Both the position numbers and the translations under genes were made by a program. A stretch of 64,000 bases of DNA from Candidatus Babeliales bacterium (GTDB taxonomy: Bacteria; Babelota; Babeliae; Babelales; UASB340), in NCBI GenBank assembly GCA_041650475.1, contig JBAZLD010000005.1, positions 623 through 64,622 of the forward strand, given 5' to 3'. Below are positions 1 to 64,000 of the stretch, piece after piece. Position 1 is the first letter of the stretch. The number at the start of each line of letters is the position of its first letter. The notes beneath the pieces were generated by a model. It saw only the letters and a program-made list of their open reading frames with translations, was not told the DNA's origin and did no database searches.

Positions 1-547
1 CAAACTCACAAGCTTACCTTCTGAGATTCGTAATTTAACTAATCTTAAAGATTTATATTTAAATGGGAACAAACTCACAAGTTTACCAGATGAATTTTGT
101 AATTTAACTAGTCTTACAAAATTAAATTTAAGTGTTAACAATCTCACAAGTTTACCTGTTGAAATTGGTTATTTAACTAGTCTTACAGAGTTAAGTTTAG
201 GTAATAACGAACTCATAAGTTTACCTGTTGAAATTGGTAAATTAACTAGTCTTAAATATTTATATTTAGCTGATAACAAACTCACAAGTTTACCTGCTGA
301 AATTGGTAATTTAATTAATCTTACATTTTTATATTTAAATCATAACGAACTCATAAGTTTACCTGTTGAAATTGGTAAATTAACTAATCTTACATTTTTA
401 TATTTAAATCATAACGAACTCACAAGTTTACCTGCTGAAATTGTTAAATTAACTCGTCTTAAATATTTATATTTATATGGGAACAATCTCACAAGTTTAC
501 CTGCTGAGATGCATAATTTATCAAATCTTAATTTACACGGGGTTTAA
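1..547 (+). CDS. Leucine-rich repeat protein, C-terminal part (5' end lies outside the window)
   Basis: The frame starting at nt 2 is open from the window edge to TAA at 545-547. It translates as uninterrupted 23-residue LRRs (..NKLTSLPxEIxNLTxLxxLxL..). It is absent from the ORF track only because it has no in-window start codon. Confidence 0.85.
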   Translation, partial: KLTSLPSEIRNLTNLKDLYLNGNKLTSLPDEFCNLTSLTKLNLSVNNLTSLPVEIGYLTSLTELSLGNNELISLPVEIGKLTSLKYLYLADNKLTSLPAEIGNLINLTFLYLNHNELISLPVEIGKLTNLTFLYLNHNELTSLPAEIVKLTRLKYLYLYGNNLTSLPAEMHNLSNLNLHGV

Positions 548-548
548 A

Positions 549-2444
549 ATGAAACTTTTTAAAAATATTTTTTTAGCTCTTTTACTTCTAACATCTCTAG
601 ATTTAACGCAAACCTTTGCAATGGAACCAGATCCAAATGAAGAAAATTTGGCACAAATGGGACAAATTGAACAAGAAAGGCTTTCTGGTTCAAAACGAGG
701 CCGAGAAGAATCTGATGATTCTAATAAAAGAAGACGTGCTTCTCATGACGATGATGATGAAGAATCTGATGATGATTCTGATTCAGTAAATATTGTCCCA
801 GAAGCGCCTATTGAAAAAAAATTTATTTTGGAATGTGAAGATGCGGAATCTAAAATAACTTTAGAAATACCCAAGAATATTGCTAATCAATCTTTAATGT
901 TAGGTTCAATTATAAATTCAAATTTTAAAGAATCTGTCGAAAGTTTTTTAGATGTTAGTCAAATAACTAATCCTGATACTATTTTTATATTGAATAAACT
1001 CATTAAGCTTGCTTATCAAACAGCCCAATCTCAAGATACTGTTGATTTAAAAAGTATTATTCAAGTATTACATAATGAAATTTACAAAATTTTTGATACA
1101 GAACAAATAAATGATTTCAAAAATATTGCTGATTATTTTCAAATCCCGTTAATACAAGAAGCCATTGAAAATAGTAATAATAATTCACCTTTTGGACTCA
1201 TAATTCGTGGTTTTATACCATTATCAATTATCAATAAGGCTCTTGGCCTTGATCCTAAAAGTTTAGATTTTTATACAATTGAAAAAAATATAAAAACAAA
1301 TAAACAACTTTGTGAAAAAATTTCTAACCTTTTATTATCAAATACTGACGATAAATTTTATCTATCCCAATTTTTAAAGCAAATTCCATCTGAATTTTTT
1401 AAAAATTATTTATGCAATAAAATAAAAAATATTCTTGAACATACAAAAATTAATGAAAATTTTAATCTAACCCCAGATTTAAGAATGTTGCTTTCTCCTA
1501 AAATATTTTTAAGATTCTTACTTGTTTTACCTGAAGAAGACTTAAACCCATTTTTAGATAAATTATCATTACTTGTTACAAACAATCAATTAGAAGGTTA
1601 TGAGCTTGCTCTTGCTCAAGCTCGGCTTTGTATAAATAATCACGAAAAAAAAGATAACATTTTAAGTCAACTTGGCATTATTAGAGGTGAAGAACTAATA
1701 AACAATGCAACAGACAATAGAGAATTAGATTTATCAAATAACTATTTAGGAAATTCTGATAATTTAAATAAATTTTTGTTTTACATCGCAATTGCACAAA
1801 TTTTAAATGTTACAAATTTAGATTTATCTTATAACAATCTCACAAGTTTACCAGATGAACTTTGTAATTTAACTAATCTTACAAAGTTAGATTTACATGT
1901 GAACAAACTCACAAGTTTACCTCCTGAAATTCGTAATTTAACTAATCTTACATCTTTAAATTTATATTCTAACAAACTCACAAGCTTACCTTCTGAGATT
2001 CGTAATTTAACTAATCTTAGAGTTTTAAATTTAGATAATAACAATCTCACAAGCTTACCTGCTGAAATTCGTAATTTAACTAATCTTACATCTTTAAATT
2101 TATATTCTAACAAACTCACAAGCTTACCTTCTGAGATTCGTAATTTAACTAATCTTAGAGTTTTAAATTTAGATAATAACAATCTCACAAGCTTACCTGC
2201 TGAAATTTGTAATTTAACTCGTCTTACATATTTAGATTTACAGAATAACAATCTCACAAGTTTACCTCCTGAAATTCGTAATTTAACTCGTCTTACATAT
2301 TTAAATTTATATTCTAACAAACTCACAAGTTTACCAGATGAAATTTGTAATTTAACTCGTCTTACATATTTAAATTTACAGAATAACAATCTCACAAGTT
2401 TACCTCCTGAAATTCGTAATTTATTAAATAGGATATTTATGTGA
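549..2444 (+). CDS. Secreted leucine-rich repeat protein (signal peptide, acidic/basic linker, ~300-aa N-domain, 9 x 23-aa LRR)
   Basis: The track ORF 477-2444 is trimmed to the in-frame ATG at 549, which gives MKLFKNIFLALLLLTSLDLTQTFA, a Sec-type signal peptide. This ATG lies 1 nt after the stop of the upstream LRR gene. The C-terminus carries 9 repeats LxLxxNxLTSLPxEIxNLTxLxx. Confidence 0.85.
   Translation: MKLFKNIFLALLLLTSLDLTQTFAMEPDPNEENLAQMGQIEQERLSGSKRGREESDDSNKRRRASHDDDDEESDDDSDSVNIVPEAPIEKKFILECEDAESKITLEIPKNIANQSLMLGSIINSNFKESVESFLDVSQITNPDTIFILNKLIKLAYQTAQSQDTVDLKSIIQVLHNEIYKIFDTEQINDFKNIADYFQIPLIQEAIENSNNNSPFGLIIRGFIPLSIINKALGLDPKSLDFYTIEKNIKTNKQLCEKISNLLLSNTDDKFYLSQFLKQIPSEFFKNYLCNKIKNILEHTKINENFNLTPDLRMLLSPKIFLRFLLVLPEEDLNPFLDKLSLLVTNNQLEGYELALAQARLCINNHEKKDNILSQLGIIRGEELINNATDNRELDLSNNYLGNSDNLNKFLFYIAIAQILNVTNLDLSYNNLTSLPDELCNLTNLTKLDLHVNKLTSLPPEIRNLTNLTSLNLYSNKLTSLPSEIRNLTNLRVLNLDNNNLTSLPAEIRNLTNLTSLNLYSNKLTSLPSEIRNLTNLRVLNLDNNNLTSLPAEICNLTRLTYLDLQNNNLTSLPPEIRNLTRLTYLNLYSNKLTSLPDEICNLTRLTYLNLQNNNLTSLPPEIRNLLNRIFM
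1563..1860 (+). repeat. ~300-bp block nearly identical to 2697-2994 in the next LRR gene
   Basis: Both encode LLVTNNQLEGYELALAQA(R/L)LCINNHEKKDNILSQLGII(R/G)GEELINNATDNRELDLSNNYLGNSDNLNKFLFYIAIAQILNV. Only a handful of nucleotide mismatches are visible by eye. Confidence 0.9.
1924..2207 (+). repeat. Perfect 138-bp tandem direct duplication (two LRR units per copy) inside the LRR gene
   Basis: Read base by base, 1924-2069 is identical to 2062-2207 (offset 138 nt = 46 codons). The protein segment NLYSNKLTSLPSEIRNLTNLRVLNLDNNNLTSLPAEIRNLTNLTSL occurs twice exactly. Confidence 0.95.
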
Positions 2445-2603
2445 GACAAAATAAAAAAAATTTAAATACGTAATTTTTAAAAGTATTTTTATATAGAATA
2501 TGCGTTTGGAATACTATAACAGATATTTGACAAATTAAATTATAATTATAACATTCTTTAAATAATATTATAAAATATTAAAAAAACTAAATAGAGGCTT
2601 AAT

Positions 2604-3584
2604 ATGAAATTTTTAAAAAATATTTTTTTAGCTCTTTTACTTCTCACATCTTTAAATTTAACTCAAAACTTTGCTATGGAATTACCATTAGATGAATTAC
2701 CATTACTTGTTACAAACAATCAATTAGAAGGTTATGAGCTTGCTCTTGCTCAAGCTTTGCTTTGTATAAATAATCACGAAAAAAAAGATAACATTTTAAG
2801 TCAACTTGGTATTATTGGAGGTGAAGAACTAATAAACAATGCAACAGACAATAGAGAATTAGATTTGTCAAATAACTATTTAGGAAATTCTGATAATTTA
2901 AATAAATTTTTATTTTATATCGCAATTGCACAAATTTTAAATGTTAAAATTTTAGATTTATCTCATAACAATCTCACAAGTTTACCTCCTGAAATTTGTA
3001 ATTTAACTAGTCTTACAGAGTTATATTTACATGTGAACAATGTCACAAGCTTACCTCCTGAAATTCGTAATTTAACTAGTCTTACAAAATTAAATTTATG
3101 TGATAACCAACTGACAAGTTTACCTGCTGAAATTTGTAATTTAACTAGTCTTACAGAGTTATATTTACATGTAAACGATCTCACAAGTTTACCTCCTGAA
3201 ATTCGTAATTTAACTAATCTTACAAACTTAGTTTTAGATTCTAACAACCTGACAAGTTTACCTGCTGAAATTGGTTATTTAACTAGCCTTACAGAGTTAC
3301 GTTTACCTTATAACAATCTCACAAGTTTACCAGATGAACTTTGTAATTTAACTAATCTTACAAAGTTATATTTACATATGAACAAACTCACAAGGTTACC
3401 TGCTGGAATTGGTTATTTAACTAGTCTTAAAGAGTTATATTTACATTGTAACTATCTCACAAGTTTACCAGATGAAATTCGTAATTTAACTAATCTTACA
3501 AAGTTAGATTTATCTCATAACTATACCACAAGCTTACCTGCGGGGATTCATAATTTATCAAATCTTACATTATATGAGTATTGA
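2604..3584 (+). CDS. Secreted leucine-rich repeat protein (short paralog: signal peptide joined directly to LRR cap and 9 LRRs)
   Basis: 326 aa. The signal peptide MKFLKNIFLALLLLTSLNLTQNFA is near-identical to that of the 549-2444 product. The pre-LRR cap block is shared, followed by 9 repeats of 23 aa. Confidence 0.85.
   Translation: MKFLKNIFLALLLLTSLNLTQNFAMELPLDELPLLVTNNQLEGYELALAQALLCINNHEKKDNILSQLGIIGGEELINNATDNRELDLSNNYLGNSDNLNKFLFYIAIAQILNVKILDLSHNNLTSLPPEICNLTSLTELYLHVNNVTSLPPEIRNLTSLTKLNLCDNQLTSLPAEICNLTSLTELYLHVNDLTSLPPEIRNLTNLTNLVLDSNNLTSLPAEIGYLTSLTELRLPYNNLTSLPDELCNLTNLTKLYLHMNKLTRLPAGIGYLTSLKELYLHCNYLTSLPDEIRNLTNLTKLDLSHNYTTSLPAGIHNLSNLTLYEY
2697..2994 (+). repeat. Partner copy of the 1563-1860 block
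   Basis: See 1563-1860; the offset between copies is 1134 nt. Confidence 0.9.
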
Positions 3585-3620
3585 TAAGATTTTAGTATTT
3601 TGATTATTAATTTAGAAAAT

Positions 3621-3647
3621 AGGGTCTTTGTAAATTACAAAGACCCT
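3621..3647 (+). terminator. Hairpin downstream of the LRR array (possible terminator)
   Basis: agggtctttgta-aat-tacaaagaccct forms a perfect 12-bp stem with a 3-nt loop, 37 nt after the stop. No clear U-tract follows. Confidence 0.4.
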
Positions 3648-3771
3648 AAATAATTTAAGTATAATTTTGGGACGCTTTAGACAAAAAAACAAGCTCATGT
3701 TAAGATTTATTCATTAAAATAATGTGTTATTATATTAAAAAATTTTAAAATTTTAATTATGAGATTTTGTT

Positions 3772-6237
3772 ATGGAAATGGATAAACATTACGAGCATTT
3801 GGCTTTCGAAAAGCAAGCAAGAGAATTATGGGAAGAAAATAAAATTTATCAATTTGATAAAAATAGTAAAAAAGAAACTTTTAGTATTGATACCCCACCG
3901 CCTACTGTTTCCGGAAGTCTACACACAGGCCATATATTCTCTTATACCCATACAGATATAATCGCAAGATTTAAAAGAATGCAAGGCTTTAACATTTTTT
4001 ATCCAATGGGTTTTGATGACAACGGTCTTGCAACTGAACGTTTTGTTGAAAAAACACATAAAATAAAAGCTCATAATCTAAAAAGATCTGAATTTATTAA
4101 TCTTTGTTTACAAGAAACAGAGAAAGTAGAAAAAGAATTTGAAAATCTATGGAAATCAATGGGTTTGTCTATTGATTGGACCAAGGTTTATTCTACTATT
4201 TCAAATAGAGTCAGAAAAATTTCTCAATATTCTTTTATAGATTTATATAAAAAAAATCTAATTTATAGAAAAAGTGAACCATCTCTTTATTGCACAACAT
4301 GTCAGACTGCTGTTGCTCAAGCAGAATTAGACGATAAAGAAATAACTACAACTTTTAATGATATAGAATTTCAAACGCAAGATGGCCAAAAATTAATAAT
4401 TTCTACAACAAGACCAGAATTACTACCAGCTTGTGTCGCTATTTTTTACAATCCAGAAGATCAACGATATGCGCATCTAAAAAATAAAAATGCTATTGTG
4501 CCAATTTTTAATAAGCAAGTAAAAATTTTGCAAGACGAAAAAGTTGATCCAGAAAAAGGCTCTGGTCTTGTTATGTGTTGCACTTTTGGTGATCAAACAG
4601 ATATACACTGGTTTAAAAAGCACAAATTAGAATTTATTCAAGCAGTAGGCAATAACGGCAAATGGACAAATATTACTGGCCCACTTGAAGGCTTAAATGC
4701 AATTGAGGCTAGAAAAAAGATTTTAGAATTATTAAAAGAAACAAAACAATTATTGTCTCAAAAACAGATTAAACATAGCGTAAATGTTCATGAAAGATGC
4801 AAACAAGAAATTGAATACTTAATTTTACCTCAATGGTTTATAAAAATTTTAGAAAACAAACAAATTTTTTTAGATTTGGCTGATAAAATTGATTGGAAAC
4901 CTGCATTTATGAAATCTAGATATAAAGACTGGGTTTCAAATTTAAGCTGGGATTGGTGCATATCACGGCAACGTTTTTTTGGGATTCCATTCCCTGTTTG
5001 GCACTGCCCTGATTGTAATCAAATAATTTTAGCATCAGAAAAAGATTTACCTATTGATCCACAGGAAACAACTTATAATAAAAATTGTCCAAATTGTTCC
5101 GGAACAAATATAAAACCAGATACAGACGTCATGGACACCTGGAACACTTCTGCGCTAACACCACAAATTAATATTAATTGGCCAGAAAATAATGTTGGTA
5201 TTAGCATGCCAATGAGTATGCGACCACAGGCACACGATATTATTAGAACCTGGGCTTTTGATACAATAGTCAAAGCTTATTATCACAATAATATAATTCC
5301 ATGGAAAGAAATTGTAATTTCTGGACATGTTTTAGCAGGAAAAGAAAAAATCTCTAAATCCAAAGAAAGTGGAGTTAAAGTTCCTGGGCCACTAGAATTA
5401 TTAAAACAATATCCAGCTGATGTCATAAGATATTGGACTGCAAATGGTAAATTGGGAACAGATACTGCATTTAGCGAAAATCAATTAAAAATTGGACAAA
5501 GACTTATTATAAAATTATGGAATGCTTATAGATTTTGCAAAGAGCATATTGAGAAATTTGAACCGGATAAAAATAATACTAAAAATATTGAAAATAATTT
5601 AGATAATTTAAACAAATGGCTATTAAATAATTTTAATCAAGCAGTTAAAAATTATTATTTTTACTTTGAGCAATACGATTATACGTTGGCTCTAGAAACG
5701 GCTGAAAAATTTTTCTGGCATACTTTTTGTGATAATTATTTAGAATTAATAAAAGATCAAATTTTTAATCCAGATAAATATTCTGAACAAATTTTATTAA
5801 ACACAAGATTTACGCTTTACACAGTTGGGTTTGGTATTTTAAAACTTTTTGCACCAATTTTGCCTCACATAACAGAAATTCTTTATCAGCAGCTTTATAA
5901 GGATAAAGAGAAAGTAATAAGTTTACACATAATAAATTTCGATAAAAATTTATATAATTATAATTTTGAAAAAGAAACGGTGCTTATAAATAAAGTTATA
6001 GAACTTATAACTTTGTGCAGAAAAATAAAAACTGAGAACCAGTTGTCTTTAAAAACTGAAATAGAGAATTTAAATATTTATTCAGAAAATAATGAGCTCT
6101 TAGAGCAATTAAAACAAGAGGAAATTTTGATTCTTGGTATTACAAAAGCTAAAAATTTAAATTTCTTGAATAAAAAATTACAAGATAATATTTTAGAAAA
6201 AACTGGTGAAATTTTAAACATGAGTTTGATTATATAA
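3772..6237 (+). CDS. valS: Valyl-tRNA synthetase
   Basis: 821 aa. It has the class I HIGH region PPPTVSGSLHTGH and a KMSKS-type motif (KISKSK). The block IFSYTHTDIIARFKRMQGFNIFYPMGFDDNGLATE fits ValRS. Confidence 0.85.
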   Translation: MEMDKHYEHLAFEKQARELWEENKIYQFDKNSKKETFSIDTPPPTVSGSLHTGHIFSYTHTDIIARFKRMQGFNIFYPMGFDDNGLATERFVEKTHKIKAHNLKRSEFINLCLQETEKVEKEFENLWKSMGLSIDWTKVYSTISNRVRKISQYSFIDLYKKNLIYRKSEPSLYCTTCQTAVAQAELDDKEITTTFNDIEFQTQDGQKLIISTTRPELLPACVAIFYNPEDQRYAHLKNKNAIVPIFNKQVKILQDEKVDPEKGSGLVMCCTFGDQTDIHWFKKHKLEFIQAVGNNGKWTNITGPLEGLNAIEARKKILELLKETKQLLSQKQIKHSVNVHERCKQEIEYLILPQWFIKILENKQIFLDLADKIDWKPAFMKSRYKDWVSNLSWDWCISRQRFFGIPFPVWHCPDCNQIILASEKDLPIDPQETTYNKNCPNCSGTNIKPDTDVMDTWNTSALTPQININWPENNVGISMPMSMRPQAHDIIRTWAFDTIVKAYYHNNIIPWKEIVISGHVLAGKEKISKSKESGVKVPGPLELLKQYPADVIRYWTANGKLGTDTAFSENQLKIGQRLIIKLWNAYRFCKEHIEKFEPDKNNTKNIENNLDNLNKWLLNNFNQAVKNYYFYFEQYDYTLALETAEKFFWHTFCDNYLELIKDQIFNPDKYSEQILLNTRFTLYTVGFGILKLFAPILPHITEILYQQLYKDKEKVISLHIINFDKNLYNYNFEKETVLINKVIELITLCRKIKTENQLSLKTEIENLNIYSENNELLEQLKQEEILILGITKAKNLNFLNKKLQDNILEKTGEILNMSLII

Positions 6238-6255
6238 TTTTTTATTTTTAAACAA

Positions 6256-6705
6256 ATGATCTTAATAAAAAATCGCATAAAAAATATAAAAATAGATTCA
6301 AATAAAATAAAAAAAATAGTAGCACAAATGTTAGAATCTTTGGGCTATGAAAATTTTGACATAGGTATTTTATTTACAACAAATAAAACAATTAAAAATT
6401 ACAATAAAATTTATCGCAAAAAAAATAAACCTACTGATATTTTATCTTTCCCATATCATGCAGACCTTAAACCCGGTCAAAAAATAAAAATTATATCTCC
6501 TGAAGATCAAAATTTGGGAGATATAATAATCTCTCTTGAATTTGCAAATAAAGATGCAAAAAGTTTAAAATATTCGCTTTCAGAACATCTAAAAATTCTT
6601 CTTGCTCATGGCATTGCACATCTGCTTGGTTACGATCATGAAATAGACAAGCAATATAAAGAAATGCAAAAGATTGAAAAAAAATTATTAAAAATAGTAA
6701 AATGA
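6256..6705 (+). CDS. ybeY: Endoribonuclease YbeY (rRNA maturation metalloprotease)
   Basis: 149 aa with the H-x3-H-x5-H zinc motif HGIAHLLGYDHE near the C-terminus. The size is typical for YbeY. Confidence 0.85.
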   Translation: MILIKNRIKNIKIDSNKIKKIVAQMLESLGYENFDIGILFTTNKTIKNYNKIYRKKNKPTDILSFPYHADLKPGQKIKIISPEDQNLGDIIISLEFANKDAKSLKYSLSEHLKILLAHGIAHLLGYDHEIDKQYKEMQKIEKKLLKIVK

Positions 6706-6774
6706 ATTTATTATAAATTATAATTAAATTGTCTACATTTTATATTTTTTTAATATTAAAATTTGGGGGAATTT

Positions 6775-7278
6775 ATGAAAAATCTAAAAAAAATAGTATT
6801 GCTAAGTTTGGTTTTTGGACTTTTAAGCACAACTATGCAAGTCCAGGCACTATCTATCTTCAAACGATTTGCTGGAGTATTTAGCACAAAAAGAAAAGTG
6901 AAAAATACACAAGAACAACACGCAGAAAATATGGTTACAAATATGATAAAATCAGGTAATGTAAAACTTCAAGGCGGGTGGTGGCAAAGGCGTAAACAAA
7001 AACAAGCTTTAATAAAAAAAGAAAAAAATAAACCTGAGATCGCATTTTTAACTGGCCAAACAACCGCAATAAAATCTAAAAATTTTCAAAAAGAAGCAAA
7101 AACTTTATATGAAAAGAAATATACTGAAGCTTTACAAAAACATACTGAATTAGAAGATTTAGCAGATGATCGAAAAATTAAATTAACAGATCCCAGATTA
7201 GAAGAAGCTCGTCTTGCAAAAATAGCTGCAGCAGAAAATTTTAGATTATTTAAGACTGGCCTTAAAAAGGCAAAATAA
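6775..7278 (+). CDS. Secreted Lys-rich hypothetical protein (WW-basic motif family)
   Basis: The track ORF starts at a TTG at 6763. It is trimmed to the ATG at 6775, which gives the signal peptide MKNLKKIVLLSLVFGLLSTTMQVQA. It is a paralog of the next gene. Confidence 0.7.
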   Translation: MKNLKKIVLLSLVFGLLSTTMQVQALSIFKRFAGVFSTKRKVKNTQEQHAENMVTNMIKSGNVKLQGGWWQRRKQKQALIKKEKNKPEIAFLTGQTTAIKSKNFQKEAKTLYEKKYTEALQKHTELEDLADDRKIKLTDPRLEEARLAKIAAAENFRLFKTGLKKAK

Positions 7279-7310
7279 AGAAAATTTTTTATTTTATAAA
7301 AAAGGAATTT

Positions 7311-8021
7311 ATGAAAAATTTTAAAAAAATAATCTTGTTAAGCTTAGTTTTTGGGCTTTTAGGCTCAGATACTCATAAAATTCAAGCCGGACCAATTTCA
7401 ACTATTAAAACTTTCATCAATAAAAAGAGATTTAATCATAACGTAAATGTTCAAGCAAAAAAAGAAGCCTTAGAAAGTAAAGAATATCAAAACTTTAAAC
7501 CTCAAAAAGCAGGATTTTTTAGTGGGATTAGAAATTGGTGGGCAAAGCGCCAAAAATTAAATCAATTAGTGATTGAAAAGAAAAAAGATGCAGGTTTTGC
7601 AGGTATGGTAGCAGCAAAAGCGACTCCAGAAATTCAAAAAGCAGCTAAAAAATTGTACGCAAAAAAAGTTCAAAAAACTTCAGCCGCAATGGAGCGATTG
7701 ATGGATACAACAGCAGCTGGGCAAGAAGTTATAGAAGAACTATATAGCCAAACTATACAAAATGCCGCCGCAGCTAAAGGATCTAAACCCATTTTTAAGT
7801 TTGAATCAATACTTGAAAATAAAATTAAAGAAACTAAGGCCTCTGGGCATAAAAAGCTTGAAACAGCATTTAAAGCAAAACAAGCTGCATATGAAAATAA
7901 TAAAAAATTTTTAGAAAAATTTACGCAAGCTTCAAGGCTAGAAAAGGTTGGAGAACCATCTGATGTTGAAACAACTTACAAACCTCAAAAAACTAGGCCT
8001 TTATCCCTACCAACAGAATAA
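7311..8021 (+). CDS. Secreted Lys-rich hypothetical protein (WW-basic motif family)
   Basis: 236 aa. Signal peptide MKNFKKIILLSLVFGLLG. It shares the NWWAKRQK and AKKLYAKK motifs with the 6775-7278 product. Confidence 0.7.
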   Translation: MKNFKKIILLSLVFGLLGSDTHKIQAGPISTIKTFINKKRFNHNVNVQAKKEALESKEYQNFKPQKAGFFSGIRNWWAKRQKLNQLVIEKKKDAGFAGMVAAKATPEIQKAAKKLYAKKVQKTSAAMERLMDTTAAGQEVIEELYSQTIQNAAAAKGSKPIFKFESILENKIKETKASGHKKLETAFKAKQAAYENNKKFLEKFTQASRLEKVGEPSDVETTYKPQKTRPLSLPTE

Positions 8022-8055
8022 TTAACAATAAATAAAAAATATCGACAATTTATAT

Positions 8056-8097
8056 AAAAAAAGAGCTTTTTAAAAAAATTTAAAAGGCTCTTTTTTA
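8056..8097. terminator. Bidirectional intrinsic terminator candidate
   Basis: aaaaaagagcttttta...taaaaggctctttttt is an A-tract/stem/T-tract hairpin with one bulge. It lies between convergent genes. Confidence 0.55.
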
Positions 8098-8439
8098 TTA
8101 ATATTCATATATAAATAAAATTAATTATACAATTTGTAATTAATAAAAATATTGTAAAATATTTATTGATAAAATAAGTTCTTGAGCTATATTTCTATCT
8201 TTAAGTAACCTTTTTATTTAAGATTTAAATTTTGTGGGATTTTAGGGTAAAAACCGTGAATATGCACATAAATAAAACACCAATATTTTTGTTATACGAT
8301 AAAGTCTATGATTCTTCATATGTCTATGCTGTTTACGACATAAATTTTATTTTTAATGATGAAGAAGAATGCGAAAACATCATAATTGATAGTGGTAATT
8401 TTCAGGACAACGAAAATCAATATGATGCTTAATTAAATT

Positions 8440-10050
8440 TTAATTACCTGTAAGTTTACCAACAGGAATAGATGATAAAACATATTTGAGATCATCATCA
8501 CCAAATCTTATGCCACCACCAAAAAATGGAGCTGAGGTTTCTTTACCAAACATGTCATCCATACCAAATGTAGTATAAATATTTTTCATAAAAAATAACT
8601 TATTTATCCATTTAATATAAGGACGTTGATCATACAGACGTTTTGTACCTTTAAAATCAAAAGCTTCTAAAGAAGTAACCCAATGAAATTTATCTGTTTT
8701 CATTGGTACATAATAATCACACGCAACTCCAAAAGTACTTTCAAACATACCAATTCTAAATGCTAATCTATCAAATCGTTTACCAAACTGAAATCCAAAC
8801 AAAATATCATTTTTTCTTCTAGTTGTTTTTTCGATAGTTCTTGCAAATTCCAATTCATCATGAGCTTGTTGTGCCTTAGCATAATCATCAGTTAAATAAC
8901 CAACATTTTCAGGAGTGACTTCATTTCCATCTTTATCATACCATTGCTTATCTTCTCTATCTCGAATTATACTTCCTCTTTGATCTGAAACTAATTGTAT
9001 TTGATAAAAATAATCTTGGGTTGGTCTTAATCTAACACTCATATAACCTTTAGAATTCCAGTCTCTACCAAGCAAACTTTCTGAATGCATATCAACATCA
9101 AGGACAAGAGATTGTGCTTTTGTAAGATAATCTTTTAAACCTCTGATAGATTTTTTAATATCATCATAAGTTTCATCTTCATTTATCAATTTACCTAATA
9201 CACCTTTTCCTGTATTAATTTTTTCTACAACTTGTTCTGCTTCTTTAAAAGTTTCTCTTGCCTGCACTGCCGTTTCATCTATAGTTTGAAAGGCAGTCCC
9301 AACCTTATCGCTTGCATCTCCAACTTTAGGCAAAGTATTATCAGCTAAAACTAAAGCTCCATGTTTTATCGCTGGAAAAGCATCAGTAATAGATGGAATT
9401 CCTGTATCTAAATTACGCATTACACCACGCAAATCAGAAATTGCATAATTTATATTATTTTCATTTTTTTGAAGCGTTTTATTTAAAATATCTGAAAAAT
9501 CCGCCATTTTATCTGCTGCTTTTGCAATTCCATTTAGCGCCAATTTTAAATTTTCTTCACCTCGGGTTGTACCAAAAACATTTTTAAATGAGAAAGCTAT
9601 ATCTTGAACATTTGATGCAATATCTTTAAATTGTTCCAACAAATCTGTAACTGTAGCTGGAGTTTTACCAGGCATAGAAAGCGTACTCCCTGGTAACAAG
9701 TATCCCGTAGAAGGATCTCCCGGCTCAATAACCAAAGATTTTGAACCAATCAAACCTTCCTGTGAAATCATTGCATAAGCATTTTTAGCAAGTTTAATAT
9801 TTTTTCCAACTCGCATGTTAACTTCTGCCTTACCTTCTGGTAATAAATTAATGGATTCAACCCATCCGACACTAACTCCTGCTATTTTTATTGAAGCTTT
9901 TGTGTCAAGTCCACCAGTATCTTCAAAATAGGTTTTATAAAAATCATATTGTGCTCTATCCAACCTCAAAGCACCTATGTTTACACTTAAATATATAAAC
10001 ACACCTACTGCTATAACAATAAAAATTCCAACACGCGTTTCGATTCTCAC
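8440..10050 (-). CDS. MCE/MlaD-domain protein with long helical and beta-rich C-terminal extension
   Basis: 536 aa. It has an N-terminal TM helix, then the MCE pattern (YKTYFEDTGGLDTKASIKIAGVSVGWVESINLL...ISQEGLIGSKSLVIEPG). The remaining ~400 aa are unassigned. Confidence 0.75.
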   Translation of the reverse strand: MRIETRVGIFIVIAVGVFIYLSVNIGALRLDRAQYDFYKTYFEDTGGLDTKASIKIAGVSVGWVESINLLPEGKAEVNMRVGKNIKLAKNAYAMISQEGLIGSKSLVIEPGDPSTGYLLPGSTLSMPGKTPATVTDLLEQFKDIASNVQDIAFSFKNVFGTTRGEENLKLALNGIAKAADKMADFSDILNKTLQKNENNINYAISDLRGVMRNLDTGIPSITDAFPAIKHGALVLADNTLPKVGDASDKVGTAFQTIDETAVQARETFKEAEQVVEKINTGKGVLGKLINEDETYDDIKKSIRGLKDYLTKAQSLVLDVDMHSESLLGRDWNSKGYMSVRLRPTQDYFYQIQLVSDQRGSIIRDREDKQWYDKDGNEVTPENVGYLTDDYAKAQQAHDELEFARTIEKTTRRKNDILFGFQFGKRFDRLAFRIGMFESTFGVACDYYVPMKTDKFHWVTSLEAFDFKGTKRLYDQRPYIKWINKLFFMKNIYTTFGMDDMFGKETSAPFFGGGIRFGDDDLKYVLSSIPVGKLTGN

Positions 10051-10082
10051 AAGTACCCTACCTTGTTACAAAAATTAAAAAA

Positions 10083-11204
10083 TTAAATCCAATACATTTT
10101 TAAGATTTTAAAATATTTTTTTAAAGAATCATCTTTTTTTTCTAAAGATTTTTCTTCTCCTTTTTTTTCCACATACTCCTCCATTTCCTTTATTACCACA
10201 AGCACCTTTTGCTTAACATTATTCACTTTACCACAAGATAGCACAGAATAAACCTTTGGCCCAAATTCTTTAGATAAAATTCCAGAAATATTTTTTAAAA
10301 CCTTAGGACATTCACCAAAAATTGGTGCCATATATTGCCAATTTTTTTCCCAATCAATTCCCCAATCTTTTTTAAAATTTTCAATCAAAACATTAAAACT
10401 CTCTTTTAATTTTTCTGCATCACTTGCCAATGGCTGTCTCAATCCCAAAACAGTCAATAATGCATCAGAAAAAAATAATAATTCCATTTTTTCATCAGCA
10501 GTAAAAACTGTAAATATATCTTGTAACGTTACATTTTTATTTGTTATTTCTCTTTTTTTATTTTGTGCTTTTTCAGGGGGCTCATAATATATATCTAAAA
10601 ATTCAAGATCTGACGCTTCTATTAACTCAGAAACATCATCCAGTTTCTTTTTTCTCTCTTTTAAAAATTCCGTTAATTTTTTTAATATCTCCCCTTCAGC
10701 TAATTTATTTTTTATATGTAGCCCTTGTAATAAAATATTATACTCTTTTTTAAATTCTTGTTTTTCAAAATCAAAAGCTTCATTAATATTTATTTTGCCA
10801 TTCTCACAAGTTATACAAAAACTAACTTCACCCTCAAAACCATCGTTCTTTTCTGTTAGATTAAAAGTTTGCCACCTATTTAAATTAGGTAAAACTTTTT
10901 TTAAAAATTTTTTTATAAAAACACTCTCATCTTGCCTGTCCGTCGTAGCCTTGGCGAAGTCGGATTCTTTTTCTTGAAACTCTTTTTTTTTAGGTTTTTC
11001 TATTGTTAACTGAGAAATCGCTAAATTAATACCACCCAAAGCAAGCATTCTAGCTTGTTCTTTTGATACCATATATTTATCAAAATTTCTGCCAATATTA
11101 ACACTTCTAACAAGTTGTAATGTTATAAAAGTTATAACAGAGAGCATTAATAACGTATATAATAAAATCGATGCTTTTTGTTTTTTAACTAATTTAAATT
11201 TCAT
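10083..11204 (-). CDS. gspK: Type II secretion minor pseudopilin, GspK-like
   Basis: 373 aa. The hydrophobic N-terminus KASILLYTLLMLSVITFITL lacks the Glu5 position, as in GspK. It has a GKININEA motif and occupies the last pseudopilin position of the operon. Confidence 0.6.
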   Translation of the reverse strand: MKFKLVKKQKASILLYTLLMLSVITFITLQLVRSVNIGRNFDKYMVSKEQARMLALGGINLAISQLTIEKPKKKEFQEKESDFAKATTDRQDESVFIKKFLKKVLPNLNRWQTFNLTEKNDGFEGEVSFCITCENGKININEAFDFEKQEFKKEYNILLQGLHIKNKLAEGEILKKLTEFLKERKKKLDDVSELIEASDLEFLDIYYEPPEKAQNKKREITNKNVTLQDIFTVFTADEKMELLFFSDALLTVLGLRQPLASDAEKLKESFNVLIENFKKDWGIDWEKNWQYMAPIFGECPKVLKNISGILSKEFGPKVYSVLSCGKVNNVKQKVLVVIKEMEEYVEKKGEEKSLEKKDDSLKKYFKILKMYWI

Positions 11205-11424
11205 TAATCATCTTATAAAATTCATCAATAGAAAGATTTATTTCTTTTAAAATCGTTCTAATTAAAGGCCTGGATAAGTCTTTATTATGATGAGGAATCG
11301 TAGTTCTACGCCCATCAGGGTGAACATAAAAAGCATGACTCCCTTTTTGTCTTTTAAATTCAAAACCCAACAAAAACAAAACTTTTTCCAGCTTTTTAGC
11401 ATTTACAATTATAAGTTTAATCAA
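11194..11424 (-). CDS. hicA: HicA-family mRNA interferase toxin
   Basis: 76 aa. LGFEFKRQKGSHAFYVHPDGRRTTIPHHNKDLSRPLIRTILKE matches the HicA/YcfA signature (RQKGSH...HPDGR...P.H.KDL). Confidence 0.85.
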   Translation of the reverse strand: MIKLIIVNAKKLEKVLFLLGFEFKRQKGSHAFYVHPDGRRTTIPHHNKDLSRPLIRTILKEINLSIDEFYKMINEI

Positions 11425-11644
11425 CCTTAACCTCTAATTGTTGTACACCAACAAACTCGGGTAAAGAACTTTTATCAGCTTCTTCCATTTCTTCTAGGCA
11501 CAATTCAATAACTTCTTTAAGATTTTTATGCAATTCATCTAAACTTTCTGCTTGAGTGTGTGCTCCTGGAATAGAGGGCACAATGCCTATGTACATTCCA
11601 GACTCCGGATCTTTTTCTATATAACTAACAAATTTCATAAACAC
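11417..11644 (-). CDS. hicB: HicB-like antitoxin (UPF0150 fold only; no DNA-binding domain)
   Basis: 75 aa. DPESGMYIGIVPSIPGAHTQAESLDELHKNLKEVIELCLEEM is the typical HicB N-domain pattern. It overlaps hicA by 8 nt. Confidence 0.8.
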   Translation of the reverse strand: MFMKFVSYIEKDPESGMYIGIVPSIPGAHTQAESLDELHKNLKEVIELCLEEMEEADKSSLPEFVGVQQLEVKVD

Positions 11645-11672
11645 CTTTTTATAAAAATTTTTAAATTTAACT

Positions 11673-12704
11673 CTATCTTCTACCTGGCACTAACTGCATA
11701 GCTATTTTTTTATTAGCTTGTTGTTGTTCTCCAACCTTCTTTTTTTCTTCTTCAGCTTTTTTATCTTTAATCTCTTTTAAAGTTGGATAAGAATAAACTG
11801 GTATTAAACAATTAAAAGAATTACTTCTTTCTAAATTAACATCCCAAAAAGAAATATAAATTTCAATTTTAGCTGGAACTTGTTCCAAAAAGCCTTTATC
11901 TTTTTCAGCTGGTTTTTGATCTTTTTTCTGCTCCGTTGCTTTTGTATCCTGTTCTTTTTTTTGCCTGGCTTGCTCATCTTTCATTTTCGCAATAGTCTCT
12001 TTGCTGGGCCAAATAAAAGATCTAATATATTCTTTTTCTTTTTTGCTATCTTTTTCAATTTCTTTAGGAAAAATATATTCTACAAAAAATTCTTTAATAT
12101 TATCTGCAACTAAATATTTACGAATCAATTCTTTTTTCTCTTTAACAACAAATTCTTCAGATTCTTTAAATTCAACATTTTGCAAATCTGTAATCTCTTT
12201 TCTATAAAGAGAATAAACAATTTTTTCTTTAACACTCTTTTCTTTATTTTTAATTAACTCGTATTTAACTCTTACAAGTCTTGGGTATTTTTTAGAATAT
12301 ATTTGTAATGGATTTGTTGTAATAAAATTAAGACTTTTAAAAAGTTCCCATGTTTTACCCTTTATTCTTTGTGATTCCCCATCATAAATTTGTCCAACAA
12401 AATATTTATATTCTTGGTTACTTTTTTCTTGTTTATCACGCCATAGCTCATTTGGAGCGACGGCGGATTCGTCTTTTTTATCTTTTATTTTTTCATGAAA
12501 TTCTGAAATAAAAGCTGTAGATAAATCATTTTCTAATTGACCAAATAATATATAAACTTTTTGGCTCAAAGAAATAAATTCATTAGCTTTACCAAAATAA
12601 CTAGTTGCATTTTGATAAATTTGAAGCATTCCTAAAATTATTACTATAGAGATAGATAAAGAAATTAACACTTCAAGAAGTGTAAAACCTGCTTTTTTTT
12701 TCAT
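11673..12704 (-). CDS. gspJ: Minor pseudopilin, GspJ position (enlarged, with Lys/Glu-rich inserts)
   Basis: 343 aa. It has the prepilin N-terminus MKKKAGFTLLEVLISLSISIVIILG and sits fourth in the pseudopilin series. Confidence 0.6.
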   Translation of the reverse strand: MKKKAGFTLLEVLISLSISIVIILGMLQIYQNATSYFGKANEFISLSQKVYILFGQLENDLSTAFISEFHEKIKDKKDESAVAPNELWRDKQEKSNQEYKYFVGQIYDGESQRIKGKTWELFKSLNFITTNPLQIYSKKYPRLVRVKYELIKNKEKSVKEKIVYSLYRKEITDLQNVEFKESEEFVVKEKKELIRKYLVADNIKEFFVEYIFPKEIEKDSKKEKEYIRSFIWPSKETIAKMKDEQARQKKEQDTKATEQKKDQKPAEKDKGFLEQVPAKIEIYISFWDVNLERSNSFNCLIPVYSYPTLKEIKDKKAEEEKKKVGEQQQANKKIAMQLVPGRR

Positions 12705-12709
12705 AATTT

Positions 12710-13207
12710 TTATTTAACAACTTGTTCAACAGTTTTTGGAGTAGATACAAATTTTTCTTTTTGTTCTGGATCTAAAACAAAACTTATCATTTTAAAATCT
12801 CTTTTTAATCCCAAACCATTTTGCCACTCTCCAACAGATTCAATCAATTTAACTGAATCTATAAAATTTCTTAATTCAGATTTTTTTTCAATATCAATAA
12901 TTTTATTAATAATTTTTACTCTTTTTTCTTCAGGTTCTTCTATTTCAGTTTTTATTGGTTTGCTTGATTTTGGTGTATCTAAAAAAATTTCTAACAATTC
13001 TTTTTTAATTAAAAAAACTCGATCTAAATATTCTCTATCTTTCCATGTATCAAAAATAGATTTGATTTGCAAATCAGAAAGTATGCCTACAGACATAATT
13101 AAAACAAACATTGCAAGCATAACTTCTAAAAGCGTAAATGCTTTGTTTTTTACAAAACTGGTGCTCCGCGTATTTAAAAATATTTTTTTAAAAAATTTAA
13201 ATATCAT
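12710..13207 (-). CDS. gspI: Minor pseudopilin, GspI position
   Basis: 165 aa. A long leader precedes KNKAFTLLEVMLAMFVLIMSVGIL, a prepilin-type N-terminal helix. Confidence 0.6.
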   Translation of the reverse strand: MIFKFFKKIFLNTRSTSFVKNKAFTLLEVMLAMFVLIMSVGILSDLQIKSIFDTWKDREYLDRVFLIKKELLEIFLDTPKSSKPIKTEIEEPEEKRVKIINKIIDIEKKSELRNFIDSVKLIESVGEWQNGLGLKRDFKMISFVLDPEQKEKFVSTPKTVEQVVK

Positions 13208-13214
13208 TTAATTA

Positions 13215-13790
13215 TTATATTTTTATAAAACCTTCATGCATATCAAAATTTCCCAAAAACGGCTCCATTTTAAAAGTAACTTTTTCTTCTCGCCCATCAC
13301 TTTTTTTAATTAAATAAATTTTTACATCTTGAACCAGGCCATTGGGAATCACATAACAATACGCTTTATTTTTATTTTCAGAAAACTGTTCAACTCTGCC
13401 AATATAAAAAGCATCCATTTTAACTTCTTCTGGCAAATTATATTTTGATTTTGAATACAAAGGCTCAATTTGTTTATATATAAGTTTTTCCGGATTTTCA
13501 GGATCTTTTTCTTCTACTTGAACTGCTACAAAATCTGGTTGATTTTTATTAGGTTGAAAATATAATCTATGAATTTTTTGTGTAGCGATCGCTTCTTGAC
13601 GTGCAATATTAACTAAACCATTAAATTCGCTTAAAACAGTTTTTAAATCAGCTTCGGGTTTTCTTACAACTAACATATAACCGATTATGGTTATCATAGA
13701 ACCTATGACAACCATAACAATCAAAATTTCTAATAAAGTAAATGCTTTATTTTTTGAAAAATTAAACACCATCAATAATATCTTCTCCAC
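13215..13790 (-). CDS. gspH: Minor pseudopilin, GspH position
   Basis: 191 aa with SKNKAFTLLEILIVMVVIGSMITIIG. It overlaps the gspG 3' end; an alternative start is possible at 13772. Confidence 0.6.
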   Translation of the reverse strand: MEKILLMVFNFSKNKAFTLLEILIVMVVIGSMITIIGYMLVVRKPEADLKTVLSEFNGLVNIARQEAIATQKIHRLYFQPNKNQPDFVAVQVEEKDPENPEKLIYKQIEPLYSKSKYNLPEEVKMDAFYIGRVEQFSENKNKAYCYVIPNGLVQDVKIYLIKKSDGREEKVTFKMEPFLGNFDMHEGFIKI

Positions 13791-14193
13791 TACCTGTTGA
13801 AATTATTTCATAATATGTATGTTTATTTTTTTCTCTTAAATTATTTTTACCAACTAAATATTCAAAATCAACTTTCCATGCATCTTCAAGTGCATCTTCA
13901 CCCTTAGCGTAAGGCCCTTGCCATCTTTGAGCTTTTTCAGAAGAAAGCCCTCTTGGAAGTTCAACTAAGGCTCTCAAACCACCTTCAGCTTCAGAGGGAA
14001 AATGCCCCATATCATTATTATATCTAAGAAGAGAGTCTTTTATCCCAGCCATTTTTAATTTTGTTGTACTTTTTTTAGAACCAAGAAACATTTCAGATAC
14101 CTTAGGCCCCAAAATAGCCATAAGTGCTCCTATAATAATAAGAACAACTAAAATTTCCATCATTGTAAAAGCTGAATTTTTTCTTAACACCAT
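13762..14193 (-). CDS. gspG: Type II secretion major pseudopilin GspG
   Basis: 143 aa. It begins RKNSAFTMMEILVVLIIIGALMAILGPK and then shows GspG-like landmarks (GHFPSEAEGGLRALVE, RWQGPY, DAWKVDFEY). Confidence 0.8.
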   Translation of the reverse strand: MVLRKNSAFTMMEILVVLIIIGALMAILGPKVSEMFLGSKKSTTKLKMAGIKDSLLRYNNDMGHFPSEAEGGLRALVELPRGLSSEKAQRWQGPYAKGEDALEDAWKVDFEYLVGKNNLREKNKHTYYEIISTGSGEDIIDGV

Positions 14194-14217
14194 AAAAACT
14201 CCTAAAAATAATTAAAA

Positions 14218-15447
14218 CTAACCTATTTGACCTAAAAATTTTGACATATTCATCATTGGTAAAAATACAGATAAAACAATAAAAGCTACAATTGCTCCTG
14301 TAATTATAGTCATAATTGGAGAAATTTTTGCAACTATTCCATCAGTTACTTCTGCCAACTCAACTTCATAATCATTTCCAACATTTAAAAGCATTTGATC
14401 TAAATTACCAGACTGTTCTCCCGTACTTATCATATAAATCGCAATATTAGGAAAAATTCCCGTATCTTTTAAGTACTTTGATATTTTACCTTCTTTTATT
14501 ATTAAATCTTTAGCTTTTTGTAATTTACTTTTTAAAACCTGGTTATCAATTATTTTTGTTACAATATCTAAACTTTCAGATAAATTAACCCCTGCTTCTA
14601 AGAGCATTCCCAAAGTTTTACAAAATTGTGAAACTGCTTTTATCTTAGAAAAATATGAAGTTAATGGAAATATCAAAAACAATTCGTCTAATTTATATTG
14701 ACCAGCTTTAGTGGATTTCCAATATAAAAAAACACCAACTAAAATTATTATCAAAATAGATAAACTAACATAATTATTTAATATAATTTCTGATACGTTT
14801 TTCAAAAACAAAGTTGGCCCAGGTAAATCTTGAGCACCACCACCCATTTGTTCAAAAAGCTTTGTAATCTTAGGCACAAGAAATACAATTAATCCCACTA
14901 CAATTATAAAAGAAAAAGAAATCATAAAGATTGGATAAGACATTGCCTTTTTTATTCGTTTTTTTGTCTCTTCTTCTTTTTCTAAATATCCGATTAATCT
15001 ATTTAAAATAACATATAACTTTCCACTTGCCTCACCAGCTCTGACCAACTGTACATAAACATTGCTAAATATTTTTGGATATTTTTTTAATTGTGATTCT
15101 AGAGATTCACCAGCTTTTAAACCATCTTTAATATCAAATAAAACACGTTTAAATTTACCTTCAAATTGTTCTATTAAAAGCTCAAAACATTGCAATAATG
15201 GTATACCTGCTTTTAAAAGTACTGATAATTGTTTAGTAAAAAGAATTTTAGTTTTTGTATCAACTTTTTTTTCAAAAATAGTTTTCAAAGAAAAACTTTG
15301 TTCTATTGCACTTACTTCTTCAATTTTTGACGGCATTAAACCTTGGCCTTGTAAAATATTTTTTGCAGACTGAAAAGAAGGAGCATCTATTGTTCCTATA
15401 ATTTTTTTACCCTGTCTATTAAAAGATTCATATTTATAAAGAGGCAT
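14218..15447 (-). CDS. gspF: Type II secretion / type IV pilus platform protein GspF (PilC family)
   Basis: The track ORF is trimmed to MPLYKYESFNRQGKKIIGTIDA (ATG at 15447, preceded by GGAG). It has two GspF-type repeats and three TM segments, the typical architecture. Confidence 0.85.
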   Translation of the reverse strand: MPLYKYESFNRQGKKIIGTIDAPSFQSAKNILQGQGLMPSKIEEVSAIEQSFSLKTIFEKKVDTKTKILFTKQLSVLLKAGIPLLQCFELLIEQFEGKFKRVLFDIKDGLKAGESLESQLKKYPKIFSNVYVQLVRAGEASGKLYVILNRLIGYLEKEEETKKRIKKAMSYPIFMISFSFIIVVGLIVFLVPKITKLFEQMGGGAQDLPGPTLFLKNVSEIILNNYVSLSILIIILVGVFLYWKSTKAGQYKLDELFLIFPLTSYFSKIKAVSQFCKTLGMLLEAGVNLSESLDIVTKIIDNQVLKSKLQKAKDLIIKEGKISKYLKDTGIFPNIAIYMISTGEQSGNLDQMLLNVGNDYEVELAEVTDGIVAKISPIMTIITGAIVAFIVLSVFLPMMNMSKFLGQIG

Positions 15448-15585
15448 TCCTATATCTCCAAAAAACATTTCATTTTTACTTGCAAAAAACTTATTTTAAA
15501 TGCTAGCATATTTAACGTCATAATAAACACATAATAAAATAAGTTAAATATTTTTTAAATAATTTTATAAAAAGGGAGGCAACTT

Positions 15586-16674
15586 ATGAAAATAAAAAAC
15601 TCAATTATTTTTATTTTTTTGTTTTCAATGTTATTTGGAACTAAAATATTTGGAATAGAATCAGAACCATTTAATTCAATGCCATCACAACTTAGTGTAA
15701 TTAGTGTAAAATATTATTTTCAAAATTTAATAAATTCTGGTAGAAATGCAAATTCAATAAATCCTGTCCAACAAAAAGCACAACAAGAACAAATAAATCA
15801 AACAAAACTTAATTTTTTAAAAGAAGTTTACAACGAAAAAGGCTATAAAAGAAAATTGTCTCATGATGGTTCAGATATTTTGGATATTTTGGAATTAAGT
15901 AAAAAATTAAATTTAAATGCTGAATATGACTGTACTTGGATTCGCCTTTTTTATAATAAATATAAAGAAATTAATGAAGGCGATTTTATTCATGATACCG
16001 TTTTAATTCAATTATTAGAATCTCTTTCAAATTTATTAGAAAGGCATTTCAAACAAGAAAATGAATATAGTGCACCAACTTTTGATTTTTTAAAAGAATC
16101 TGTAGAAAAAATACTTTTAAATAAATTTACAGAGCATTTAACAAATTTCCAGAATGACCCAGGTAACTTTCTATCTGATATTTCAAGTGAAATAGGAAAA
16201 AATTTTAGAAAAGAAGTAAAAAAGGCAGAACAAGTTGTAAGTACTCAGGAAGAACAATGGAGATTAAAACAAGCAGTCATAAAACTTCTTGAAATTATGA
16301 CTAGCAAAATTGGATGGTCACTTGCAAATCATGAATCAATATGGCCTTCTGTAGTTGAGATTGCAAATGGATTTCAAAATTTAGGTTCTCATGGAATTCT
16401 CGATCATATGGATGATCTTGATGATTTACAAAAAACATTAACTCTTCGTTTTTGTTATTTTTTAAAAGTAGCGGGATCGCATCTACCTAATACATTTTAT
16501 GATGAAGTAGAAAATGATCTTAAAAGCAGAATAATTTTCTTTTTAGAATCTGAAGAACAAGATGAAGGCATAAAAAGCAAAAAGGAAATTTTGCTAAATG
16601 CAGTTAAAAAAGCTAAAAGCAAAGCCGTAATGTTTGAAAAAACTGGTATTTTACCTGATCAAATTGCTCAATAA
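15586..16674 (+). CDS. Secreted hypothetical protein
   Basis: 362 aa. GGGAGG lies 8 nt upstream. Signal peptide MKIKNSIIFIFLFSMLFGTKIFG. I recognised no motif. Confidence 0.7.
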   Translation: MKIKNSIIFIFLFSMLFGTKIFGIESEPFNSMPSQLSVISVKYYFQNLINSGRNANSINPVQQKAQQEQINQTKLNFLKEVYNEKGYKRKLSHDGSDILDILELSKKLNLNAEYDCTWIRLFYNKYKEINEGDFIHDTVLIQLLESLSNLLERHFKQENEYSAPTFDFLKESVEKILLNKFTEHLTNFQNDPGNFLSDISSEIGKNFRKEVKKAEQVVSTQEEQWRLKQAVIKLLEIMTSKIGWSLANHESIWPSVVEIANGFQNLGSHGILDHMDDLDDLQKTLTLRFCYFLKVAGSHLPNTFYDEVENDLKSRIIFFLESEEQDEGIKSKKEILLNAVKKAKSKAVMFEKTGILPDQIAQ

Positions 16675-16699
16675 AATTTAAAAATAAAATATTAGTTAT

Positions 16700-16738
16700 A
16701 AAAAAAAGCATGTTTATTTTTAAACATGCTTTTTTTTT
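16700..16738. terminator. Bidirectional intrinsic terminator
   Basis: A-tract, agcatgttta, tttt, taaacatgct, T-tract. The 10-bp perfect stem lies between convergent genes and abuts the stop of the minus-strand OMP gene. Confidence 0.7.
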
Positions 16739-18038
16739 AAAAATTAAGTGCAAATTGGCCACCAAAAGTATAAGCATTGATAACTCTTTTACCCGCAACA
16801 GGTAATTTAGCAAAAATACTTATTTGCGGTTTAAACCAACTTTTTTTACATTCATGAAAGAAATCATAATTAAATTGAAATATAAAATTTTGAAATCCCC
16901 ATTCATGCAAGCTTTGGGCTGAATTAATAATATTATAACTAAAATCATTTGAATCTGCTGTCAACTTATCATCGTCATGCTTAAGAAATTGATAAGCTGT
17001 CATAAAAGATAGACCTCCTAAAAACCTTCTAGCTTGTAAAAATAAATTAAATTTCCAAGCAAATCCAGGGCTCCTTGTTGCCCTACCCTTATTAAGTAAT
17101 AAAAAATCTGTTTGATTAGTATCTGTTTTCATTCTTCTAGTTCTTGTTTCATCAAAAGAAAATAACATTTCAAATTCAAGGCCTGCACGGATTCTGTGCA
17201 CAAAATCTAAATCTACACCTCCACCCAATGGAATTGCCCATGCACCATCATTATCCATTGGCAAACTAAAGGCAATATTCTCATTTTTTTTTGCACCGGT
17301 TGGAGCAGTAACCCCCAATTTTGCACTAATCTTAACATTATCTAAATATTCTTTGTTTTGTTTAAAATCATTAAACCAACCAAGCATTAAAGTAAGATCC
17401 CCTAATCCTGTCTTACTCCAACTATCTAAATTTTGCCCACCTAAATTTTGTACAACAGTTTTTATATCATCAGTTAAAATATTATGAACATCTAAATCTG
17501 CATTTAAAATACTTTTTGTTTGATCTGTAATTGTAACATTTTTAATTGCCAAATATTTTATAGGCAAATATAAACTTAAATCAAAATGACCAGGAATGGC
17601 GCAACTTGGCAATCTATATTTTGCCCACAATGAATATTCTGATTGTTCGAATTTGCCATCCAATTTCAAATGTCCTCGAATTCCATCATCAAGGGCTGGG
17701 CCATAAGCAGCCAAAAAGTAGTTTGCCAAATTATATGCTTGGGTACCCTCTGGCCCACCCATAAGCATAGTTAACGCTGATTCTGTTGAATTATAAATTT
17801 GCAAAATATTAACTTTATGTTCACTTGAATCTTTTGCCTTTCGTGTTGAACCAGTTTCTATATCAACACCAAATTTAAATTTTGTTTTGGGCCAATCTTC
17901 CATTCTAAAATTAATGTCGTAAGGTCTATAAAAATTTGTTCTTAGCATTGCAAAATTATTTTTTGTACTTGCAAATAACAAGAAGAAAAATAAAACTAAA
18001 ATTTTTTTTGTTTTAAAGTTAATTCTAAAGTCTTTCAT
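16737..18038 (-). CDS. Outer-membrane beta-barrel protein candidate (porin-like)
   Basis: 433 aa. It has a signal peptide ending NNFA and alternating hydrophobic strands. The C-terminal sequence FGGQFALNF ends in Phe, typical of a BAM-recognised OMP signature. Confidence 0.6.
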   Translation of the reverse strand: MKDFRINFKTKKILVLFFFLLFASTKNNFAMLRTNFYRPYDINFRMEDWPKTKFKFGVDIETGSTRKAKDSSEHKVNILQIYNSTESALTMLMGGPEGTQAYNLANYFLAAYGPALDDGIRGHLKLDGKFEQSEYSLWAKYRLPSCAIPGHFDLSLYLPIKYLAIKNVTITDQTKSILNADLDVHNILTDDIKTVVQNLGGQNLDSWSKTGLGDLTLMLGWFNDFKQNKEYLDNVKISAKLGVTAPTGAKKNENIAFSLPMDNDGAWAIPLGGGVDLDFVHRIRAGLEFEMLFSFDETRTRRMKTDTNQTDFLLLNKGRATRSPGFAWKFNLFLQARRFLGGLSFMTAYQFLKHDDDKLTADSNDFSYNIINSAQSLHEWGFQNFIFQFNYDFFHECKKSWFKPQISIFAKLPVAGKRVINAYTFGGQFALNF

Positions 18039-18062
18039 TTAAACAACCCTTGAAAATCAATT

Positions 18063-20948
18063 TTAATCATTTACTCTAATTCCCCAATCTCCAGGAACAA
18101 TCCATGCCCCAGAAGCAGTATTTTGAGTTACAACGCCTATATTATACGCATTACTATCCAAATCTAAATTAATCACAGATTCACTACTTCTAATTGTAGT
18201 AGGACTAGAAAGCATTTTTATTTTTTTTAAAAAATTTGTATCCCCTAAATGTTTTGAACGGGAATAAAAACCAAGGGCACCGTCTGTTCTAAAATCATTT
18301 CTTAATTCACCAATTTGATAATAAGAATAGGAACCTGAATTTTCTGTTATGTGTGATATTGTGCCATTTGATACATTGAATCTATATATAGTCGCTAAAT
18401 TAAAAGCAAAATCTGAATTCAAAATATACAGATTGCCATCAGTAGTACTACCACCCTTTGATGTCGACAAAAATTCTAGATGCGCAACTGGCCCTGGCAC
18501 GTTAGTGCCTGCTGCCAAAATAACATTTGTCCAAGTTGGATTAATTGTTCCGGTAGCCGTATCTGCTATATCGTTTGAATAAAAAAGCCCTTCAGTAGTC
18601 GCAAGTAATAATTTAATAGATTCTGGATCACCTGTATTATCTCTTGAAAAAATTAAAAAATCTAAAAGTGTACCTAAATTTGTTACAGCAATTTCTTGAA
18701 TATCAAGATCTCCCGTAAATGCATCAGCAAATTTTGCCGCTGTCATTTGGAATCTATAAAGTTTATCTGCTGTCATAACATACAAAAATTCACTGTCCCC
18801 TTGGCTAATAATTTTACGAACTTTTGTAAAAGCATTAGTTGAATTATTTGTTAATAATTTAAACGACCAGGCATTAGAGCCAGGAAAACCTATATTCGTT
18901 AAAGAGCTTAAACCAGCTGCTCCATCCCAACCAGCACCCGCAACTTGTCGCAAAACGGCAATGCCATTATAACCTCCAACAAATAACCAGCCTTTATCTA
19001 TTTGATTAATTCGCGAAACTTCAGCACAACAAATTGGACCAAGATTTTTTATAACATCGTCTTCTTTTGCAAAGACATTCTGCCCCGCACCATCTTTTGC
19101 AAAAATTTGTGTTGGTTCAAAAGGCGAGCCCTCTCCCGTTTGAATTAAAGCAATTTTTTGATAACCAGTTGCAACCATCATCGAAAATTGATTAGCTAAA
19201 AATCCAGGAGTTTGTTCATCAAAATTAAAAATCTGATGAACTCCAGCATCTTCTTGTTTAAATTCATCATGCAAAATACTAACAAGCCCATTCCCCATTA
19301 AATAATCTTTTGCAGCACTTTGTCCCCATTGCGTAACTTTTACAGTATTTTTTTCATCAGTACCATCAGCTGTAGTCAAATACCAATAATTGCATGCACT
19401 TGAATCAAAACCGGCACCATAAACTCTATCAATATTTCCCATAACTCTCTGCCATGGAGTCCAACCCCTAATATGTCCGTCAGATCCAAAAAGAGCTGTG
19501 CTTTTAAAAATTCCAGCTTCATTATTTGCAGCACTTCTATCATCAGATAAACAAGCAAAAACAGAATCGCCCGATACAAATAAATCTTGAACTAAACTTC
19601 CATCAGGGATTGGTAAATTTCCTGCACCAACTTTTGCTGCTGCCTCAGTTTCTTCTGTCATATCTGCTTGCGTTGCAACTGGCGCAGTAAAATCACTTTT
19701 TTTTGCAATTTTACCAATATTTGAAACAGTACTAGAACTTTGAACTAACGGCAAAGCTGTAACTATATTAGTCTTATTCGCAACGCCAAATTCGTAAACA
19801 CCACCATTTATAATTAAATAAGTATAACCAGTACTTGTATGCATTGTTCGTACTTTATATATCGAATTTTTTATATTTAAATTATTATCTGTATGATAAA
19901 AACCAACTCCATAAGTGTCTGTATTTTCGTTAAAATTAGTAGAATTTAAACTTATACTAGATTCTATAACTAAGTTATTATTTTCTACTCGACCAACTAG
20001 CAAACCAATAAGCCCAGCATTATTTGCAGTTTGCTTAGCACTCAATAGACCAATAAATAATCGCTGCAAATTAGAATCCCAATACATATCACCAAGACCA
20101 TCAACTTCGGCAGCTTGATCTATTGCAAATAGAACACCAGCTGTTAAATCAAGATTAATTTTATTAATAAATTTTAAAAAATTATTATTATCTTTGGCTA
20201 ACATAGAAAATACAGAATTTGTTGCGCCAAAAGTAGATCCTGCTGCACTCGGCTTTACAGCCACAAAAATATTATTACTTGAACCTGCAACTCCTGCAAT
20301 GCCTGAAGATACATCTCCATTTGCATCTTGAAGCTTTGAAGTAATACTCATTACAGAATCACCATTATCATAATCTTGAACAAGACAAACTAGTTGATTA
20401 TCATCAAAAGTTACCGTTCCACCAGTTATATCTACAGTTCGGCCGTCGCTTAAAACTACAATTGGGGTTCGATCCATTAACCCCATAAAACTTATTTTAT
20501 TATTATAAATTGGATTATCTTTTTTTACATATTTATCGTCTTCTTTTATGCCATTAAGATAAACTTGTTGAGGCGCCATTGCTTTTAATAAAAGTTGATT
20601 TTGAGACGGCGTTGCACCATTAACTACGTAAGCTCGCACTAATGTAGCTACCCCTGCATTATCAGAATTGGCACCCAAATAAAAATAGTTAGCATTATAA
20701 AAAGCAGTCTTATCAAGAGAAATTGTTCCAGATAAAACATCAAGATAACGAATTTTATTATCATCAAAACTTTTTTTTAAGTTTTTATCATATTCAAAAT
20801 TTGCAACAACTCTTGGATCTTTTAAATCTTCTTCTTTTTGAAGATCTTTTCTTTCTATTGCAAAACCAACAAAATTAATTGACGAATAAATTTGAAAATA
20901 GAATAAAGAAAAAATAAAAAAAATTAGAAATTTGTTGTTATATTTCAT
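18063..20948 (-). CDS. Large secreted/surface protein, Gly/Ala/Ser/Thr/Asn-rich
   Basis: The track ORF starts at a GTG at 20963. It is trimmed to the ATG at 20948 (MKYNNKFLIFFIFSLFYFQIYS), which is preceded by AAGGGAAG. About 960 aa with no recognised motif; the composition differs from neighbouring genes. Confidence 0.7.
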   Translation of the reverse strand: MKYNNKFLIFFIFSLFYFQIYSSINFVGFAIERKDLQKEEDLKDPRVVANFEYDKNLKKSFDDNKIRYLDVLSGTISLDKTAFYNANYFYLGANSDNAGVATLVRAYVVNGATPSQNQLLLKAMAPQQVYLNGIKEDDKYVKKDNPIYNNKISFMGLMDRTPIVVLSDGRTVDITGGTVTFDDNQLVCLVQDYDNGDSVMSITSKLQDANGDVSSGIAGVAGSSNNIFVAVKPSAAGSTFGATNSVFSMLAKDNNNFLKFINKINLDLTAGVLFAIDQAAEVDGLGDMYWDSNLQRLFIGLLSAKQTANNAGLIGLLVGRVENNNLVIESSISLNSTNFNENTDTYGVGFYHTDNNLNIKNSIYKVRTMHTSTGYTYLIINGGVYEFGVANKTNIVTALPLVQSSSTVSNIGKIAKKSDFTAPVATQADMTEETEAAAKVGAGNLPIPDGSLVQDLFVSGDSVFACLSDDRSAANNEAGIFKSTALFGSDGHIRGWTPWQRVMGNIDRVYGAGFDSSACNYWYLTTADGTDEKNTVKVTQWGQSAAKDYLMGNGLVSILHDEFKQEDAGVHQIFNFDEQTPGFLANQFSMMVATGYQKIALIQTGEGSPFEPTQIFAKDGAGQNVFAKEDDVIKNLGPICCAEVSRINQIDKGWLFVGGYNGIAVLRQVAGAGWDGAAGLSSLTNIGFPGSNAWSFKLLTNNSTNAFTKVRKIISQGDSEFLYVMTADKLYRFQMTAAKFADAFTGDLDIQEIAVTNLGTLLDFLIFSRDNTGDPESIKLLLATTEGLFYSNDIADTATGTINPTWTNVILAAGTNVPGPVAHLEFLSTSKGGSTTDGNLYILNSDFAFNLATIYRFNVSNGTISHITENSGSYSYYQIGELRNDFRTDGALGFYSRSKHLGDTNFLKKIKMLSSPTTIRSSESVINLDLDSNAYNIGVVTQNTASGAWIVPGDWGIRVND

Positions 20949-21057
20949 GACTTCCCTTTTCACCTACACTTTATTTAATATTTAATCTAAATAATACATG
21001 GAGTAGTCTAAGCCACATCAATAAAACATGCAAATCATTATTTGCATTATTAAAAAA

Positions 21058-21100
21058 CCGGCATTCGAGAAATCCCGGCTGCTCTTAGCAGCCGATCTTT
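21058..21100 (-). terminator. GC-rich tandem hairpins after murJ (terminator candidate)
   Basis: On the minus strand, cggctgc-taaga-gcagccg (7-bp stem) is followed by ccgg(c)att-cgaga-aat(c)ccgg and then TTTTTT. The segment is a GC island in AT-rich DNA. Confidence 0.45.
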
Positions 21101-21105
21101 TAAAT

Positions 21106-22680
21106 CTATTTTCCTAAAAAATAAAGCTTTATTCCAAATAATTTTTTTGTAAAAAATAAGAATGCAATACAGATAGCAGCCAATGGAAAAACTACAAACC
21201 AGTACCCCCAACTTATATAAAAAAAATTATACCAATTTGAATCTTGCAAATATCTAAAAATAGTAAAATAAGAAATTAAAAATATTAAACTAGCTATTAA
21301 TAATTGCACAACATAACGGCCTAAAAAATTAAAATAACTTGCAGAATAAAATTTAAATTTATGTTTTTTATGTAAAAATCTTAATAACATAAATGTTAAC
21401 GTTAATGCAGAAATGGATGTTGCGCCTGCTATTCCAAAAATTCCCCATAATTTTATACCAATAATATTACCTAAAAAATTTATAATTGTAGAACAAACTA
21501 AAGCAAAAGTTGGACTTTTGGTATCATGTAAAGAATAAAAAATGTTTACCAAAATTTTATTTAAACAAAAAAAGACTAGACCCGCTGAAAAAATAATAAG
21601 AACCCATTTGGCTACAAAAACATCATGAATGTTTGATTTTTTACCCAGCATTAAAATAGAAAAAATAGGCTCAGAAACAAATATTAAAAAAAGCATTACG
21701 GGAATTATAAGCCAAGAAATAAATTTTGTGATTTCTAATATATAAAAATTAAGCCTTTTGGGTGCATAAACGGCAACCCTTGAAAATTGAGACAAAAGAA
21801 CGGTTGCAAAACCAACAGCAAAAATTCCAATAGGCAAATTGGCAAAAAGCCCTGCAAAATAAAGAATAGAAACAGACCCGGCAGGCAAAAATGATCCAAT
21901 AAAAGTATCTATTAAAAGATTAATTTCTATAACACTAACACCCAATAAACTAGGCGTAAATTTTGACAAAATTAATTTAAAAGCATCTTTTGCCTGGCGA
22001 TCTATAAATCCAAAACTAAAATTATATTTTAAATAAACAATAAGATGCACTAAAAAATTTAAAAAGCCGCCAAACAAAATGCTGTAACACAAAAAATTTA
22101 TGGATAAATTAAATTTAAGACAAAGCGATAAAGAAGAAATCCAAACAACATTCAATAATGCTGGACATAAAGCAGGTATAAAAAAATGATTTACTGCATT
22201 TAAAGCTCCAGCCAAAAGAGCACTACTGGAAATAAAAAAAAGTAAAGGAAATAGTATACGTAAACATGGTATAGCATATGATAATTGCTCTTGGGAAAAT
22301 CCAGGTGCAATTAGTTTAAATATTAAGCTTGGGAATATAATTGCAAATAAACACAACAAAAAAACTATCCCTTCGAAAAATAAAAACGATAGGGTCATTA
22401 AGCCATTTGGATTTTCAAGCTCTTTATTTTTTGTTTTTTTAATAAAAACTGGAACAAAAGAAGCAGAAAGCGCACCTTCGGCAAAAATTCTCCTCAAAAA
22501 ATTAGGAATTCTATATGCCATGATAAACGCGTCTGATTTTATGCCGATTCCTAAAAATCGACCTAATAACATATCTCTAATTATGCCCAAAATTCGACTC
22601 AATAAAGTAATTCCACCAAATTGAACTGTTTTTTTTAATATAGATTTTTTGTCTAACTTTTTGTCTAGATGCAAATTCAT
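21106..22680 (-). CDS. murJ: Lipid II flippase MurJ (MviN)
   Basis: 524 aa, polytopic. The N-terminal signature is GITLLSRILGIIRDMLLGRFLGIGIKSDAFIMAYRIPNFLRRIFAEGALSASFVPVF. Confidence 0.85.
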   Translation of the reverse strand: MNLHLDKKLDKKSILKKTVQFGGITLLSRILGIIRDMLLGRFLGIGIKSDAFIMAYRIPNFLRRIFAEGALSASFVPVFIKKTKNKELENPNGLMTLSFLFFEGIVFLLCLFAIIFPSLIFKLIAPGFSQEQLSYAIPCLRILFPLLFFISSSALLAGALNAVNHFFIPALCPALLNVVWISSLSLCLKFNLSINFLCYSILFGGFLNFLVHLIVYLKYNFSFGFIDRQAKDAFKLILSKFTPSLLGVSVIEINLLIDTFIGSFLPAGSVSILYFAGLFANLPIGIFAVGFATVLLSQFSRVAVYAPKRLNFYILEITKFISWLIIPVMLFLIFVSEPIFSILMLGKKSNIHDVFVAKWVLIIFSAGLVFFCLNKILVNIFYSLHDTKSPTFALVCSTIINFLGNIIGIKLWGIFGIAGATSISALTLTFMLLRFLHKKHKFKFYSASYFNFLGRYVVQLLIASLIFLISYFTIFRYLQDSNWYNFFYISWGYWFVVFPLAAICIAFLFFTKKLFGIKLYFLGK

Positions 22681-22691
22681 GTTTTACTTTC

Positions 22692-23372
22692 TTACAAAAT
22701 ATTTAATTTACCTTCATGCAATCTTAAAACTACATCCATTTTATTATAAACTTCTGGATCATGAGAACAAATTATAATCCCCATATTAAATTCTTGTTTA
22801 TATTTTAAAAGCAAATTTATAACACCCCTAGCATTATGTTCATCAAGATTTCCCGTAGGCTCATCTGCCAACAAAAAAGATGGCTTATTAAAAATAGCTC
22901 TCAAAATAGACACTCTTTGTTGTTGTCCACCAGAAAGTGTTGCTGGGTAAGCATGCATTTTATCTTTTAAATCAACATTTTGTAAAAGATCTTCTGCTTT
23001 TTTTAAACAATCTTTTTTATATTCTTCTTTAATTAAACCAGGCAATATAATATTTTCTATTACTGATAATTCTTTTATTAAATAATGAAACTGAAAAACA
23101 AAACCCATATGTGTATTTAAAAATTTTTCTTTTTCAGATTCTTTGAATTTAAATAAATTTTTATCATTAAACAAAATCATACCCTGGTCTGGCTTATCAA
23201 GGCCACCCAATATATGCATTAAAGTCGATTTGCCACTACCGGAAACACCAATAATTGCATAAGATTTATTTTGTTCAAATTCAAAAGATATCCCTGTTAA
23301 AACATTAAGCCTTTTATCGCCTTGAATAAAACTTTTATGTATATCCTGAACAATTAATTTAGCTTGGAACAT
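22692..23372 (-). CDS. ABC transporter ATP-binding protein (LolD/MacB-like family)
   Basis: 226 aa. Walker A is GVSGSGKST, the ABC signature is LSGGQQQRVSILRA and Walker B is LLADEPTGNLD. Confidence 0.8.
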   Translation of the reverse strand: MFQAKLIVQDIHKSFIQGDKRLNVLTGISFEFEQNKSYAIIGVSGSGKSTLMHILGGLDKPDQGMILFNDKNLFKFKESEKEKFLNTHMGFVFQFHYLIKELSVIENIILPGLIKEEYKKDCLKKAEDLLQNVDLKDKMHAYPATLSGGQQQRVSILRAIFNKPSFLLADEPTGNLDEHNARGVINLLLKYKQEFNMGIIICSHDPEVYNKMDVVLRLHEGKLNIL

Positions 23373-23517
23373 AAATACACCTTTAAAATTTGATTTATAA
23401 TATTTAATAAAATTAACATTTTATATAAATATTGCATTATCAAAATAAAATTTTCTATATTATTTTTAAGCTAAAGGGGCAAAAATCTAAGAAAATATCC
23501 TGGGGAGGGTAGAAATC

Positions 23518-25869
23518 ATGGAAAATTCAAAGCAAAGTAAATTTACAGAACAAATACCATCAATATTGCCTGTTATTCCTACAGTTGACGTAGTAGTCTT
23601 TCCAAATATGGTTGTTCCATTGCTTGTGTTAGACGAAAAAATCATTGAAGGAGTTAACAAGGCTTTAAATAAAGATAAAAAAGTTTTACTTCTTGCAACA
23701 AGAAAACAATCGGAGGAGTTCAATGGTCCTGTTGGAATTCAGGATTTATATAAAACAGGAACTGTGGCAAATATAATTCGGGTAATGAATATGCCCGATG
23801 GGGGCATAAAAATTTTGGCTCAAGGATTAACAAAAGCGTGTGTAGATGAAATTGTGTCAGATCAAAATTCTTTATACGCCAAAATAACAATTAAAGAATT
23901 CAAAGAAATTACAAACAAAATAGAGTTGGAAGGCAAAATAAGATCTATTTTGCAACAAGTTGAAAAATTAAGTTCAAATGGATATATGTTTGGTCCTGAT
24001 TTTCAAATAATTTTATCACAAATACAAGAACCAGAAAGAATTATTGAATTTATACTCTCCCATTTAAGTTTAAAAACAGAGGATGCTCAAAAAATTTTAG
24101 AAGCTGAAAACATGAATGACTTATTACAAGGCATTTATAATCAATTAAATAATGAAGTTGAAATAAATAAAGTAAAAGAATCGATTCAATCAAACACCAG
24201 AGAATCAATTAACAAATCTCAAAGAGAATATTTTTTACGTGAACAAATAAAAGCAATACAAAAAGAACTTGGTGATGACATGGAATCTGAAATTGAAGAC
24301 ATGAAAAACAAATTATCTCAATTGACAATGAGCGAAGAAGCAAAACAGGAAAGTATAAGACAAATTAGAAGACTAGAAAGAACTGCACCAGATTCTATGG
24401 AAGCTACGGTTTTAAGAAATCACATAGAATGGCTTTTATCTTTGCCATGGGGAACATATACAAAAGATAATGCAGATATAAAAAATGCTAAAAAAGTTTT
24501 AGATGAAGATCATTATGGCCTTGAAATAATAAAAGATAGAATATTAGATTTTTTAAGCGTAAGAGCTTTAAAGGATGATTGTGATTCACCTATATTATGT
24601 TTTTCTGGCCCTCCAGGCGTAGGCAAAACTTCTTTAGGAAAATCTATTGCAAGAAGCTTGGGGCGAAATTTTTTCAGATTATCTTTAGGTGGAGTTCATG
24701 ATGAATCTGAAATTCGTGGACACAGAAGAACTTACGTCGGATCTATTCCTGGTAGATTTATTCAAGCAATAAAATCTGCCGCATCTTGTAATCCATTAAT
24801 CATGATAGATGAAATCGATAAGATTGGTAGTTCAAATAGAGGTGATCCATCATCAGCATTGTTAGAAGTTTTAGACCCAGAACAAAATTCATCTTTTTAT
24901 GATAATTATCTTGGCGTACATTTTGATTTATCAAAAGTAATGTTTATTACAACGGCTAATGATTTAAATAGTATTCCAGGACCATTGAGGGACAGGATGG
25001 AGGTTATTCAACTTCCCGGTTATACGCATGAAGAAAAAGTTGAAATAGCAAAAAAACATTTAATTAAAAAGGCATTACAAAATACTGGACTTGAAAATAA
25101 ATCTTTTAATATAGATAACAACGTATTAGATGAACTTGTTCATAACTATACAAGAGAATCTGGAGTCAGGGAACTTGAAAGATATATTTATAAACTTTGC
25201 TCAAAATTTGCACGATCTTTGTTAGAAGATAAAAAAGAAATAAAAATCAGTTCGCAAAATATAACAAAATATCTTGGACCAAGAAAAATTTTAAATGAAG
25301 AATTAATACATAAAAATAAAATTGGTGTAACTAATGGACTTGCTTGGACACCCTATGGAGGTGAAGTTTTGCAAGTAGAAGCAATTTTAATGCATGGAAA
25401 TGGAAAGCTAATTCTTACGGGACAACTTGGTGAAGTCATGAAAGAATCTGCCCAAGCTGCTTTATCTTATATAAAATCTCATTCACATTTATTTGAAATA
25501 AAAGAAGAACTTTTTGACAAATACGATGTGCATATCCACTTACCTGCAGGTGCGATACCAAAAGACGGTCCTTCTGCTGGAATAACGCTTTTATCTTCTC
25601 TTCTTTCTGCTTTTACTGGCAGAGAGGTTAATGGTGAATTTGCAATGACAGGAGAACTTAATTTGCAAGGGGGAGTTTTACCAATTGGTGGACTAAAAGA
25701 AAAAATGTTAGCTGCCAAAAGACAGGGTTTAAAAAATATTATTTTACCTAAATTAAATCAAGAAGATCTTATTGATAGCGATAAAAAATTTTATGATGGC
25801 TTAAATTTAATTTGGGTTGATGATGTTAAAGACGTTATAAAAAACGTTTTGTTACCTAAAAAAGCATAG
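23518..25869 (+). CDS. lon: ATP-dependent Lon protease
   Basis: 783 aa. It has a LON N-domain, the AAA+ Walker A GPPGVGKTS and the protease active-site block PKDGPSAGITLLSSLLSA. GGGGAGGG lies upstream. Confidence 0.92.
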   Translation: MENSKQSKFTEQIPSILPVIPTVDVVVFPNMVVPLLVLDEKIIEGVNKALNKDKKVLLLATRKQSEEFNGPVGIQDLYKTGTVANIIRVMNMPDGGIKILAQGLTKACVDEIVSDQNSLYAKITIKEFKEITNKIELEGKIRSILQQVEKLSSNGYMFGPDFQIILSQIQEPERIIEFILSHLSLKTEDAQKILEAENMNDLLQGIYNQLNNEVEINKVKESIQSNTRESINKSQREYFLREQIKAIQKELGDDMESEIEDMKNKLSQLTMSEEAKQESIRQIRRLERTAPDSMEATVLRNHIEWLLSLPWGTYTKDNADIKNAKKVLDEDHYGLEIIKDRILDFLSVRALKDDCDSPILCFSGPPGVGKTSLGKSIARSLGRNFFRLSLGGVHDESEIRGHRRTYVGSIPGRFIQAIKSAASCNPLIMIDEIDKIGSSNRGDPSSALLEVLDPEQNSSFYDNYLGVHFDLSKVMFITTANDLNSIPGPLRDRMEVIQLPGYTHEEKVEIAKKHLIKKALQNTGLENKSFNIDNNVLDELVHNYTRESGVRELERYIYKLCSKFARSLLEDKKEIKISSQNITKYLGPRKILNEELIHKNKIGVTNGLAWTPYGGEVLQVEAILMHGNGKLILTGQLGEVMKESAQAALSYIKSHSHLFEIKEELFDKYDVHIHLPAGAIPKDGPSAGITLLSSLLSAFTGREVNGEFAMTGELNLQGGVLPIGGLKEKMLAAKRQGLKNIILPKLNQEDLIDSDKKFYDGLNLIWVDDVKDVIKNVLLPKKA

Positions 25870-25900
25870 TTTTAGGAATTATAAAATATAATTTTTTACC

Positions 25901-25934
25901 AAAGGCTATTGCAAACGCAATAGCCTTTTTTTTA
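25901..25934 (+). terminator. Intrinsic terminator after lon
   Basis: aaaggctattgc-aaac-gcaatagccttt forms a 12-bp perfect stem and is followed by a T-run. Confidence 0.75.
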
Positions 25935-25998
25935 TGCTGTAATAAAATAAAAAAAATTAAAAATTCTTACACAAAAATTTAGTTAAGAAAGATTAATT

Positions 25999-27126
25999 AT
26001 GAAAAAAGTATTAACAATTGGTGGCGCAACACAAGATATCTTTTTGCACTATGAAGGCGCCGATTTTATGTCTATTACAAAAAAAAACAATACAGAACAA
26101 TACATGCTTTTTGAATCTGGAGAAAAAATAGAAGTTGACAATCTTTTATATTTAACAGGTGGCGGTGCAACAAATTCTGCTGTTTCTTTTAAGCGTCTAG
26201 GCTTTGATGTAACTTGTTTTTGCAAAATAGGAGCAGATAGTGCTGCAGAAAATATTTTAAAAGAGCTAGAAAAAGAAAAAATCAATACAAATTTTATAGC
26301 AAAAACAAATCAAATTATTTCAGGCTCTTCTTTTATAATAAATTCAATTCGCAAAGAACGTACTATTTTTGCCTATCGCGGCGCAAATGGATATTTGCAA
26401 GAATCAGAATTGCCGATAGATCAAATAAAAAACAGTGACCAAATATATATAACTTCTTTAAGTTATAATTCTGCCCAATTATTACCTACAATTGTCAAAA
26501 TAGCCAAACAAGCAAAAGTTCCTGTTGCAATAAACCCGGGGGTAAGCCAATTATCAAATGGCACTATAACTTTAAAAGAATCTTTAAAAGATATAGATAT
26601 TTTTATATTAAATAGCTCTGAAGCAAAAAAATTTATGCTTGCGCTAGTATTAACAGATCAAAGTTATCAAAAGGCATTAGAATCTCCCGAAAAAATATGT
26701 GCGCCTATAAATCAAAAAGAAATGATCCAAAAGCCTTATCTTCTTCAAACACCATTTTTGTGTGAAAATTTTTATTTTAGTACAAGAAAATTTTTTAAAG
26801 AAATTTTAAAAATGGGACCCAAAATTGTTGTAATTACAAATGGAGAAAATGGCGTTTATGTAGCAACAAAAGACAATATCTTTTTTCATCCTAGTATAAA
26901 AACAGAAGTTGTTGATACAGTTGGTGCCGGAGATTCTTTTGGATCATGCTTTGTTGCTAGTTTAAACCTTGGTTATTCAATAAAAGAATCTTTAAGAAAT
27001 GGAATCATAAATAGTTCTTCCGTAATTCAAAAGATAGGTGCAAAACCAGGATTATTAAAACATGAACAATTAAAAGAAAAAATTAAAAATTTTAAACAAG
27101 ATTTAACCCAGGAGATTAATTTTTGA
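25999..27126 (+). CDS. PfkB-family carbohydrate kinase (ribokinase-like) with an internal insertion
   Basis: 375 aa. The N-terminus is GGATQDIF...GGGATNSAV. The C-terminus has the PfkB signature DTVGAGDSFGSCFVASL. Confidence 0.75.
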   Translation: MKKVLTIGGATQDIFLHYEGADFMSITKKNNTEQYMLFESGEKIEVDNLLYLTGGGATNSAVSFKRLGFDVTCFCKIGADSAAENILKELEKEKINTNFIAKTNQIISGSSFIINSIRKERTIFAYRGANGYLQESELPIDQIKNSDQIYITSLSYNSAQLLPTIVKIAKQAKVPVAINPGVSQLSNGTITLKESLKDIDIFILNSSEAKKFMLALVLTDQSYQKALESPEKICAPINQKEMIQKPYLLQTPFLCENFYFSTRKFFKEILKMGPKIVVITNGENGVYVATKDNIFFHPSIKTEVVDTVGAGDSFGSCFVASLNLGYSIKESLRNGIINSSSVIQKIGAKPGLLKHEQLKEKIKNFKQDLTQEINF

Positions 27127-28091
27127 TTTATATCGAAATTCAAAATAATTTTTTATTTTTAAGCCATTTAATAAGTAAACAAAATAAGTTTGTTTTAAAA
27201 AATAATATAGAAATAAATTTAGATAAATTAGATTTTATAGACGGCATTTTATATAATCCATCTCAAATATACACGCATGTAAAAAGTTTTTTAAAACCAA
27301 ATAATCTTAAAAATCCAAAAGCAATTATATGCTTACCTAACCTAAAAAATTCACATAATTTAAAAGATTCTAATAATCTTGAACAAAAATTAAAAAGCCT
27401 ACAAATGGCATTATGCCTATCAAAAACTGGTCTCATAATAGAAACAATAATTTCAAATTCTATTTTAAAGAAAGAAGAAGCCGTTATGATACCCCCATTT
27501 TTTTATAAAAGTCACATAAAAAATCAGTTAAATTTTTTTAAACAATTTACGCCAGATGACAAAACTTCACCAAATAAATGGCTATCAAATACAATTGCAA
27601 TGTTATTAGTAATTATAATAAGTTTTTTTGTTTTGAATCTTAATAAAAAAACAAAATTAGCAAATTTAAAATCTTCAAACCAGCAAATTGAAATTAAAAA
27701 TCAAGCCTTAAAAAACAAAATTAAACAGATGCATTTAATGCAAAATCAAATAAATAATAATAAGCAAGTAATAGATAAAATCGAAAAAATTAAAAATGTA
27801 TCAAACAATCCCATACAAACTTTAAAATTTTTATCTATGTCAATCACACCAAATAGTTGGATTAAAACTTTTAACTTAGACAATAAAAATAGAAAATTAG
27901 AGATAAATGGAACAACACCAACAGAAAAAAGTATTCCTATAATTTTAAACAAATTTTCTAAACTAACTAATTTTAAAAATCTTAAAATTGCTAAAATAGA
28001 ACATGTTAAAAGTAAAAAAACAAAAAACTTTAAATCCAAAGAACAAAAATCAAAAATCTTATATCAATTTTGCCTACAGGGCGACTTATAA
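27123..28091 (+). CDS. Bitopic membrane hypothetical protein (possible PilM/PilN- or GspL-like assembly protein)
   Basis: 322 aa. The TTG start overlaps the pfkB stop (TTGA). It has one central TM helix (LSNTIAMLLVIIISFFVLNL) followed by a coiled coil. The functional call is speculative. Confidence 0.5.
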   Translation: MIYIEIQNNFLFLSHLISKQNKFVLKNNIEINLDKLDFIDGILYNPSQIYTHVKSFLKPNNLKNPKAIICLPNLKNSHNLKDSNNLEQKLKSLQMALCLSKTGLIIETIISNSILKKEEAVMIPPFFYKSHIKNQLNFFKQFTPDDKTSPNKWLSNTIAMLLVIIISFFVLNLNKKTKLANLKSSNQQIEIKNQALKNKIKQMHLMQNQINNNKQVIDKIEKIKNVSNNPIQTLKFLSMSITPNSWIKTFNLDNKNRKLEINGTTPTEKSIPIILNKFSKLTNFKNLKIAKIEHVKSKKTKNFKSKEQKSKILYQFCLQGDL

Positions 28092-28246
28092 AAAATTCAC
28101 ATTGAAAATATTATTAGCAAACATTATTTGCCATAAATTAAATTTTTTGTTAGATTTTAAAAGTAATTTTTTGTTGTTTTATATGTTTAACCATTTAAAA
28201 CTTGACTGTTAATAATTAACAGCTCAAGAGTTCGAGGAATTCTTTA

Positions 28247-30106
28247 ATGTCCAAAACGTCCGGAAATAAAAAAACTCTAGAAATGCCAATTTCTCCAATT
28301 CTGAATGTGGAATTAATTGAAGATGTTTTTAAAATAAGTCCAGAAGAAGAAAAAGAGCTTGCAAGCCTTTATCAAGATACATTAAATCTATTTCAGATCG
28401 GCAAAGTAATCACAGGAAAAATAGAATCTATAGATAATAATAATATTATCGTAAACATAGACTATAAATCTGATGGACTAATCCCAAGTTATGAATTTAC
28501 AGATATAGAATTAAAAAAACTTTCTTCTGGTGACACAATAGAAATAATGTTAGATCGCGTAGAAGATGAAAATGGTAATGTAGTTTTATCATATCAAAAA
28601 GCCAAATCAATTAAAGCTTGGGAAAATATTGCAAAACTTGCCGAAACAGACGAACCTGTTCGAGGCGTTGTAACCCACAAGGTTAAAGGTGGACTTAGTG
28701 TTGATATAGGAATTCCTGCATTTTTACCTGGTTCACAAGTTGACACACAAAGAATTACAAATTTTGATCAATTTGTAGGACAAGAAGTTGTTTGCAAAAT
28801 TTTAAAAGTTAACAAAAAACGCGGAAATGTAATAATTTCTCGCAGAAAATATATCGAAGAGCAAAGATTTGAAGACAAAAAACAAGCTCTTGAAACAATA
28901 TCTGAAGGTCAAATACTTGAAGGTATCGTCAAAAATATCACAAGTTATGGTGTATTTGTTGATATCGGTGGAATTGATGGTTTATTGCACATTACAGATA
29001 TGTCTTGGGGAAGAATTGCTCATCCTAGTGAATTAGTAAAATTAGGAGACAAAATAACAGTCAAAGTCATATCTTTTGATAAGGCTCATGAAAAAATTTC
29101 TCTTGGCATGAAACAGTTAGCTTCAAATCCATGGGAAAATATCGATAAAAAATATCCTGTCAATAGCAAAATTAAAGGTCATATTTCAAGCATCACAGAC
29201 TACGGACTATTTGTAGAAATAGAAAAAGGCGTAGAAGGCCTTGTACACATTTCTGAAATATCCTGGACAGAAAGAATCAATAATTTACATAAGCATTTTG
29301 CTGTAGGCAATGAAATTGAAGTTAAGGTTGTTGCATTAGATAAAGACAACAGAAGAATGTCTTTAAGTATAAAACAGTTAAAAGAAAATCCTTGGGAAAC
29401 AATAGCTACCAAATTCAAAATCGGAGAAAAAATTTCTGGTAAAATCACAAACATTACCGATTTTGGTCTTTTTGTACAACTTCTTGAAGGAGTTGATGGA
29501 CTTGTACATATTTCTGATATTTCGTGGACAAATCATATATCTCACCCAGGAGAAAAATACAAAATAGGAGATATTGTCAATGCAATAATATTGGCAATAG
29601 ATCCAGAAAACAAAAAGGTATCGCTTGGTATTAAACAATTAGATAAAGATCCATGGGAAAATTTAGAACAAACTTATCCAGTTGGTTCAACAATAGAAGG
29701 TACAGTATCCAAAATTACTAACTTTGGAGCTTTTATAAGACTTTCTACAGGAATCGAAGGCCTTGTACATATTTCTGAGTTATCAGACAAAGAAATTTCA
29801 AAAGTAGAAGATATTCTGAAAATTGGACAAACTGAAACTTTTAAAGTCATTAAATCAAATCAAGAAGATCGTAAACTCGGTTTAAGTTTAAAAGCAACAA
29901 AAAAACCTGAAAAAGAATCTTCTATTCAAGGCACCGAGCAAGAAAAAAAATCTGTTGAAGAAAAGAAAGAAAAGGTAAGCAAAAAAACTTATCAAGCTCA
30001 ACACCAAGCACAAGCACCAAAAGAACAGCCTAAGTTAAAAGGCTCATTACAACAGGCTTTAGAAGCTCATGTCGCAAAATTAAAAAAAACAGATAGTGAA
30101 GAATAG
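28247..30106 (+). CDS. rpsA: 30S ribosomal protein S1
   Basis: 619 aa with six S1 (OB-fold) repeats of the G.V....+G+FV.+..G+.GL+HIS+ type, plus a Lys/Glu-rich tail. Confidence 0.92.
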   Translation: MSKTSGNKKTLEMPISPILNVELIEDVFKISPEEEKELASLYQDTLNLFQIGKVITGKIESIDNNNIIVNIDYKSDGLIPSYEFTDIELKKLSSGDTIEIMLDRVEDENGNVVLSYQKAKSIKAWENIAKLAETDEPVRGVVTHKVKGGLSVDIGIPAFLPGSQVDTQRITNFDQFVGQEVVCKILKVNKKRGNVIISRRKYIEEQRFEDKKQALETISEGQILEGIVKNITSYGVFVDIGGIDGLLHITDMSWGRIAHPSELVKLGDKITVKVISFDKAHEKISLGMKQLASNPWENIDKKYPVNSKIKGHISSITDYGLFVEIEKGVEGLVHISEISWTERINNLHKHFAVGNEIEVKVVALDKDNRRMSLSIKQLKENPWETIATKFKIGEKISGKITNITDFGLFVQLLEGVDGLVHISDISWTNHISHPGEKYKIGDIVNAIILAIDPENKKVSLGIKQLDKDPWENLEQTYPVGSTIEGTVSKITNFGAFIRLSTGIEGLVHISELSDKEISKVEDILKIGQTETFKVIKSNQEDRKLGLSLKATKKPEKESSIQGTEQEKKSVEEKKEKVSKKTYQAQHQAQAPKEQPKLKGSLQQALEAHVAKLKKTDSEE

Positions 30107-30113
30107 GTAGACA

Positions 30114-30524
30114 ATGTTACAAAAAACGTTAGCAATAATTAAACCAGATGCTGTTAAAGCGAAAAACAGTGGTAAAATAATTGATAGAATAGAATCTGAA
30201 GGTTTTAAAATTTTAAAGTTAGAAAAAATGCAGTTAACCAAAGCACAAGCAGAACAATTTTATGCTGTTCACAAGGGCAAACCATTTTTTGATGAACTTG
30301 TAGAATTTATGACTTCGGGTCCTATTGTTGTCATGGTTTTGGAAAAAAATAATGCAATTGAAGATTGGCGCAACTTAATGGGAGCTACAGATCCTGCAAA
30401 AGCAGAAAACAACACCATTAGAAAACTTTTTGGTTCTTCTAAAGGTGAAAATGCTACGCATGGTTCTGATGCACCAGAAACTGCTGCACAAGAAATTAAA
30501 ATATTTTTTCCTAAATTAAATTAA
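30114..30524 (+). CDS. ndk: Nucleoside diphosphate kinase
   Basis: 136 aa. It contains TLAIIKPDAV and the active-site region NATHGSD. Confidence 0.9.
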   Translation: MLQKTLAIIKPDAVKAKNSGKIIDRIESEGFKILKLEKMQLTKAQAEQFYAVHKGKPFFDELVEFMTSGPIVVMVLEKNNAIEDWRNLMGATDPAKAENNTIRKLFGSSKGENATHGSDAPETAAQEIKIFFPKLN

Positions 30525-30562
30525 TAATTTAGATATAAAAATAAAAAGAATTAAATAAAAAA

Positions 30563-30604
30563 ATTAGGCAGGATATTAAAAAAATATCCTGCCTAATTTT
30601 TTTA
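30563..30604. terminator. Bidirectional intrinsic terminator
   Basis: attaggcaggatat-taaaaaa-atatcctgcctaat forms a 14-bp perfect stem flanked by A- and T-tracts. It lies between convergent genes. Confidence 0.8.
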
Positions 30605-30619
30605 ATGGGGAACAATCAA

Positions 30620-31630
30620 CTATCTTTTTTTATTTTTTCTGCATGAAAAAAGATAACCTAAAATTTTTCTGATCGCGCTTTCTTTAATAGGCTTATGAAT
30701 TCCTGGAGCACCTCTTCTTGTTTTTTCTCTTTCAGCTTCTAATTTAGCATGATATTCACGATAAGTTTCTTCAGGCGCTTTATTTATTTTTTGAATGTTA
30801 TTGTTTATAACTTTATATAATTGACTTACTTCATTTAAAGTTATTTCCAATTTTAAAAATAAACCTCGTGCTTCTTCTAAAAAATTATTTATATCCTGAA
30901 CCTTAGACAAAGAATCTGCAGCTAAAGGAAATAAATGACTAGTTGTTCTTGATTGACTTGTTAACTTATTAAATTCATTATATAAAGAATTTATACTATC
31001 TTTTTTTAATCCTAAAAGATTGTGATTAGCATTATTATATGGTTCTAGGACAGCATTTAAACTTCTAGCAGCAAAATTTAAATTATCTTGTGTATCTTGA
31101 AAAGAGAATTTAATACCCTCTATATTTGATCTAAATTCAGTCAAAGCCACAGTTGTAATAGTTTCTAATGTTCTTAATTCTTTAGCTAAAAAAGTCTTTT
31201 TACCCTGTAATATATATATTTTTGCTATTATATCACATTGTAATTTTAATGCTTCTTCTTTTTTATCTAAAACAATTTGCCCTATTTGAGTTGAATCTAA
31301 ACCCTTTCTTGCTTGTTCTTTTGCTAATATTTCTATTTCTTTTGTTTTAAGCTCTACTTCTTGAGCCATATTTCTAGCTTGTAAAGATTCATCTTCTAAA
31401 TTTATACTTTGATAAATTCTTAAAGCCTTATTAAAACTATCCTCTGAATCTCGAAAAAAACATTCTATCTTTTCATGATTTTCTTTGGCTTGTTTTTCGT
31501 CAAAAATTGGATCTGTAGCATCAGACCCTTGTTCCATAGACTTAGCATTATCCATAGCCTTAGCACTAAAAGAAAGAGCTAATAAACATGGGACTGCAAT
31601 TGATAAAATTATTCTGTTGAACTGTTTCAT
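30620..31630 (-). CDS. Secreted coiled-coil hypothetical protein
   Basis: 336 aa. Signal peptide MKQFNRIILSIAVPCLLALSFSAKA. GGAGG lies upstream. The sequence is heptad-rich. Confidence 0.7.
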   Translation of the reverse strand: MKQFNRIILSIAVPCLLALSFSAKAMDNAKSMEQGSDATDPIFDEKQAKENHEKIECFFRDSEDSFNKALRIYQSINLEDESLQARNMAQEVELKTKEIEILAKEQARKGLDSTQIGQIVLDKKEEALKLQCDIIAKIYILQGKKTFLAKELRTLETITTVALTEFRSNIEGIKFSFQDTQDNLNFAARSLNAVLEPYNNANHNLLGLKKDSINSLYNEFNKLTSQSRTTSHLFPLAADSLSKVQDINNFLEEARGLFLKLEITLNEVSQLYKVINNNIQKINKAPEETYREYHAKLEAEREKTRRGAPGIHKPIKESAIRKILGYLFSCRKNKKR

Positions 31631-31969
31631 AAAAAACCTCCATTAAGCCAAAGCATTATATATGCGTAATATATGCGTAGGCGAATCCATAAATAATAAA
31701 AACAATTAATAAAAATATAAAAACCTAAAATAAAGCCTTTATTTTCTATTATAATTTAATATTACAAAATAAATTATATTTGTAAAATGCCCCCCTACAA
31801 CTCAAAAATCTATTAAAAATATGAAATTTTTACATTAAATTTTGTAAATTATTGCATTATTTCTAAATCAATTTATAAACTCCAGATCAAATATAAGTCA
31901 AATTTGGATATCAGTTTAACTTTGTTGTTAATTTACTGAACACAAATTATTTTAAAAAGGAGAAAAAAT

Positions 31970-34900
31970 ATGAAAATTTTTTCAAAATTTAGCATTAAAA
32001 TTCTAATATATAGCATAATCTTTTTAGGTTTCACAAATTTAAATAATTTATATTCAAAATGGGGAAGCATTAGAGTTATAACCAACCATACCTCAAAGGA
32101 TCTTGATTGTAGAGTTAATTGGGGCGTTAGAGAAGCTGGCGATTTATGGAATTGGAACCCTCCAACTCTTAAGCAAGGGAATGAAATTATAAAACCTGGA
32201 CAAGAAATAACTATTTTACCAAAAAGTTCTTTAGATTTTACTAGTTTAGAAATACCTAATATAGATGTCTCAAAAGGCCGTCCAGAAGAAAATTGTATTC
32301 GTTTACAAGGCATTGGAGCTAAATCAGAAGATCTGCAATTAACTAGTGGTAAAGTTCTTGAATTAAATCCAATGCAAGGAGTTGGTATCGCATGGCTCAA
32401 AGATCCAATTGACAGTAACAAATCTGTCTGTTTTTTTGCTCAATCTGATGATCAAGTTCAAATAGTATTAGGAGACAGTATTTCTCCTTATTATGGCCTT
32501 AAAATTGTTTTGGGCAAAAATGAATCTAAAATTATTTTTCCTAAAGAAGAAATTGCTGAACAAGAAATTACTCAAAACAATGAAGCTTTAATAACGTTTG
32601 GTGATTATGTAATTTTTACAAATGAAACAACTGGCAATGTTTTATATTTTACTTCAGAAAATAAAACCCTTGATGCGCAAACCATAAAACATGCCATTGA
32701 TCCTAATAAACCCATCGATAAACTTTATCAGTGGGAAATTTTACCAAAACCTAAAATCGCTACAGAAACAGATATAGATATTAATTTTTTAAAAGACCAT
32801 AGCTCTTGTTATCTTTTTTCTAACGGTTTTTTAACACGTGGAGATCTAGGTGAAGCCAAGGTTCTTGGAATAAAATATCCTATGAGCAGATTTAGCATTG
32901 TAAAAGCAGAAAAAACTAAAGACATTTTTATTAAAGATAATGATAGAGTAAAAATTGTTTCTTATTTTGTTGATGAAGGCTATGTTGTAGATGAAAATGG
33001 AATAGCAAGAGTTAGATGGCCAATTCATAACAAAAATAATGTTTGGAAAATTTCACTTGTTAATCCTCGCAAAAAAATAAGCGCAGCCTTAAGATATCCA
33101 AGAGTTACTAGAGAGCAAAATCCTAAAGCTATGGCAACAGGTGGACTTCAAGGTCTTTATTGGTTAAGCATTCAAGATGATTTTATTTTCGTTGGATCTG
33201 GATATCAACCAGGTCAAAACATATTTTTATCAAGGAAATTACCTAAAGAACTTATTGGTAAGCTAACATTCATAGGCTTTAGCAGCAACAAATCAACCGC
33301 AAATTATACAAATATTTTAATGGGTGATCCAATTTCTACTAAAGAATCTACAAAAATTTATAAAGATACCAAAGAAAATATATCAGCTTCTGGAGGTTTT
33401 CAGTGGCTTACAAATTATCCATTAAGAAGTTCTAACAGAGGCTCTATAATTACAAAGATAAAAGCTGACAAAAATGCCGAAATTGCTTTTGCAGATCCTA
33501 GTACTCGTGATATAAAATATGTTTTAGAAATTGGTGGACAAAATAATCAAACTATATCTATAAGCAAAAAAATAGGTACAAAACTTGAAGAGCAATACAA
33601 AGTTTACACGCCAACTCCACCAATACCAAAAAAAGAAAGTTCTTTATTTCAAATAAGTGTTGACGATGGTCTATTTCTTATAAAAAGAGATAATGAACTG
33701 CTTTTTGCCTGGCAAGATCCCAAACCTTTTACAAAATATAATTTTATAGGTTTTGGTGCAAAAAAAAGTAATGTAGAATATTCTAATATAGAAATTGCAC
33801 CTTCTATTCGTTTGGAACACAAAAGAACAGCTAAAGAATATAAGCAAATTTTCAGCGGTTTTACACAAGATTACATGTTACCTTTTTTATTAATTTCTCC
33901 TTTTGAATATTGGATTCAACAATATAGCTCTAACATAAGAATTACAGATCCTATTTATAATCCAGTAGGTTGGAATGTTGTTGGAATGGAAAAAGAAGGA
34001 GCACACTATTTTATAGTTTCTATAAGCAGTTCTGGAGAACCAAGTATCAAATATGCTGAAGATCCTAAAGGAAGTATTTTGGAACAAGCTATTAAAATTG
34101 GTTGTGATACTCTGGGTGACATTGGAAGCACTTTAACACAAGCGGGCGGTAAAGCTGCTGCTGTTGGAGTTTTAACATCTACAGTAACCGATCTTACAAA
34201 AAGAATTACAAAACAAGTATTTAAACCTACAACCGGAATTTATACCGAAGAAGCTAGAACGGCAACTGCCACAGGTAAACCAAATGATGAAGTGGAAAAA
34301 GCAAAAAATGAGATCGCTGATCTTTCTAATAAGCTTGATGCTATAGAACAAGATGCTTATCTAGATCCAGGAATAAAATTTACGCAAAAAATTGAATTAA
34401 CACATAGAATCGTTAATAATATTATCTCTCCTGAAAATATTACTCAACCAATGAGAGAGCAAATTTTAAGAATTTTAGATAATTTGTTTGAAAGTAGAAC
34501 AAATCTTCCTCAAACAATTCAACCTCCAACAATTTATGGTCCATTAACAAATCTGTTTATAAGTGCTTATGATAATAGATTTTTATTAAATCCTGAAAAT
34601 CCTAATTTTACTGGCAGACGTGGAGATTTATATAGAAAAATAAATAAATTATCAGAAGAATTATTTAATGGTTTAAAAAATAAAACAATTGAAGAAGTTG
34701 AAATAAAACCTTTCCACGGTGAAGCTATTTGGTTGGGCGAGCTACCTATTCTAAATCAAGGATCCATATTCATTGATGCTGCAGGTGAAAAAGATATTTT
34801 TATAATTTTTTATGATGAAACTACTCGAATCAGAAAATTACAAGAAGCTACAGAATTAGTTCAAGTAAATATTGGCGGTTGGGATAATAAAAAAACAGCT

Positions 34901-35506
34901 ATTTGTTCTGATGGAAATGGTCAAGCAGAAGTTTCTGTTTCAGCAGAAAAAGTACCTAGTGCAATGGCAAATGGCATAACATTCAGACAATATTGGGTAA
35001 GTTATAATAAAGGAGTAGTAAAATTTGGTATTGTAGAAAATAACACAATTAAAGAACTTTTAACATGGAAAGACTATTATCCATCTGGAAAAGTAAAATA
35101 TGTTGGCATCAGTTGTTGGGATACACCTATAAGAATAAAAAATGTTGAAATTGCACCTCCAATTGAACAAATTGAAAAACAACTTGCAAGCCAAAAACAA
35201 ACGCCACAACAAGAAGAGGTTATTCAAGAACAAAAACCTGCAGTTAAAAAAATAGCAAAACCCAAAGAAGAAGAACAAACGGCTGAGCAAGCTCAACCTG
35301 CACCACAACCACAACAGATGCAACAAGCAGGTCCAATGCCTCAAGAAGCAATATCGCAAGGAGAACCGAGTGCAAAAGAATTAAAAGAGATGCAAAAGTT
35401 TGAAAAATCAAAAAAATCACAAGAATCAAAAAAAATAAAAACCACAAAAATTAGAGATAAAAAATCAGAAAAAATAATGCGTGAAATGGCAGAGATAGGA
35501 GCATAA
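31970..35506 (+). CDS. Giant secreted multidomain protein, paralog A (3 FAMeT-like repeats, MIR-like beta-trefoil insert, helical core, low-complexity tail)
   Basis: 1178 aa. AGGAG lies 8 nt upstream and the N-terminus is a hydrophobic signal. An internal triplicated module carries IGG(W/Q)xN and WxDPxP...Y(I/V)GF motifs. It is a paralog of the next gene. Confidence 0.85.
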   Translation: MKIFSKFSIKILIYSIIFLGFTNLNNLYSKWGSIRVITNHTSKDLDCRVNWGVREAGDLWNWNPPTLKQGNEIIKPGQEITILPKSSLDFTSLEIPNIDVSKGRPEENCIRLQGIGAKSEDLQLTSGKVLELNPMQGVGIAWLKDPIDSNKSVCFFAQSDDQVQIVLGDSISPYYGLKIVLGKNESKIIFPKEEIAEQEITQNNEALITFGDYVIFTNETTGNVLYFTSENKTLDAQTIKHAIDPNKPIDKLYQWEILPKPKIATETDIDINFLKDHSSCYLFSNGFLTRGDLGEAKVLGIKYPMSRFSIVKAEKTKDIFIKDNDRVKIVSYFVDEGYVVDENGIARVRWPIHNKNNVWKISLVNPRKKISAALRYPRVTREQNPKAMATGGLQGLYWLSIQDDFIFVGSGYQPGQNIFLSRKLPKELIGKLTFIGFSSNKSTANYTNILMGDPISTKESTKIYKDTKENISASGGFQWLTNYPLRSSNRGSIITKIKADKNAEIAFADPSTRDIKYVLEIGGQNNQTISISKKIGTKLEEQYKVYTPTPPIPKKESSLFQISVDDGLFLIKRDNELLFAWQDPKPFTKYNFIGFGAKKSNVEYSNIEIAPSIRLEHKRTAKEYKQIFSGFTQDYMLPFLLISPFEYWIQQYSSNIRITDPIYNPVGWNVVGMEKEGAHYFIVSISSSGEPSIKYAEDPKGSILEQAIKIGCDTLGDIGSTLTQAGGKAAAVGVLTSTVTDLTKRITKQVFKPTTGIYTEEARTATATGKPNDEVEKAKNEIADLSNKLDAIEQDAYLDPGIKFTQKIELTHRIVNNIISPENITQPMREQILRILDNLFESRTNLPQTIQPPTIYGPLTNLFISAYDNRFLLNPENPNFTGRRGDLYRKINKLSEELFNGLKNKTIEEVEIKPFHGEAIWLGELPILNQGSIFIDAAGEKDIFIIFYDETTRIRKLQEATELVQVNIGGWDNKKTAICSDGNGQAEVSVSAEKVPSAMANGITFRQYWVSYNKGVVKFGIVENNTIKELLTWKDYYPSGKVKYVGISCWDTPIRIKNVEIAPPIEQIEKQLASQKQTPQQEEVIQEQKPAVKKIAKPKEEEQTAEQAQPAPQPQQMQQAGPMPQEAISQGEPSAKELKEMQKFEKSKKSQESKKIKTTKIRDKKSEKIMREMAEIGA

Positions 35507-35511
35507 AAATC

Positions 35512-38500
35512 ATGAAAAAAATATTTTTATTTTTTTTATTTTATTTTGCTTTGCTCGGCGCAAGAGACGAGATGGGAAGATGGTGCCTACTTGAAACATT
35601 AACAAATGAGAACCCCACCTATCCTATGAAGATGGATATACGGTGGAACGAGCTAGAAGATATAACCCAATCTTATGGATGGCGCTGGGGTGATCCATGG
35701 CCAAAAATATCTGGTGGCGATTTTATTCATGTGGGCCAGACAATTACAATTAAACCTAATGAATCATTAAATCTCCAAAATACCGTAATACCTCAAGTAG
35801 GCTCCAAAGGTCATCTTAGTGAAAAACGAATTCAACTTAAAGGCATTGGTGAACAAACAACAGAAGAGGGAGGACCAGAATATTTTGAAATTTCACCAGG
35901 CAAATTATTAAAATTAGACAGCTTACGAGGCAAGGCTTTTGCCTGGTTTGTACAGCCAATTTCAAATAGAGCCATCGCTTTTTGGGGACAAACTGAAGGA
36001 AAACTTGTAATAGCAATTGGGTCCAAAATGGGACCCAATTATTTAATTAAAATAATTTTAGGCCAAAAAAAATCAAAAATTATTACAAAAGAAGAAGAAG
36101 AGGCTGAACAAGCAATAACAGATAATAACGAAGCATTAATAAAATATGGTGATAAAGTTATAATACAAAATATTAAAACAGGAAAAATTTTAAGTTTTAA
36201 TCCCAATAAAAACTTAATTGAAAGCAGTACATATTCAGCAAATTTAGAAAAATTACCTAAAAACAAAGTTTGGGAAATAAATCAGACCTATAAACCATAT
36301 AAACAAGAAAAATCAGAAGATGATTTTTTAGAAAATGGCGAAACAATCGCCCTTTTTACAAACGACAAATATCTTAGCGGCAGATTTGGTGGTGCTATAA
36401 CTTTGGAACCTAAAACTTTAGCTTGGGAAAAATGGACAATACAAAAAATAGATTCATCAGATTCTCGTATAAAAAATGGAGATGAAATAATGCTTCTTTC
36501 TGCCCACGAAGCTTCATACTTAGTTTTAAATTCAAATGGGATCGCTGAAAATAGATGGCCAATGCACAATGATAATAATATTTGGAAAATAAGACTTGTA
36601 AAAACTCCCGAACAAAAAATTTACAAATCAAAATACCCACAAATCACTAAAGAAGAAAATTCTAAAGCAATGGCAACTACTGGTTTTGATGGAGTCTATT
36701 GGATAAGCATAATTGATAATTATGTATTTGTTGGTTCTGGATACAAGCCAGGAGAAAATTTATTTTTATTCAGAATTTTACCTAAAAAATTTGCCGGTCA
36801 AATGAATTATATAGGATTTGGATGCAGAAATAAGCCGGCTTTATATTCAAACATTTTATTGTCAGAACCTATAAATAAAATAATTCCAGAAGGCGAATAT
36901 GCTTCATTACCACCTATAGCGTTAACCGATAATTTTAAAATTCTTAAAGCACCATTAAGAATCCCTACAAAAGGCTCTATCTCCTTTGATGTAAAATCGC
37001 AAGGATCTATATCTGTAGGTTTTTTTAAAACCACAAATCCAGAGGATATAGAATACAAAATAGTAATAGGCAAAGACAACAACACAAGTATTGCAATTTA
37101 TGATAAAAATGATGAAAAAACATACTTATTCAAAAATTATCCTATTGAAAATGACATTTTATCATATAATAATTTTGATAATTTTATAGTCAGTATAAAT
37201 GATGGATTAATTACTGTATTTAAAAACGATGATCTACTTTTAGCCTGGCAAGATCCGCATCCAGCACAAAGTTATAAATATGTTGGATTAAGCTCAACGG
37301 ATGACCAAGCAAAAATAAGAAAAATAAGAATTTTAGATCCTGTTGAAATAGAAGCACAAAGAACAGAAAGAGCGTATAGAGAAAAAGCTAAAGATTACCA
37401 GTCACAAGACACTGTTCAATTAAAACTTGTAGCACCATACACGTATTGGTTAAGACAATCAGGTTTTAATTTAGAAATTGAAGACCCTGTATATAAAAAT
37501 AAAACATGGAAATTATCCCCTCCATTAGAAAAAATGGGAGAACACGCTTTTAAAGTAACAATTTCAAAATCTGGAAAGCCAGACATACAATATATGCGAG
37601 AAGCAGCTGGACATCCTTTGGAAAAAATATTAAATATAGGGGCTAACGTCCTTGGAAACACTGGAACTGCATTAGCCAATATACCTAACCCAAAAGTGCA
37701 AGCGGCAGGACTTATTACAGGTGTTGTTGGAGGAACATTAGAAAGTATTACTAAAGCTATTTTTGCTCCAATCAAGGGAATTTACACAGAAGAAGCAAGA
37801 ATCGCTCAAGCAGAAAGTTATGAATCTTCAACGGTTGTTAAAAATACTCAAGAAATAAAAAAAATACTTGAAGAATTTGATAAAATTAGAGATATCCGAT
37901 CTGAAACAGAATTAGAATATGGAATTGAATGGCACCATGAAATTTTAGATAAAATTATTAATCCTGATAATGCAACGTCAGATATAAAACAAAAAATTTT
38001 AAGAAATTTAGATACTTTAAAAAGCAAAGTAAATAAAATTTTAATTATAAGAACAAATGCAGATGCAGAATTATATAATAGTTTTATAAGTTTATTAATA
38101 AAAGCATATGATAATCTTTTTTTATTTGATAAAGAACAAAAACAAGATCTATACAATCAAATAAACGAATTAACTGTTAAATTATTTGATGCATTAAAAA
38201 CTACAAAATTAGAATTTATCAAACTTCCCCCATGTCACGGAGAATATATTTGGTATCCAGACTCATTTAAAACTCCTGATAAGGGAACAGTTTTTTTTAA
38301 AGCATCAGGTGATGATAATATAATATTAGGATTTTCTGACAAAAAAACTCAAGTTCGATATTTAGGGCGATCAAAAGAAATATACCAAATTATAATTGGT
38401 GGTTGGCAAAATAAAATAACTGCAATTTGCGCAGATTCTGACGCTTGGGCCATAGTAAACCATATATCAAGCAAAAAAAACCCTACCGCCATGGCACCTT

Positions 38501-38910
38501 TTACAGATTTTAGACAATATTGGATAAGTATAAATAATGGACACATAGTTTTTGGAATTATAGAAAATAATAAAGTAGAAAAAATATTAGAGTGGCAAGA
38601 TCCATATCCGCGAACAAGATTTAGATACGTGGGCTTTAGTAATTGGAACCATCCAATCAGATTAAAAGATATAATATTAAAAGACATAGCTTTTAATGAC
38701 CCAGATTTTATAAACGTAGCTGAAGAAATAGCAAGAACATCAAAAACAGAAATATCTAAAAAACCTAGAAGCGTTAGAAGACCGGTTGAAGTTGAAGAAA
38801 AAATTGAAGAAGAAAGTGACATACGTACTAAACAGAAAGAGCCAAAAGTAAAAACACAAGTCAAAACTAAAAAAATTTTAAGAAGAGAAAAACCTAAAGA
38901 AATCGAATAA
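35512..38910 (+). CDS. Giant secreted multidomain protein, paralog B
   Basis: 1132 aa. It starts 5 nt after the paralog A stop and is collinear with A along the whole length (e.g. KAMATTGFDGVYWISIIDNYVFVGSGYKPGENLF, GIYTEEAR, IIIGGWQNKITAICAD). Confidence 0.85.
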   Translation: MKKIFLFFLFYFALLGARDEMGRWCLLETLTNENPTYPMKMDIRWNELEDITQSYGWRWGDPWPKISGGDFIHVGQTITIKPNESLNLQNTVIPQVGSKGHLSEKRIQLKGIGEQTTEEGGPEYFEISPGKLLKLDSLRGKAFAWFVQPISNRAIAFWGQTEGKLVIAIGSKMGPNYLIKIILGQKKSKIITKEEEEAEQAITDNNEALIKYGDKVIIQNIKTGKILSFNPNKNLIESSTYSANLEKLPKNKVWEINQTYKPYKQEKSEDDFLENGETIALFTNDKYLSGRFGGAITLEPKTLAWEKWTIQKIDSSDSRIKNGDEIMLLSAHEASYLVLNSNGIAENRWPMHNDNNIWKIRLVKTPEQKIYKSKYPQITKEENSKAMATTGFDGVYWISIIDNYVFVGSGYKPGENLFLFRILPKKFAGQMNYIGFGCRNKPALYSNILLSEPINKIIPEGEYASLPPIALTDNFKILKAPLRIPTKGSISFDVKSQGSISVGFFKTTNPEDIEYKIVIGKDNNTSIAIYDKNDEKTYLFKNYPIENDILSYNNFDNFIVSINDGLITVFKNDDLLLAWQDPHPAQSYKYVGLSSTDDQAKIRKIRILDPVEIEAQRTERAYREKAKDYQSQDTVQLKLVAPYTYWLRQSGFNLEIEDPVYKNKTWKLSPPLEKMGEHAFKVTISKSGKPDIQYMREAAGHPLEKILNIGANVLGNTGTALANIPNPKVQAAGLITGVVGGTLESITKAIFAPIKGIYTEEARIAQAESYESSTVVKNTQEIKKILEEFDKIRDIRSETELEYGIEWHHEILDKIINPDNATSDIKQKILRNLDTLKSKVNKILIIRTNADAELYNSFISLLIKAYDNLFLFDKEQKQDLYNQINELTVKLFDALKTTKLEFIKLPPCHGEYIWYPDSFKTPDKGTVFFKASGDDNIILGFSDKKTQVRYLGRSKEIYQIIIGGWQNKITAICADSDAWAIVNHISSKKNPTAMAPFTDFRQYWISINNGHIVFGIIENNKVEKILEWQDPYPRTRFRYVGFSNWNHPIRLKDIILKDIAFNDPDFINVAEEIARTSKTEISKKPRSVRRPVEVEEKIEEESDIRTKQKEPKVKTQVKTKKILRREKPKEIE

Positions 38911-38929
38911 TTTTAGAAGGGAGAGTTTT

Positions 38930-40048
38930 ATGAGAAGAAAAATAATAATTTTTATGGGAGCAATAATTTATTTTGCTTTTATAAGCAATTTTTTATATAG
39001 CGAACAAACAAAAGAAGAACAAAAAATAGAAAAAGAGCCTACAAAAGTCCCTCTTAAACAAACTTATCCTATAAAACCTGCACCCCCCTTGCCTCCAAAA
39101 AGAAAACCGATTCCACCAGCTCCTTCAAAATGGCTTCCACCAGAACGGCCTAAACCTTTATCTGAAGAACAAATAAAAAAACTCAAAAATATAAGAGAAC
39201 TTAGAGAGCTTGAAAAAAAACTAAAAGGTATCCCTGAAGAAGTAAAGAAAAAACTTGAGGCCCAAAAACCTGGAAGATTTGAAAAATTAAAAGAACGATT
39301 TGAATTAGCAAAAGTCAAAGCTGGAGCTCAATTATCAGAAATATCTCAAGATGTAAAAAAAACTGTAAAATCTATTGTAGAGGATTTCAAAAAAGCTAAA
39401 GAAGAACGCTTTGGTTTAAAACGCAAACCCAAATTAGAAAAAATAGGCGAACCTACTGAAGTAAAAATTAAAAAATATTCAAAAGAAGAATTTGAAAAAG
39501 AATTTAGTCCAAAACCTAAAGCTATAAAAATTGGTGAGCCAACCGAAGTAAAAAAGGGAATAGGTTTTGAAGAATTAAGCAAAAAAAGACGCAAAGAACA
39601 AGAAGAAAAATTTTTAGAACATAAAATTTTAGAAGAATTGAAAAAAGAAGAGCAAGCTGCAAGTATACAAAAAAGAGAAACTCCGCCACCACTCCCACAA
39701 AAACCTCAACAAATAAGAGAACAAAGAGCATTGGAACATTTTTTAAGACAAGCACCTCCTGTAAGACCTGCACCGCTTCCACCTCAAGAAGAAGCAGAAG
39801 AATCTGGGTATCAACCAGAAGAACAAGCTCCATACACAAGTCCTGTAGTTCGCGAAGATTACGAACAACCTATAACTACACCTGTAACAACAATAGCCGA
39901 ACCCACTCAGGAACCTGTTCAAGCTCCAAAATTCTTGGAAAAATTACCAGAAAAGGTAGTTCCTGCACAAAAAAAACTTCCAAGCCGTTTTAGAGGGTAT
40001 CAAAGAGTAACCTCACCTGAACAATCTACAACAGTTCCAGAAGCATAA
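38930..40048 (+). CDS. Signal/anchor protein rich in Pro, Lys and Glu, with PxxP motifs
   Basis: 372 aa. GGGAG lies upstream. The N-terminal hydrophobic segment is IIIFMGAIIYFAFISNFLYS. It has PPLPPKRKP, PPPLPQKP and RPAPLPP motifs and a duplicated KIGEPTEVK unit. Confidence 0.75.
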   Translation: MRRKIIIFMGAIIYFAFISNFLYSEQTKEEQKIEKEPTKVPLKQTYPIKPAPPLPPKRKPIPPAPSKWLPPERPKPLSEEQIKKLKNIRELRELEKKLKGIPEEVKKKLEAQKPGRFEKLKERFELAKVKAGAQLSEISQDVKKTVKSIVEDFKKAKEERFGLKRKPKLEKIGEPTEVKIKKYSKEEFEKEFSPKPKAIKIGEPTEVKKGIGFEELSKKRRKEQEEKFLEHKILEELKKEEQAASIQKRETPPPLPQKPQQIREQRALEHFLRQAPPVRPAPLPPQEEAEESGYQPEEQAPYTSPVVREDYEQPITTPVTTIAEPTQEPVQAPKFLEKLPEKVVPAQKKLPSRFRGYQRVTSPEQSTTVPEA

Positions 40049-40077
40049 AAATTATTTTTTTAAAAAAGGGTAAAACT

Positions 40078-41190
40078 ATGAAAAATATAAAAATTTTTAG
40101 CTTTATATTATTAAGCAGCATATTTTATGCAAATTCTAATTTGCAAGCAGGGTTATTAGATAGATTTAAAGCATGGAGAGGCAAAAAAGCAGAGGAAAGT
40201 TCTACAAAAGCAAAAATCATAGCAGAAAGACTAGGGCGTAAAGCAGCAATGACTACAGATCCTAAAAAAAGTGAAAAACTCTTTAAAAAAGCACAAGGAG
40301 AATTCGAAAAGCAAAAAAAATATCAAGAAAAAGCTATAAAATTGGGTCGAGAATTTATCTCAGAAGAAATATTGCCATCGGTTCCAACTCAAGAAGAAAT
40401 TCAAAAGAAATATCAAAGAACATCTATAGCTTTGCAACAAAAGCCAAAAGTTGAAAAACATTGGTGGCAAAAATTTCATCCTATTAAAACTTTCAAAAAA
40501 TGGAATACTGAACGAAAGAAGGTAAATCAAGAAACACAAGAAAGAATGGGAGAAAGAAAAGAAGGTGTAAAAAAAGAAAAAGTTGCACAAGTAAAAGAAT
40601 TAGCAAAAACCATTTTGGGACAAGAGATAAAAGGTTCTTTTTATGCAAAAGAAAAAGATATTTTAAATAAACAAATATCTAAAAGCAGAGAAGCAATGAT
40701 TGAAGCCGCAAAAGCAAATGATGCCGAAAAATTTGAAGCCACACAAAAAGAATATTTAAAATTTTTTGATCAAGGACGAAGAATGTCTATTCGGGATAGA
40801 GCACAAAGCACAATCGAAGGTATCCAGAAGGGAGAATATAAAAAACCTATCTCTGATATAAAACAAGGTTTTAAAGAAGATATTTTAGTTACACAAGAAC
40901 AGATAAAAGAAGAAAAAGAAAAAATACAACAGCTTTGGAAAAATATTGAAAAAAAACAACCACAAGTAGGTGAGCCTGAGGGATTTAAAACAGAAATTAG
41001 TATTAAAGAACAAGAAGTCCAAAAACCTGCAGCTCAAATTCCAAGAAAAAAAACACCTGGACAACCACCGGTTGCACCTAAAAAAAGTTTAAAAGAAGAA
41101 TTAACTGAACAAAGAAGAAGTTTGAGAGTAGTTAAACCTATAGAACCAAAAGAAATTCAAGAACAGGAAGCGGCAGCACCTGCTGCATAA
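40078..41190 (+). CDS. Secreted Lys/Glu-rich protein (WW-basic motif family)
   Basis: 370 aa. Signal peptide MKNIKIFSFILLSSIFYANSNLQA. It has HWWQKF and VGEPEGF motifs shared with the 6775-8021 genes. Confidence 0.75.
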   Translation: MKNIKIFSFILLSSIFYANSNLQAGLLDRFKAWRGKKAEESSTKAKIIAERLGRKAAMTTDPKKSEKLFKKAQGEFEKQKKYQEKAIKLGREFISEEILPSVPTQEEIQKKYQRTSIALQQKPKVEKHWWQKFHPIKTFKKWNTERKKVNQETQERMGERKEGVKKEKVAQVKELAKTILGQEIKGSFYAKEKDILNKQISKSREAMIEAAKANDAEKFEATQKEYLKFFDQGRRMSIRDRAQSTIEGIQKGEYKKPISDIKQGFKEDILVTQEQIKEEKEKIQQLWKNIEKKQPQVGEPEGFKTEISIKEQEVQKPAAQIPRKKTPGQPPVAPKKSLKEELTEQRRSLRVVKPIEPKEIQEQEAAAPAA

Positions 41191-41206
41191 AAGTTATTTT
41201 GAAAGT

Positions 41207-41260
41207 AAAAAATTTGGACATTACGTATCGTAAATTTTGACACGTAATGTCCAAATTTTC
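41207..41260. terminator. Bidirectional intrinsic terminator
   Basis: aatttggacattacgt-(15-nt loop)-acgtaatgtccaaatt forms a 16-bp perfect stem flanked by A- and T-tracts. It lies between convergent genes. Confidence 0.75.
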
Positions 41261-41300
41261 AAGATTTAGAAATATTTGTTATTTTCTAAAGGTTATTAAC

Positions 41301-42359
41301 TTATTCTGCGCGCATTCTGCCGAATTTTTCCCTTCCTGTTGTCTCCCTGAGGTCTGCATATCTTGAGCTACTACGTAATCTTTCAGGTGACGGTCTATCA
41401 GTAGTTCTACGTCCTACCTGAGATTCAACCTCTTTAGATAAGATTTCTTTAGCATCGGTTAAGTATTGTAATGCAAGATCTATTTCTTCAGCAATATCAA
41501 CATTTCTGGGATTCAATATATCTTCTACCTCTAATAAATTTTTCATAATACTTTTTATTTTTTCAGCTTCTATTGCATAAGAATCTGGTCTTTGACCTCT
41601 TAATTTTTCGGTTTCATACGAATCAATGTCTTTTATAAGGTTTTGTACTATTTTTAATGATTTATTCATAGCAAGACGAGTAGTTACTTCTCCTTCCATT
41701 AATATACCATATGCTTTTTTTAAATTATCTATTATATATCCAGCATCATCTTTTTGTATGTAAATTACTTCTGGAATCTTAGTCTCCTCAATTTCAACTC
41801 TTCTAGTACCAGGAATTGTTCTTGTTGGTTCTCTTCTTGGTGTCCTATATTCATATTCATCTTCCTCTTCTTCGCCAGGTTTTGGTTTCAAACCAAGTTC
41901 TTTTCTTGTTTGTTTTTGGCCCTCTTTAATTTTATATCTTAAAGCTTTCTGGCCTGCTTTTATTTGTTCCTGTAAAGCCTCTCGTCCTATATCAGCAAAA
42001 CCTTTTGTAGTTTGAATAGCAGCTTTAGCTATCTCTTCAGCTATAGCACTTTTCGCAAATTGTCCTAACCCCTCTTTTACCCTTTGTCCAGTTGTTTTTG
42101 TTCCTTTTGGTGATTGGTATTGAGTTGTAGTAACAGTAGGTTCTTCGTAAGCTTTAGGTTCTTCGTATACCCTTGGATCGTCATATTGAGTTGTAACTGG
42201 TTGCGAATATTGAGTTTGAGTTGTTGGTGCAGCATATGTTGTTGTAGGTGCAGCCTTTGTTGTTGTAAGTACCTTTTTTTTAATTACTGCCAAAACTTGG
42301 CTGCTATTTGCAAAAAAACATGCAAATATAAATAAACTTAAAAACCTTAAGTTTTTCAT
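41301..42359 (-). CDS. Secreted hypothetical protein (Thr/Pro/Tyr-rich N-region, helical C-region)
   Basis: 352 aa. Signal peptide MKNLRFLSLFIFACFFANSSQVLA. GGGGGA lies upstream. Confidence 0.7.
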   Translation of the reverse strand: MKNLRFLSLFIFACFFANSSQVLAVIKKKVLTTTKAAPTTTYAAPTTQTQYSQPVTTQYDDPRVYEEPKAYEEPTVTTTQYQSPKGTKTTGQRVKEGLGQFAKSAIAEEIAKAAIQTTKGFADIGREALQEQIKAGQKALRYKIKEGQKQTRKELGLKPKPGEEEEDEYEYRTPRREPTRTIPGTRRVEIEETKIPEVIYIQKDDAGYIIDNLKKAYGILMEGEVTTRLAMNKSLKIVQNLIKDIDSYETEKLRGQRPDSYAIEAEKIKSIMKNLLEVEDILNPRNVDIAEEIDLALQYLTDAKEILSKEVESQVGRRTTDRPSPERLRSSSRYADLRETTGREKFGRMRAE

Positions 42360-42489
42360 AAAATCCCCCTTTCTAAATAGAGATTAAAAAAATTAAACAC
42401 AAAATTATAAAACTATTACAATTTCATAATAATAAAATTAATTTTCTATTTGCAATAGTTTGATGAAAAAATAAGAATTTTGAAATTTA

Positions 42490-42612
42490 CCCAGGGCACA
42501 CGCCCTGAGCTAACAGAAGTACCGCAGCACCTCAAAGCTTACGCTTTTGTTGCGCAGCTGACCACCTATTTGCAGCAAAGCAAATAAAATCAAACTTTGC
42601 TTAAGCAAAAAT
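42490..42612. repeat. Left arm: array of about four short hairpins
   Basis: The hairpins are cagggc-acac-gccctg, caaagc-ttac-gctttg, atttgc-agcaaa-gcaaat and tttgc-ttaa-gcaaa. Confidence 0.75.
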
Positions 42613-42616
42613 AAAA

Positions 42617-43072
42617 TTAATTATTAAATCTATTCTTATATCTATACTTAATACTATTTTTTTTAAGCATTAAAACATATTCTTCTTCACAATTCATAAT
42701 TTCGTGGTGTTTTTCCTGGTTTTGAATATAGTTTTTTATTTGCTCAATCTCTCTTCTTCCAACAGAAAAAATACTGTATCCATTTTGCCATCCGAAATTT
42801 TTATCAAAGCAATCACGAACGTATTTAGATGAGTTAGACTTGAGACACCTTATAATATCAGGAACATTTTCTCTAAAATCCGTTATTTGTAAAAGTATAT
42901 GTATATGATCTTGAGTACCTCCAATTTCTACTAAATGCCAATCTTTTTTTAAAGTTATTCCGTATATAAAATTATATAATTTTTTCTGAAAATCCTTTTT
43001 TATTAAATTTTCTTTATCTCTAGTTCCCCAAACAATATGAAAAAATATGTTTATATATGCATGATTAGACAT
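42617..43072 (-). CDS. Y1 (HUH) tyrosine transposase, IS200-like / REP-associated (RAYT) type
   Basis: 151 aa. It has FFHIVWGTRDK, the HUH motif DHIHILL, WQNGYSIFSVG and the C-terminal YIQNQEKHH block typical of this family. Confidence 0.85.
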   Translation of the reverse strand: MSNHAYINIFFHIVWGTRDKENLIKKDFQKKLYNFIYGITLKKDWHLVEIGGTQDHIHILLQITDFRENVPDIIRCLKSNSSKYVRDCFDKNFGWQNGYSIFSVGRREIEQIKNYIQNQEKHHEIMNCEEEYVLMLKKNSIKYRYKNRFNN

Positions 43073-43140
43073 TTATTCCCCCAAAATTAAACATAAATAA
43101 AATTATTAAACGCATATTTTAAATAAAAATTTATAATTAT

Positions 43141-43262
43141 CAAAGGATTAACTTTTGCGAAAGCAAAATTTGCTCTTAGCAAAAATCAGTCAGCTTCGAC
43201 AAAACAGTGTAACTGTTTGGTGAAGTGGCACTGTCGTTAGCTCAAAGCGTGTGCTTTGGGCC
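43141..43262. repeat. Right arm: inverted copy of the hairpin array
   Basis: The reverse complement reads cccaaagcacacgctttgagctaac..., which aligns with the left arm cccagggcacacgccctgagctaac.... The equivalent hairpins are caaagc-gtgt-gctttg, aacagt-...-actgtt, tttgct-...-agcaaa and ttttgc-...-gcaaaa. The arm ends 1 nt from the kdsA stop. Confidence 0.75.
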
Positions 43263-43263
43263 T

Positions 43264-44118
43264 TCAAGTCATCTCAGGCATTATTCGATTTTTTATCCAA
43301 GAATCCAATTCGATTAAATACTTTAATAAGATTTCTAATTGGCAAAGACGAATAGAATTAGGACCATCTGAAAAGGCTTGTTCAGGATTATCATGAACTT
43401 CTAAAAATAATCCAGCTATACCTTGTACGATGGCAGCAGCTGCCAAGTTAGGGACAAATTTTCTATCCCCTCCAGTCGAACAACCTTGACCGCCAGGCCT
43501 TTGAACAGAATGGGTGGCATCAAATACTATTGGATACCCGAAATTTTCCATAATCGGAAAATTTCGATAATCTACAACCAAATTATTATAACCGAACGTA
43601 TAACCACGTTCGCAAAGCCAGATATTTTGATTTCGCGTACTTTCTATTTTTTCTATTGCAGATTTCATATTTTCAGGTGCAAGAAATTGCCCTTTTTTAA
43701 CATGAATAATTTTGCCAGTTTTACCTGCCGCAATTAACAAATCTGTTTGCCGACATAAAAATGCAGGAATTTGTAAAACATCTGCAACTTGAGCAATACT
43801 CTCAACTTGCCAAGTTTCATGAACATCAGTAACTATTGGAAGCTCAAAATTTTTACGTATTTTTTCAAAAATTTTAAGACCTTGTTCAAAACCAACACCA
43901 CGTTTTCCTGAAATAGAGATTCTGTTTGCTTTATCAAAAGAACTTTTAAATATTAAGTTAAACTTTAACTTTTCAGATATTTTTTTTAGAAATTCGGCCA
44001 TTTTTAAAGCATGCTCTTCGCTTTCTATGCAACATGGCCCCATAATAAAAAAAATTGGATTTTTATTATCTTTAATATTTTTTAAATTATTAATTTTTGC
44101 TTCAAGATTTATTGGCAT
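43264..44118 (-). CDS. kdsA: 3-deoxy-D-manno-octulosonate 8-phosphate synthase
   Basis: 284 aa. It contains FKSSFDKANR, IQIPAFLCRQTDL, DATHSVQ and FLEVHDNPEQAFSDGPN, the KDO8P synthase blocks. Confidence 0.9.
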   Translation of the reverse strand: MPINLEAKINNLKNIKDNKNPIFFIMGPCCIESEEHALKMAEFLKKISEKLKFNLIFKSSFDKANRISISGKRGVGFEQGLKIFEKIRKNFELPIVTDVHETWQVESIAQVADVLQIPAFLCRQTDLLIAAGKTGKIIHVKKGQFLAPENMKSAIEKIESTRNQNIWLCERGYTFGYNNLVVDYRNFPIMENFGYPIVFDATHSVQRPGGQGCSTGGDRKFVPNLAAAAIVQGIAGLFLEVHDNPEQAFSDGPNSIRLCQLEILLKYLIELDSWIKNRIMPEMT

Positions 44119-44125
44119 GATCTAC

Positions 44126-44623
44126 TTACTCTTCTTCTGTTTTAACCTGTTTATCTTTTTCCTGATCATATAACTTATTAATTTTGCAATATTCATCTAA
44201 AATGCCATTTATGAATTTATAAGCATCTTTTTCTGCAAAACCTTTTGCTAACTCTATTGCCTCATTAATTATAATCGACGGGGCAATTTCCTTTTGCATT
44301 AATTCCCAAATAGCCAGTCTTAGAATAAGAAGGGTACAACACCCTAATCTTTCTATTTTCCAATTTTTTAACAATGGTTTAATTTGATTATCTAATTCTT
44401 GCCGGCTCTCAATAATGTTTTTAGCCATTTTAATTGCGTCAGAATCTTCTGGAATTTCCAAATTAAAACCAGTTCTAAAAACATCAATAAGTTCTTCAAA
44501 ATCAATAGTATAATCAAATCTATCTGCTGCATATAAAATATGAAAGGCTAAAGACCGAGTCTCTCGTCGTGACTTAATTTTATAAGAACAATTTTCATCA
44601 CATTTTGTATCACAATCAGACAT
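44126..44623 (-). CDS. nusB: Transcription antitermination factor NusB
   Basis: 165 aa. It contains RSLAFHILYAAD, LLILRLAIWEL, INEAIELAK and FINGILD. Confidence 0.85.
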   Translation of the reverse strand: MSDCDTKCDENCSYKIKSRRETRSLAFHILYAADRFDYTIDFEELIDVFRTGFNLEIPEDSDAIKMAKNIIESRQELDNQIKPLLKNWKIERLGCCTLLILRLAIWELMQKEIAPSIIINEAIELAKGFAEKDAYKFINGILDEYCKINKLYDQEKDKQVKTEEE

Positions 44624-44624
44624 A

Positions 44625-45185
44625 TTAGATTACTCTTTCTATATACTTATCTTGTCTTGTGTCTACTTTAATTTTGTCGCCTTCATTTATAAACAAAGGC
44701 ACAGAAACGACAACCCCTGTCTCTAATGTAGCAGGTTTGTTGCCACCCTGAGCGGTGTCTCCTTTTACACCAGGGATAGTATTTTTAACTTTTAATATCA
44801 TAAACATCGGAGGTTCAACAGAGATAGGTTTACCCTGAAAGAAAAGAACTGTATAAATTTCGCTTTCTTTAAGATATTGTTTAACAGATTCTACGTGATC
44901 AGCATCAAAATCTACCTGTTCAAAACTTTCTTGATCCATAAAGTGATAAAGGTCATCCGCATACAAATATTGCATGCTTTTACTTTCTAAGTCTGGTTCA
45001 GGAAATTTTTCTCCAGATCTAAAAGTTTCTTCTAAAAGCCTACCTGTTATCAAATTTTTCAATTTGGTGCGCATAAAAGCGCCACCTTTACCCGGTTTTA
45101 CATGATGAAATTCAACAACAAGCCAAGGCTCATTGTTCCACAATATTTTTGAAGAACCACGTTTAAAATCTGACGTCGAAATCAC
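44625..45185 (-). CDS. efp: Elongation factor P
   Basis: 186 aa. The sequence is ISTSDFKRG...VVEFHHVKPGKGGAFMRTKLKNLITGR. Confidence 0.92.
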   Translation of the reverse strand: MISTSDFKRGSSKILWNNEPWLVVEFHHVKPGKGGAFMRTKLKNLITGRLLEETFRSGEKFPEPDLESKSMQYLYADDLYHFMDQESFEQVDFDADHVESVKQYLKESEIYTVLFFQGKPISVEPPMFMILKVKNTIPGVKGDTAQGGNKPATLETGVVVSVPLFINEGDKIKVDTRQDKYIERVI

Positions 45186-45324
45186 TTTAAAGCTCCTCTA
45201 TATTTTCAATTTATAAAAACAAAAAAACTTTAGATTAAATATAAATTTTAATTTACACTTAATCTAAAGTCAAAAATATATTTTTAAAAGGCCAATATTA
45301 ATTTATTACTTTTTTATTAATGTA

Positions 45325-45630
45325 TTATTTTTTGTTTTTTAAAATTTCAATCTCTTTTTCTAATTTTTTTATTTTTTCTTCAAGCATTTCAAACCTTTTT
45401 GTAACATTTCCATCCATTGTCTTTAACGCTTCATGTAAATCTCTAACCCTATCACGCAAACCTTCATCAGAACTTGGTGGTTTTGTTGAAGAACTCATAA
45501 TTGCTCCGGTTAACAATCCCCCCATCATTCCACCTGCCATACCACCAGCAAAAGAATCCCCACCTCTTGCAAATAAAATTCCTGAAAAACAACTTAAAAA
45601 TACAAAAATACAAATTTTATTCTTAAACAT
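45325..45630 (-). CDS. Glycine-zipper secreted protein, short paralog (no C-terminal TM)
   Basis: The track ORF is trimmed to MFKNKICIFVFLSCFSGILFARGG (ATG at 45630, GGGG upstream). It has the zipper SFAGGMAGGMMGGLLTGAIM followed by a coiled coil. Confidence 0.7.
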   Translation of the reverse strand: MFKNKICIFVFLSCFSGILFARGGDSFAGGMAGGMMGGLLTGAIMSSSTKPPSSDEGLRDRVRDLHEALKTMDGNVTKRFEMLEEKIKKLEKEIEILKNKK

Positions 45631-45647
45631 AAAATTCCCCTTTTTTC

Positions 45648-45682
45648 GTTCGTAGTGAGCCTTCGACAGGCTCAGGGCGAAC
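45648..45682 (-). other. GC-rich intercistronic stem-loop (REP-like?)
   Basis: The minus strand reads GTTCG-CCCT-GAGCC-tgtcgaa-GGCTC-ACTA-CGAAC. It contains CGCCCTGAGC, which is identical to 42501-42510 in the transposase left arm. Confidence 0.5.
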
Positions 45683-45684
45683 AT

Positions 45685-46116
45685 CTATTCTTTTCTATTA
45701 TGTTTTTTAAAAAACATAAAACCTAAAACAACAACTGCTACAAATAATAAACCCAAAAGAACAATTAAAATCATTGTTACTTGCTTACTTCCTTGTTGTC
45801 CTGCAAGTCTTGATTCTAAATCTTTTAATTTTTCTTGTTCCCGCTCTCTTTTTAATTGTTCTGTTTGTTCTTGCAATCTACGAGTTTCTCTTTCTTGTTC
45901 TCTTCTTAGTTGTTCTGTTTTTTCTTGAGCTATTCTAGCTTCTTGCTCAGCTCTACTGGAACTACCAGAATCTTTAGTCATTGCACCAGTAATCAAACCA
46001 CCAACCATTCCACCTGCAAGTCCACCAGCAAAACTTTCACCTCCACCTCTTGCGCACAAACTGCCCAAAAAACATGTTAAAATTACAAGCGTATAAATTC
46101 TATTTTTTATAAACAT
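45685..46116 (-). CDS. Glycine-zipper / coiled-coil membrane protein
   Basis: 143 aa. It has a signal peptide, the zipper SFAGGLAGGMVGGLITGAM, the coiled coil EQTEQLKREREQEKLK and the C-terminal TM ILIVLLGLLFVAVVVLGFMFF. Confidence 0.75.
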   Translation of the reverse strand: MFIKNRIYTLVILTCFLGSLCARGGGESFAGGLAGGMVGGLITGAMTKDSGSSSRAEQEARIAQEKTEQLRREQERETRRLQEQTEQLKREREQEKLKDLESRLAGQQGSKQVTMILIVLLGLLFVAVVVLGFMFFKKHNRKE

Positions 46117-46132
46117 AAAGTTACAGCTCCTT

Positions 46133-46663
46133 TCAAGCCTTTTTATCTTGTTTTCTAAAAAACATAAAACCTAAAACAACAATCGATACAAAAAGCAATG
46201 CTAATAAAATTGTTAAAACCATTGTTACTTGTTTGCCCTCTTGCTCAGAAAATTTTGATTCTAAAGCTTTTAATTTTTCTTGTTCGCGTTCTCTTTTTAA
46301 TTGTTCTGTTTGTTCCTGCAACCTAAGAGCTTCTTTTTCTTGATCTCTTCTTAGTTGTTCTGTTTGTTCTTGAGCTCTTCTTGCTTCCTCTTCTGCTCTC
46401 ATTGAACTACTAGAATCTTGAGTCATTGTGCCAGTAATCAAACCACCCATCATTCCACCAGCCATACCCCCAACAAAGCTTGAACCACCGCCATAATCAT
46501 ATCTTCTATGCCCATGATGCCTTCCCTTATGGCGGCTACTACTAGGACGACTTCCAGATCTACGACTACTACTAGGACGCCCACCACCTCTGCGAGGCAA
46601 AATAATTACATTTGATGCTAATAAAGAAAAACATAACAACAAATAAAAAAATATCTTTTTCAT
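46133..46663 (-). CDS. Glycine-zipper / coiled-coil membrane protein with Arg/Ser/His-rich N-extension
   Basis: The track ORF is trimmed to MKKIFFYLLLCFSLLASN. It has the duplicated GRPSSSRRS/GSRPSSSRHK unit, then SFVGGMAGGMMGGLITGTM, a coiled coil and a C-terminal TM. Confidence 0.75.
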   Translation of the reverse strand: MKKIFFYLLLCFSLLASNVIILPRRGGGRPSSSRRSGSRPSSSRHKGRHHGHRRYDYGGGSSFVGGMAGGMMGGLITGTMTQDSSSSMRAEEEARRAQEQTEQLRRDQEKEALRLQEQTEQLKREREQEKLKALESKFSEQEGKQVTMVLTILLALLFVSIVVLGFMFFRKQDKKA

Positions 46664-46823
46664 TAAAAACCTCTCCCCCAAAAAATAAAATTAAAACATA
46701 AATAATCTTTATGCTATATTACCCCAATATTTACATATTTTTATATTGTCAAAATTTGACATAATACGTCAATAATTTGTATCAATATTAGAAATAATGG
46801 ACCCAAAATAGAAAGGTGAAGAA

Positions 46824-48074
46824 ATGCAAAACTATATTTTCGAGCTAATAAAAGAAGAAAAAATTAGAGAAGAAAAAACTATAAATCTTATAGCATCAGA
46901 AAATTATGCCAGTCCAGAAATTTTGCAAGCCACAGGATCTATTTTGACAAACAAATATGCAGAAGGTTATCCAGGAGCCCGATATTATGGTGGTTGTCAG
47001 ATAATAGACAAAGTAGAAACTTATGCAATAGACATATGCAAAAAACTTTTTAATGCAGAACACGCCAATGTCCAACCACATTCTGGTTCCAGCGCAAATT
47101 TTGGAGTTTATTTTAGTCAGCTAAAACCAGGAGATACAGTTTTAGGAATGGCACTAAATGCAGGAGGTCACTTAACTCATGGCCACAAAATAAATTTTTC
47201 TGGCGCAATTTTTAATTTTATACCATATGGAGTAAATCCTGAGACAGAACAACTTGATTATGATGAAATAGAAATTTTAGCCCAACAACATAAACCAAAA
47301 ATGATAGTTGCAGGTGCATCTGCATATTCAAGATTTATAGATTTTGCAAAATTACATAAAATAGCAAAAAATAATAATTGCTTACTCTTGGTAGATATGG
47401 CACATATTGCAGGACTTGTAGCAGCACAACTGCATCCAAGCCCAATACCTTTTGCAGATTTTGTTAGCAGTACAACACATAAAACACTAAGAGGACCAAG
47501 AAGCGGTTTTATTTGCTGCAAATCTGAATTTGCACAAAAATTGGACAAATCAATAATGCCTGGAATTCAAGGCGGACCATTAATGCATGTGGTGGCAGCA
47601 AAAGCAATCGCTTTCGAGCAAGCTCAAACAAAAGAATTTAAAAAATATCAAGAACAAGTAATAAAAAACGCAAAAGCTATGGCTCAAACTTTTATACAAC
47701 TTGGTTATAGAATAGTATCTGGAGGCACAGATAATCATTTATTTTTGATAGATTTACAAGATAAAAATATAAAAGATAATTTGCCGGAAACACAAAAACT
47801 TTCAGGCAAATTAGTTGAACATTTATTGCAAAAATGCAGCATAATTTTAAATAGAAACACAATTCCTTTTGATAACCAACCACCAACAAATCCTAGTGGG
47901 ATCAGAATAGGTACACCTGCAATTACAACCAGAGGTTTTGATGAAACTCATTCCTGCAAAATAGCTTATTTTATTGATGAGGCAATAAAAAACAGATTCG
48001 ATGAAAATTTTTTAAGCAAACTTAAAGTAAAAGTTGAACAACTTTGTAAAAATTTTCCTATATATAAAGAATAA
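46824..48074 (+). CDS. glyA: Serine hydroxymethyltransferase
   Basis: 416 aa. It contains NLIASENY, YAEGYPGARYYGG and the PLP-lysine region TTHKTLRGPRSG. Confidence 0.92.
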   Translation: MQNYIFELIKEEKIREEKTINLIASENYASPEILQATGSILTNKYAEGYPGARYYGGCQIIDKVETYAIDICKKLFNAEHANVQPHSGSSANFGVYFSQLKPGDTVLGMALNAGGHLTHGHKINFSGAIFNFIPYGVNPETEQLDYDEIEILAQQHKPKMIVAGASAYSRFIDFAKLHKIAKNNNCLLLVDMAHIAGLVAAQLHPSPIPFADFVSSTTHKTLRGPRSGFICCKSEFAQKLDKSIMPGIQGGPLMHVVAAKAIAFEQAQTKEFKKYQEQVIKNAKAMAQTFIQLGYRIVSGGTDNHLFLIDLQDKNIKDNLPETQKLSGKLVEHLLQKCSIILNRNTIPFDNQPPTNPSGIRIGTPAITTRGFDETHSCKIAYFIDEAIKNRFDENFLSKLKVKVEQLCKNFPIYKE

Positions 48075-48094
48075 AACATGATAAATTGCCTTTT

Positions 48095-49831
48095 ATGAAT
48101 AGCTTAAAAAAAATTTTAAGATACACAAAAAAATATTGGTCTTACTTGCTTCTTTCGGTGTTTACAGCTTCTTTGTATGGATTAGCTTCTGGTGCACCAA
48201 CTTATGTTATTAAATTTGCTGTTGATGAAGTATTTGTAAAAAAAATAAATTCTCTTTTGATCCCATTTATATTATGTTTCTTATTATTATTTACACTCAA
48301 AGGTGTATTCATGTATTTATCAAATTATTACATGAACTTTGTGGGCAACAAGGTTATAAACGATATCAGACAAGATTTATTTAATAAAGTTGTGTATTTT
48401 CCAATATCTTTTTTTCAAAAAAATACAACCGGCCAACTAATGTCACATTTTTTAAACGATATTCAAATGATACAAAACGCTTCATCTTCTTCGATTAAAA
48501 ATGGCGTTCGTAGTTTTTTTGAAGCTATAGTTTTAATTGGCATAGCATTTACGCAAAATTGGAAACTTTCTCTTTTAATGATTATTGTTGGCCCAGCAAT
48601 AGGGCTTTGTATTCAAAAAATGGGCCGATCGATAAAATCTGCTTCTGTAAATATTCAAAAAAGCATGGGCAACATAAGCAATAACTTGCAGGAAGTTTTT
48701 ATTGGCATTCGTGAAGTTAAAGCTTTTAACGGTGAAAAAATAGAGATTAATAGATTAAATAAAAATTTATCTGAATGTTTTTTTTCTATAATGCGTAATG
48801 TACATATAGAATCTTTGGCTCCAGCATTTATAGAAACAATTGCAATGTTTGGTAGCAGCATAGTTTTTTATATTGCAGCACAGCAAATAATGGCCGGAAC
48901 TATTACGGCCGGACAAATAACAGCATTTTTTGCTTCAATTTTATTGGCTTATCAACCATTAAAAAGATTAATTAATGTTTATTCAGAAATTCAATATGCT
49001 TTGGCTGCTGCAGATAGAATTTTTGATTTAATGGAAAAAGTTTATCCAGCAACTTTACACAAACAAGATAATTTAATTATTAAAGATAAATTTAATTTAA
49101 TTAAATTCGATAATTTATCTTTTAGCTATAACGCTAAAACACCTGTTTTGCAAAATATAAATTTAGAAATTAATAAAGGCGAAAAAATAGGCCTTATTGG
49201 GCCATCTGGTTCAGGCAAAAGTACGTTGTGTGATCTTTTGCTTTGTTTTATAACACCAAGTTCAGGCAAAATTTTTATAAATAATCATGATATAACACAC
49301 ATTCCCTTAAAAACATTACGTGATCAAATAGGATATGTAGGCCAAAAAACATTTTTATTTAATGACACTATTCTTGCAAATATTAGTTACTCTCAACAAA
49401 ATAAAACAGAACAAGATATAATTAAAGCTTGCAAAGCTGCTCATGCCGATGAATTTATTCAAAAATTGCCATCCAATTATCAAACAATAGTTGGAGAGAA
49501 TGGCAACCTGTTATCTGGTGGTCAAAAACAAAGAATCACTATTGCTCGTGCTCTTTTAAAAGATCCACAAATTTTAATTTTTGATGAAGCTACTTCTGCT
49601 CTAGATCATGAATCTGAAGAAATGATAAGATTAACATTACAAGAAGCTGGTAAAAATAAAACAATAATTATAATTTCTCACAGATTATCTTTTATTGAAA
49701 ATATGGATAGAATTTTTTTATTGCAAAATAAGCAATTAAAAGAAATTGATAAAAAAAATATTTTTAATAAAAATTTGTATCAAGATTATGGGGAATTTAG
49801 TAATGAAAATAAATTCGATAAAATTTTATGA
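48095..49831 (+). CDS. msbA: ABC exporter, fused permease/ATPase, MsbA-like (lipid A or glycolipid export)
   Basis: About 578 aa counted from the ATG at 48095. It has six N-terminal TM helices, Walker A GPSGSGKST, the signature LSGGQKQRITIARA and Walker B ILIFDEATSALD. Assigning the substrate as lipid A is inference. Confidence 0.7.
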   Translation: MNSLKKILRYTKKYWSYLLLSVFTASLYGLASGAPTYVIKFAVDEVFVKKINSLLIPFILCFLLLFTLKGVFMYLSNYYMNFVGNKVINDIRQDLFNKVVYFPISFFQKNTTGQLMSHFLNDIQMIQNASSSSIKNGVRSFFEAIVLIGIAFTQNWKLSLLMIIVGPAIGLCIQKMGRSIKSASVNIQKSMGNISNNLQEVFIGIREVKAFNGEKIEINRLNKNLSECFFSIMRNVHIESLAPAFIETIAMFGSSIVFYIAAQQIMAGTITAGQITAFFASILLAYQPLKRLINVYSEIQYALAAADRIFDLMEKVYPATLHKQDNLIIKDKFNLIKFDNLSFSYNAKTPVLQNINLEINKGEKIGLIGPSGSGKSTLCDLLLCFITPSSGKIFINNHDITHIPLKTLRDQIGYVGQKTFLFNDTILANISYSQQNKTEQDIIKACKAAHADEFIQKLPSNYQTIVGENGNLLSGGQKQRITIARALLKDPQILIFDEATSALDHESEEMIRLTLQEAGKNKTIIIISHRLSFIENMDRIFLLQNKQLKEIDKKNIFNKNLYQDYGEFSNENKFDKIL

Positions 49832-50603
49832 TAACTATTTTTCTGGACAAGATTTTGCAACTTACAGATATGATGTTGGTAGTTTTTGTACAAGAAAGGC
49901 AATAATTTCTCAAATTTCACACAAATCAGGAAATTTATTAGAAATAGGGACAGGCATTTCAAGTTTATTAATAGATCTTCAAAATTTTAATTGTTATGGC
50001 ATAGATATTTCAGCTAAAACAATTAATTTTATTCAAAATTTGTTTAATCAAATAAACAAAAAAGCAATTTTAAACGTTGGTGATGCAACAAAATTACCTT
50101 TTGAATCAAATTTTTTTGATACAATAATATCCTCTCATACACTAGAACACATTAAAAATGATTTTTCGGTAATAAAAGAATGTGCACGTGTATTAAAAAA
50201 TAAAGGTGAACTTATAATATTTGTTCCAGGCAGAATAAATGGTATTGCAACAAAAAAAGAATTTCGAAAATATGGCCACTATCGTTATTACAATTTAAAA
50301 AGATTTAAAGAATTAGAAAATTTTGTTTATCCTGAATTAAAAATAAAAAATATTATTTATCCACATAAAATTCATAATTTAATCTGGAATAGATTAAAAA
50401 ATTTATTTAGATACGCAAATTATCCAATAAAAAAATGGATTTTTAGAGATAACAAAAGTTACGAACTTAGGCCTACTTATCAAAAAATATTTTTACCAAC
50501 AATATCAATTACTCTAGATGCTTTAGACAAACTAACTAGAAATTCAGAAAAAAATTTATTTGGCACAGAATTTAATGTTTTAATAAAATTTGAAAAATCT
50601 TGA
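49803..50603 (+). CDS. Class I SAM-dependent methyltransferase
   Basis: The track ORF is trimmed to MKINSIKFYDNYF. It has motif I LLEIGTGIS and the later block FDTIISSHTLEHI. It overlaps the msbA 3' end. Confidence 0.7.
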   Translation: MKINSIKFYDNYFSGQDFATYRYDVGSFCTRKAIISQISHKSGNLLEIGTGISSLLIDLQNFNCYGIDISAKTINFIQNLFNQINKKAILNVGDATKLPFESNFFDTIISSHTLEHIKNDFSVIKECARVLKNKGELIIFVPGRINGIATKKEFRKYGHYRYYNLKRFKELENFVYPELKIKNIIYPHKIHNLIWNRLKNLFRYANYPIKKWIFRDNKSYELRPTYQKIFLPTISITLDALDKLTRNSEKNLFGTEFNVLIKFEKS

Positions 50604-51485
50604 AAATTTATTTTTTATCCTAAAAAATATGTTTTTATTTTTTTTATTTATTAAAACTTCAGGATTAATTTTTATAATATTTTCATGAATATTTCTAAAT
50701 TTTTCACCAGTTAAACTTAAATCTTGAAAATTTTTTTCTTTTAGCATGCCAAGATTATTTAGTTTTTTATCATAAAAAATATTTTCCCATTTTTTAAAAT
50801 AATTTAAATTATCTTGATTTTGTTTCTTGTGGTTAGTTTTAATTACACCCAAATTTGCATGAGGATAATGCTCAATAAAAGATTCTGGGCAATCTATTGC
50901 GGTATAACCTTTATGCCATAACTTTAAACACAGATCACCATCACCGTTATAAAAAAAATATCTATCTTCATCTATATAATCAATTTCTTTTAAAGCAGAA
51001 TTTAAATATAAACCGTGATTCACGTACATTTTATTGCCAAGCGTATAAGCAACATAATATTTTTCTTGTTTAGACCAGTTTCTATAATAAAATGCAACAG
51101 CACCAATTTTTTTATTATTTTCTAATTCTTTTTCAAACAAATTATATCCATTTTTAATAGCACCAGGCACAACCAAACAATCATCACTTAGCATGCAAAT
51201 ATATTTACCTTGAGCGCATTTAAAACCTAAATTCATAAAGTATCCCCACGATCTTCGCTCAATTTTTTTGCCTTGCCACTCGCCTCTATTATATTGAACA
51301 ATAGTAATAATATCTTTTTGTTTTATTAGCCAATCAATAGTGCCGTCGTCCGAACCACCATCTATTATTATTGTTTCATAGTTCCAATCAAAAAGTTCTT
51401 GCCTGATAGAATCAACTGTTAATTTAAGAAAGTCTAAGCGATTATATGTGCCAAGTACAACAGAAATTAGATTATTTTTTTTCAT
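50580..51485 (-). CDS. Family 2 glycosyltransferase
   Basis: 301 aa. It contains ISVVLGTYNRLDFLKLTVDSI, IIIDGGSDDGT and the DD motif SDDCLV. Confidence 0.8.
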   Translation of the reverse strand: MKKNNLISVVLGTYNRLDFLKLTVDSIRQELFDWNYETIIIDGGSDDGTIDWLIKQKDIITIVQYNRGEWQGKKIERRSWGYFMNLGFKCAQGKYICMLSDDCLVVPGAIKNGYNLFEKELENNKKIGAVAFYYRNWSKQEKYYVAYTLGNKMYVNHGLYLNSALKEIDYIDEDRYFFYNGDGDLCLKLWHKGYTAIDCPESFIEHYPHANLGVIKTNHKKQNQDNLNYFKKWENIFYDKKLNNLGMLKEKNFQDLSLTGEKFRNIHENIIKINPEVLINKKNKNIFFRIKNKFSRFFKFY

Positions 51486-51508
51486 ATTTTTTACAAAAAT
51501 TTTATAAA

Positions 51509-52090
51509 TTAAATGGCAAGAAAATTAACATTTCTATTCATGATTAAAAATTGTTTATTTTTTGCATCCCAAATAATAAACAATAAATTATCTTTTTTAT
51601 ATTTATCATCAAGAACATATTCATAAATTGTTTCATCACCAGTCTTATTAACAAGTGTTAATTTACCCATTTTGTTTGTATCATCTCCACCATCCAAAGA
51701 CAGTGTTTTGCTTTTTATTTTAAAAAATATTTTTCCAACTCTTTGTTCGATAAATATCTTGTCATTTTCTTTATCAATTTCGCCATTCAAAAAAGTTGCT
51801 TTATCATAATAAATAGGTTGTCCAATTTTCGTTAAACGATTTTCTTTTTCGTAATTATTATTGAATTTTAAATTTTTAGGCAAAAGAAAAAAAACTAACT
51901 CTTTGTCCTTTATTTCATGATTTTTTTTTAATTCTGAAACAGCATTATAAATGCTATAATATTCTTTTAAATACCCACTATTTGTTTTATAAAGATAAAA
52001 TCCCCCAAATATTATTAAGAAAAAAAATAAAATAAAAATTGCTTTATTATTACATAAGATACATGCTCTACTCGTTTTATTTTTACACAT
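51509..52090 (-). CDS. Membrane-anchored protein homologous to the C-terminal domain of the 52165-53934 GT-C enzyme
   Basis: 193 aa with one N-terminal TM helix. ELKKNHEIKDKELVFFLLP, GQPIYYD and LLFIIWDAKNKQFLIM align with KLTQNLEIKNRALCFLAHP, ETPIYCD and PVFIAWDYENKEFKIL of the neighbouring gene. Confidence 0.65.
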   Translation of the reverse strand: MCKNKTSRACILCNNKAIFILFFFLIIFGGFYLYKTNSGYLKEYYSIYNAVSELKKNHEIKDKELVFFLLPKNLKFNNNYEKENRLTKIGQPIYYDKATFLNGEIDKENDKIFIEQRVGKIFFKIKSKTLSLDGGDDTNKMGKLTLVNKTGDETIYEYVLDDKYKKDNLLFIIWDAKNKQFLIMNRNVNFLAI

Positions 52091-52164
52091 AAACTTTCTC
52101 CTTTTTTTTAGTTAAACTTATAATTTACAAAATTATAATAAAAAAAATTAGGAGAGTAAAAAAA

Positions 52165-53934
52165 ATGTCTTCAAAAAAATTTTTTAATAAAACATCAATT
52201 ATTTTATCTATTTTAATTTTCATAATAATTTTTATAACATTAGGAATTCCATATACAAATTGGTGGTTCAATGGTGATGATTTTCATGGCATATTTTTGG
52301 GCTTTAGAGCTCAATCTTTAAAAGATGTTTTTTATTTTTTTTATGATGGACATACAAATCAATATATTGGCCCATCAAACTTTAATTATAATTACACGCA
52401 AAAACCCGATTTTATGGGGGCATATTATAGACCATTATATTGCGTATATTTATCAATCCAATATTATTTATTTGGAACTAATGCCTACTATTATCTTTTA
52501 ACTAACGTTTTTTTTCACGCAATAAACACTGTAGTTTTATTTAATATTTTTTTATATTTTCTAAACTATTTTTCTGCATTTTTAGTAGCATTATTTTTTG
52601 CTTTTCATCCTCAAATTGGTTATAGATTCGGAGCAATAGTAAACCTGCATTATTATGTAAACGTCATGCTTATTCTTTTAACTATTTTAAGTTTTAAAAA
52701 ATATTTAGATTCGAAAAAAATAATTTTTAATATTCTTTCTTGTATATTATTTGCACTTTCACTTTTAACCCGAGAATCTAGCATAGTTTTGCCTATAATT
52801 ATATTTTTAGGCACATATTTGTATGAAAATAAATTTAATAATTTAAATTTTAAAAATTTTTTTTCAAAATTTTTTTATAATCTAAAAATAACTTCAGGAT
52901 TATTTATAACTTTAATAAGTTTTTTAATAACAAGAGCAATTTTATATCCAATTAATTTACATGCGGTCAGCCCTGCAAGCATTTCAATTAAAAAAATAAT
53001 TTTCTCAAAATTTCCACAGGTTCAAGTTTTTATATACGATTTATTTGGCTTATCATGGCTACCATGGGGACATAAAACTTTGCGAGCAATAATTATAGTC
53101 TCAATATTTTCTTTACTAACTTGGCTTTTTATAAAAAATTCTAAAAAAATATATTTTTTATATTTTTTAATTTGCACGTTTTTAATGCTCTGGCCAGGAA
53201 TAATTAGTTATTATAGCCCAAGATATTTTTATGAAGTTGCACCGTTTGCTTTAATAATGTTTATTTTTTTGTTCAAATTTTATTCAGGTAAATTAATTTT
53301 TTTCAAAAATATTTTTTTAATATTTTTATCTTTTTTTATTTGTTTTCTTATTTTTTTTGATATTCATTGTTTTTTACGTCGAGAAAAAAAGATGCAAATT
53401 CTAGCTCAAGCAACTCAAAAACTTACTCAAAATTTAGAGATAAAAAATAGAGCTCTTTGTTTTCTAGCACATCCACTAGATGGATTTGGTGATCACCCTG
53501 CAGATATTTTTTGGATTTTATTTAATAATAAAAATAAAGAAACACCAATATACTGCGATAATTCTGCTGTGCTTTTTCAGGCAGATTCCAATATTGTAAA
53601 AACTACAAAATGGGCCAATATTGTAAGTAAATATTACTCCAAAAATTATTTTACAATAACAAATATAAAAACAGGTACAAAAAATATTTTTAAATTTAGC
53701 TCTTTAAATTCAAATAAAATAATATTTTTCCCAGAATACATAGAAAGTTCACTGGGACAAAAAATAATAACTAAAACAGAAAAAATAAATAACACTCAAG
53801 TTACAACAGAATTTACTCTTGAAATAAAAGAAAAATATTTAAAAACTAATCCAGTTTTTATTGCTTGGGATTATGAAAATAAAGAGTTTAAAATTCTAGA
53901 TTCTTCTTCTATTAATAAATCTAAAATTTCATAA
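52165..53934 (+). CDS. GT-C fold membrane glycosyltransferase, PMT/TMTC-like
   Basis: 589 aa with more than 10 TM helices. The first-loop acidic motif is WFNGDDFHG, followed by YYRPLY...FGTNAYYYLLTNVFFHAINTVVLFNIF, as in PMT_2/TMTC-type enzymes. Confidence 0.55.
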   Translation: MSSKKFFNKTSIILSILIFIIIFITLGIPYTNWWFNGDDFHGIFLGFRAQSLKDVFYFFYDGHTNQYIGPSNFNYNYTQKPDFMGAYYRPLYCVYLSIQYYLFGTNAYYYLLTNVFFHAINTVVLFNIFLYFLNYFSAFLVALFFAFHPQIGYRFGAIVNLHYYVNVMLILLTILSFKKYLDSKKIIFNILSCILFALSLLTRESSIVLPIIIFLGTYLYENKFNNLNFKNFFSKFFYNLKITSGLFITLISFLITRAILYPINLHAVSPASISIKKIIFSKFPQVQVFIYDLFGLSWLPWGHKTLRAIIIVSIFSLLTWLFIKNSKKIYFLYFLICTFLMLWPGIISYYSPRYFYEVAPFALIMFIFLFKFYSGKLIFFKNIFLIFLSFFICFLIFFDIHCFLRREKKMQILAQATQKLTQNLEIKNRALCFLAHPLDGFGDHPADIFWILFNNKNKETPIYCDNSAVLFQADSNIVKTTKWANIVSKYYSKNYFTITNIKTGTKNIFKFSSLNSNKIIFFPEYIESSLGQKIITKTEKINNTQVTTEFTLEIKEKYLKTNPVFIAWDYENKEFKILDSSSINKSKIS

Positions 53935-54854
53935 AAATCTTTATTATAAATCCAACCAAGATCTTTTTTTATCTCCGAATTATCTCCCAAAGTATGTTCT
54001 ATATCGCAAATTCTATAAAGATCTTTATCAACATAAATCTTATTTTTATTAATATTTAATTTAGCAAAAACATAGAAAACTATATCTTGCAAGCTTATAG
54101 ATTTACCTGAACTAATTATAAAATCTTCAGGCCTATCATTTTGTAACATTAGATACATAGCTTGTACATAATCAGGCGCATAACCAAGATCTCTTTTTAT
54201 ATTCAAATTACCCACTATTAATTTTTCTCTTTTGTTATTTTTAATTTCTAAGGCCTGTTTTATAACTTTTTTTACAAAAAAATTTTCACCTCGTAAATAA
54301 GATTCATGATTAAAAAGTATACCTGAACAAGCAAAGATTTTATAAATAACTCTATAATTTAATGTAATTAAATGCGCTGATACTTTTGAAATAGAGTATG
54401 CATTTAATGGTCTAAACTGTGTATTTTCTGTTACTGGCAATTTATCAGCAACCCCAAACATTTCACAGCTTGATGCCTGAAAAAATCTAGTTTTAAAACT
54501 AAATAATCTTATAGATTCCAGAACATTTATCACAGAATTTATGTTAAATTTTAAAGTAATTTCCGGCTCTCTTAAAGACAAATCAACAGAACTTTGTGCA
54601 GCAAAATTATAAATCTCATCTGGTTTATATTTTTTTATAATATTAATTACTTGAGTCAAATTTAATAAGTCACAATTTTCAAAAATTATTTTATTTTTTA
54701 TTTTTAAATATTCTAACTTACTATAATCATCATTATCTCTGACAAGACCTATAATTTTATAATTTTTATTTAACAAAAATTGTGATAAATAAGCGCCATC
54801 CTGTCCTGTTATACCTGTTATAAGTGCAATTTTTGACTTTACTAAATCTTGCAT
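53871..54854 (-). CDS. gmd: GDP-mannose 4,6-dehydratase
   Basis: 327 aa. It contains ALITGITGQDGAYLSQFLLNKNY, the catalytic YSISK and GILFNHESYLRGENFVxKK, which are GMD blocks. Confidence 0.85.
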   Translation of the reverse strand: MQDLVKSKIALITGITGQDGAYLSQFLLNKNYKIIGLVRDNDDYSKLEYLKIKNKIIFENCDLLNLTQVINIIKKYKPDEIYNFAAQSSVDLSLREPEITLKFNINSVINVLESIRLFSFKTRFFQASSCEMFGVADKLPVTENTQFRPLNAYSISKVSAHLITLNYRVIYKIFACSGILFNHESYLRGENFFVKKVIKQALEIKNNKREKLIVGNLNIKRDLGYAPDYVQAMYLMLQNDRPEDFIISSGKSISLQDIVFYVFAKLNINKNKIYVDKDLYRICDIEHTLGDNSEIKKDLGWIYNKDFYEILDLLIEEESRILNSLFS

Positions 54855-54863
54855 AATATTTTT

Positions 54864-56093
54864 TTAAATTTGCCTATAAATTTCCTTACTACTCCAACAT
54901 CTACGAATTGGCTCAAAGCTATTAATAATACTTATAATATTTTCTAAATAATTTTGCGAATCCCAACTTGCGGCTTTTTCAAAGCCTTTTTGAATAAGAG
55001 AATTTCTTAGATTTTCAGATTCATATAACTCTTTTATTTTTTCAGCCAATTCTATTTCAGATTTAGGATCAAACAATAGCGCAGCATCTTTTAATTGATA
55101 TTGAGATCCAGAAACTTTTGCTGCAATTACAGGACATTTTAATGCAAAACTTTCTAATGGTGGTATATTGTCTGGACCAAAAAAAGATGGAAAAACTAAT
55201 GCAAAAGCATTTTTATAAAGATTTATTAAATCTTTAATTTCAACAAAATTTAAAAAATAAACTTTATTTTCTAAATTTAACTCTTTTGTTTTTTGTTTTA
55301 TATAATTTAAATTACCTTTATCAGAACCCGTAAATACAATATTAAAATCTAAATTATATTTTTCTTTTAAAATTCTTAAGGCTAACAATATTAAAATATG
55401 ATTTTTATGCGGCCAAAATTGCGCGGGATAAAATAAGTAGTTTTTTTTTAATAAATTAAATTTATCAAAAATATTTTCACTATAATTAAAATTATTTAAA
55501 ACAAAATCAGGTGTCGGCAAAGCCAAAGTTTTTATTCTTTCTTCTGGCATACCATAAAAATTAATAATCTCTTTTTTGCCAGCTTGATTGCCAATAATAA
55601 TATAAGCGGCTCTTTTAATAGCTAAATTATATCTCTCTTCTCTATCTTCAAATTTCCATCCAGTAACACTTACCTCAGGAAAATAACTTTGCAATCTATG
55701 TTGCAAATCCCAAACAGTATAAATATATGGAATTTCAACAAATTCAAAAGCTGGCGTTACAAACCACATAAATTCAATTTTATTTTCTAAAACAGCTTTA
55801 TTTAATGGATTTTTATAATTTTTCTTTAAAAAATATCTTTTTACTTTTCTGGGCAATCTAAATAAATTTTTTAGAAAAAAACTTTCAGTAATATCAGAAT
55901 AATATCGTTCTAGTTTTACAAATTTAATATTAGAATTTTTTTCAAATTTATCCGCATCATCTGCAAATACATAAAATTCATGATTAGATTTAATTTTTTG
56001 TAAAACATTTAAAATACTTTGTTGAAAAGTATAACCTCCACCAGATTTCGAATCAGTAAGAATAAATTTTCCAAAATAAATGCCAATTTTCAT
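54864..56093 (-). CDS. GT4-family (GT-B) glycosyltransferase
   Basis: The track ORF is trimmed to MKIGIYFGKF (ATG at 56093). The C-terminal block is LVFPSFFGPDNIPPLESFALKCPVIAAKVSG, an E-x7-E type motif. Confidence 0.75.
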   Translation of the reverse strand: MKIGIYFGKFILTDSKSGGGYTFQQSILNVLQKIKSNHEFYVFADDADKFEKNSNIKFVKLERYYSDITESFFLKNLFRLPRKVKRYFLKKNYKNPLNKAVLENKIEFMWFVTPAFEFVEIPYIYTVWDLQHRLQSYFPEVSVTGWKFEDREERYNLAIKRAAYIIIGNQAGKKEIINFYGMPEERIKTLALPTPDFVLNNFNYSENIFDKFNLLKKNYLFYPAQFWPHKNHILILLALRILKEKYNLDFNIVFTGSDKGNLNYIKQKTKELNLENKVYFLNFVEIKDLINLYKNAFALVFPSFFGPDNIPPLESFALKCPVIAAKVSGSQYQLKDAALLFDPKSEIELAEKIKELYESENLRNSLIQKGFEKAASWDSQNYLENIISIINSFEPIRRCWSSKEIYRQI

Positions 56094-56095
56094 GA

Positions 56096-56845
56096 TCAAA
56101 TTTTTCTGCAAATAAAAGAGACTCCCCAAGAGTTAAGAGTTGGGGTATCACCAGAAAGCCATTCTTGATAATCAAGAAGTTCAAAATTATTATTTTTTAA
56201 AAAAAATTCTAACTCTGGCTTAAAAAAATATCGCATTTTATGCGTTTCTTTAAATTCTTTAACTGTATTATTTAATTTATCAATTATAAGTATTTGATAA
56301 TTTACATCAACAATATTGTTATTAAAATCAATTTTGGGTTCAGCTATTCTTGTTAATAAAATATTTTCATCTTCAAATCTTTTAACTCTAGTTTCAGGCT
56401 TACAATTCAAAACTGCAGGGCCGTACCAGACATCAAAAATAAAAATACCATTTTTATCTAACAAAACATTTTGTAAATCCTGATTGTTAGTTTGATAACT
56501 TATGACATGAAAAAGAGATAATACTAAATCAAATTTTTTATTCAAATTTACATTTCTAATATCACCTAGATAAAAATTAAATCTGTTAGATAAATTTTTA
56601 TGTTCTTTTACCCTCTTTTGGGCTTTATTAATCATCTCTTGGCTTATATCAACACCAAAAATATTTAATTCTTTTTCTGCCAATAAAATGGCATGTTTGC
56701 CTGTACCACAACCAAGTTCTAAAATATTTTGAGCATCTTTTTTATATTTTTTGATTAAATTATAAATATATTCTGTTTCAGCATTATAATCTTTATCGTG
56801 ATATAATAAATCATAATAAAAAGCATAATCTTTAAATACACTCAC
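56096..56845 (-). CDS. Class I SAM-dependent methyltransferase
   Basis: 249 aa. Motif I is ILELGCGTGKHAILLAE, with a later FDLVLSLFHVISY block. Confidence 0.8.
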   Translation of the reverse strand: MSVFKDYAFYYDLLYHDKDYNAETEYIYNLIKKYKKDAQNILELGCGTGKHAILLAEKELNIFGVDISQEMINKAQKRVKEHKNLSNRFNFYLGDIRNVNLNKKFDLVLSLFHVISYQTNNQDLQNVLLDKNGIFIFDVWYGPAVLNCKPETRVKRFEDENILLTRIAEPKIDFNNNIVDVNYQILIIDKLNNTVKEFKETHKMRYFFKPELEFFLKNNNFELLDYQEWLSGDTPTLNSWGVSFICRKI

Positions 56846-58028
56846 CCAAAATCTCCTTAAAAATTTCGCAAACTTTTAATATTTGTTCTTCTTGCAAATT
56901 TAAACCACTAGGAAGATAAAAACCTCTTCGTGCCATATTTTGAGCAACAGGATAATTCTGGTCATTAAATAAATCCATCTTTTTAAAAACAGGTTGCTCA
57001 TGCATGCACCAAAAAAAGGGCCTTGTGCCAACACCTCTATTTTGTAATTTTTGCATTATTTCTTGCGCATCAAATTTAATTTTATTTTTTAATACTAGCC
57101 CATAAACCCAATATATATTTTGTGCATACTCAGTTTTAACTAATGGCAACTGCAAAATATCAGATAAGCTTTGTAAATTTTCTGTATATAATTTGCCTAT
57201 CCAACGTTTTTTATTTACAGTTTCATCTAATTTTTCTAGTTGCGCTAAACCGAGCGCTGCCTGCATATTTGTAATTCTATAATTAAAACCAAGTTCATCA
57301 TGAACAAATCTTCTTTCTGGTTTAAAACAAAGATTACGCAGCGACTGGCATTTCTGTGCTAACTCTTGGTTATCTGTTACTATCATACCACCTTCACCGG
57401 TTGTAATATGTTTGTTCGCATAAAAGCTAAAGGTACTAATATCACCAAAAGAACCACACTTTTTATTTTTATAAATTTGGCCATGCATTTCAGCGGCATC
57501 TTCAATTATTTTTAAATCATATTTTTTTGCTAACTCTAAAATTGGATCCATATCTACAGGTAAACCATAAAGATGCACGACCATTATCGCTTTTGTATTT
57601 TTTGTAATTTTTTTTTCAATTTGATTTACATCCATGTTCCAGATTTCTGGATCACTATCTATCAAAACTATTTTTAGACCAGCTCTTACAATTGCAGCTG
57701 CGCAAGAAATAATAGTAAAAGTCGGCATTATAACTTCTGAGCCTCTTGGCAAATCAAGTGCCAAAACCGCTAAATCCAAAGCAACAGAACCATTGCAAAC
57801 AGCAATTCCGTATTTTCTATCAACCTTTTTTGCAAATTTTTCTTCAAATTCTTTTATAAATGGCCCATCAGAAGATATCCAACCAGAATCTATGCATTCG
57901 TTTAAATATTTTTTCTCGTTGCCAGATAATACTGGTGTATTAACAGATATAAAAAAATTATTATTATTTTTATTTTCGTTTTTATTTTTTATATCTAGAT
58001 TTCTATCTTTAATATCACAGATTTGCAT
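56832..58028 (-). CDS. DegT/DnrJ/EryC1-family PLP-dependent sugar aminotransferase (perosamine-synthase-like)
   Basis: 398 aa. It contains GNEKKYLNECIDSGWISS, GIAVCNGSVALDLA and the PLP-lysine block FSFYANKHITTGEGGMIV. Confidence 0.8.
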   Translation of the reverse strand: MQICDIKDRNLDIKNKNENKNNNNFFISVNTPVLSGNEKKYLNECIDSGWISSDGPFIKEFEEKFAKKVDRKYGIAVCNGSVALDLAVLALDLPRGSEVIMPTFTIISCAAAIVRAGLKIVLIDSDPEIWNMDVNQIEKKITKNTKAIMVVHLYGLPVDMDPILELAKKYDLKIIEDAAEMHGQIYKNKKCGSFGDISTFSFYANKHITTGEGGMIVTDNQELAQKCQSLRNLCFKPERRFVHDELGFNYRITNMQAALGLAQLEKLDETVNKKRWIGKLYTENLQSLSDILQLPLVKTEYAQNIYWVYGLVLKNKIKFDAQEIMQKLQNRGVGTRPFFWCMHEQPVFKKMDLFNDQNYPVAQNMARRGFYLPSGLNLQEEQILKVCEIFKEILGECI

Positions 58029-58036
58029 AGTTTCAC

Positions 58037-58492
58037 CTATTTAATTTTTATTATTTCTTCACCTACTCCATCAAATCTAGTTTTGTCTTGCTCCCCTGCA
58101 TATGGCCCTTGTTTAACTTCTATCATTTGTGTTTTTTCTAAAAATTTAAATCCATGTCCACCACTAGCAAGCAAAATCACATCACCAGGCTCTAAAATTC
58201 TGCTTTCAAGATAATTTTTATTATCATCATAAAAATCAACTCTTACTTTTCCTGTTTTTATAAATAAAACTTCTTTTGTAAAAAAAACTTGTCTTGATAC
58301 TGAATTGTGCACATGTGGTTGTATAACTTTATTTTTATCGTGTTGCATAAAAGCCAATTGTTGAGAAAAATCATCCGGTGTAAAAAAAGAAATACCTTCT
58401 TTTTCATAATTATTTTTTATAATTATAGAAATTATTTGATCTTTATTTTTTATTATTTCAAGCATAAATTTTTCATCTAAACTTCTAACCAA
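58037..58492 (-). CDS. Cupin-fold protein (WbuC / sugar ketoisomerase-like)
   Basis: 151 aa. It has the His-containing beta-barrel motifs QPHVHN and GGHGFKFL, and sits inside a sugar-modification cluster. Confidence 0.45.
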   Translation of the reverse strand: MVRSLDEKFMLEIIKNKDQIISIIIKNNYEKEGISFFTPDDFSQQLAFMQHDKNKVIQPHVHNSVSRQVFFTKEVLFIKTGKVRVDFYDDNKNYLESRILEPGDVILLASGGHGFKFLEKTQMIEVKQGPYAGEQDKTRFDGVGEEIIKIK

Positions 58493-59388
58493 TCTAAATT
58501 TTCAACAGCAGGTAAACGATTTTTTATTCCATCTAAAGCTTGAGGATGAGATAAACAATCTTTTATGGAAAGTGTAGGAATTGTTTCTTCCGCTATACCT
58601 TTTCTTAAAAAGAAAGCATTAAATCCATATTTATTACATCCTACCAAACGATAACCTTTTTTTTCTGCTAATTTAACATAAGCCGGCAAAGAGGCCCCCA
58701 TAAAATCTTTGTGTACATCAAATCTATTAAAATCTTTCTTGTATGGCACAGTAACAGACTTTTTATCTCCCCATATATTATGATACTCAACTAAAACAAG
58801 CCTGGGATTAACAACTTTCAAATTATTCCAAATCCAATAATCAATCCCATCAATATCCAAAGATAAAAAATCTATAGATCCAGTAAAATCATTTTCCAGT
58901 AAAATTTCGTTAATATTTTCACCTGTAACCCATTTATTAATAATTTTAGGGGGATAAATTACTGTATCAGGATGAGTATTAAAAAATTTTTCGCCATATT
59001 TTTTTTCATTTTCATCGCCACAAACAAGTAATCCTGTAAAATTCCAATTAGTTAGCAGATTAGTGGTATTAGCTCCATAAGGAGAAGCAAAAGCTATATC
59101 TAAACATTTTTTATTTTCAAAACCTATTAAAGAAAATAAATAAAGCAATATACCATCTTCATCATTTTGAGAATAAATTCTAAAACCAACATCCCTTATA
59201 TCAGGTAAAATTTTTTTTTCATTCAATAGTTCTTTATAGTAAAAAAATAATCTTCTTTGTTCAGCCTGTGATGTTTGATTATGTAAAATACGTGATATAT
59301 TATTATGTTGATTTTGTCTTTTTTTATATTCATCAAATATGATGTTTAAAAATCTTTCAATAATTTTTTTTAAAAATTTTTTTATCAT
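58477..59388 (-). CDS. Hypothetical protein, possibly an FkbM-like methyltransferase
   Basis: 303 aa. IDFLSLDIDGIDYWIWNNL...PRLVLVEYH resembles the FkbM C-terminal block. The match is weak. Confidence 0.4.
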   Translation of the reverse strand: MIKKFLKKIIERFLNIIFDEYKKRQNQHNNISRILHNQTSQAEQRRLFFYYKELLNEKKILPDIRDVGFRIYSQNDEDGILLYLFSLIGFENKKCLDIAFASPYGANTTNLLTNWNFTGLLVCGDENEKKYGEKFFNTHPDTVIYPPKIINKWVTGENINEILLENDFTGSIDFLSLDIDGIDYWIWNNLKVVNPRLVLVEYHNIWGDKKSVTVPYKKDFNRFDVHKDFMGASLPAYVKLAEKKGYRLVGCNKYGFNAFFLRKGIAEETIPTLSIKDCLSHPQALDGIKNRLPAVENLDWLEV

Positions 59389-59396
59389 AATATCCT

Positions 59397-60245
59397 CTAA
59401 ATTTTAAAACCTTTTTTCTTTAAAACACATAAATGCATATGATTATGCATAAACGGAATTTTAGACAAAATTTTATTAACAAATTTTCCAAATTTACTCA
59501 AAGTAAACTGCCAATCTTTAAAATAGACTAATGGTGGTCCAAATATATGAAATAAACCATCAACATGTGCTATAGGTTTACTCTCAATAATATCAAAACC
59601 ACTTTTTTTACAAATATTTATAAATTGCTTTGGAGTAAATCTATATTCAAAAAATTTTCCAATTTGTGGATCAATATAATAAGAAAATTTCTTTCCGTTA
59701 TACTTTAGTTCTTTTTTTTTAAAAATTTTTCTTATTAAATTATATTTTCTAAAATCAAAAAAACTAAAAAAATATAAACTTTTTCTTATAAAATTAAAAC
59801 TTGGCACTGTAACTATGGCTATACCGCCCGGCTTTAAACAATTATACATAGAAAGCATAGGCTCAATCGATCCATTTTCAAAATGTTCAATAACTCCATA
59901 ACTTAAAATTACATCAAAATAATTTTTTTCATAAGGCATATTCAAAATATTACCATGTATAACATTAAGCTCTGGAAAAAAATTATTCAAATAAACAACA
60001 GAATCTTTGTTTAATTCGATACCACAAATATTTTTATAACCTTTATCATAAAAATATTTTACAGCTCTACCAAGACCACAGCCAGCCTCTAAAATTTTTA
60101 GATCTTTATCATTAAGATATTTTAGAGTAAAAAGAATTTCATCATCTTTTTCACAAGATTTTAGTAAGAAATCAAAATCTCTATTATCCCAATTAAAAAT
60201 TATACTCTGATTATTTTGTTTTGGAGCTTCTTTATTAATTGGCAT
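59397..60245 (-). CDS. Class I SAM-dependent methyltransferase
   Basis: 282 aa. Motif I is ILEAGCGLGRAVKYF, with a later FDVILSYGVIEHF block. Confidence 0.8.
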   Translation of the reverse strand: MPINKEAPKQNNQSIIFNWDNRDFDFLLKSCEKDDEILFTLKYLNDKDLKILEAGCGLGRAVKYFYDKGYKNICGIELNKDSVVYLNNFFPELNVIHGNILNMPYEKNYFDVILSYGVIEHFENGSIEPMLSMYNCLKPGGIAIVTVPSFNFIRKSLYFFSFFDFRKYNLIRKIFKKKELKYNGKKFSYYIDPQIGKFFEYRFTPKQFINICKKSGFDIIESKPIAHVDGLFHIFGPPLVYFKDWQFTLSKFGKFVNKILSKIPFMHNHMHLCVLKKKGFKI

Positions 60246-60249
60246 TTCA

Positions 60250-61416
60250 TTATTCTCCCACTACTTTATTAATAAAATTTTTCATGTTTTTTGAAAAATT
60301 CTCTCTAGAAAATTCTCCCAAAGCATAACTCTGACATTGGGCTATTTGATTTTTTAATCCGTACTCATCTAAATTAAATGCTTTAAAAATACTTTTCTCT
60401 ATTTCTTCCATAGAACAATTTTCTAAATATATCCCACAATTTTCAGGCAAATTCATTCCTGTATTTCTACTGATTATTGGAAATAACCCCAATTGCAGAC
60501 AAGTTGCCACCGATGGCGAAATACCCTCACTACAAGAAGGAGCAATGAAAGCAAAAAGATTTTTTAATATTTTTAAAAATTTTTCACTATTAGGCTCTAA
60601 ATAACCATGATATTTAATATTCTCAAATTCAGTGAGTTCTTTTTGGTATATATTCCAAAAGTCTTTTTCTTTTTCAACAGCACCAACAACATTAAGTACT
60701 AAATTTTTATTTTTAGAAAAAACTTCCAAAACTAAATCAAGACCTTTATGAACTGCTCCTGAACCGAAAAACCATAAAAACTCCCTTTTTTCTGATACAT
60801 AGCTTTCTTTAGATTTTATATATTCTAACTTAGATGCTGAAACAGTAACTTTAGTTATTTTATCTTTATATTTTTTGGGAAAAGTATTTAAGACAAAATC
60901 ATTGCCAATTAAAGAACAATAATCGGCAAATTTTAAAGATCTATCAAAAAGTTCCAAATAAGAATCTATTCTTCTAGGAGAACAATACATATCACGTCTT
61001 TTTTCTAATTCTTCGATTCTTTTTATTTCTGCTTCATTTTGAAACCTTGGATAACTGCCTGTAATATGCAAAATTTTTTTACACGAACTATCTAAATATG
61101 GCATAAAATTTTGCAAATTTTGATGAATATCCAAAACAACATCATATTTTTTATCAGGTACAAATTTATCTGAATAATTTATCGCATCTACAATATAATT
61201 TTTTTGTAAAAAAATATTTATAATCTCTCTACATTCCCAATTATTACTATGGCCATTAAATCGTTCATCTTTTTTATTCCATAATGCTGGAGCTTTTAGA
61301 TAACTAATAAGAGCTCTTTTCGCAGAATTTTTGTTTTCAGGATAAAGAGTAACAACTCTATTTTGAAAATCAGAATTAAAGCTTAAATTTTTTTTAAAAA
61401 AATTAATTATATTCAT
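60250..61416 (-). CDS. GT-B fold glycosyltransferase (GT1/GT4-like)
   Basis: 388 aa. The C-terminal block is FIAPSCSEGISPSVATCLQLGLFPIISRNTG. Confidence 0.6.
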   Translation of the reverse strand: MNIINFFKKNLSFNSDFQNRVVTLYPENKNSAKRALISYLKAPALWNKKDERFNGHSNNWECREIINIFLQKNYIVDAINYSDKFVPDKKYDVVLDIHQNLQNFMPYLDSSCKKILHITGSYPRFQNEAEIKRIEELEKRRDMYCSPRRIDSYLELFDRSLKFADYCSLIGNDFVLNTFPKKYKDKITKVTVSASKLEYIKSKESYVSEKREFLWFFGSGAVHKGLDLVLEVFSKNKNLVLNVVGAVEKEKDFWNIYQKELTEFENIKYHGYLEPNSEKFLKILKNLFAFIAPSCSEGISPSVATCLQLGLFPIISRNTGMNLPENCGIYLENCSMEEIEKSIFKAFNLDEYGLKNQIAQCQSYALGEFSRENFSKNMKNFINKVVGE

Positions 61417-62477
61417 AAAAGAGATTTTTCTTTAATATTTTTTTTTGAAAAAATATTACTCTTATTCCCATAATATAAATTCAACCAGTTCCATATCTTT
61501 TTAATACCATCTTGATAATTTATTTCAGGAACAAAATTTAATAATTTTAAAGCTTTAGAATTATCAGAAATAAAAACAAATTGATCTCCTGGCCTCCATT
61601 CTCCAAAATTATATTTAATATCACTTAAAGTAATTTGTTTTAAATAATCAAAAAATTGTAATAAAGATAGAGCATTATTTTTTCCACCACCCATATTAAA
61701 AGCACTACCCTTAACTTTATCTATATTATTCAAAATACAATCATAAAATCTAACTAAATCTGCAACATATAAAACATCACGAACTTGTTTGCCATTTCCA
61801 TAAATAGTAATTTGTTTACCTGTCAAAATAGCTATAATAAACCAGGCAATCCAACCTTGATCTTCAATTCCAAACTGATGAGGCCCATAAATACATGATT
61901 GCCTTACACTTACGGTTTTTAATCCATAAATACGTGCATAATCCAATGTATATTGATCAGCTATACCCTTAGAACATCCATACGGAGAATAAAAATCTAA
62001 ATTTTGTTTTTCAGATACACCTATAAAATTTTTATCTTCATAACCATAATATGTTTCATTTTCGATAACATTTTTATCATAAATTTTGCCATAAACTTTA
62101 TTTGTAGATGCATTTATAAAGATTGCATTCTCATTAAATTTTCTAACACATTCAAGCAAATTAAAAGTTCCCAACGCATTAATATTAAAATCATTTCGTG
62201 GGTCCTGCACAGAGGTGGTAACTGCAACTTGACCAGCCAAATGTATTATGGCATCAAAACTATGTGTTTTAAAATAAGATTCTAGTGATAAATTATCTGT
62301 TATATCTAACTTGGTAAAATTGAAAAAAATATTATTCTCTTGTAACCACTTAAGATTAATTTTAGCTGTTTGCCTTGAAAGATTATCTATTACAAAAACA
62401 TCATAGCCTTTAGAAACAAAATATTGAACAGCATTGCAACCAATAAAACCAACCCCACCGGTTATCAAAATTTTCAT
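61413..62477 (-). CDS. NAD-dependent sugar epimerase/dehydratase (extended SDR)
   Basis: 354 aa. It has the Rossmann motif MKILITGGVGFIGCN and the catalytic YGCSK (YxxxK). Confidence 0.85.
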   Translation of the reverse strand: MKILITGGVGFIGCNAVQYFVSKGYDVFVIDNLSRQTAKINLKWLQENNIFFNFTKLDITDNLSLESYFKTHSFDAIIHLAGQVAVTTSVQDPRNDFNINALGTFNLLECVRKFNENAIFINASTNKVYGKIYDKNVIENETYYGYEDKNFIGVSEKQNLDFYSPYGCSKGIADQYTLDYARIYGLKTVSVRQSCIYGPHQFGIEDQGWIAWFIIAILTGKQITIYGNGKQVRDVLYVADLVRFYDCILNNIDKVKGSAFNMGGGKNNALSLLQFFDYLKQITLSDIKYNFGEWRPGDQFVFISDNSKALKLLNFVPEINYQDGIKKIWNWLNLYYGNKSNIFSKKNIKEKSLL

Positions 62478-62502
62478 TTTTCCCCTTTTATTTCAAATAT
62501 TT

Positions 62503-63540
62503 TTATAAAGCAAGATCTTTGTACATTTTGGGTAATTTAGATAAAACAATATCAAAATTTTCATCACAAACGCCGTTATAACCAAGCTCCCAAAGATATT
62601 TACAAAGTTTAGGATTTTTATCCAAAACTTTTTGCATGCCAATCAATGCTTTATAATACTCAAACCAAATTTCATCAGGTGACAGAATATTTTCATTATT
62701 TTTTAATTTTTTTAACTTAGCTTTAATAAAATGTCTAATTAAATTCTTTAAATAAAAAAATTTACTCTTTTTTTCTGATTCATACTCAATCATATTTTTT
62801 ATAGACAAAGCTTTACAATGCCCTTCCCCTATCATACGTGAAACCCAAAATTCTTTTGTAAGTCTAAATGACGGAATAATGTGCTGAACGCACATTTTAG
62901 GTGAATAAATAATTTTATAATCAGCTAATCTACATTTTAAACAAAATCCATAATCTCCAGGACCAATATATAATTTTTTAAAAGTCTTTTTTTCATTATT
63001 AGATTCAACGCCAATTGTATCAGGAGGAAAACCTCCAATTTTCCAAAAAACAGAAGCTCTAATTGCCATCATTGGCCCAGGAACTGCGTGAACTTCTTTT
63101 AAATTTTCACCAAGATCATATAAAGAAAAGCCATTAAAACTCTTTTGTAATTCTATTATCCAATTTGGCGGTTCTTGCTGATAATATGGTAATATCTTGC
63201 CACTAGCAATTGCACAACTTGGATATTTCTTAAAAATTCTTGTAACTTCTTTTAATGTACCATCTTGAACTATTACATCATCATCAAAATATAACAAAAT
63301 ATCACCAGAAGCATTTTTAGCACCTGTATCTCTTGCCTTTGTAAAAGAAGTGCTTTTTTCAAAAACATATTTTATGTTTTTGGCTCTAAAAGATTCAACT
63401 ATTTCTTTTGTATTATCTTTAGAATTATTATCAACAATAATTATTTCAAAATCAGTTTCTGCCTCAAGTTTTGATATATTAGCTAAAAGTTTTTTTAAAA
63501 AATTTGCTCTATTGTGTGTTGGAATTATTATAGAAATCAT
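62503..63540 (-). CDS. Family 2 glycosyltransferase
   Basis: 345 aa. It contains MISIIIPTHNRANFLKKLL, IIIVDNNSKDNT and FDDDV. Confidence 0.8.
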   Translation of the reverse strand: MISIIIPTHNRANFLKKLLANISKLEAETDFEIIIVDNNSKDNTKEIVESFRAKNIKYVFEKSTSFTKARDTGAKNASGDILLYFDDDVIVQDGTLKEVTRIFKKYPSCAIASGKILPYYQQEPPNWIIELQKSFNGFSLYDLGENLKEVHAVPGPMMAIRASVFWKIGGFPPDTIGVESNNEKKTFKKLYIGPGDYGFCLKCRLADYKIIYSPKMCVQHIIPSFRLTKEFWVSRMIGEGHCKALSIKNMIEYESEKKSKFFYLKNLIRHFIKAKLKKLKNNENILSPDEIWFEYYKALIGMQKVLDKNPKLCKYLWELGYNGVCDENFDIVLSKLPKMYKDLAL

Positions 63541-63553
63541 TACAACTCTTTTC

Positions 63554-64000
63554 TTACTTATTAAATACTATTAATTTTCTAGTATCTGGATGCGAATCCA
63601 GAACATCAAAAGATTTAAAAAATTTTAATCCAATTTTAATAACATTATCTAAATTATATTCAACAGTAGAATATTTGTTTAAATTTTTAAAAAAAGTTGG
63701 TTCATTTTTTATTAAATTATCTTCTAAATTTATAAATTCTAAAACTAATGTTTTTAAAGATAGTATAGATAAAATTTCAAAAATTTTATCTATGCCCATC
63801 CCCTCCCCCAAAGTCAAATGGTGAAATAGCGCCAAACATAAAACAAGATCTGATTGAAAACGATCTTGAGCTTTTAAAAATAGAACTTTATTTTCTATGC
63901 CATAAATTTGTTTAGATAAATCTTTAAAAGACAATAATAAAGACAAAATGTTTAAATTATTTTTTTTAGAATAAATATAAAGATCATCTACACAAGATTC
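63554..64000 (-). CDS. Methyltransferase-like protein, C-terminal part (5' end lies outside the window)
   Basis: The reading frame stays open past the track start (a TTG at 63946) to the window edge. DLVLCLALFHHLTLGEG resembles the post-motif-II region of class I methyltransferases. Confidence 0.5.
   Translation of the reverse strand, partial: ESCVDDLYIYSKKNNLNILSLLLSFKDLSKQIYGIENKVLFLKAQDRFQSDLVLCLALFHHLTLGEGMGIDKIFEILSILSLKTLVLEFINLEDNLIKNEPTFFKNLNKYSTVEYNLDNVIKIGLKFFKSFDVLDSHPDTRKLIVFNK

Follow-up and report, generated by a model that had tools for sequence, protein, structure and literature searches.

Tandem, putatively exported FAMeT-repeat proteins in a Candidatus Babeliales bacterium and the large uncharacterised family to which they belong

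What task could be served by two very large tandem paralogs, each carrying several copies of a domain that is best known from eukaryotes? The question is raised by a 64,000-nucleotide stretch of a Candidatus Babeliales genome (contig JBAZLD010000005.1; hereafter the window), in which the genes p1 and p2 lie on the same strand with a spacing of 5 nt (Table 1). The two proteins are collinear over their whole length, with 36% identity across 1057 aligned residues (BLASTP). The first-pass annotation of this DNA had described them as strongly diverged tandem paralogs; both reading frames, the gap and the divergence hold up, and every motif that it quoted is found in p1 and p2. The product of p2 is 100% identical to the NCBI protein WC436_02425, from a metagenome-assembled genome (MAG) of a Candidatus Babeliales bacterium. 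Orthologs were found for p1 (P0005 at 65% identity and P0004 at 50%) and for p2 (P0002 at 66% and P0003 at 45%). Identities of 45-66% inside each orthology group and 33-39% across groups make the groups clear, and the duplication is ancient. At least three lineages retain both the tandem pair and its synteny. The two genes stand side by side in the window, as K9L05_03485/03490, and as P0004/P0003 on L020-L022, and the same arrangement occurs on L001.

The gene order Lon-PfkB-PilN-S1-Ndk-pair-secreted ORFs is kept in related genomes, and the locus adjoins housekeeping genes instead of lying in an island. Two Lys/Glu/Pro-rich ORFs downstream of p2 take the same position in related genomes and are probably co-transcribed with the pair. 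An NCBIfam search returned nothing for p1, p2 or these neighbours, and a scan for promoters and terminators (52 sites against 41 ± 6 expected) was uninformative in AT-rich DNA.

Table 1. Features of the p1/p2 locus, in window coordinates.
Feature	Coordinates	Strand	Basis
p1, paralog A, 1178 aa, putatively exported	31970..35506	+	ORF call, Pfam, BLASTP
p1 signal-like N-terminal segment (MKIFSKFSIKILIYSIIFLGF...), no lipobox Cys	31970..32056	+	Kyte-Doolittle 19-mer 1.78; putative Sec export
p1 N-terminal beta-rich domain, subfamily-specific at HMM level	32054..32350	+	sub-HMM E 1.2e-40
p1 FAMeT module 1, first half	32351..32548	+	Pfam with insert excised, sub-HMM, hhalign
p1 inserted beta-trefoil-like domain, ~182 aa	32549..33094	+	alignment, PDB profile search, Pfam
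p1 FAMeT module 1, second half, without W-x-D-P-x-P signature	33095..33328	+	Pfam, sub-HMM, hhalign
p1 FAMeT module 2	33389..33805	+	PF12248 E 5.8e-11, 42.7 bits
p1 middle region A: small beta subdomain and two Gly-rich amphipathic helices	33809..34279	+	sub-HMM, alignment
p1 middle region B: five-helix bundle	34283..34690	+	sub-HMM; homology to p2 models
p1 FAMeT module 3	34691..35155	+	PF12248 E 2.6e-14, 53.6 bits
p1 Lys/Glu/Pro/Gln low-complexity tail	35156..35506	+	sequence
p2, paralog B, 1132 aa, putatively exported	35512..38910	+	ORF call, orthology
p2 signal-like N-terminus (MKKIFLFFLFYFALLGA), putative	35512..35565	+	sequence
p2 N-terminal beta-rich domain	35569..35901	+	sub-HMMs
p2 FAMeT module 1, first half	35902..36096	+	Pfam, hhalign
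p2 inserted beta-trefoil-like domain, ~179 aa, residues 196-374	36097..36633	+	alignment, PDB profile search, Pfam, model
p2 FAMeT module 1, second half	36634..36867	+	Pfam, hhalign
p2 FAMeT module 2	36919..37341	+	PF12248 E 1.6e-14, 54.3 bits
p2 middle region A: beta subdomain ~634-695, Gly-rich helices 702-722 and 727-750	37345..37821	+	models, alignment
p2 middle region B: five-helix bundle, pLDDT ~90	37822..38211	+	one confident model together with module 3
p2 FAMeT module 3, galectin/ConA-like sandwich in model	38212..38691	+	Pfam, structure model, Foldseek
p2 Lys/Glu-rich tail	38692..38910	+	sequence
Two Lys/Glu/Pro-rich ORFs with signal peptides, 372 and 370 aa	38930..41190	+	

Each protein contains three modules of the FAMeT-like family PF12248 (Methyltransf_FA), as had been proposed. 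The whole proteins match this profile with E 2.6e-29 and 102.2 bits over three stretches (p1) and E 1.6e-32 and 112.6 bits (p2), both above the Pfam gathering threshold of 24.2 bits. Module 1 is split by an inserted domain; with the insert excised, profile positions 21-136 are matched contiguously, at 24.1 bits (E 3.2e-5) in p1 and 18.2 bits in p2 against the cutoff of 24.2. Module 1 has no W-x-D-P-x-P motif, and modules 2 and 3 keep it. Profile-profile comparisons by hhalign confirm the triplication: module 1 without its insert aligns to module 2 (96.5%, E 7.5e-10) and to module 3 (95.4%, E 1.9e-8), and module 2 aligns to module 3 (98.9%, E 3.9e-17). The insertion itself is evident from the 918-aa relatives P0006 and P0007, which have no insert and an uninterrupted module 1.

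A FAMeT domain in bacteria is less exceptional than the first-pass annotation supposed when it called the family essentially eukaryotic. Above-threshold PF12248 domains occur in MAGs that carry the labels Gammaproteobacteria, Deltaproteobacteria, Bacteroidota (among them a Prolixibacteraceae MAG), Desulfocapsaceae and Spirochaetota, which changes the picture of the domain; the scan of genomes with the FAMeT3 alignment gave 19 loci, so that this phyletic picture is a sample. In bacterial proteins that do not belong to the p1/p2 family, PF12248 occurs fused to galactose-oxidase Kelch/E-set, CBM96, discoidin and DM9 domains, and this repeated association with carbohydrate recognition speaks for a role in binding, not in methyl transfer. 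Among eukaryotes, the domain is shared with arthropod FAMeT (PF12248 alone, in tandem, or as PF12248-DM9/DUF3421) and with the plant BTB/POZ protein At2g30600, and the plant protein P0008 has the W-x-D-P-x-P signature of modules 2 and 3. Tandem copies are known in crustaceans and flies (PMC10015273). In contrast to these proteins, p1 and p2 are bacterial and putatively exported, have three copies of which one is interrupted, carry a beta/helical region of ~290 aa between copies 2 and 3, and have no DM9 or BTB partner.

The structural models agree with a lectin-type fold. Foldseek matches them to tandem galectins, VIP36, YesU, CBM66 and LG/LNS domains. The best single-domain matches of the FAMeT modules are galectin-8/-9, VIP36 and YesU/DUF1961 (target-normalised TM-score 0.35-0.67, probability 1.0), a likeness at the level of the fold only, with no sequence similarity found. 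Searches of PDB chains likewise gave no sequence match for p1 (phmmer) or for the FAMeT3 profile. Tandem-repeat galectins and L-type lectins are also multivalent arrays of beta sandwiches, as p1 and p2 would be.

The insert in module 1 is probably a beta-trefoil. It is all-beta in the AF2 model (pLDDT 34-83, ~9 strands called where a trefoil has twelve), and beta-trefoil families are its sole sequence matches, every one below threshold. A profile of the insert finds the N-terminal trefoils of IP3R1 in the PDB (E 8e-4, domain E 0.008, residues 102-255) in an alignment out of register with the domain borders, and finds no SDF2 or POMT there. In Pfam, single orthologs match Ins145_P3_rec (6e-3), MIR (0.02), Beta-tre_PLH30 (0.015) and Toxin_R_bind_C (4e-4). 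The earlier description of a MIR-like trefoil is partly supported: neither insert of the pair matches MIR (PF02815; gathering threshold 25.6 bits), and the best score of any insert is 15.2 bits (E 0.02), in the ortholog P0003. Compared with the canonical MIR profile of paralogous family members, the insert aligns at 79% over only 24 columns, those of the IxYGDxI motif, and the insert HMM does not pick up the relatives' MIR regions (best E 0.0025 and 0.07). The IxYGDxI...W.I repeat motif of the insert looks like MIR repeats; unlike the MIR and IP3R/RyR trefoils, the insert sits inside another domain. Of the three-fold symmetry that had been claimed, an hxxGDxhxh...W.I pattern is visible in the alignment, but hhalign between the repeat units is weak (P 0.006, P 0.037 and nothing for the third pair). 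Ryanodine receptor chains head the Foldseek results for the full model (E 2e-7), at a TM-score of 0.08; the match may mean only that both combine trefoil, sandwich and helices.

The conserved ~290-aa middle region, absent from the first-pass annotation, is the most distinctive part of a wider family. On sequence grounds, p1 and p2 form one subfamily of this large, uncharacterised family, whose core has the order FAMeT-FAMeT-[beta subdomain, Gly/Ala-rich hydrophobic segment, five-helix bundle]-FAMeT. The architecture is no rarity, as the core is common to ~95 of the best 150 representatives at 50% identity; searches with sub-HMMs made from the pair and its orthologs find this domain order again in 94 proteins, and a 20-sequence family alignment of the middle region and FAMeT3 is collinear. 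A homolog search with the latter alignment returned two proteins and was uninformative, as Ala/Gln-rich words probably swamped the candidates. Tandem paralog pairs recur in the family. Its N-terminal head domains vary: six relatives that share the core begin with Tectonin domains (E 7e-12 to 9e-20), P0036 has a canonical MIR domain (1.2e-16) in a region shared by at least 28 members, also N-terminal, and further variants have extra FAMeT copies. The Tectonin domain (PF19193), known from the tectonin lectins of Physarum, Limulus and Laccaria and absent from p1 and p2 themselves, supports a lectin theme through its place in these relatives. No family member has been characterised, and the literature searched holds no description of the family. 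Few relatives carry names, and those that do are Dependentiae/TM6; some taxon labels are probably unreliable, such as 'Pseudomonadota' for L001 despite its tandem pair of this subfamily, and 'Epsilonproteobacteria' for P0021.

Considering these data together, we find it quite possible, if short of probable, that p1 and p2 recognise the host as multivalent, lectin-like proteins exported through Sec. Hydrophobic N-termini in p1, p2, their orthologs and many distant relatives point to Sec export; like the low-complexity tails, they had been noted previously and are present in both proteins. In this proposal, p1 and p2 would be non-enzymatic recognition proteins, secreted or surface-exposed, of an obligate protist parasite. 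Each would hold a string of lectin-type units, namely three FAMeT sandwiches of the galectin/ConA fold and a trefoil grafted into a loop of the first, placed around a middle region in which a small beta subdomain and two Gly-rich helices precede a five-helix bundle. Their most likely job would be to bind glycoconjugates of the host or the host vacuole during uptake or intracellular life, with the paralogs retained as a pair whose expression is probably shared with the Pro/Lys/Glu-rich secreted proteins downstream. ConA-like sandwiches and trefoils serve in protein-protein contacts as well, and a pure lectin model leaves the conserved, family-defining middle region unexplained. Dependentiae live as obligate intracellular parasites and enter their hosts by phagocytosis; of the CDS of one cultured member, 44% encode signal peptides (PMC6561590).

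The middle region is the basis of a different and, in our view, unlikely explanation, in which the proteins combine binding with membrane insertion in the manner of a toxin, translocator or fusogen. p1 and p2 would then be a two-component pair, with lectin-type heads that target a host membrane; it is similarly doubtful that a central Gly/Ala-rich segment inserts there, for example into the phagosome. An uncharged, Gly/Ala-rich hydrophobic 19-mer (e.g. VIAGIGIAAGSALIAGGLV and IGGVIASIAAGVFGVAGVI) recurs in nearly every family member at a corresponding place in the middle region, between Ala/Gln/Lys-rich helices whose length varies. Its median Kyte-Doolittle value is 1.57, with 36 of 98 segments at 1.6 or above and 65 of 98 free of charge. 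In p1 and p2 the homologous position is kept but is much more polar (p2 maximum 1.28 with two charged residues, p1 lower), and the segment could be a glycine-zipper helix buried in the protein, or could serve as a stop-transfer sequence that anchors the protein in the bacterial membrane. In NTNH/BoNT-like chains a lectin-like jelly roll comes after a helical translocation domain, and such chains are the best PDB matches of the model of middle region plus FAMeT3 (Foldseek E 1.7e-5 over ~460-510 columns), at a TM-score of ~0.2 and an rmsd > 30 Å that leave only the helix-sandwich order in common. Model pLDDT is 40-60 in the relevant part, and for p2 as a whole it is low at residues 1-132 and 612-768. 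The clostridial HN-HCN(-HCC) arrangement also places a trefoil in the same protein, the recurrence of tandem pairs fits a two-component system, and the insert of one ortholog gives the weak match to Toxin_R_bind_C, the neurotoxin trefoil family. Yet p1 and p2 have no Toxin_trans or Toxin_R_bind_N match in Pfam and no sequence similarity to the neurotoxins; they lack a protease domain, and their domains come in a different order. We treat the resemblance as a lead suggested by the models, not as homology.

Extended to the whole phylum, the same idea would make FAMeT-FAMeT-mid-FAMeT proteins a hitherto undescribed class of host-attack machines of Dependentiae, with interchangeable lectin heads, a segment that inserts into the phagosome membrane and tandem two-component pairs. 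Eukaryote-type heads (Tectonin, MIR, FAMeT and the inserted trefoil) would deliver the conserved helical module, and the fusion-peptide-like Gly/Ala-rich segment would enter the protist phagosome membrane. We consider this improbable. Dependentiae/TM6 are widespread obligate protist parasites for which we know of nothing on host recognition, entry or remodelling, and the locus opens the way to a large, conserved, putatively exported family that joins sugar-recognition modules best known from eukaryotes with a middle region of its own. If its members prove host-binding or membrane-active, they would be the first candidate adhesin/invasin family for Dependentiae.

We give little credence, too, to a structural role, in which sandwiches and trefoil self-assemble into an envelope or surface coat that has no specific host ligand, and the tails form a matrix with the neighbouring proteins. 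The large size, probable export and modular repetition would suit such a coat, as would the conserved place beside housekeeping genes and the basic/acidic low-complexity tails shared with the downstream ORFs. Against it, distant relatives have no such tails, and lectin-type heads (Tectonin, MIR, extra FAMeT) are swapped extensively across the family; such swapping is typical of ligand recognition under diversifying pressure and so speaks against coat proteins. An enzymatic role is very improbable, whether that of a farnesoic-acid-type methyltransferase, which the Pfam name implies, or that of a ConA-fold glycoside hydrolase or lyase, at which the PL7 alginate lyases and the GH16 and GH43 C-terminal domains in the Foldseek list might hint: we rejected the former on finding no SAM-binding fold or motif and an all-beta sandwich in the models, the activity being unproven even for arthropod FAMeT (PMC10015273), and for the latter Pfam and NCBIfam give no hydrolase or lyase family and the enzyme matches score as weakly as non-catalytic lectins and CBMs.

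Between the signal-like segment and module 1 lies a further beta-rich domain, which has no Pfam match in p1 and a low pLDDT in the p2 model. Its comparison with the distant family members gives an hhalign P of 0.013 only. A lead-in of the form ...LNP(L/M)xxxGxAW, seen by eye, may be common to this domain and the distant relatives.

The first-pass annotation placed two long ORFs, p1 and p2, in tandem on the plus strand, and we found both exactly there, 5 nt apart, in an AT-rich window (GC about 23–34%). BLASTP aligned the two proteins over 1057 residues at 36% identity, in agreement with their description as collinear but strongly diverged, and all of the motifs quoted for them occur in their sequences. 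As also described, both have signal-like N-termini (basic, then hydrophobic, lacking a lipobox cysteine) and C-terminal tails rich in Lys/Glu/Pro/Gln. p2 is 100% identical to the NCBI entry [quoted passage not shown] which places the source organism within the Dependentiae/TM6 lineage. Known members of this lineage are obligate intracellular protist parasites (PMC6561590).

Positions of p1, p2, and neighboring features in the window
Feature	Position (nt)	Strand	Description
PilN-like ORF	27123-28091	+	322 aa
Coiled-coil ORF between Ndk and p1	30620-31630	-	336 aa, signal peptide
p1	31970..35506	+	1178 aa, long ORF
p1 module 1, second half	33095-33328	+	signature lost
p2	35512..38910	+	1132 aa, long ORF
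p2 module 1, second half	36634-36867	+	signature lost
Downstream Lys/Glu/Pro-rich ORF 1	38930-40048	+	372 aa, signal peptide, 19 nt after preceding stop
Downstream Lys/Glu/Pro-rich ORF 2	40078-41190	+	370 aa, signal peptide, 29 nt after preceding stop
IS200/IS605-family transposase	42617-43072	-	NF033573, E 3e-20

Each protein had been proposed to contain three modules resembling the farnesoic-acid O-methyltransferase-like (FAMeT) domain, and Pfam searches bear this out. PF12248 matched whole p1 (E 2.6e-29, in three stretches) and whole p2 (E 1.6e-32), as well as module 2 alone (E 5.8e-11 in p1, 1.6e-14 in p2) and module 3 of p1 alone (E 2.6e-14). The two halves of module 1, joined after removal of an insert of ~180 aa, gave an unbroken match to profile positions 21-136, scoring 24.1 bits in p1 (E 3.2e-5) and 18.2 bits in p2 against a gathering score of 24.2. 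Profile–profile comparisons built on alignments of six orthologs settle the triplication: module 1 without its insert matched module 2 (96.5%, E 7.5e-10) and module 3 (95.4%, E 1.9e-8), and modules 2 and 3 matched each other (98.9%, E 3.9e-17). In P0006 and P0007, two relatives of 918 aa, the regions follow one another as in p1 and p2 but module 1 is uninterrupted, so the ~180-aa segment is a true domain insertion in a loop of the sandwich, as the split of module 1 had been read.

Modules 2 and 3 keep the W-x-D-P-x-P signature, which is replaced by LP-K-x-F in the second half of module 1 (residues 376-453 of p1 and 375-452 of p2) and is likewise missing from module 1 of distant relatives such as P0006. 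This loss suggests that the first sandwich functions differently, perhaps serving as a scaffold into which other domains are inserted or onto which they are appended. AlphaFold modeled the FAMeT modules as beta-sandwiches, with tandem-repeat galectins, VIP36, YesU, CBM66, and laminin-G/LNS domains as nearest structural neighbors; a sequence-level search detected no solved structure of a FAMeT domain.

The domain had been taken for an essentially eukaryotic one, a view that our genome scan overturns: PF12248 occurs in MAGs labeled Gammaproteobacteria, Deltaproteobacteria, Bacteroidota (one of them a Prolixibacteraceae MAG assembled into a single 4.9-Mb chromosome), Desulfocapsaceae, and Spirochaetota. 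Six such proteins scored 72-324 bits, and three of the six are fused to galactose-oxidase Kelch/E-set domains, to CBM96, or to F5/8-type-C discoidin and DM9 repeats. The highest score belongs to P0037 (L009 4311-7775, a MAG labeled Gammaproteobacteria, NORP74), in which four consecutive PF12248 modules precede Kelch repeats and a galactose-oxidase-like E-set domain. One protein from a MAG labeled Bacteroidota (L012 3543-5723) combines F5/8-type-C discoidin, DM9 (E 2e-31), and PF12248 (E 6e-20), so the FAMeT–DM9 pairing described for arthropods exists in a bacterium too. Fusions of this kind suggest that the domain has a part in recognizing carbohydrates or surfaces. In the literature we searched, no paper mentions bacterial PF12248 or Dependentiae lectins.

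We regard p1 and p2 as modular, lectin-like, putatively exported proteins set apart by the unusual insertion of one domain into another and by a middle region specific to their family. Their composition and the insertion were observed directly, as were their family membership and conserved synteny. Our favored, still tentative, reading is that they would be Sec-exported, multivalent recognition proteins that bind glycoconjugates of the host or its vacuole. That they are exported, bind glycans, and target the host we infer from features of their sequences, the class of fold, the domain associations of relatives, and the lifestyle of the organism.

The domain calls of the first-pass annotation were largely right; support for the MIR label of the insert is only partial. 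We take the insert to be probably a beta-trefoil, with its closest detectable kin of the IP3R/RyR/MIR kind, but membership in the MIR family itself cannot be demonstrated. Among solved proteins, IP3 receptor type 1 alone was matched by the insert profile, and there the match fell in the N-terminal trefoil region (E 8e-4; domain E 0.008). Pfam matches were all below threshold and each confined to one ortholog; four of the ten families weakly matched are beta-trefoils (Toxin_R_bind_C 4e-4, Ins145_P3_rec 6e-3, Beta-tre_PLH30 0.015, and MIR 0.02). The claimed three-fold symmetry is visible as three hxxGDxhxh ... W-x-I units in the alignment of six orthologous inserts, but the internal repeat is weakly supported in statistical terms (P 0.006, 0.037, and a third value that is not significant). 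Against the canonical MIR domains of other family members, likeness is limited to a 24-column IxYGDxI motif (hhalign 79%), and the insert HMM did not detect the MIR regions of relatives, reaching E 0.0025-0.07 at best. The full-length p2 model had ryanodine receptors as its top Foldseek matches (E 2e-7, with very low TM-scores). Ryanodine receptors combine MIR-type trefoils, SPRY sandwiches, and helical repeats, and this modeled match may reflect just a common mix of domain types.

An exhaustive profile search over 1.84 billion representatives returned 462 proteins with E <= 1e-3, of which 126 had E <= 1e-30. Region-wise sub-HMMs mapped on the 150 best of the 462 matches revealed a collinear core in about 95 of them (FAMeT, FAMeT, a middle region of ~290-1000 aa, and a C-terminal FAMeT); the supposed rarity in bacteria is wrong for this core architecture, as it is for the domain. 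Most core-bearing proteins have 1200-2300 aa because long, variable N-terminal extensions precede the core. These extensions carry Tectonin domains in six members (P0012, P0018, P0021, P0024, P0032, and P0059; E 7e-12 to 9e-20) and a canonical MIR domain in P0036 (E 1.2e-16), whose MIR-bearing region recurs in at least 28 fetched family members. The trefoil insert and the p1/p2-type N-terminal domain occur only in a close subfamily (p1, p2, P0002–P0005, P0009, P0010, and locus L001). Members with names belong to Dependentiae, TM6, or Babeliales, and many are unnamed; a few bear other taxonomic labels, which are probably unreliable. L001, for instance, is titled “uncultured Pseudomonadota” yet carries a tandem pair of the p1/p2 subfamily. 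At L001 and two further loci, L002 and L005, a second family ORF ends just upstream of the matched one, so tandem arrays recur beyond this subfamily. The family is uncharacterized, and nothing in the searchable literature describes it.

In an alignment of 20 family sequences, the middle region consists of four successive elements. It opens with a small, conserved beta subdomain (ISP-F/Y-x-Y ... DG-x-P ... PENP), continues with Ala/Gln/Lys-rich helices of variable length and then a hydrophobic Gly/Ala-rich segment, and closes with a conserved five-helix bundle that runs into FAMeT 3. With pLDDT about 90 (pTM 0.63), the bundle was modeled together with FAMeT 3 as a single confident unit; pLDDT was 40-60 for the beta subdomain and Gly-rich helices. 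Against the PDB, the model of the middle region with FAMeT 3 best matched NTNH and botulinum-neurotoxin-like chains (about 460-510 columns, E 1.7e-5), at a TM-score of only about 0.2 and an rmsd > 30 A. All they have in common is the order of a helical region followed by a lectin-like jelly roll, and we treat this modeled likeness as a lead, nothing more. In P0005, a p1 ortholog, an insertion of ~85 aa rich in Pro/Ala/Gln (about residues 830-915) lies within the bundle region; this low-complexity stretch is absent in p1 and the other p1 ortholog, P0004.

The Gly/Ala-rich segment raises the alternative of a binder that also inserts into membranes, like a toxin or fusogen. At the family level this is attractive: when the 19-mer of highest hydrophobicity was located in the middle region of 98 members, its relative position proved constant (about 0.43); this 19-mer is about half Gly+Ala, is uncharged in 65, and has a median Kyte–Doolittle value of 1.57 (>= 1.6 in 36 of the 98). 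p1 and p2 themselves fit it less well, as their homologous helices are more polar and modestly amphipathic (p2 maximum 1.28), and we consider such a role unlikely for them. It is similarly doubtful that the family as a whole represents a new kind of host-membrane-active machine. Structural surface-coat proteins would be another, rather improbable, identity for p1 and p2, and that they are enzymes seems very unlikely.

Exported lectin-like proteins remain our preferred reading of a pair whose genomic setting is conserved. On the upstream side are genes for Lon, a PfkB kinase, a PilN-like protein, ribosomal protein S1, and Ndk. The PilN-like product is 43% identical to that of a PF05137 (PilN)-bearing gene in L020, a contig carrying the p2 ortholog P0003, so a type IV pilus-type assembly gene lies between the PfkB kinase and S1. 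On three P0003-bearing contigs (L020–L022) the genes keep this order (Lon-PfkB-PilN-S1-Ndk-P0004-P0003), and four secreted ORFs without any Pfam match come next. The coiled-coil ORF before p1 is not at that position in these contigs, and its sole match, TssK, was far below threshold (E 5.8e-4, 19 bits versus a cutoff of 100). Identities separate p1, P0005 (65%), and P0004 (50%) from p2, P0002 (66%), and P0003 (45%), with 33-39% between the two groups; the duplication is therefore older than the split of these lineages, and both copies were retained adjacent.

The two downstream ORFs contain polyproline tracts (PAPPLPPKRKPIPPAP, PPPLPQKP, and RPAPLPPQ). Weak homologs of both (E 8e-15 and 2e-17), which are two of the four secreted ORFs, occupy the equivalent position behind the tandem pair of L020. 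The products of the two window ORFs could be co-transcribed partners or effectors directed at the host cytoskeleton. The transposase gene lies about 1.4 kb downstream of this secreted-protein cluster.

Follow-up and report, generated by a model that had tools for sequence, protein, structure and literature searches.

The REP/RAYT partnership is the textbook example of a domesticated bacterial transposase, and is tied to a single protein class, that with a Y---NP tyrosine motif. REPtron and REPIN systems are reportedly the subject of Nunvar 2010, Bertels & Rainey 2011 and Ton-Hoang 2012. The ends of known IS200/IS605 elements, for their part, consist of two hairpins on the same strand and are not inverted. 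In the survey of Quentin, Siguier, Chandler and Fichant (2018; PMC6006769), RAYT (TnpA-REP) proteins make up class 2, with the Y motif Y---NP; every tnpA-REP gene has a REP family of its own as partner, and the REPs of REPtrons are inverted. The same survey distinguishes (Table 1) a TnpAY1 subclass 1.2, with the motifs DH[IV]H, WQ and Y---Q--HH (YIKNQKEHH), a median length of 148 aa and a specific C-terminal domain. This subclass is a low-copy sister of the IS200 transposases, is tabulated without REPs, and is reported mostly from Cyanobacteria and Bacteroidetes. A second survey (Bertels 2017; PMC5581495) recognised an IS200 Group 3 that has no duplicates, is absent from plasmids, shows abundant 16-mers in its flanks and was flagged, oddly, as 'RAYT-like'; this is probably the same group as subclass 1.2. 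Di Nocera et al. 2013 (PMC3733652) describe a further kind of arrangement, the TIRYTs, which are RAYT-like genes with long terminal inverted repeats.

The window analysed here is a stretch of 64,000 nucleotides from an 88-kb contig that also bears housekeeping genes; the assembly is a MAG of 1.39 Mb with an estimated contamination of 5%, and the host is an uncultured Dependentiae (TM6) bacterium. Positions 42490-43262 form a 773-bp unit in which one Y1/HUH gene lies between two inverted GC-rich hairpin arms (Table 1). The GC content of the arms is 0.46 and 0.43, against 0.13-0.16 in the adjacent spacers and 0.28 in the whole window. We consider it likely that this is a REPtron-like unit, made up of an intact subclass-1.2 Y1 nuclease gene and two inward-facing copies of its cognate hairpin module. 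The module itself probably comprises a GC-rich hairpin of 8 bp whose loop is NNAC, followed by a CTAAC foot and a second hairpin; the foot, read on the opposite strand as GTTAG plus hairpin, is probably a GTAG-type REP tag. The locus is a genuine example of an arrangement that earlier work had already sketched.

Table 1. Features of the unit and its surroundings (positions in the window).
Feature	Position	Strand	Description
Left arm hp1 (gene-distal, 3′)	42490-42514	+	CCCAGGGC-ACAC-GCCCTGAG hairpin (42490-42509) plus foot CTAAC, inward-pointing
Left arm hp2	42523-42562	+	Composite stem CGCAGCA/TGTTGCG around AAAGC-TTAC-GCTTT, then AGCTGAC
Left arm inner AT-richer hairpins	42563-42612	+	TTTGCAGCAAAGCAAA; TTTGCTTAAGCAAA; loose similarity to right arm
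Y1/HUH single-strand DNA nuclease/transposase gene	42617-43072	-	151 aa, intact ORF, TnpAY1 subclass 1.2-like
Shine-Dalgarno GGGGGA of Y1 gene	43077-43082	-	Sequence match
Promoter-like site TTGATA-16-TAAAAT	43116-43143	-	10/12 consensus match only; inner edge of right arm, ~40 nt upstream of Y1 start
Right arm inner hairpins	43141-43188	-	TTTTGCTAAGAGCAAA; TTTTGCTTTCGCAAAA
Right arm hp2	43189-43235	-	Outer stem CGACA/TGTCG around AAACAGT-TAC-ACTGTTT, then AGCTGAC
Right arm hp1 (gene-proximal, 5′)	43236-43260	-	Minus strand CCCAAAGC-ACAC-GCTTTGAG plus CTAAC; plus strand GTTAG plus hairpin
kdsA (context)	43264-44118	-	Pfam DAHP_synth_1 2.8e-74; unit immediately 3′ of stop

A sequence-only reading of the locus had assigned to the gene product the hallmarks of an IS200-type Y1/HUH protein, and the analysis agrees: Pfam Y1_Tnp matched over the full domain (1.1e-23). 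The HUH motif is H56-I57-H58 (within D55-H-I-H58), and is followed by W95-Q96 and by the tyrosine, Y115, in YIQNQEKHH (115-123). A word-based homolog search returned 20 proteins; in the homolog alignment DHIH and WQ are invariant, and the C-terminal residues 127-148 line up with the homologs' SF.EE...LL...I.Y tail, E131 and L136 being invariant. The gene is intact, its catalytic HUH and Y included, and under purifying selection, with a dN/dS of 0.12 against its closest ortholog, which is 70% identical and sits on a 1-kb Logan contig (the 3′ flank there is cut after 39 nt and the 96-nt 5′ spacer contains no hairpin arm, so this locus was left out of the arm covariation). In an AF2 model (pLDDT 86.4) the best fold matches were the TnpA proteins of IS608 and ISDra2; the predicted fold matched IS608 TnpA with an E of 2.4e-9, and that of E. 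coli RayT (rayT/yafM, PDB 4ER8) with an E of 5e-5. By sequence, a phmmer search with the Y1 protein did not hit E. coli RayT at E<=1. The score against NCBIfam NF033573 (transpos_IS200) was 72.7 bits, above the cut-off of 55, while that against NF047646 (REP_Tyr_transpos) was 20.5 bits, below the cut-off of 80; the Y motif is YIQNQ, not the RAYT-type Y---NP. In a tree that included IS608 and ISDra2 TnpA, the protein fell into a Y---Q--HH clade (support 94/94) with neighbours from Bacteroidota and Ignavibacteriota and other proteins of the same signature, separate from the IS608/ISDra2 clade. A subclass 1.1 gene on another contig of the same assembly (C62) grouped with IS608 (98/97) and not with the window gene. 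The protein thus lies outside the ordinary multi-copy IS200/IS608 elements. Judged by its motifs (DHIH, WQ and YIQNQEKHH), its length of 151 aa and its conserved C-terminal tail, it fits TnpAY1 subclass 1.2, and not RAYT in the family sense. The RAYT/REPtron interpretation first given to the locus is therefore partly supported: the REPtron-like layout and the proposed function stand, the assignment to the RAYT family does not.

The arms are homologous. When the left arm was aligned locally with the reverse complement of the right, the score was 45, against a mean of 14.8 (sd 2.3, maximum 28) in 500 shuffles. The core is an inverted repeat of 42 nt (42490-42531 and 43219-43260; 74%) accompanied by two more collinear pieces, and overall arm identity is about 74-78%. 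Clear homology is confined to an outer part of ~75 nt in each arm (42490-42562 and 43189-43262); over the remaining ~50 nt on the inner side the arms align poorly and have only TTTGC...GCAAA-type hairpins in common. Folding as single-stranded DNA gave three to four hairpins per arm on either strand (z -3.9 to -5.2; 0/200 shuffles as stable), close to the four or so previously proposed, and a search of Rfam at permissive E-values returned nothing relevant for the arms. The outer hairpin carries GG/CC in the left arm and AA/TT in the right, so that both changed base pairs are compensated, as the sequence-only reading had noted; an identical C.A mismatch is kept in both arms. The second hairpin also retains its stem despite sequence change, reading AAAGC-TTAC-GCTTT in the left arm and AAACAG(T)-T(T)AC(A)-CTGTTT in the right, and an hp2 homolog (...GCAGCT) is present in the arms of two further genomes (G002 and G003).

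The assembly contains three genes of this type, the other two being Y1 paralogs 46% and 41% identical to the window protein; no Y1 gene copy more than 46% identical was found in its 1.39 Mb. One paralog (C2b) is flanked 5′ and 3′, in inverted orientation, by hairpin-CTA[AC]C modules of its own; the other (C2a) has its own module 5′ and a class B module on the 3′ side. Copies of the hairpins were identified with structure-aware regular expressions and not with BLAST, which, when run with the whole left arm against the genome, returned only the query and missed even the right arm. The dispersed hairpins comprise 10 copies of class B and about 14 loci of class A, often arranged in inward-facing, REPIN-like doublets, put at about 140-190 bp and, for many copies, at roughly 180-210 bp, with the order hp1-CTAAC-hp2 / AT spacer / hp2'-GTTAG-hp1'; four class B doublets are near-identical across >150 nt. 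The hairpin class of the window totals three copies, namely the two arms and one solo outer hairpin on contig C9, and the 20-nt hairpin of the right arm plus GAGCTAACGA is repeated exactly at a third locus. The census thus yields one extra outer hairpin and dispersed copies of the paralog classes, all in numbers well below those typical of REPs, and the window class has hardly proliferated. This small number counts against the REPtron-like reading, as do the armless 5′ spacer of the closest ortholog, the low score against the RAYT model and the listing of subclass 1.2 without REPs. The doublets have spread recently, and the pairing of genes with hairpins is class-specific. The genome probably harbours three enzyme/hairpin lineages, of which that of the window has barely spread and the other two have reached 10 to about 14 copies.

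The association also holds across genomes. In the 12 genomes of the family, pattern GCNNACGCNNNNNNCTAMC had 39 matches, against 2 for the control; in 29 other genomes of the order it had 11, against 27 for the control. Matches were present in all eight family genomes with a subclass-1.2-type gene, while three of the four family genomes lacking such a gene had none and the fourth had a single decayed copy. The hairpin-CTA[AC]C motif (complement G[GT]TAG plus hairpin) is common to the family, covaries, and is enriched only where this type of gene is present. Among 29 distinct hairpins from nine genomes, 84.9% of cells were paired, compared with 66.5% in shuffles (0/500), and double-sided changes numbered 40, compared with 11.3 expected (0/500); controls in which the pairing was slid gave 10-40% paired. 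This bears out the earlier proposal that structure, rather than sequence, is conserved. The foot tag is GTTAG in the window (a one-base variant of the GT[AG]G tag) and exactly GGTAG in genus g7 of the same family. Beyond the order, short inverted GC hairpins flank subclass-1.2-type genes in Acidobacteriota, Bacteroidota and Ignavibacteriota, which suggests that flanking by inverted hairpins is general for these genes.

Compared with subclass 1.2 as described, the window gene has the same motifs (DH[IV]H, WQ and Y---Q--HH), a similar length (~148 aa; here 151), a conserved C-terminal tail and no tnpB partner, and it likewise has a low copy number, the copies in one genome being divergent (36% identity in the survey, 41-46% in this assembly). 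It departs from that description in that the gene and its relatives lie between inverted hairpin modules with dispersed cognate copies and a GTAG-type foot, and in its host, which belongs to Dependentiae (TM6) and not to Cyanobacteria or Bacteroidetes. With REPtrons the locus has in common a lone gene bracketed by inverted hairpins, a separate hairpin family for each paralog, the HUH/Y1 fold, a low gene copy number, a conserved unpaired tag where the hairpin ends (GTAG in REPtrons, GTTAG at this locus, GGTAG in a sister genus), and inward-facing doublets scattered through intergenic DNA. However, its protein is of class 1 (Y---Q) instead of class 2 (Y---NP) and scores far below the RAYT cut-off, its hairpins number 3 to about 14 copies instead of tens to hundreds, its bipartite modules comprise two hairpins in about 55-75 nt, and its doublets, at about 180 bp, exceed typical REPINs in length. 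The TnpA proteins of IS200/IS605 elements (IS608, ISDra2, IS200; subclass 1.1) are the best sequence and fold matches, the transpos_IS200 cut-off being exceeded, and have the same minimal ~150-aa HUH/Y1 core recognising DNA hairpins (a property predicted for the window protein). Those elements, in contrast, are multi-copy, near-identical and often accompanied by tnpB, whereas the window genome has three divergent copies; both of their subterminal hairpins are on one strand and their ends are not inverted, whereas the ends of the window unit are inverted copies; and their proteins have neither an HH following the Y motif nor the C-terminal tail. TIRYTs resemble the locus in having a Y1 gene between long (>100 nt) inverted arms, but they are mostly of subclass 2.1 with HTH C-terminal domains, and their repeats are not GTAG-tagged hairpin modules (PMC6006769).

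A different account would make the whole 773-bp unit an autonomous, selfish insertion sequence with inverted hairpin ends, and the doublets its MITEs. NCBIfam does place the protein under IS200/IS605 transposases, and doublets and gene-carrying units have the same ends; yet the genome holds no near-identical copies of the gene, only paralogs 41-46% identical, and the inverted arms would present opposite strands to the enzyme at the two ends, unlike those of IS200/IS605. In sister genera kdsA is not followed by a Y1 gene, and in genome G006 the spacer from kdsA to the next gene start (roughly 130 nt) is about as long as the window spacer would be without the unit, as expected of an empty site. 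Against this, the gene downstream of the window kdsA had no tblastn match to the genes that follow kdsA in relatives, so the empty-site argument is confined to kdsA, the spacer length and the kind of gene next to it; genome G001, of the same genus, provides no empty-site control, its kdsA being cut by the contig end. Nor was any target-site duplication or direct repeat found outside the arms (score 17, against a shuffle mean of 20). One sister genus includes a genome (G009) with two gene-plus-arm copies that are 95.5% identical over 489 bp, similarity stopping at the arms; there the gene and arms were duplicated as a block. The unit is hence able to move as such, and the distinction between 'domesticated' and 'IS-like' becomes blurred. 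Conversely, a related Y1 gene lies between two paralogous outer-membrane-type genes in two genera at 54% protein identity, a kept position that fits vertical inheritance. On balance we regard an autonomous insertion sequence as unlikely.

Much less likely still is that the arms are host RNA or regulatory elements independent of the Y1 protein (a 3′ stabiliser or terminator of kdsA and a 5′ leader of the Y1 gene), their symmetry being incidental. As previously noted, the right arm adjoins the kdsA stop codon (43264-43266): as drawn it ends at 43262, and the hairpin proper at 43260. It would therefore be cotranscribed with kdsA, and a role in protecting the 3′ end of the mRNA is possible, REPs being known to stabilise mRNA (PMC3733652). 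The further suggestion that it serves as the kdsA terminator was rejected, since scanning of the minus strand revealed no terminator-like site, and no T-run follows the right-arm hairpins; what was found at the inner edge of the arm was the promoter-like site of the Y1 gene, which a regulatory role would accommodate. No Rfam family matched, however, and in other contexts the module brackets paralogous and orthologous Y1 genes on either side, occurs also in gene-less doublets, and is enriched only in genomes with this type of gene, a distribution for which a host side-function of the arms, though conceivable, cannot account. As for a chance likeness between two GC-rich intergenic hairpin clusters, to which the modest arm identity and the poorly aligned inner halves might point, we give it virtually no weight: it is refuted by the shuffle test (~13 sd), the pattern counts across genomes and the covariation, as well as by the exact third copy of the right-arm hairpin with GAGCTAACGA and the conservation of the module across genera.

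If the unit is indeed a Y1 gene with its cognate hairpin modules, its workings may be pictured as analogous to those of IS608 TnpA and of TnpA-REP from E. coli. The hairpins would extrude in single-stranded DNA, for example on the lagging-strand template, where a dimeric Y1 enzyme would bind stem, loop and foot, and might cut and rejoin the DNA nearby via Y115, H56/H58 holding a metal. The enzyme would thereby move or amplify hairpin modules and doublets that lack a gene, and would not as a rule mobilise itself; the mode of binding, the cleavage chemistry, the strand used and the elements mobilised are all drawn from that analogy, and the known mechanism is left unchanged by the finding.

The locus and its relatives display the genomic logic of REP systems (a gene flanked by tagged hairpins in inverted orientation, a hairpin family for each paralog, and doublets without a gene) on an IS200-like subclass 1.2 protein, and hairpin modules account for many of the GC-rich islands in AT-rich Dependentiae genomes. 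We see about an even chance that subclass 1.2 constitutes a second lineage of REP/REPIN-type systems with IS200-type motifs, in which every gene is matched by a bipartite hairpin 'address' of its own, bearing a GTAG-like foot and spreading as gene-less doublets. If so, this 1.4-Mb genome, in which three enzyme/hairpin pairs differing in activity coexist, would offer a compact natural setting for studying how Y1 nucleases read hairpins, the three pairs being small and distinct enough for specificity experiments. Confirmation would also settle the discrepancy between one survey, in which the group is 'REP-less', and another, in which it is 'RAYT-like', and would mean either that REP-type partnerships originated repeatedly or that they are older than the divergence of the classes.

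The contig that contains the gene under study is 88 kb long and comes from an assembly of 1.39 Mb (65 contigs, 31% GC); no tnpB lies beside this gene. Its comparison with a 70% ortholog gave dN/dS = 0.12, a value that, even with dS saturated, points to purifying selection.

Features of the Y1/HUH unit and its surroundings
Feature	Position	Strand	Evidence or sequence
Orphan signal-peptide gene	41301-42359	minus	neighbour of the Y1 ORF
Left arm	42490-42612		inverted copy of right arm
Y1/HUH gene, 151 aa	42617-43072	minus	ORF; Pfam Y1_Tnp 1.1e-23, whole domain covered
Ribosome-binding site of Y1 gene			GGGGGA
Promoter-like site	~40 nt upstream of Y1 gene		TTGATA-16-TAAAAT (consensus match)
Right arm	43141-43262		inverted copy of left arm
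kdsA	43264-44118	minus	Pfam DAHP_synth_1 2.8e-74; other neighbour of the Y1 ORF
Solitary GC-rich hairpin	45648-45682	minus	GTTCGCCCTGAGCCTGTCGAAGGCTCACTACGAAC

The inverted relationship of the two arms was recovered by an inverted-repeat tool, MAFFT and local alignment alike. Homology is clear over the outer ~75 nt (local alignment score 45, versus a mean of 14.8, an SD of 2.3 and a maximum of 28 in 500 shuffles); in the inner ~50 nt, TTTGC...GCAAA-type hairpins are the sole common feature. The arms have a GC content of 0.43-0.46, compared with 0.13-0.16 in the neighbouring spacers, and folding as single-stranded DNA gave 3-4 hairpins per arm on either strand (z -3.9 to -5.2). Between the left and right versions of the outermost hairpin, CCCAGGGC-ACAC-GCCCTGAG and CCCAAAGC-ACAC-GCTTTGAG respectively, two base pairs are altered on both sides, there are no one-sided changes, and the same C.A mismatch is present in both. 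In each arm this hairpin is followed by CTAAC directed at the Y1 gene so that, the arms being inverted, a single strand bears hairpin-CTAAC in one arm and GTTAG-hairpin in the other. Arm homology, folding and the compensated changes therefore confirm in every particular the observation made in the sequence-only reading, which had described inverted GC-enriched arms bracketing the gene, several short hairpins in each, and two paired substitutions in the outermost. The solitary hairpin listed in the table belongs to a family separate from the Y1 arms; 7 occurrences of its loop motif TGAGCYTGTCGAA are spread over the genome, within GTTCG...CGAAC-type hairpins, and the 10-mer GCCCTGAGC that it has in common with the left arm looks coincidental.

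Homologs 39-47% identical to the window protein are encoded in 7 other genomes of the same family, most of them with inverted arms in the same architecture. The shared arm consists of an 8-bp stem (CCCNNNGC/GCNNNGGG) with an NNAC loop, a foot (CTAAC or CTACC), ~6 nt and a second hairpin. Read on the other strand, this module is G[GT]TAG and then a hairpin (exactly GGTAG in genus g7), which is the tag-then-hairpin layout of GTAG-tagged REPs as described in PMC6006769 and PMC3733652. The search pattern GCNNACGCNNNNNNCTAMC, which left the 5' half of the stem free, returned 39 matches in 12 family genomes versus 2 for the reversed control, and 11 versus 27 in 29 genomes from elsewhere in the order. 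It was present in all 8 family genomes carrying this type of Y1 gene, the 4 genomes without it having 0, 0, 0 and 1 decayed copy (p ~0.02, a one-sided hypergeometric estimate from those 12 genomes). Among 29 distinct hairpins drawn from these unbiased matches, 84.9% of cells were paired versus 66.5% in shuffles, and double-sided changes affected 40 cells versus 11.3 expected (0/500 shuffles as high in either case), in 5 of the 6 free pairs; in slid controls the paired fraction fell to 10-40%. It is structure, not sequence, that is conserved across the whole family; for the window's two arms this had been proposed from their covariation. The proteins of genus g7 are shortened to 127-139 aa and lack the C-terminal tail. 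Of two copies in a sister genus, L143 (G009:C34) and L144 (G009:C31), one alone has a 34-nt nested insertion in the second hairpin (CTTATCCAGCCTTCGCCAAGGCTACGGCGGACGG), itself a hairpin.

When the genome was searched with a whole arm by BLAST, no further copy was returned. Searching instead for a hairpin with CTAAC after it recovered the dispersed copies that the sequence-only reading had suggested looking for. The right-arm outer hairpin has one further exact occurrence (CCCAAAGCACACGCTTTG-AG-CTAACGA, contig C9), a solo 30-nt element where the remainder of the arm is absent. The window protein also has two paralogs in the genome (46% and 41% identical), each adjoined by its own hairpin class, and CTA[AC]C again follows the hairpin. 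Class B (GCGGGGCA...GCCCAGCG) has 10 copies, 2 of them forming the inverted arms of paralog C2b; class A (NNCCTAG-N6-CTAGGNN) occupies ~14 loci, 1 of which adjoins paralog C2a. Inward-facing doublets are common, with hairpins ~140-190 bp apart, and their plan (outer hairpin hp1-CTAAC-second hairpin hp2, AT-rich spacer, hp2'-GTTAG-hp1') is that of the gene-carrying unit minus the gene. Because four class B doublets on separate contigs (C4:112193, C6:29524, C11:42737 and C13:38154) are near-identical over >150 nt, their sequences indicate a recent spread of gene-less elements cognate to C2b.

The best solved relatives of the protein by sequence are IS608 TnpA (7.6e-8) and ISDra2 TnpA, and E. coli RayT gave no sequence match at E<=1. 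Its AlphaFold model (pLDDT 86.4) matches the IS608, ISDra2 and Sulfolobus IS200 transposases at E ~1e-9, versus 5e-5 for RayT 4er8. The NCBIfam model transpos_IS200 scored 72.7, above its cut-off of 55. Quentin et al. (2018) divided the Y1 superfamily into classes, among which subclass 1.2 has the motifs DH[IV]H, WQ and YIKNQKEHH (Y---Q--HH), proteins whose length has a median of 148 aa, a C-terminal domain specific to the subclass, a low copy number (with ~36% identity among copies within one genome), chiefly Cyanobacteria and Bacteroidetes as hosts, and the table entry 'REP: no' (PMC6006769). The window protein matches this subclass through DHIH, WQ, YIQNQEKHH, its 151 aa and a conserved tail. 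In a maximum-likelihood tree, it and its Dependentiae homologs fall inside the clade bearing the Y---Q--HH signature (94/94), outside that formed by IS608, ISDra2 and a gene on contig C62. The protein falls outside the RAYT family: REP_Tyr_transpos scored 20.5, far below its cut-off of 80, and RayT lies far off in the tree. The 'IS200 Group 3' of Bertels et al. (2017), RAYT-like, without duplicates, never plasmid-borne and with abundant flanking 16-mers (PMC5581495), is probably subclass 1.2. The C62 gene (C62:2027-2374, on a 2.6-kb contig of the same genome) encodes a distant IS608-like TnpA of subclass 1.1 (137 aa) that groups with IS608 TnpA (98/97); it is either a contaminant (contamination of the assembly is estimated at 5%) or a true IS200/IS605 element.

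The right arm had been suggested as a terminator for kdsA. This was not borne out, since a terminator scan of the arm gave no terminator-like site for the minus strand and not one of the arm's hairpins has a T-run after it. REPs are known to protect mRNA 3' ends, and by analogy it is possible that the right arm protects that of kdsA. In genus g2, a GC-rich island of hairpins that is ~100 nt long and differs from the window's arm (TATCACGGGAGCATGCTCCCGTGATA...) lies right after the kdsA stop (L054, G002:C18), because of which hairpin elements seem, from these sequences, to land repeatedly at the kdsA 3' end.

Signals of both mobility and domestication are present. The main rival explanation, that of a rarely self-mobile IS, is compatible with a REPtron-like reading and is rather unlikely. 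It draws on the absence of a Y1 gene downstream of kdsA in sister genera, and on genome G006, where the spacer between kdsA and the signal-peptide gene approximates that of the window minus the 773-bp unit, as at an empty site. In three genera kdsA is followed by such a same-strand gene; tblastn gave no match supporting orthology between the gene downstream of kdsA in the window and that in relatives. Two copies in G009 are 95.5% identical over 489 bp and the similarity stops at the arms; therefore, unit and arms were copied as a block, which also suits an IS. However, this genome holds no near-identical copies of the Y1 gene, no target duplication was found around the unit, and in genera g7 and g3 a related gene (54% protein identity) has kept its place between a pair of paralogous genes of outer-membrane type, which fits long vertical inheritance. 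Moreover, IS608-type excision uses left and right ends on the same strand, whereas the arms here are inverted. From these signals of mobility and vertical inheritance, therefore, the REPtron-like reading is favoured as the likely one.

The biochemistry of IS608 TnpA and E. coli TnpA-REP is established. By analogy with both, binding would take place on single-stranded DNA, at the extruded hairpin together with its foot, and the enzyme would then cut and rejoin via Y115 and a metal bound by H56/H58. Its specificity is likely to be set by the conserved mismatch, the NNAC loop and the foot.

Subclass-1.2-type genes fetched as examples from outside Dependentiae, in Acidobacteriota, Bacteroidota and Ignavibacteriota (L033, an Ignavibacterium MAG; L017, an Acidobacteriota MAG; L030, L025 and L022), likewise lie between short GC hairpins that are inverted relative to each other. 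Some of these loci have tandem arrays, the L033 gene having 7 tandem hairpin copies upstream and 4 inverted copies downstream, and feet such as AATGTTTA, not GTAG. Because genes of this type in other phyla are flanked in this way, the 'REP: no' entry for subclass 1.2 looks too strict. The window holds a real, well-supported REPtron-like unit, a variant of an already known arrangement, with an enzyme that is a member of subclass 1.2, related to IS200, and not one of the classical RAYTs.
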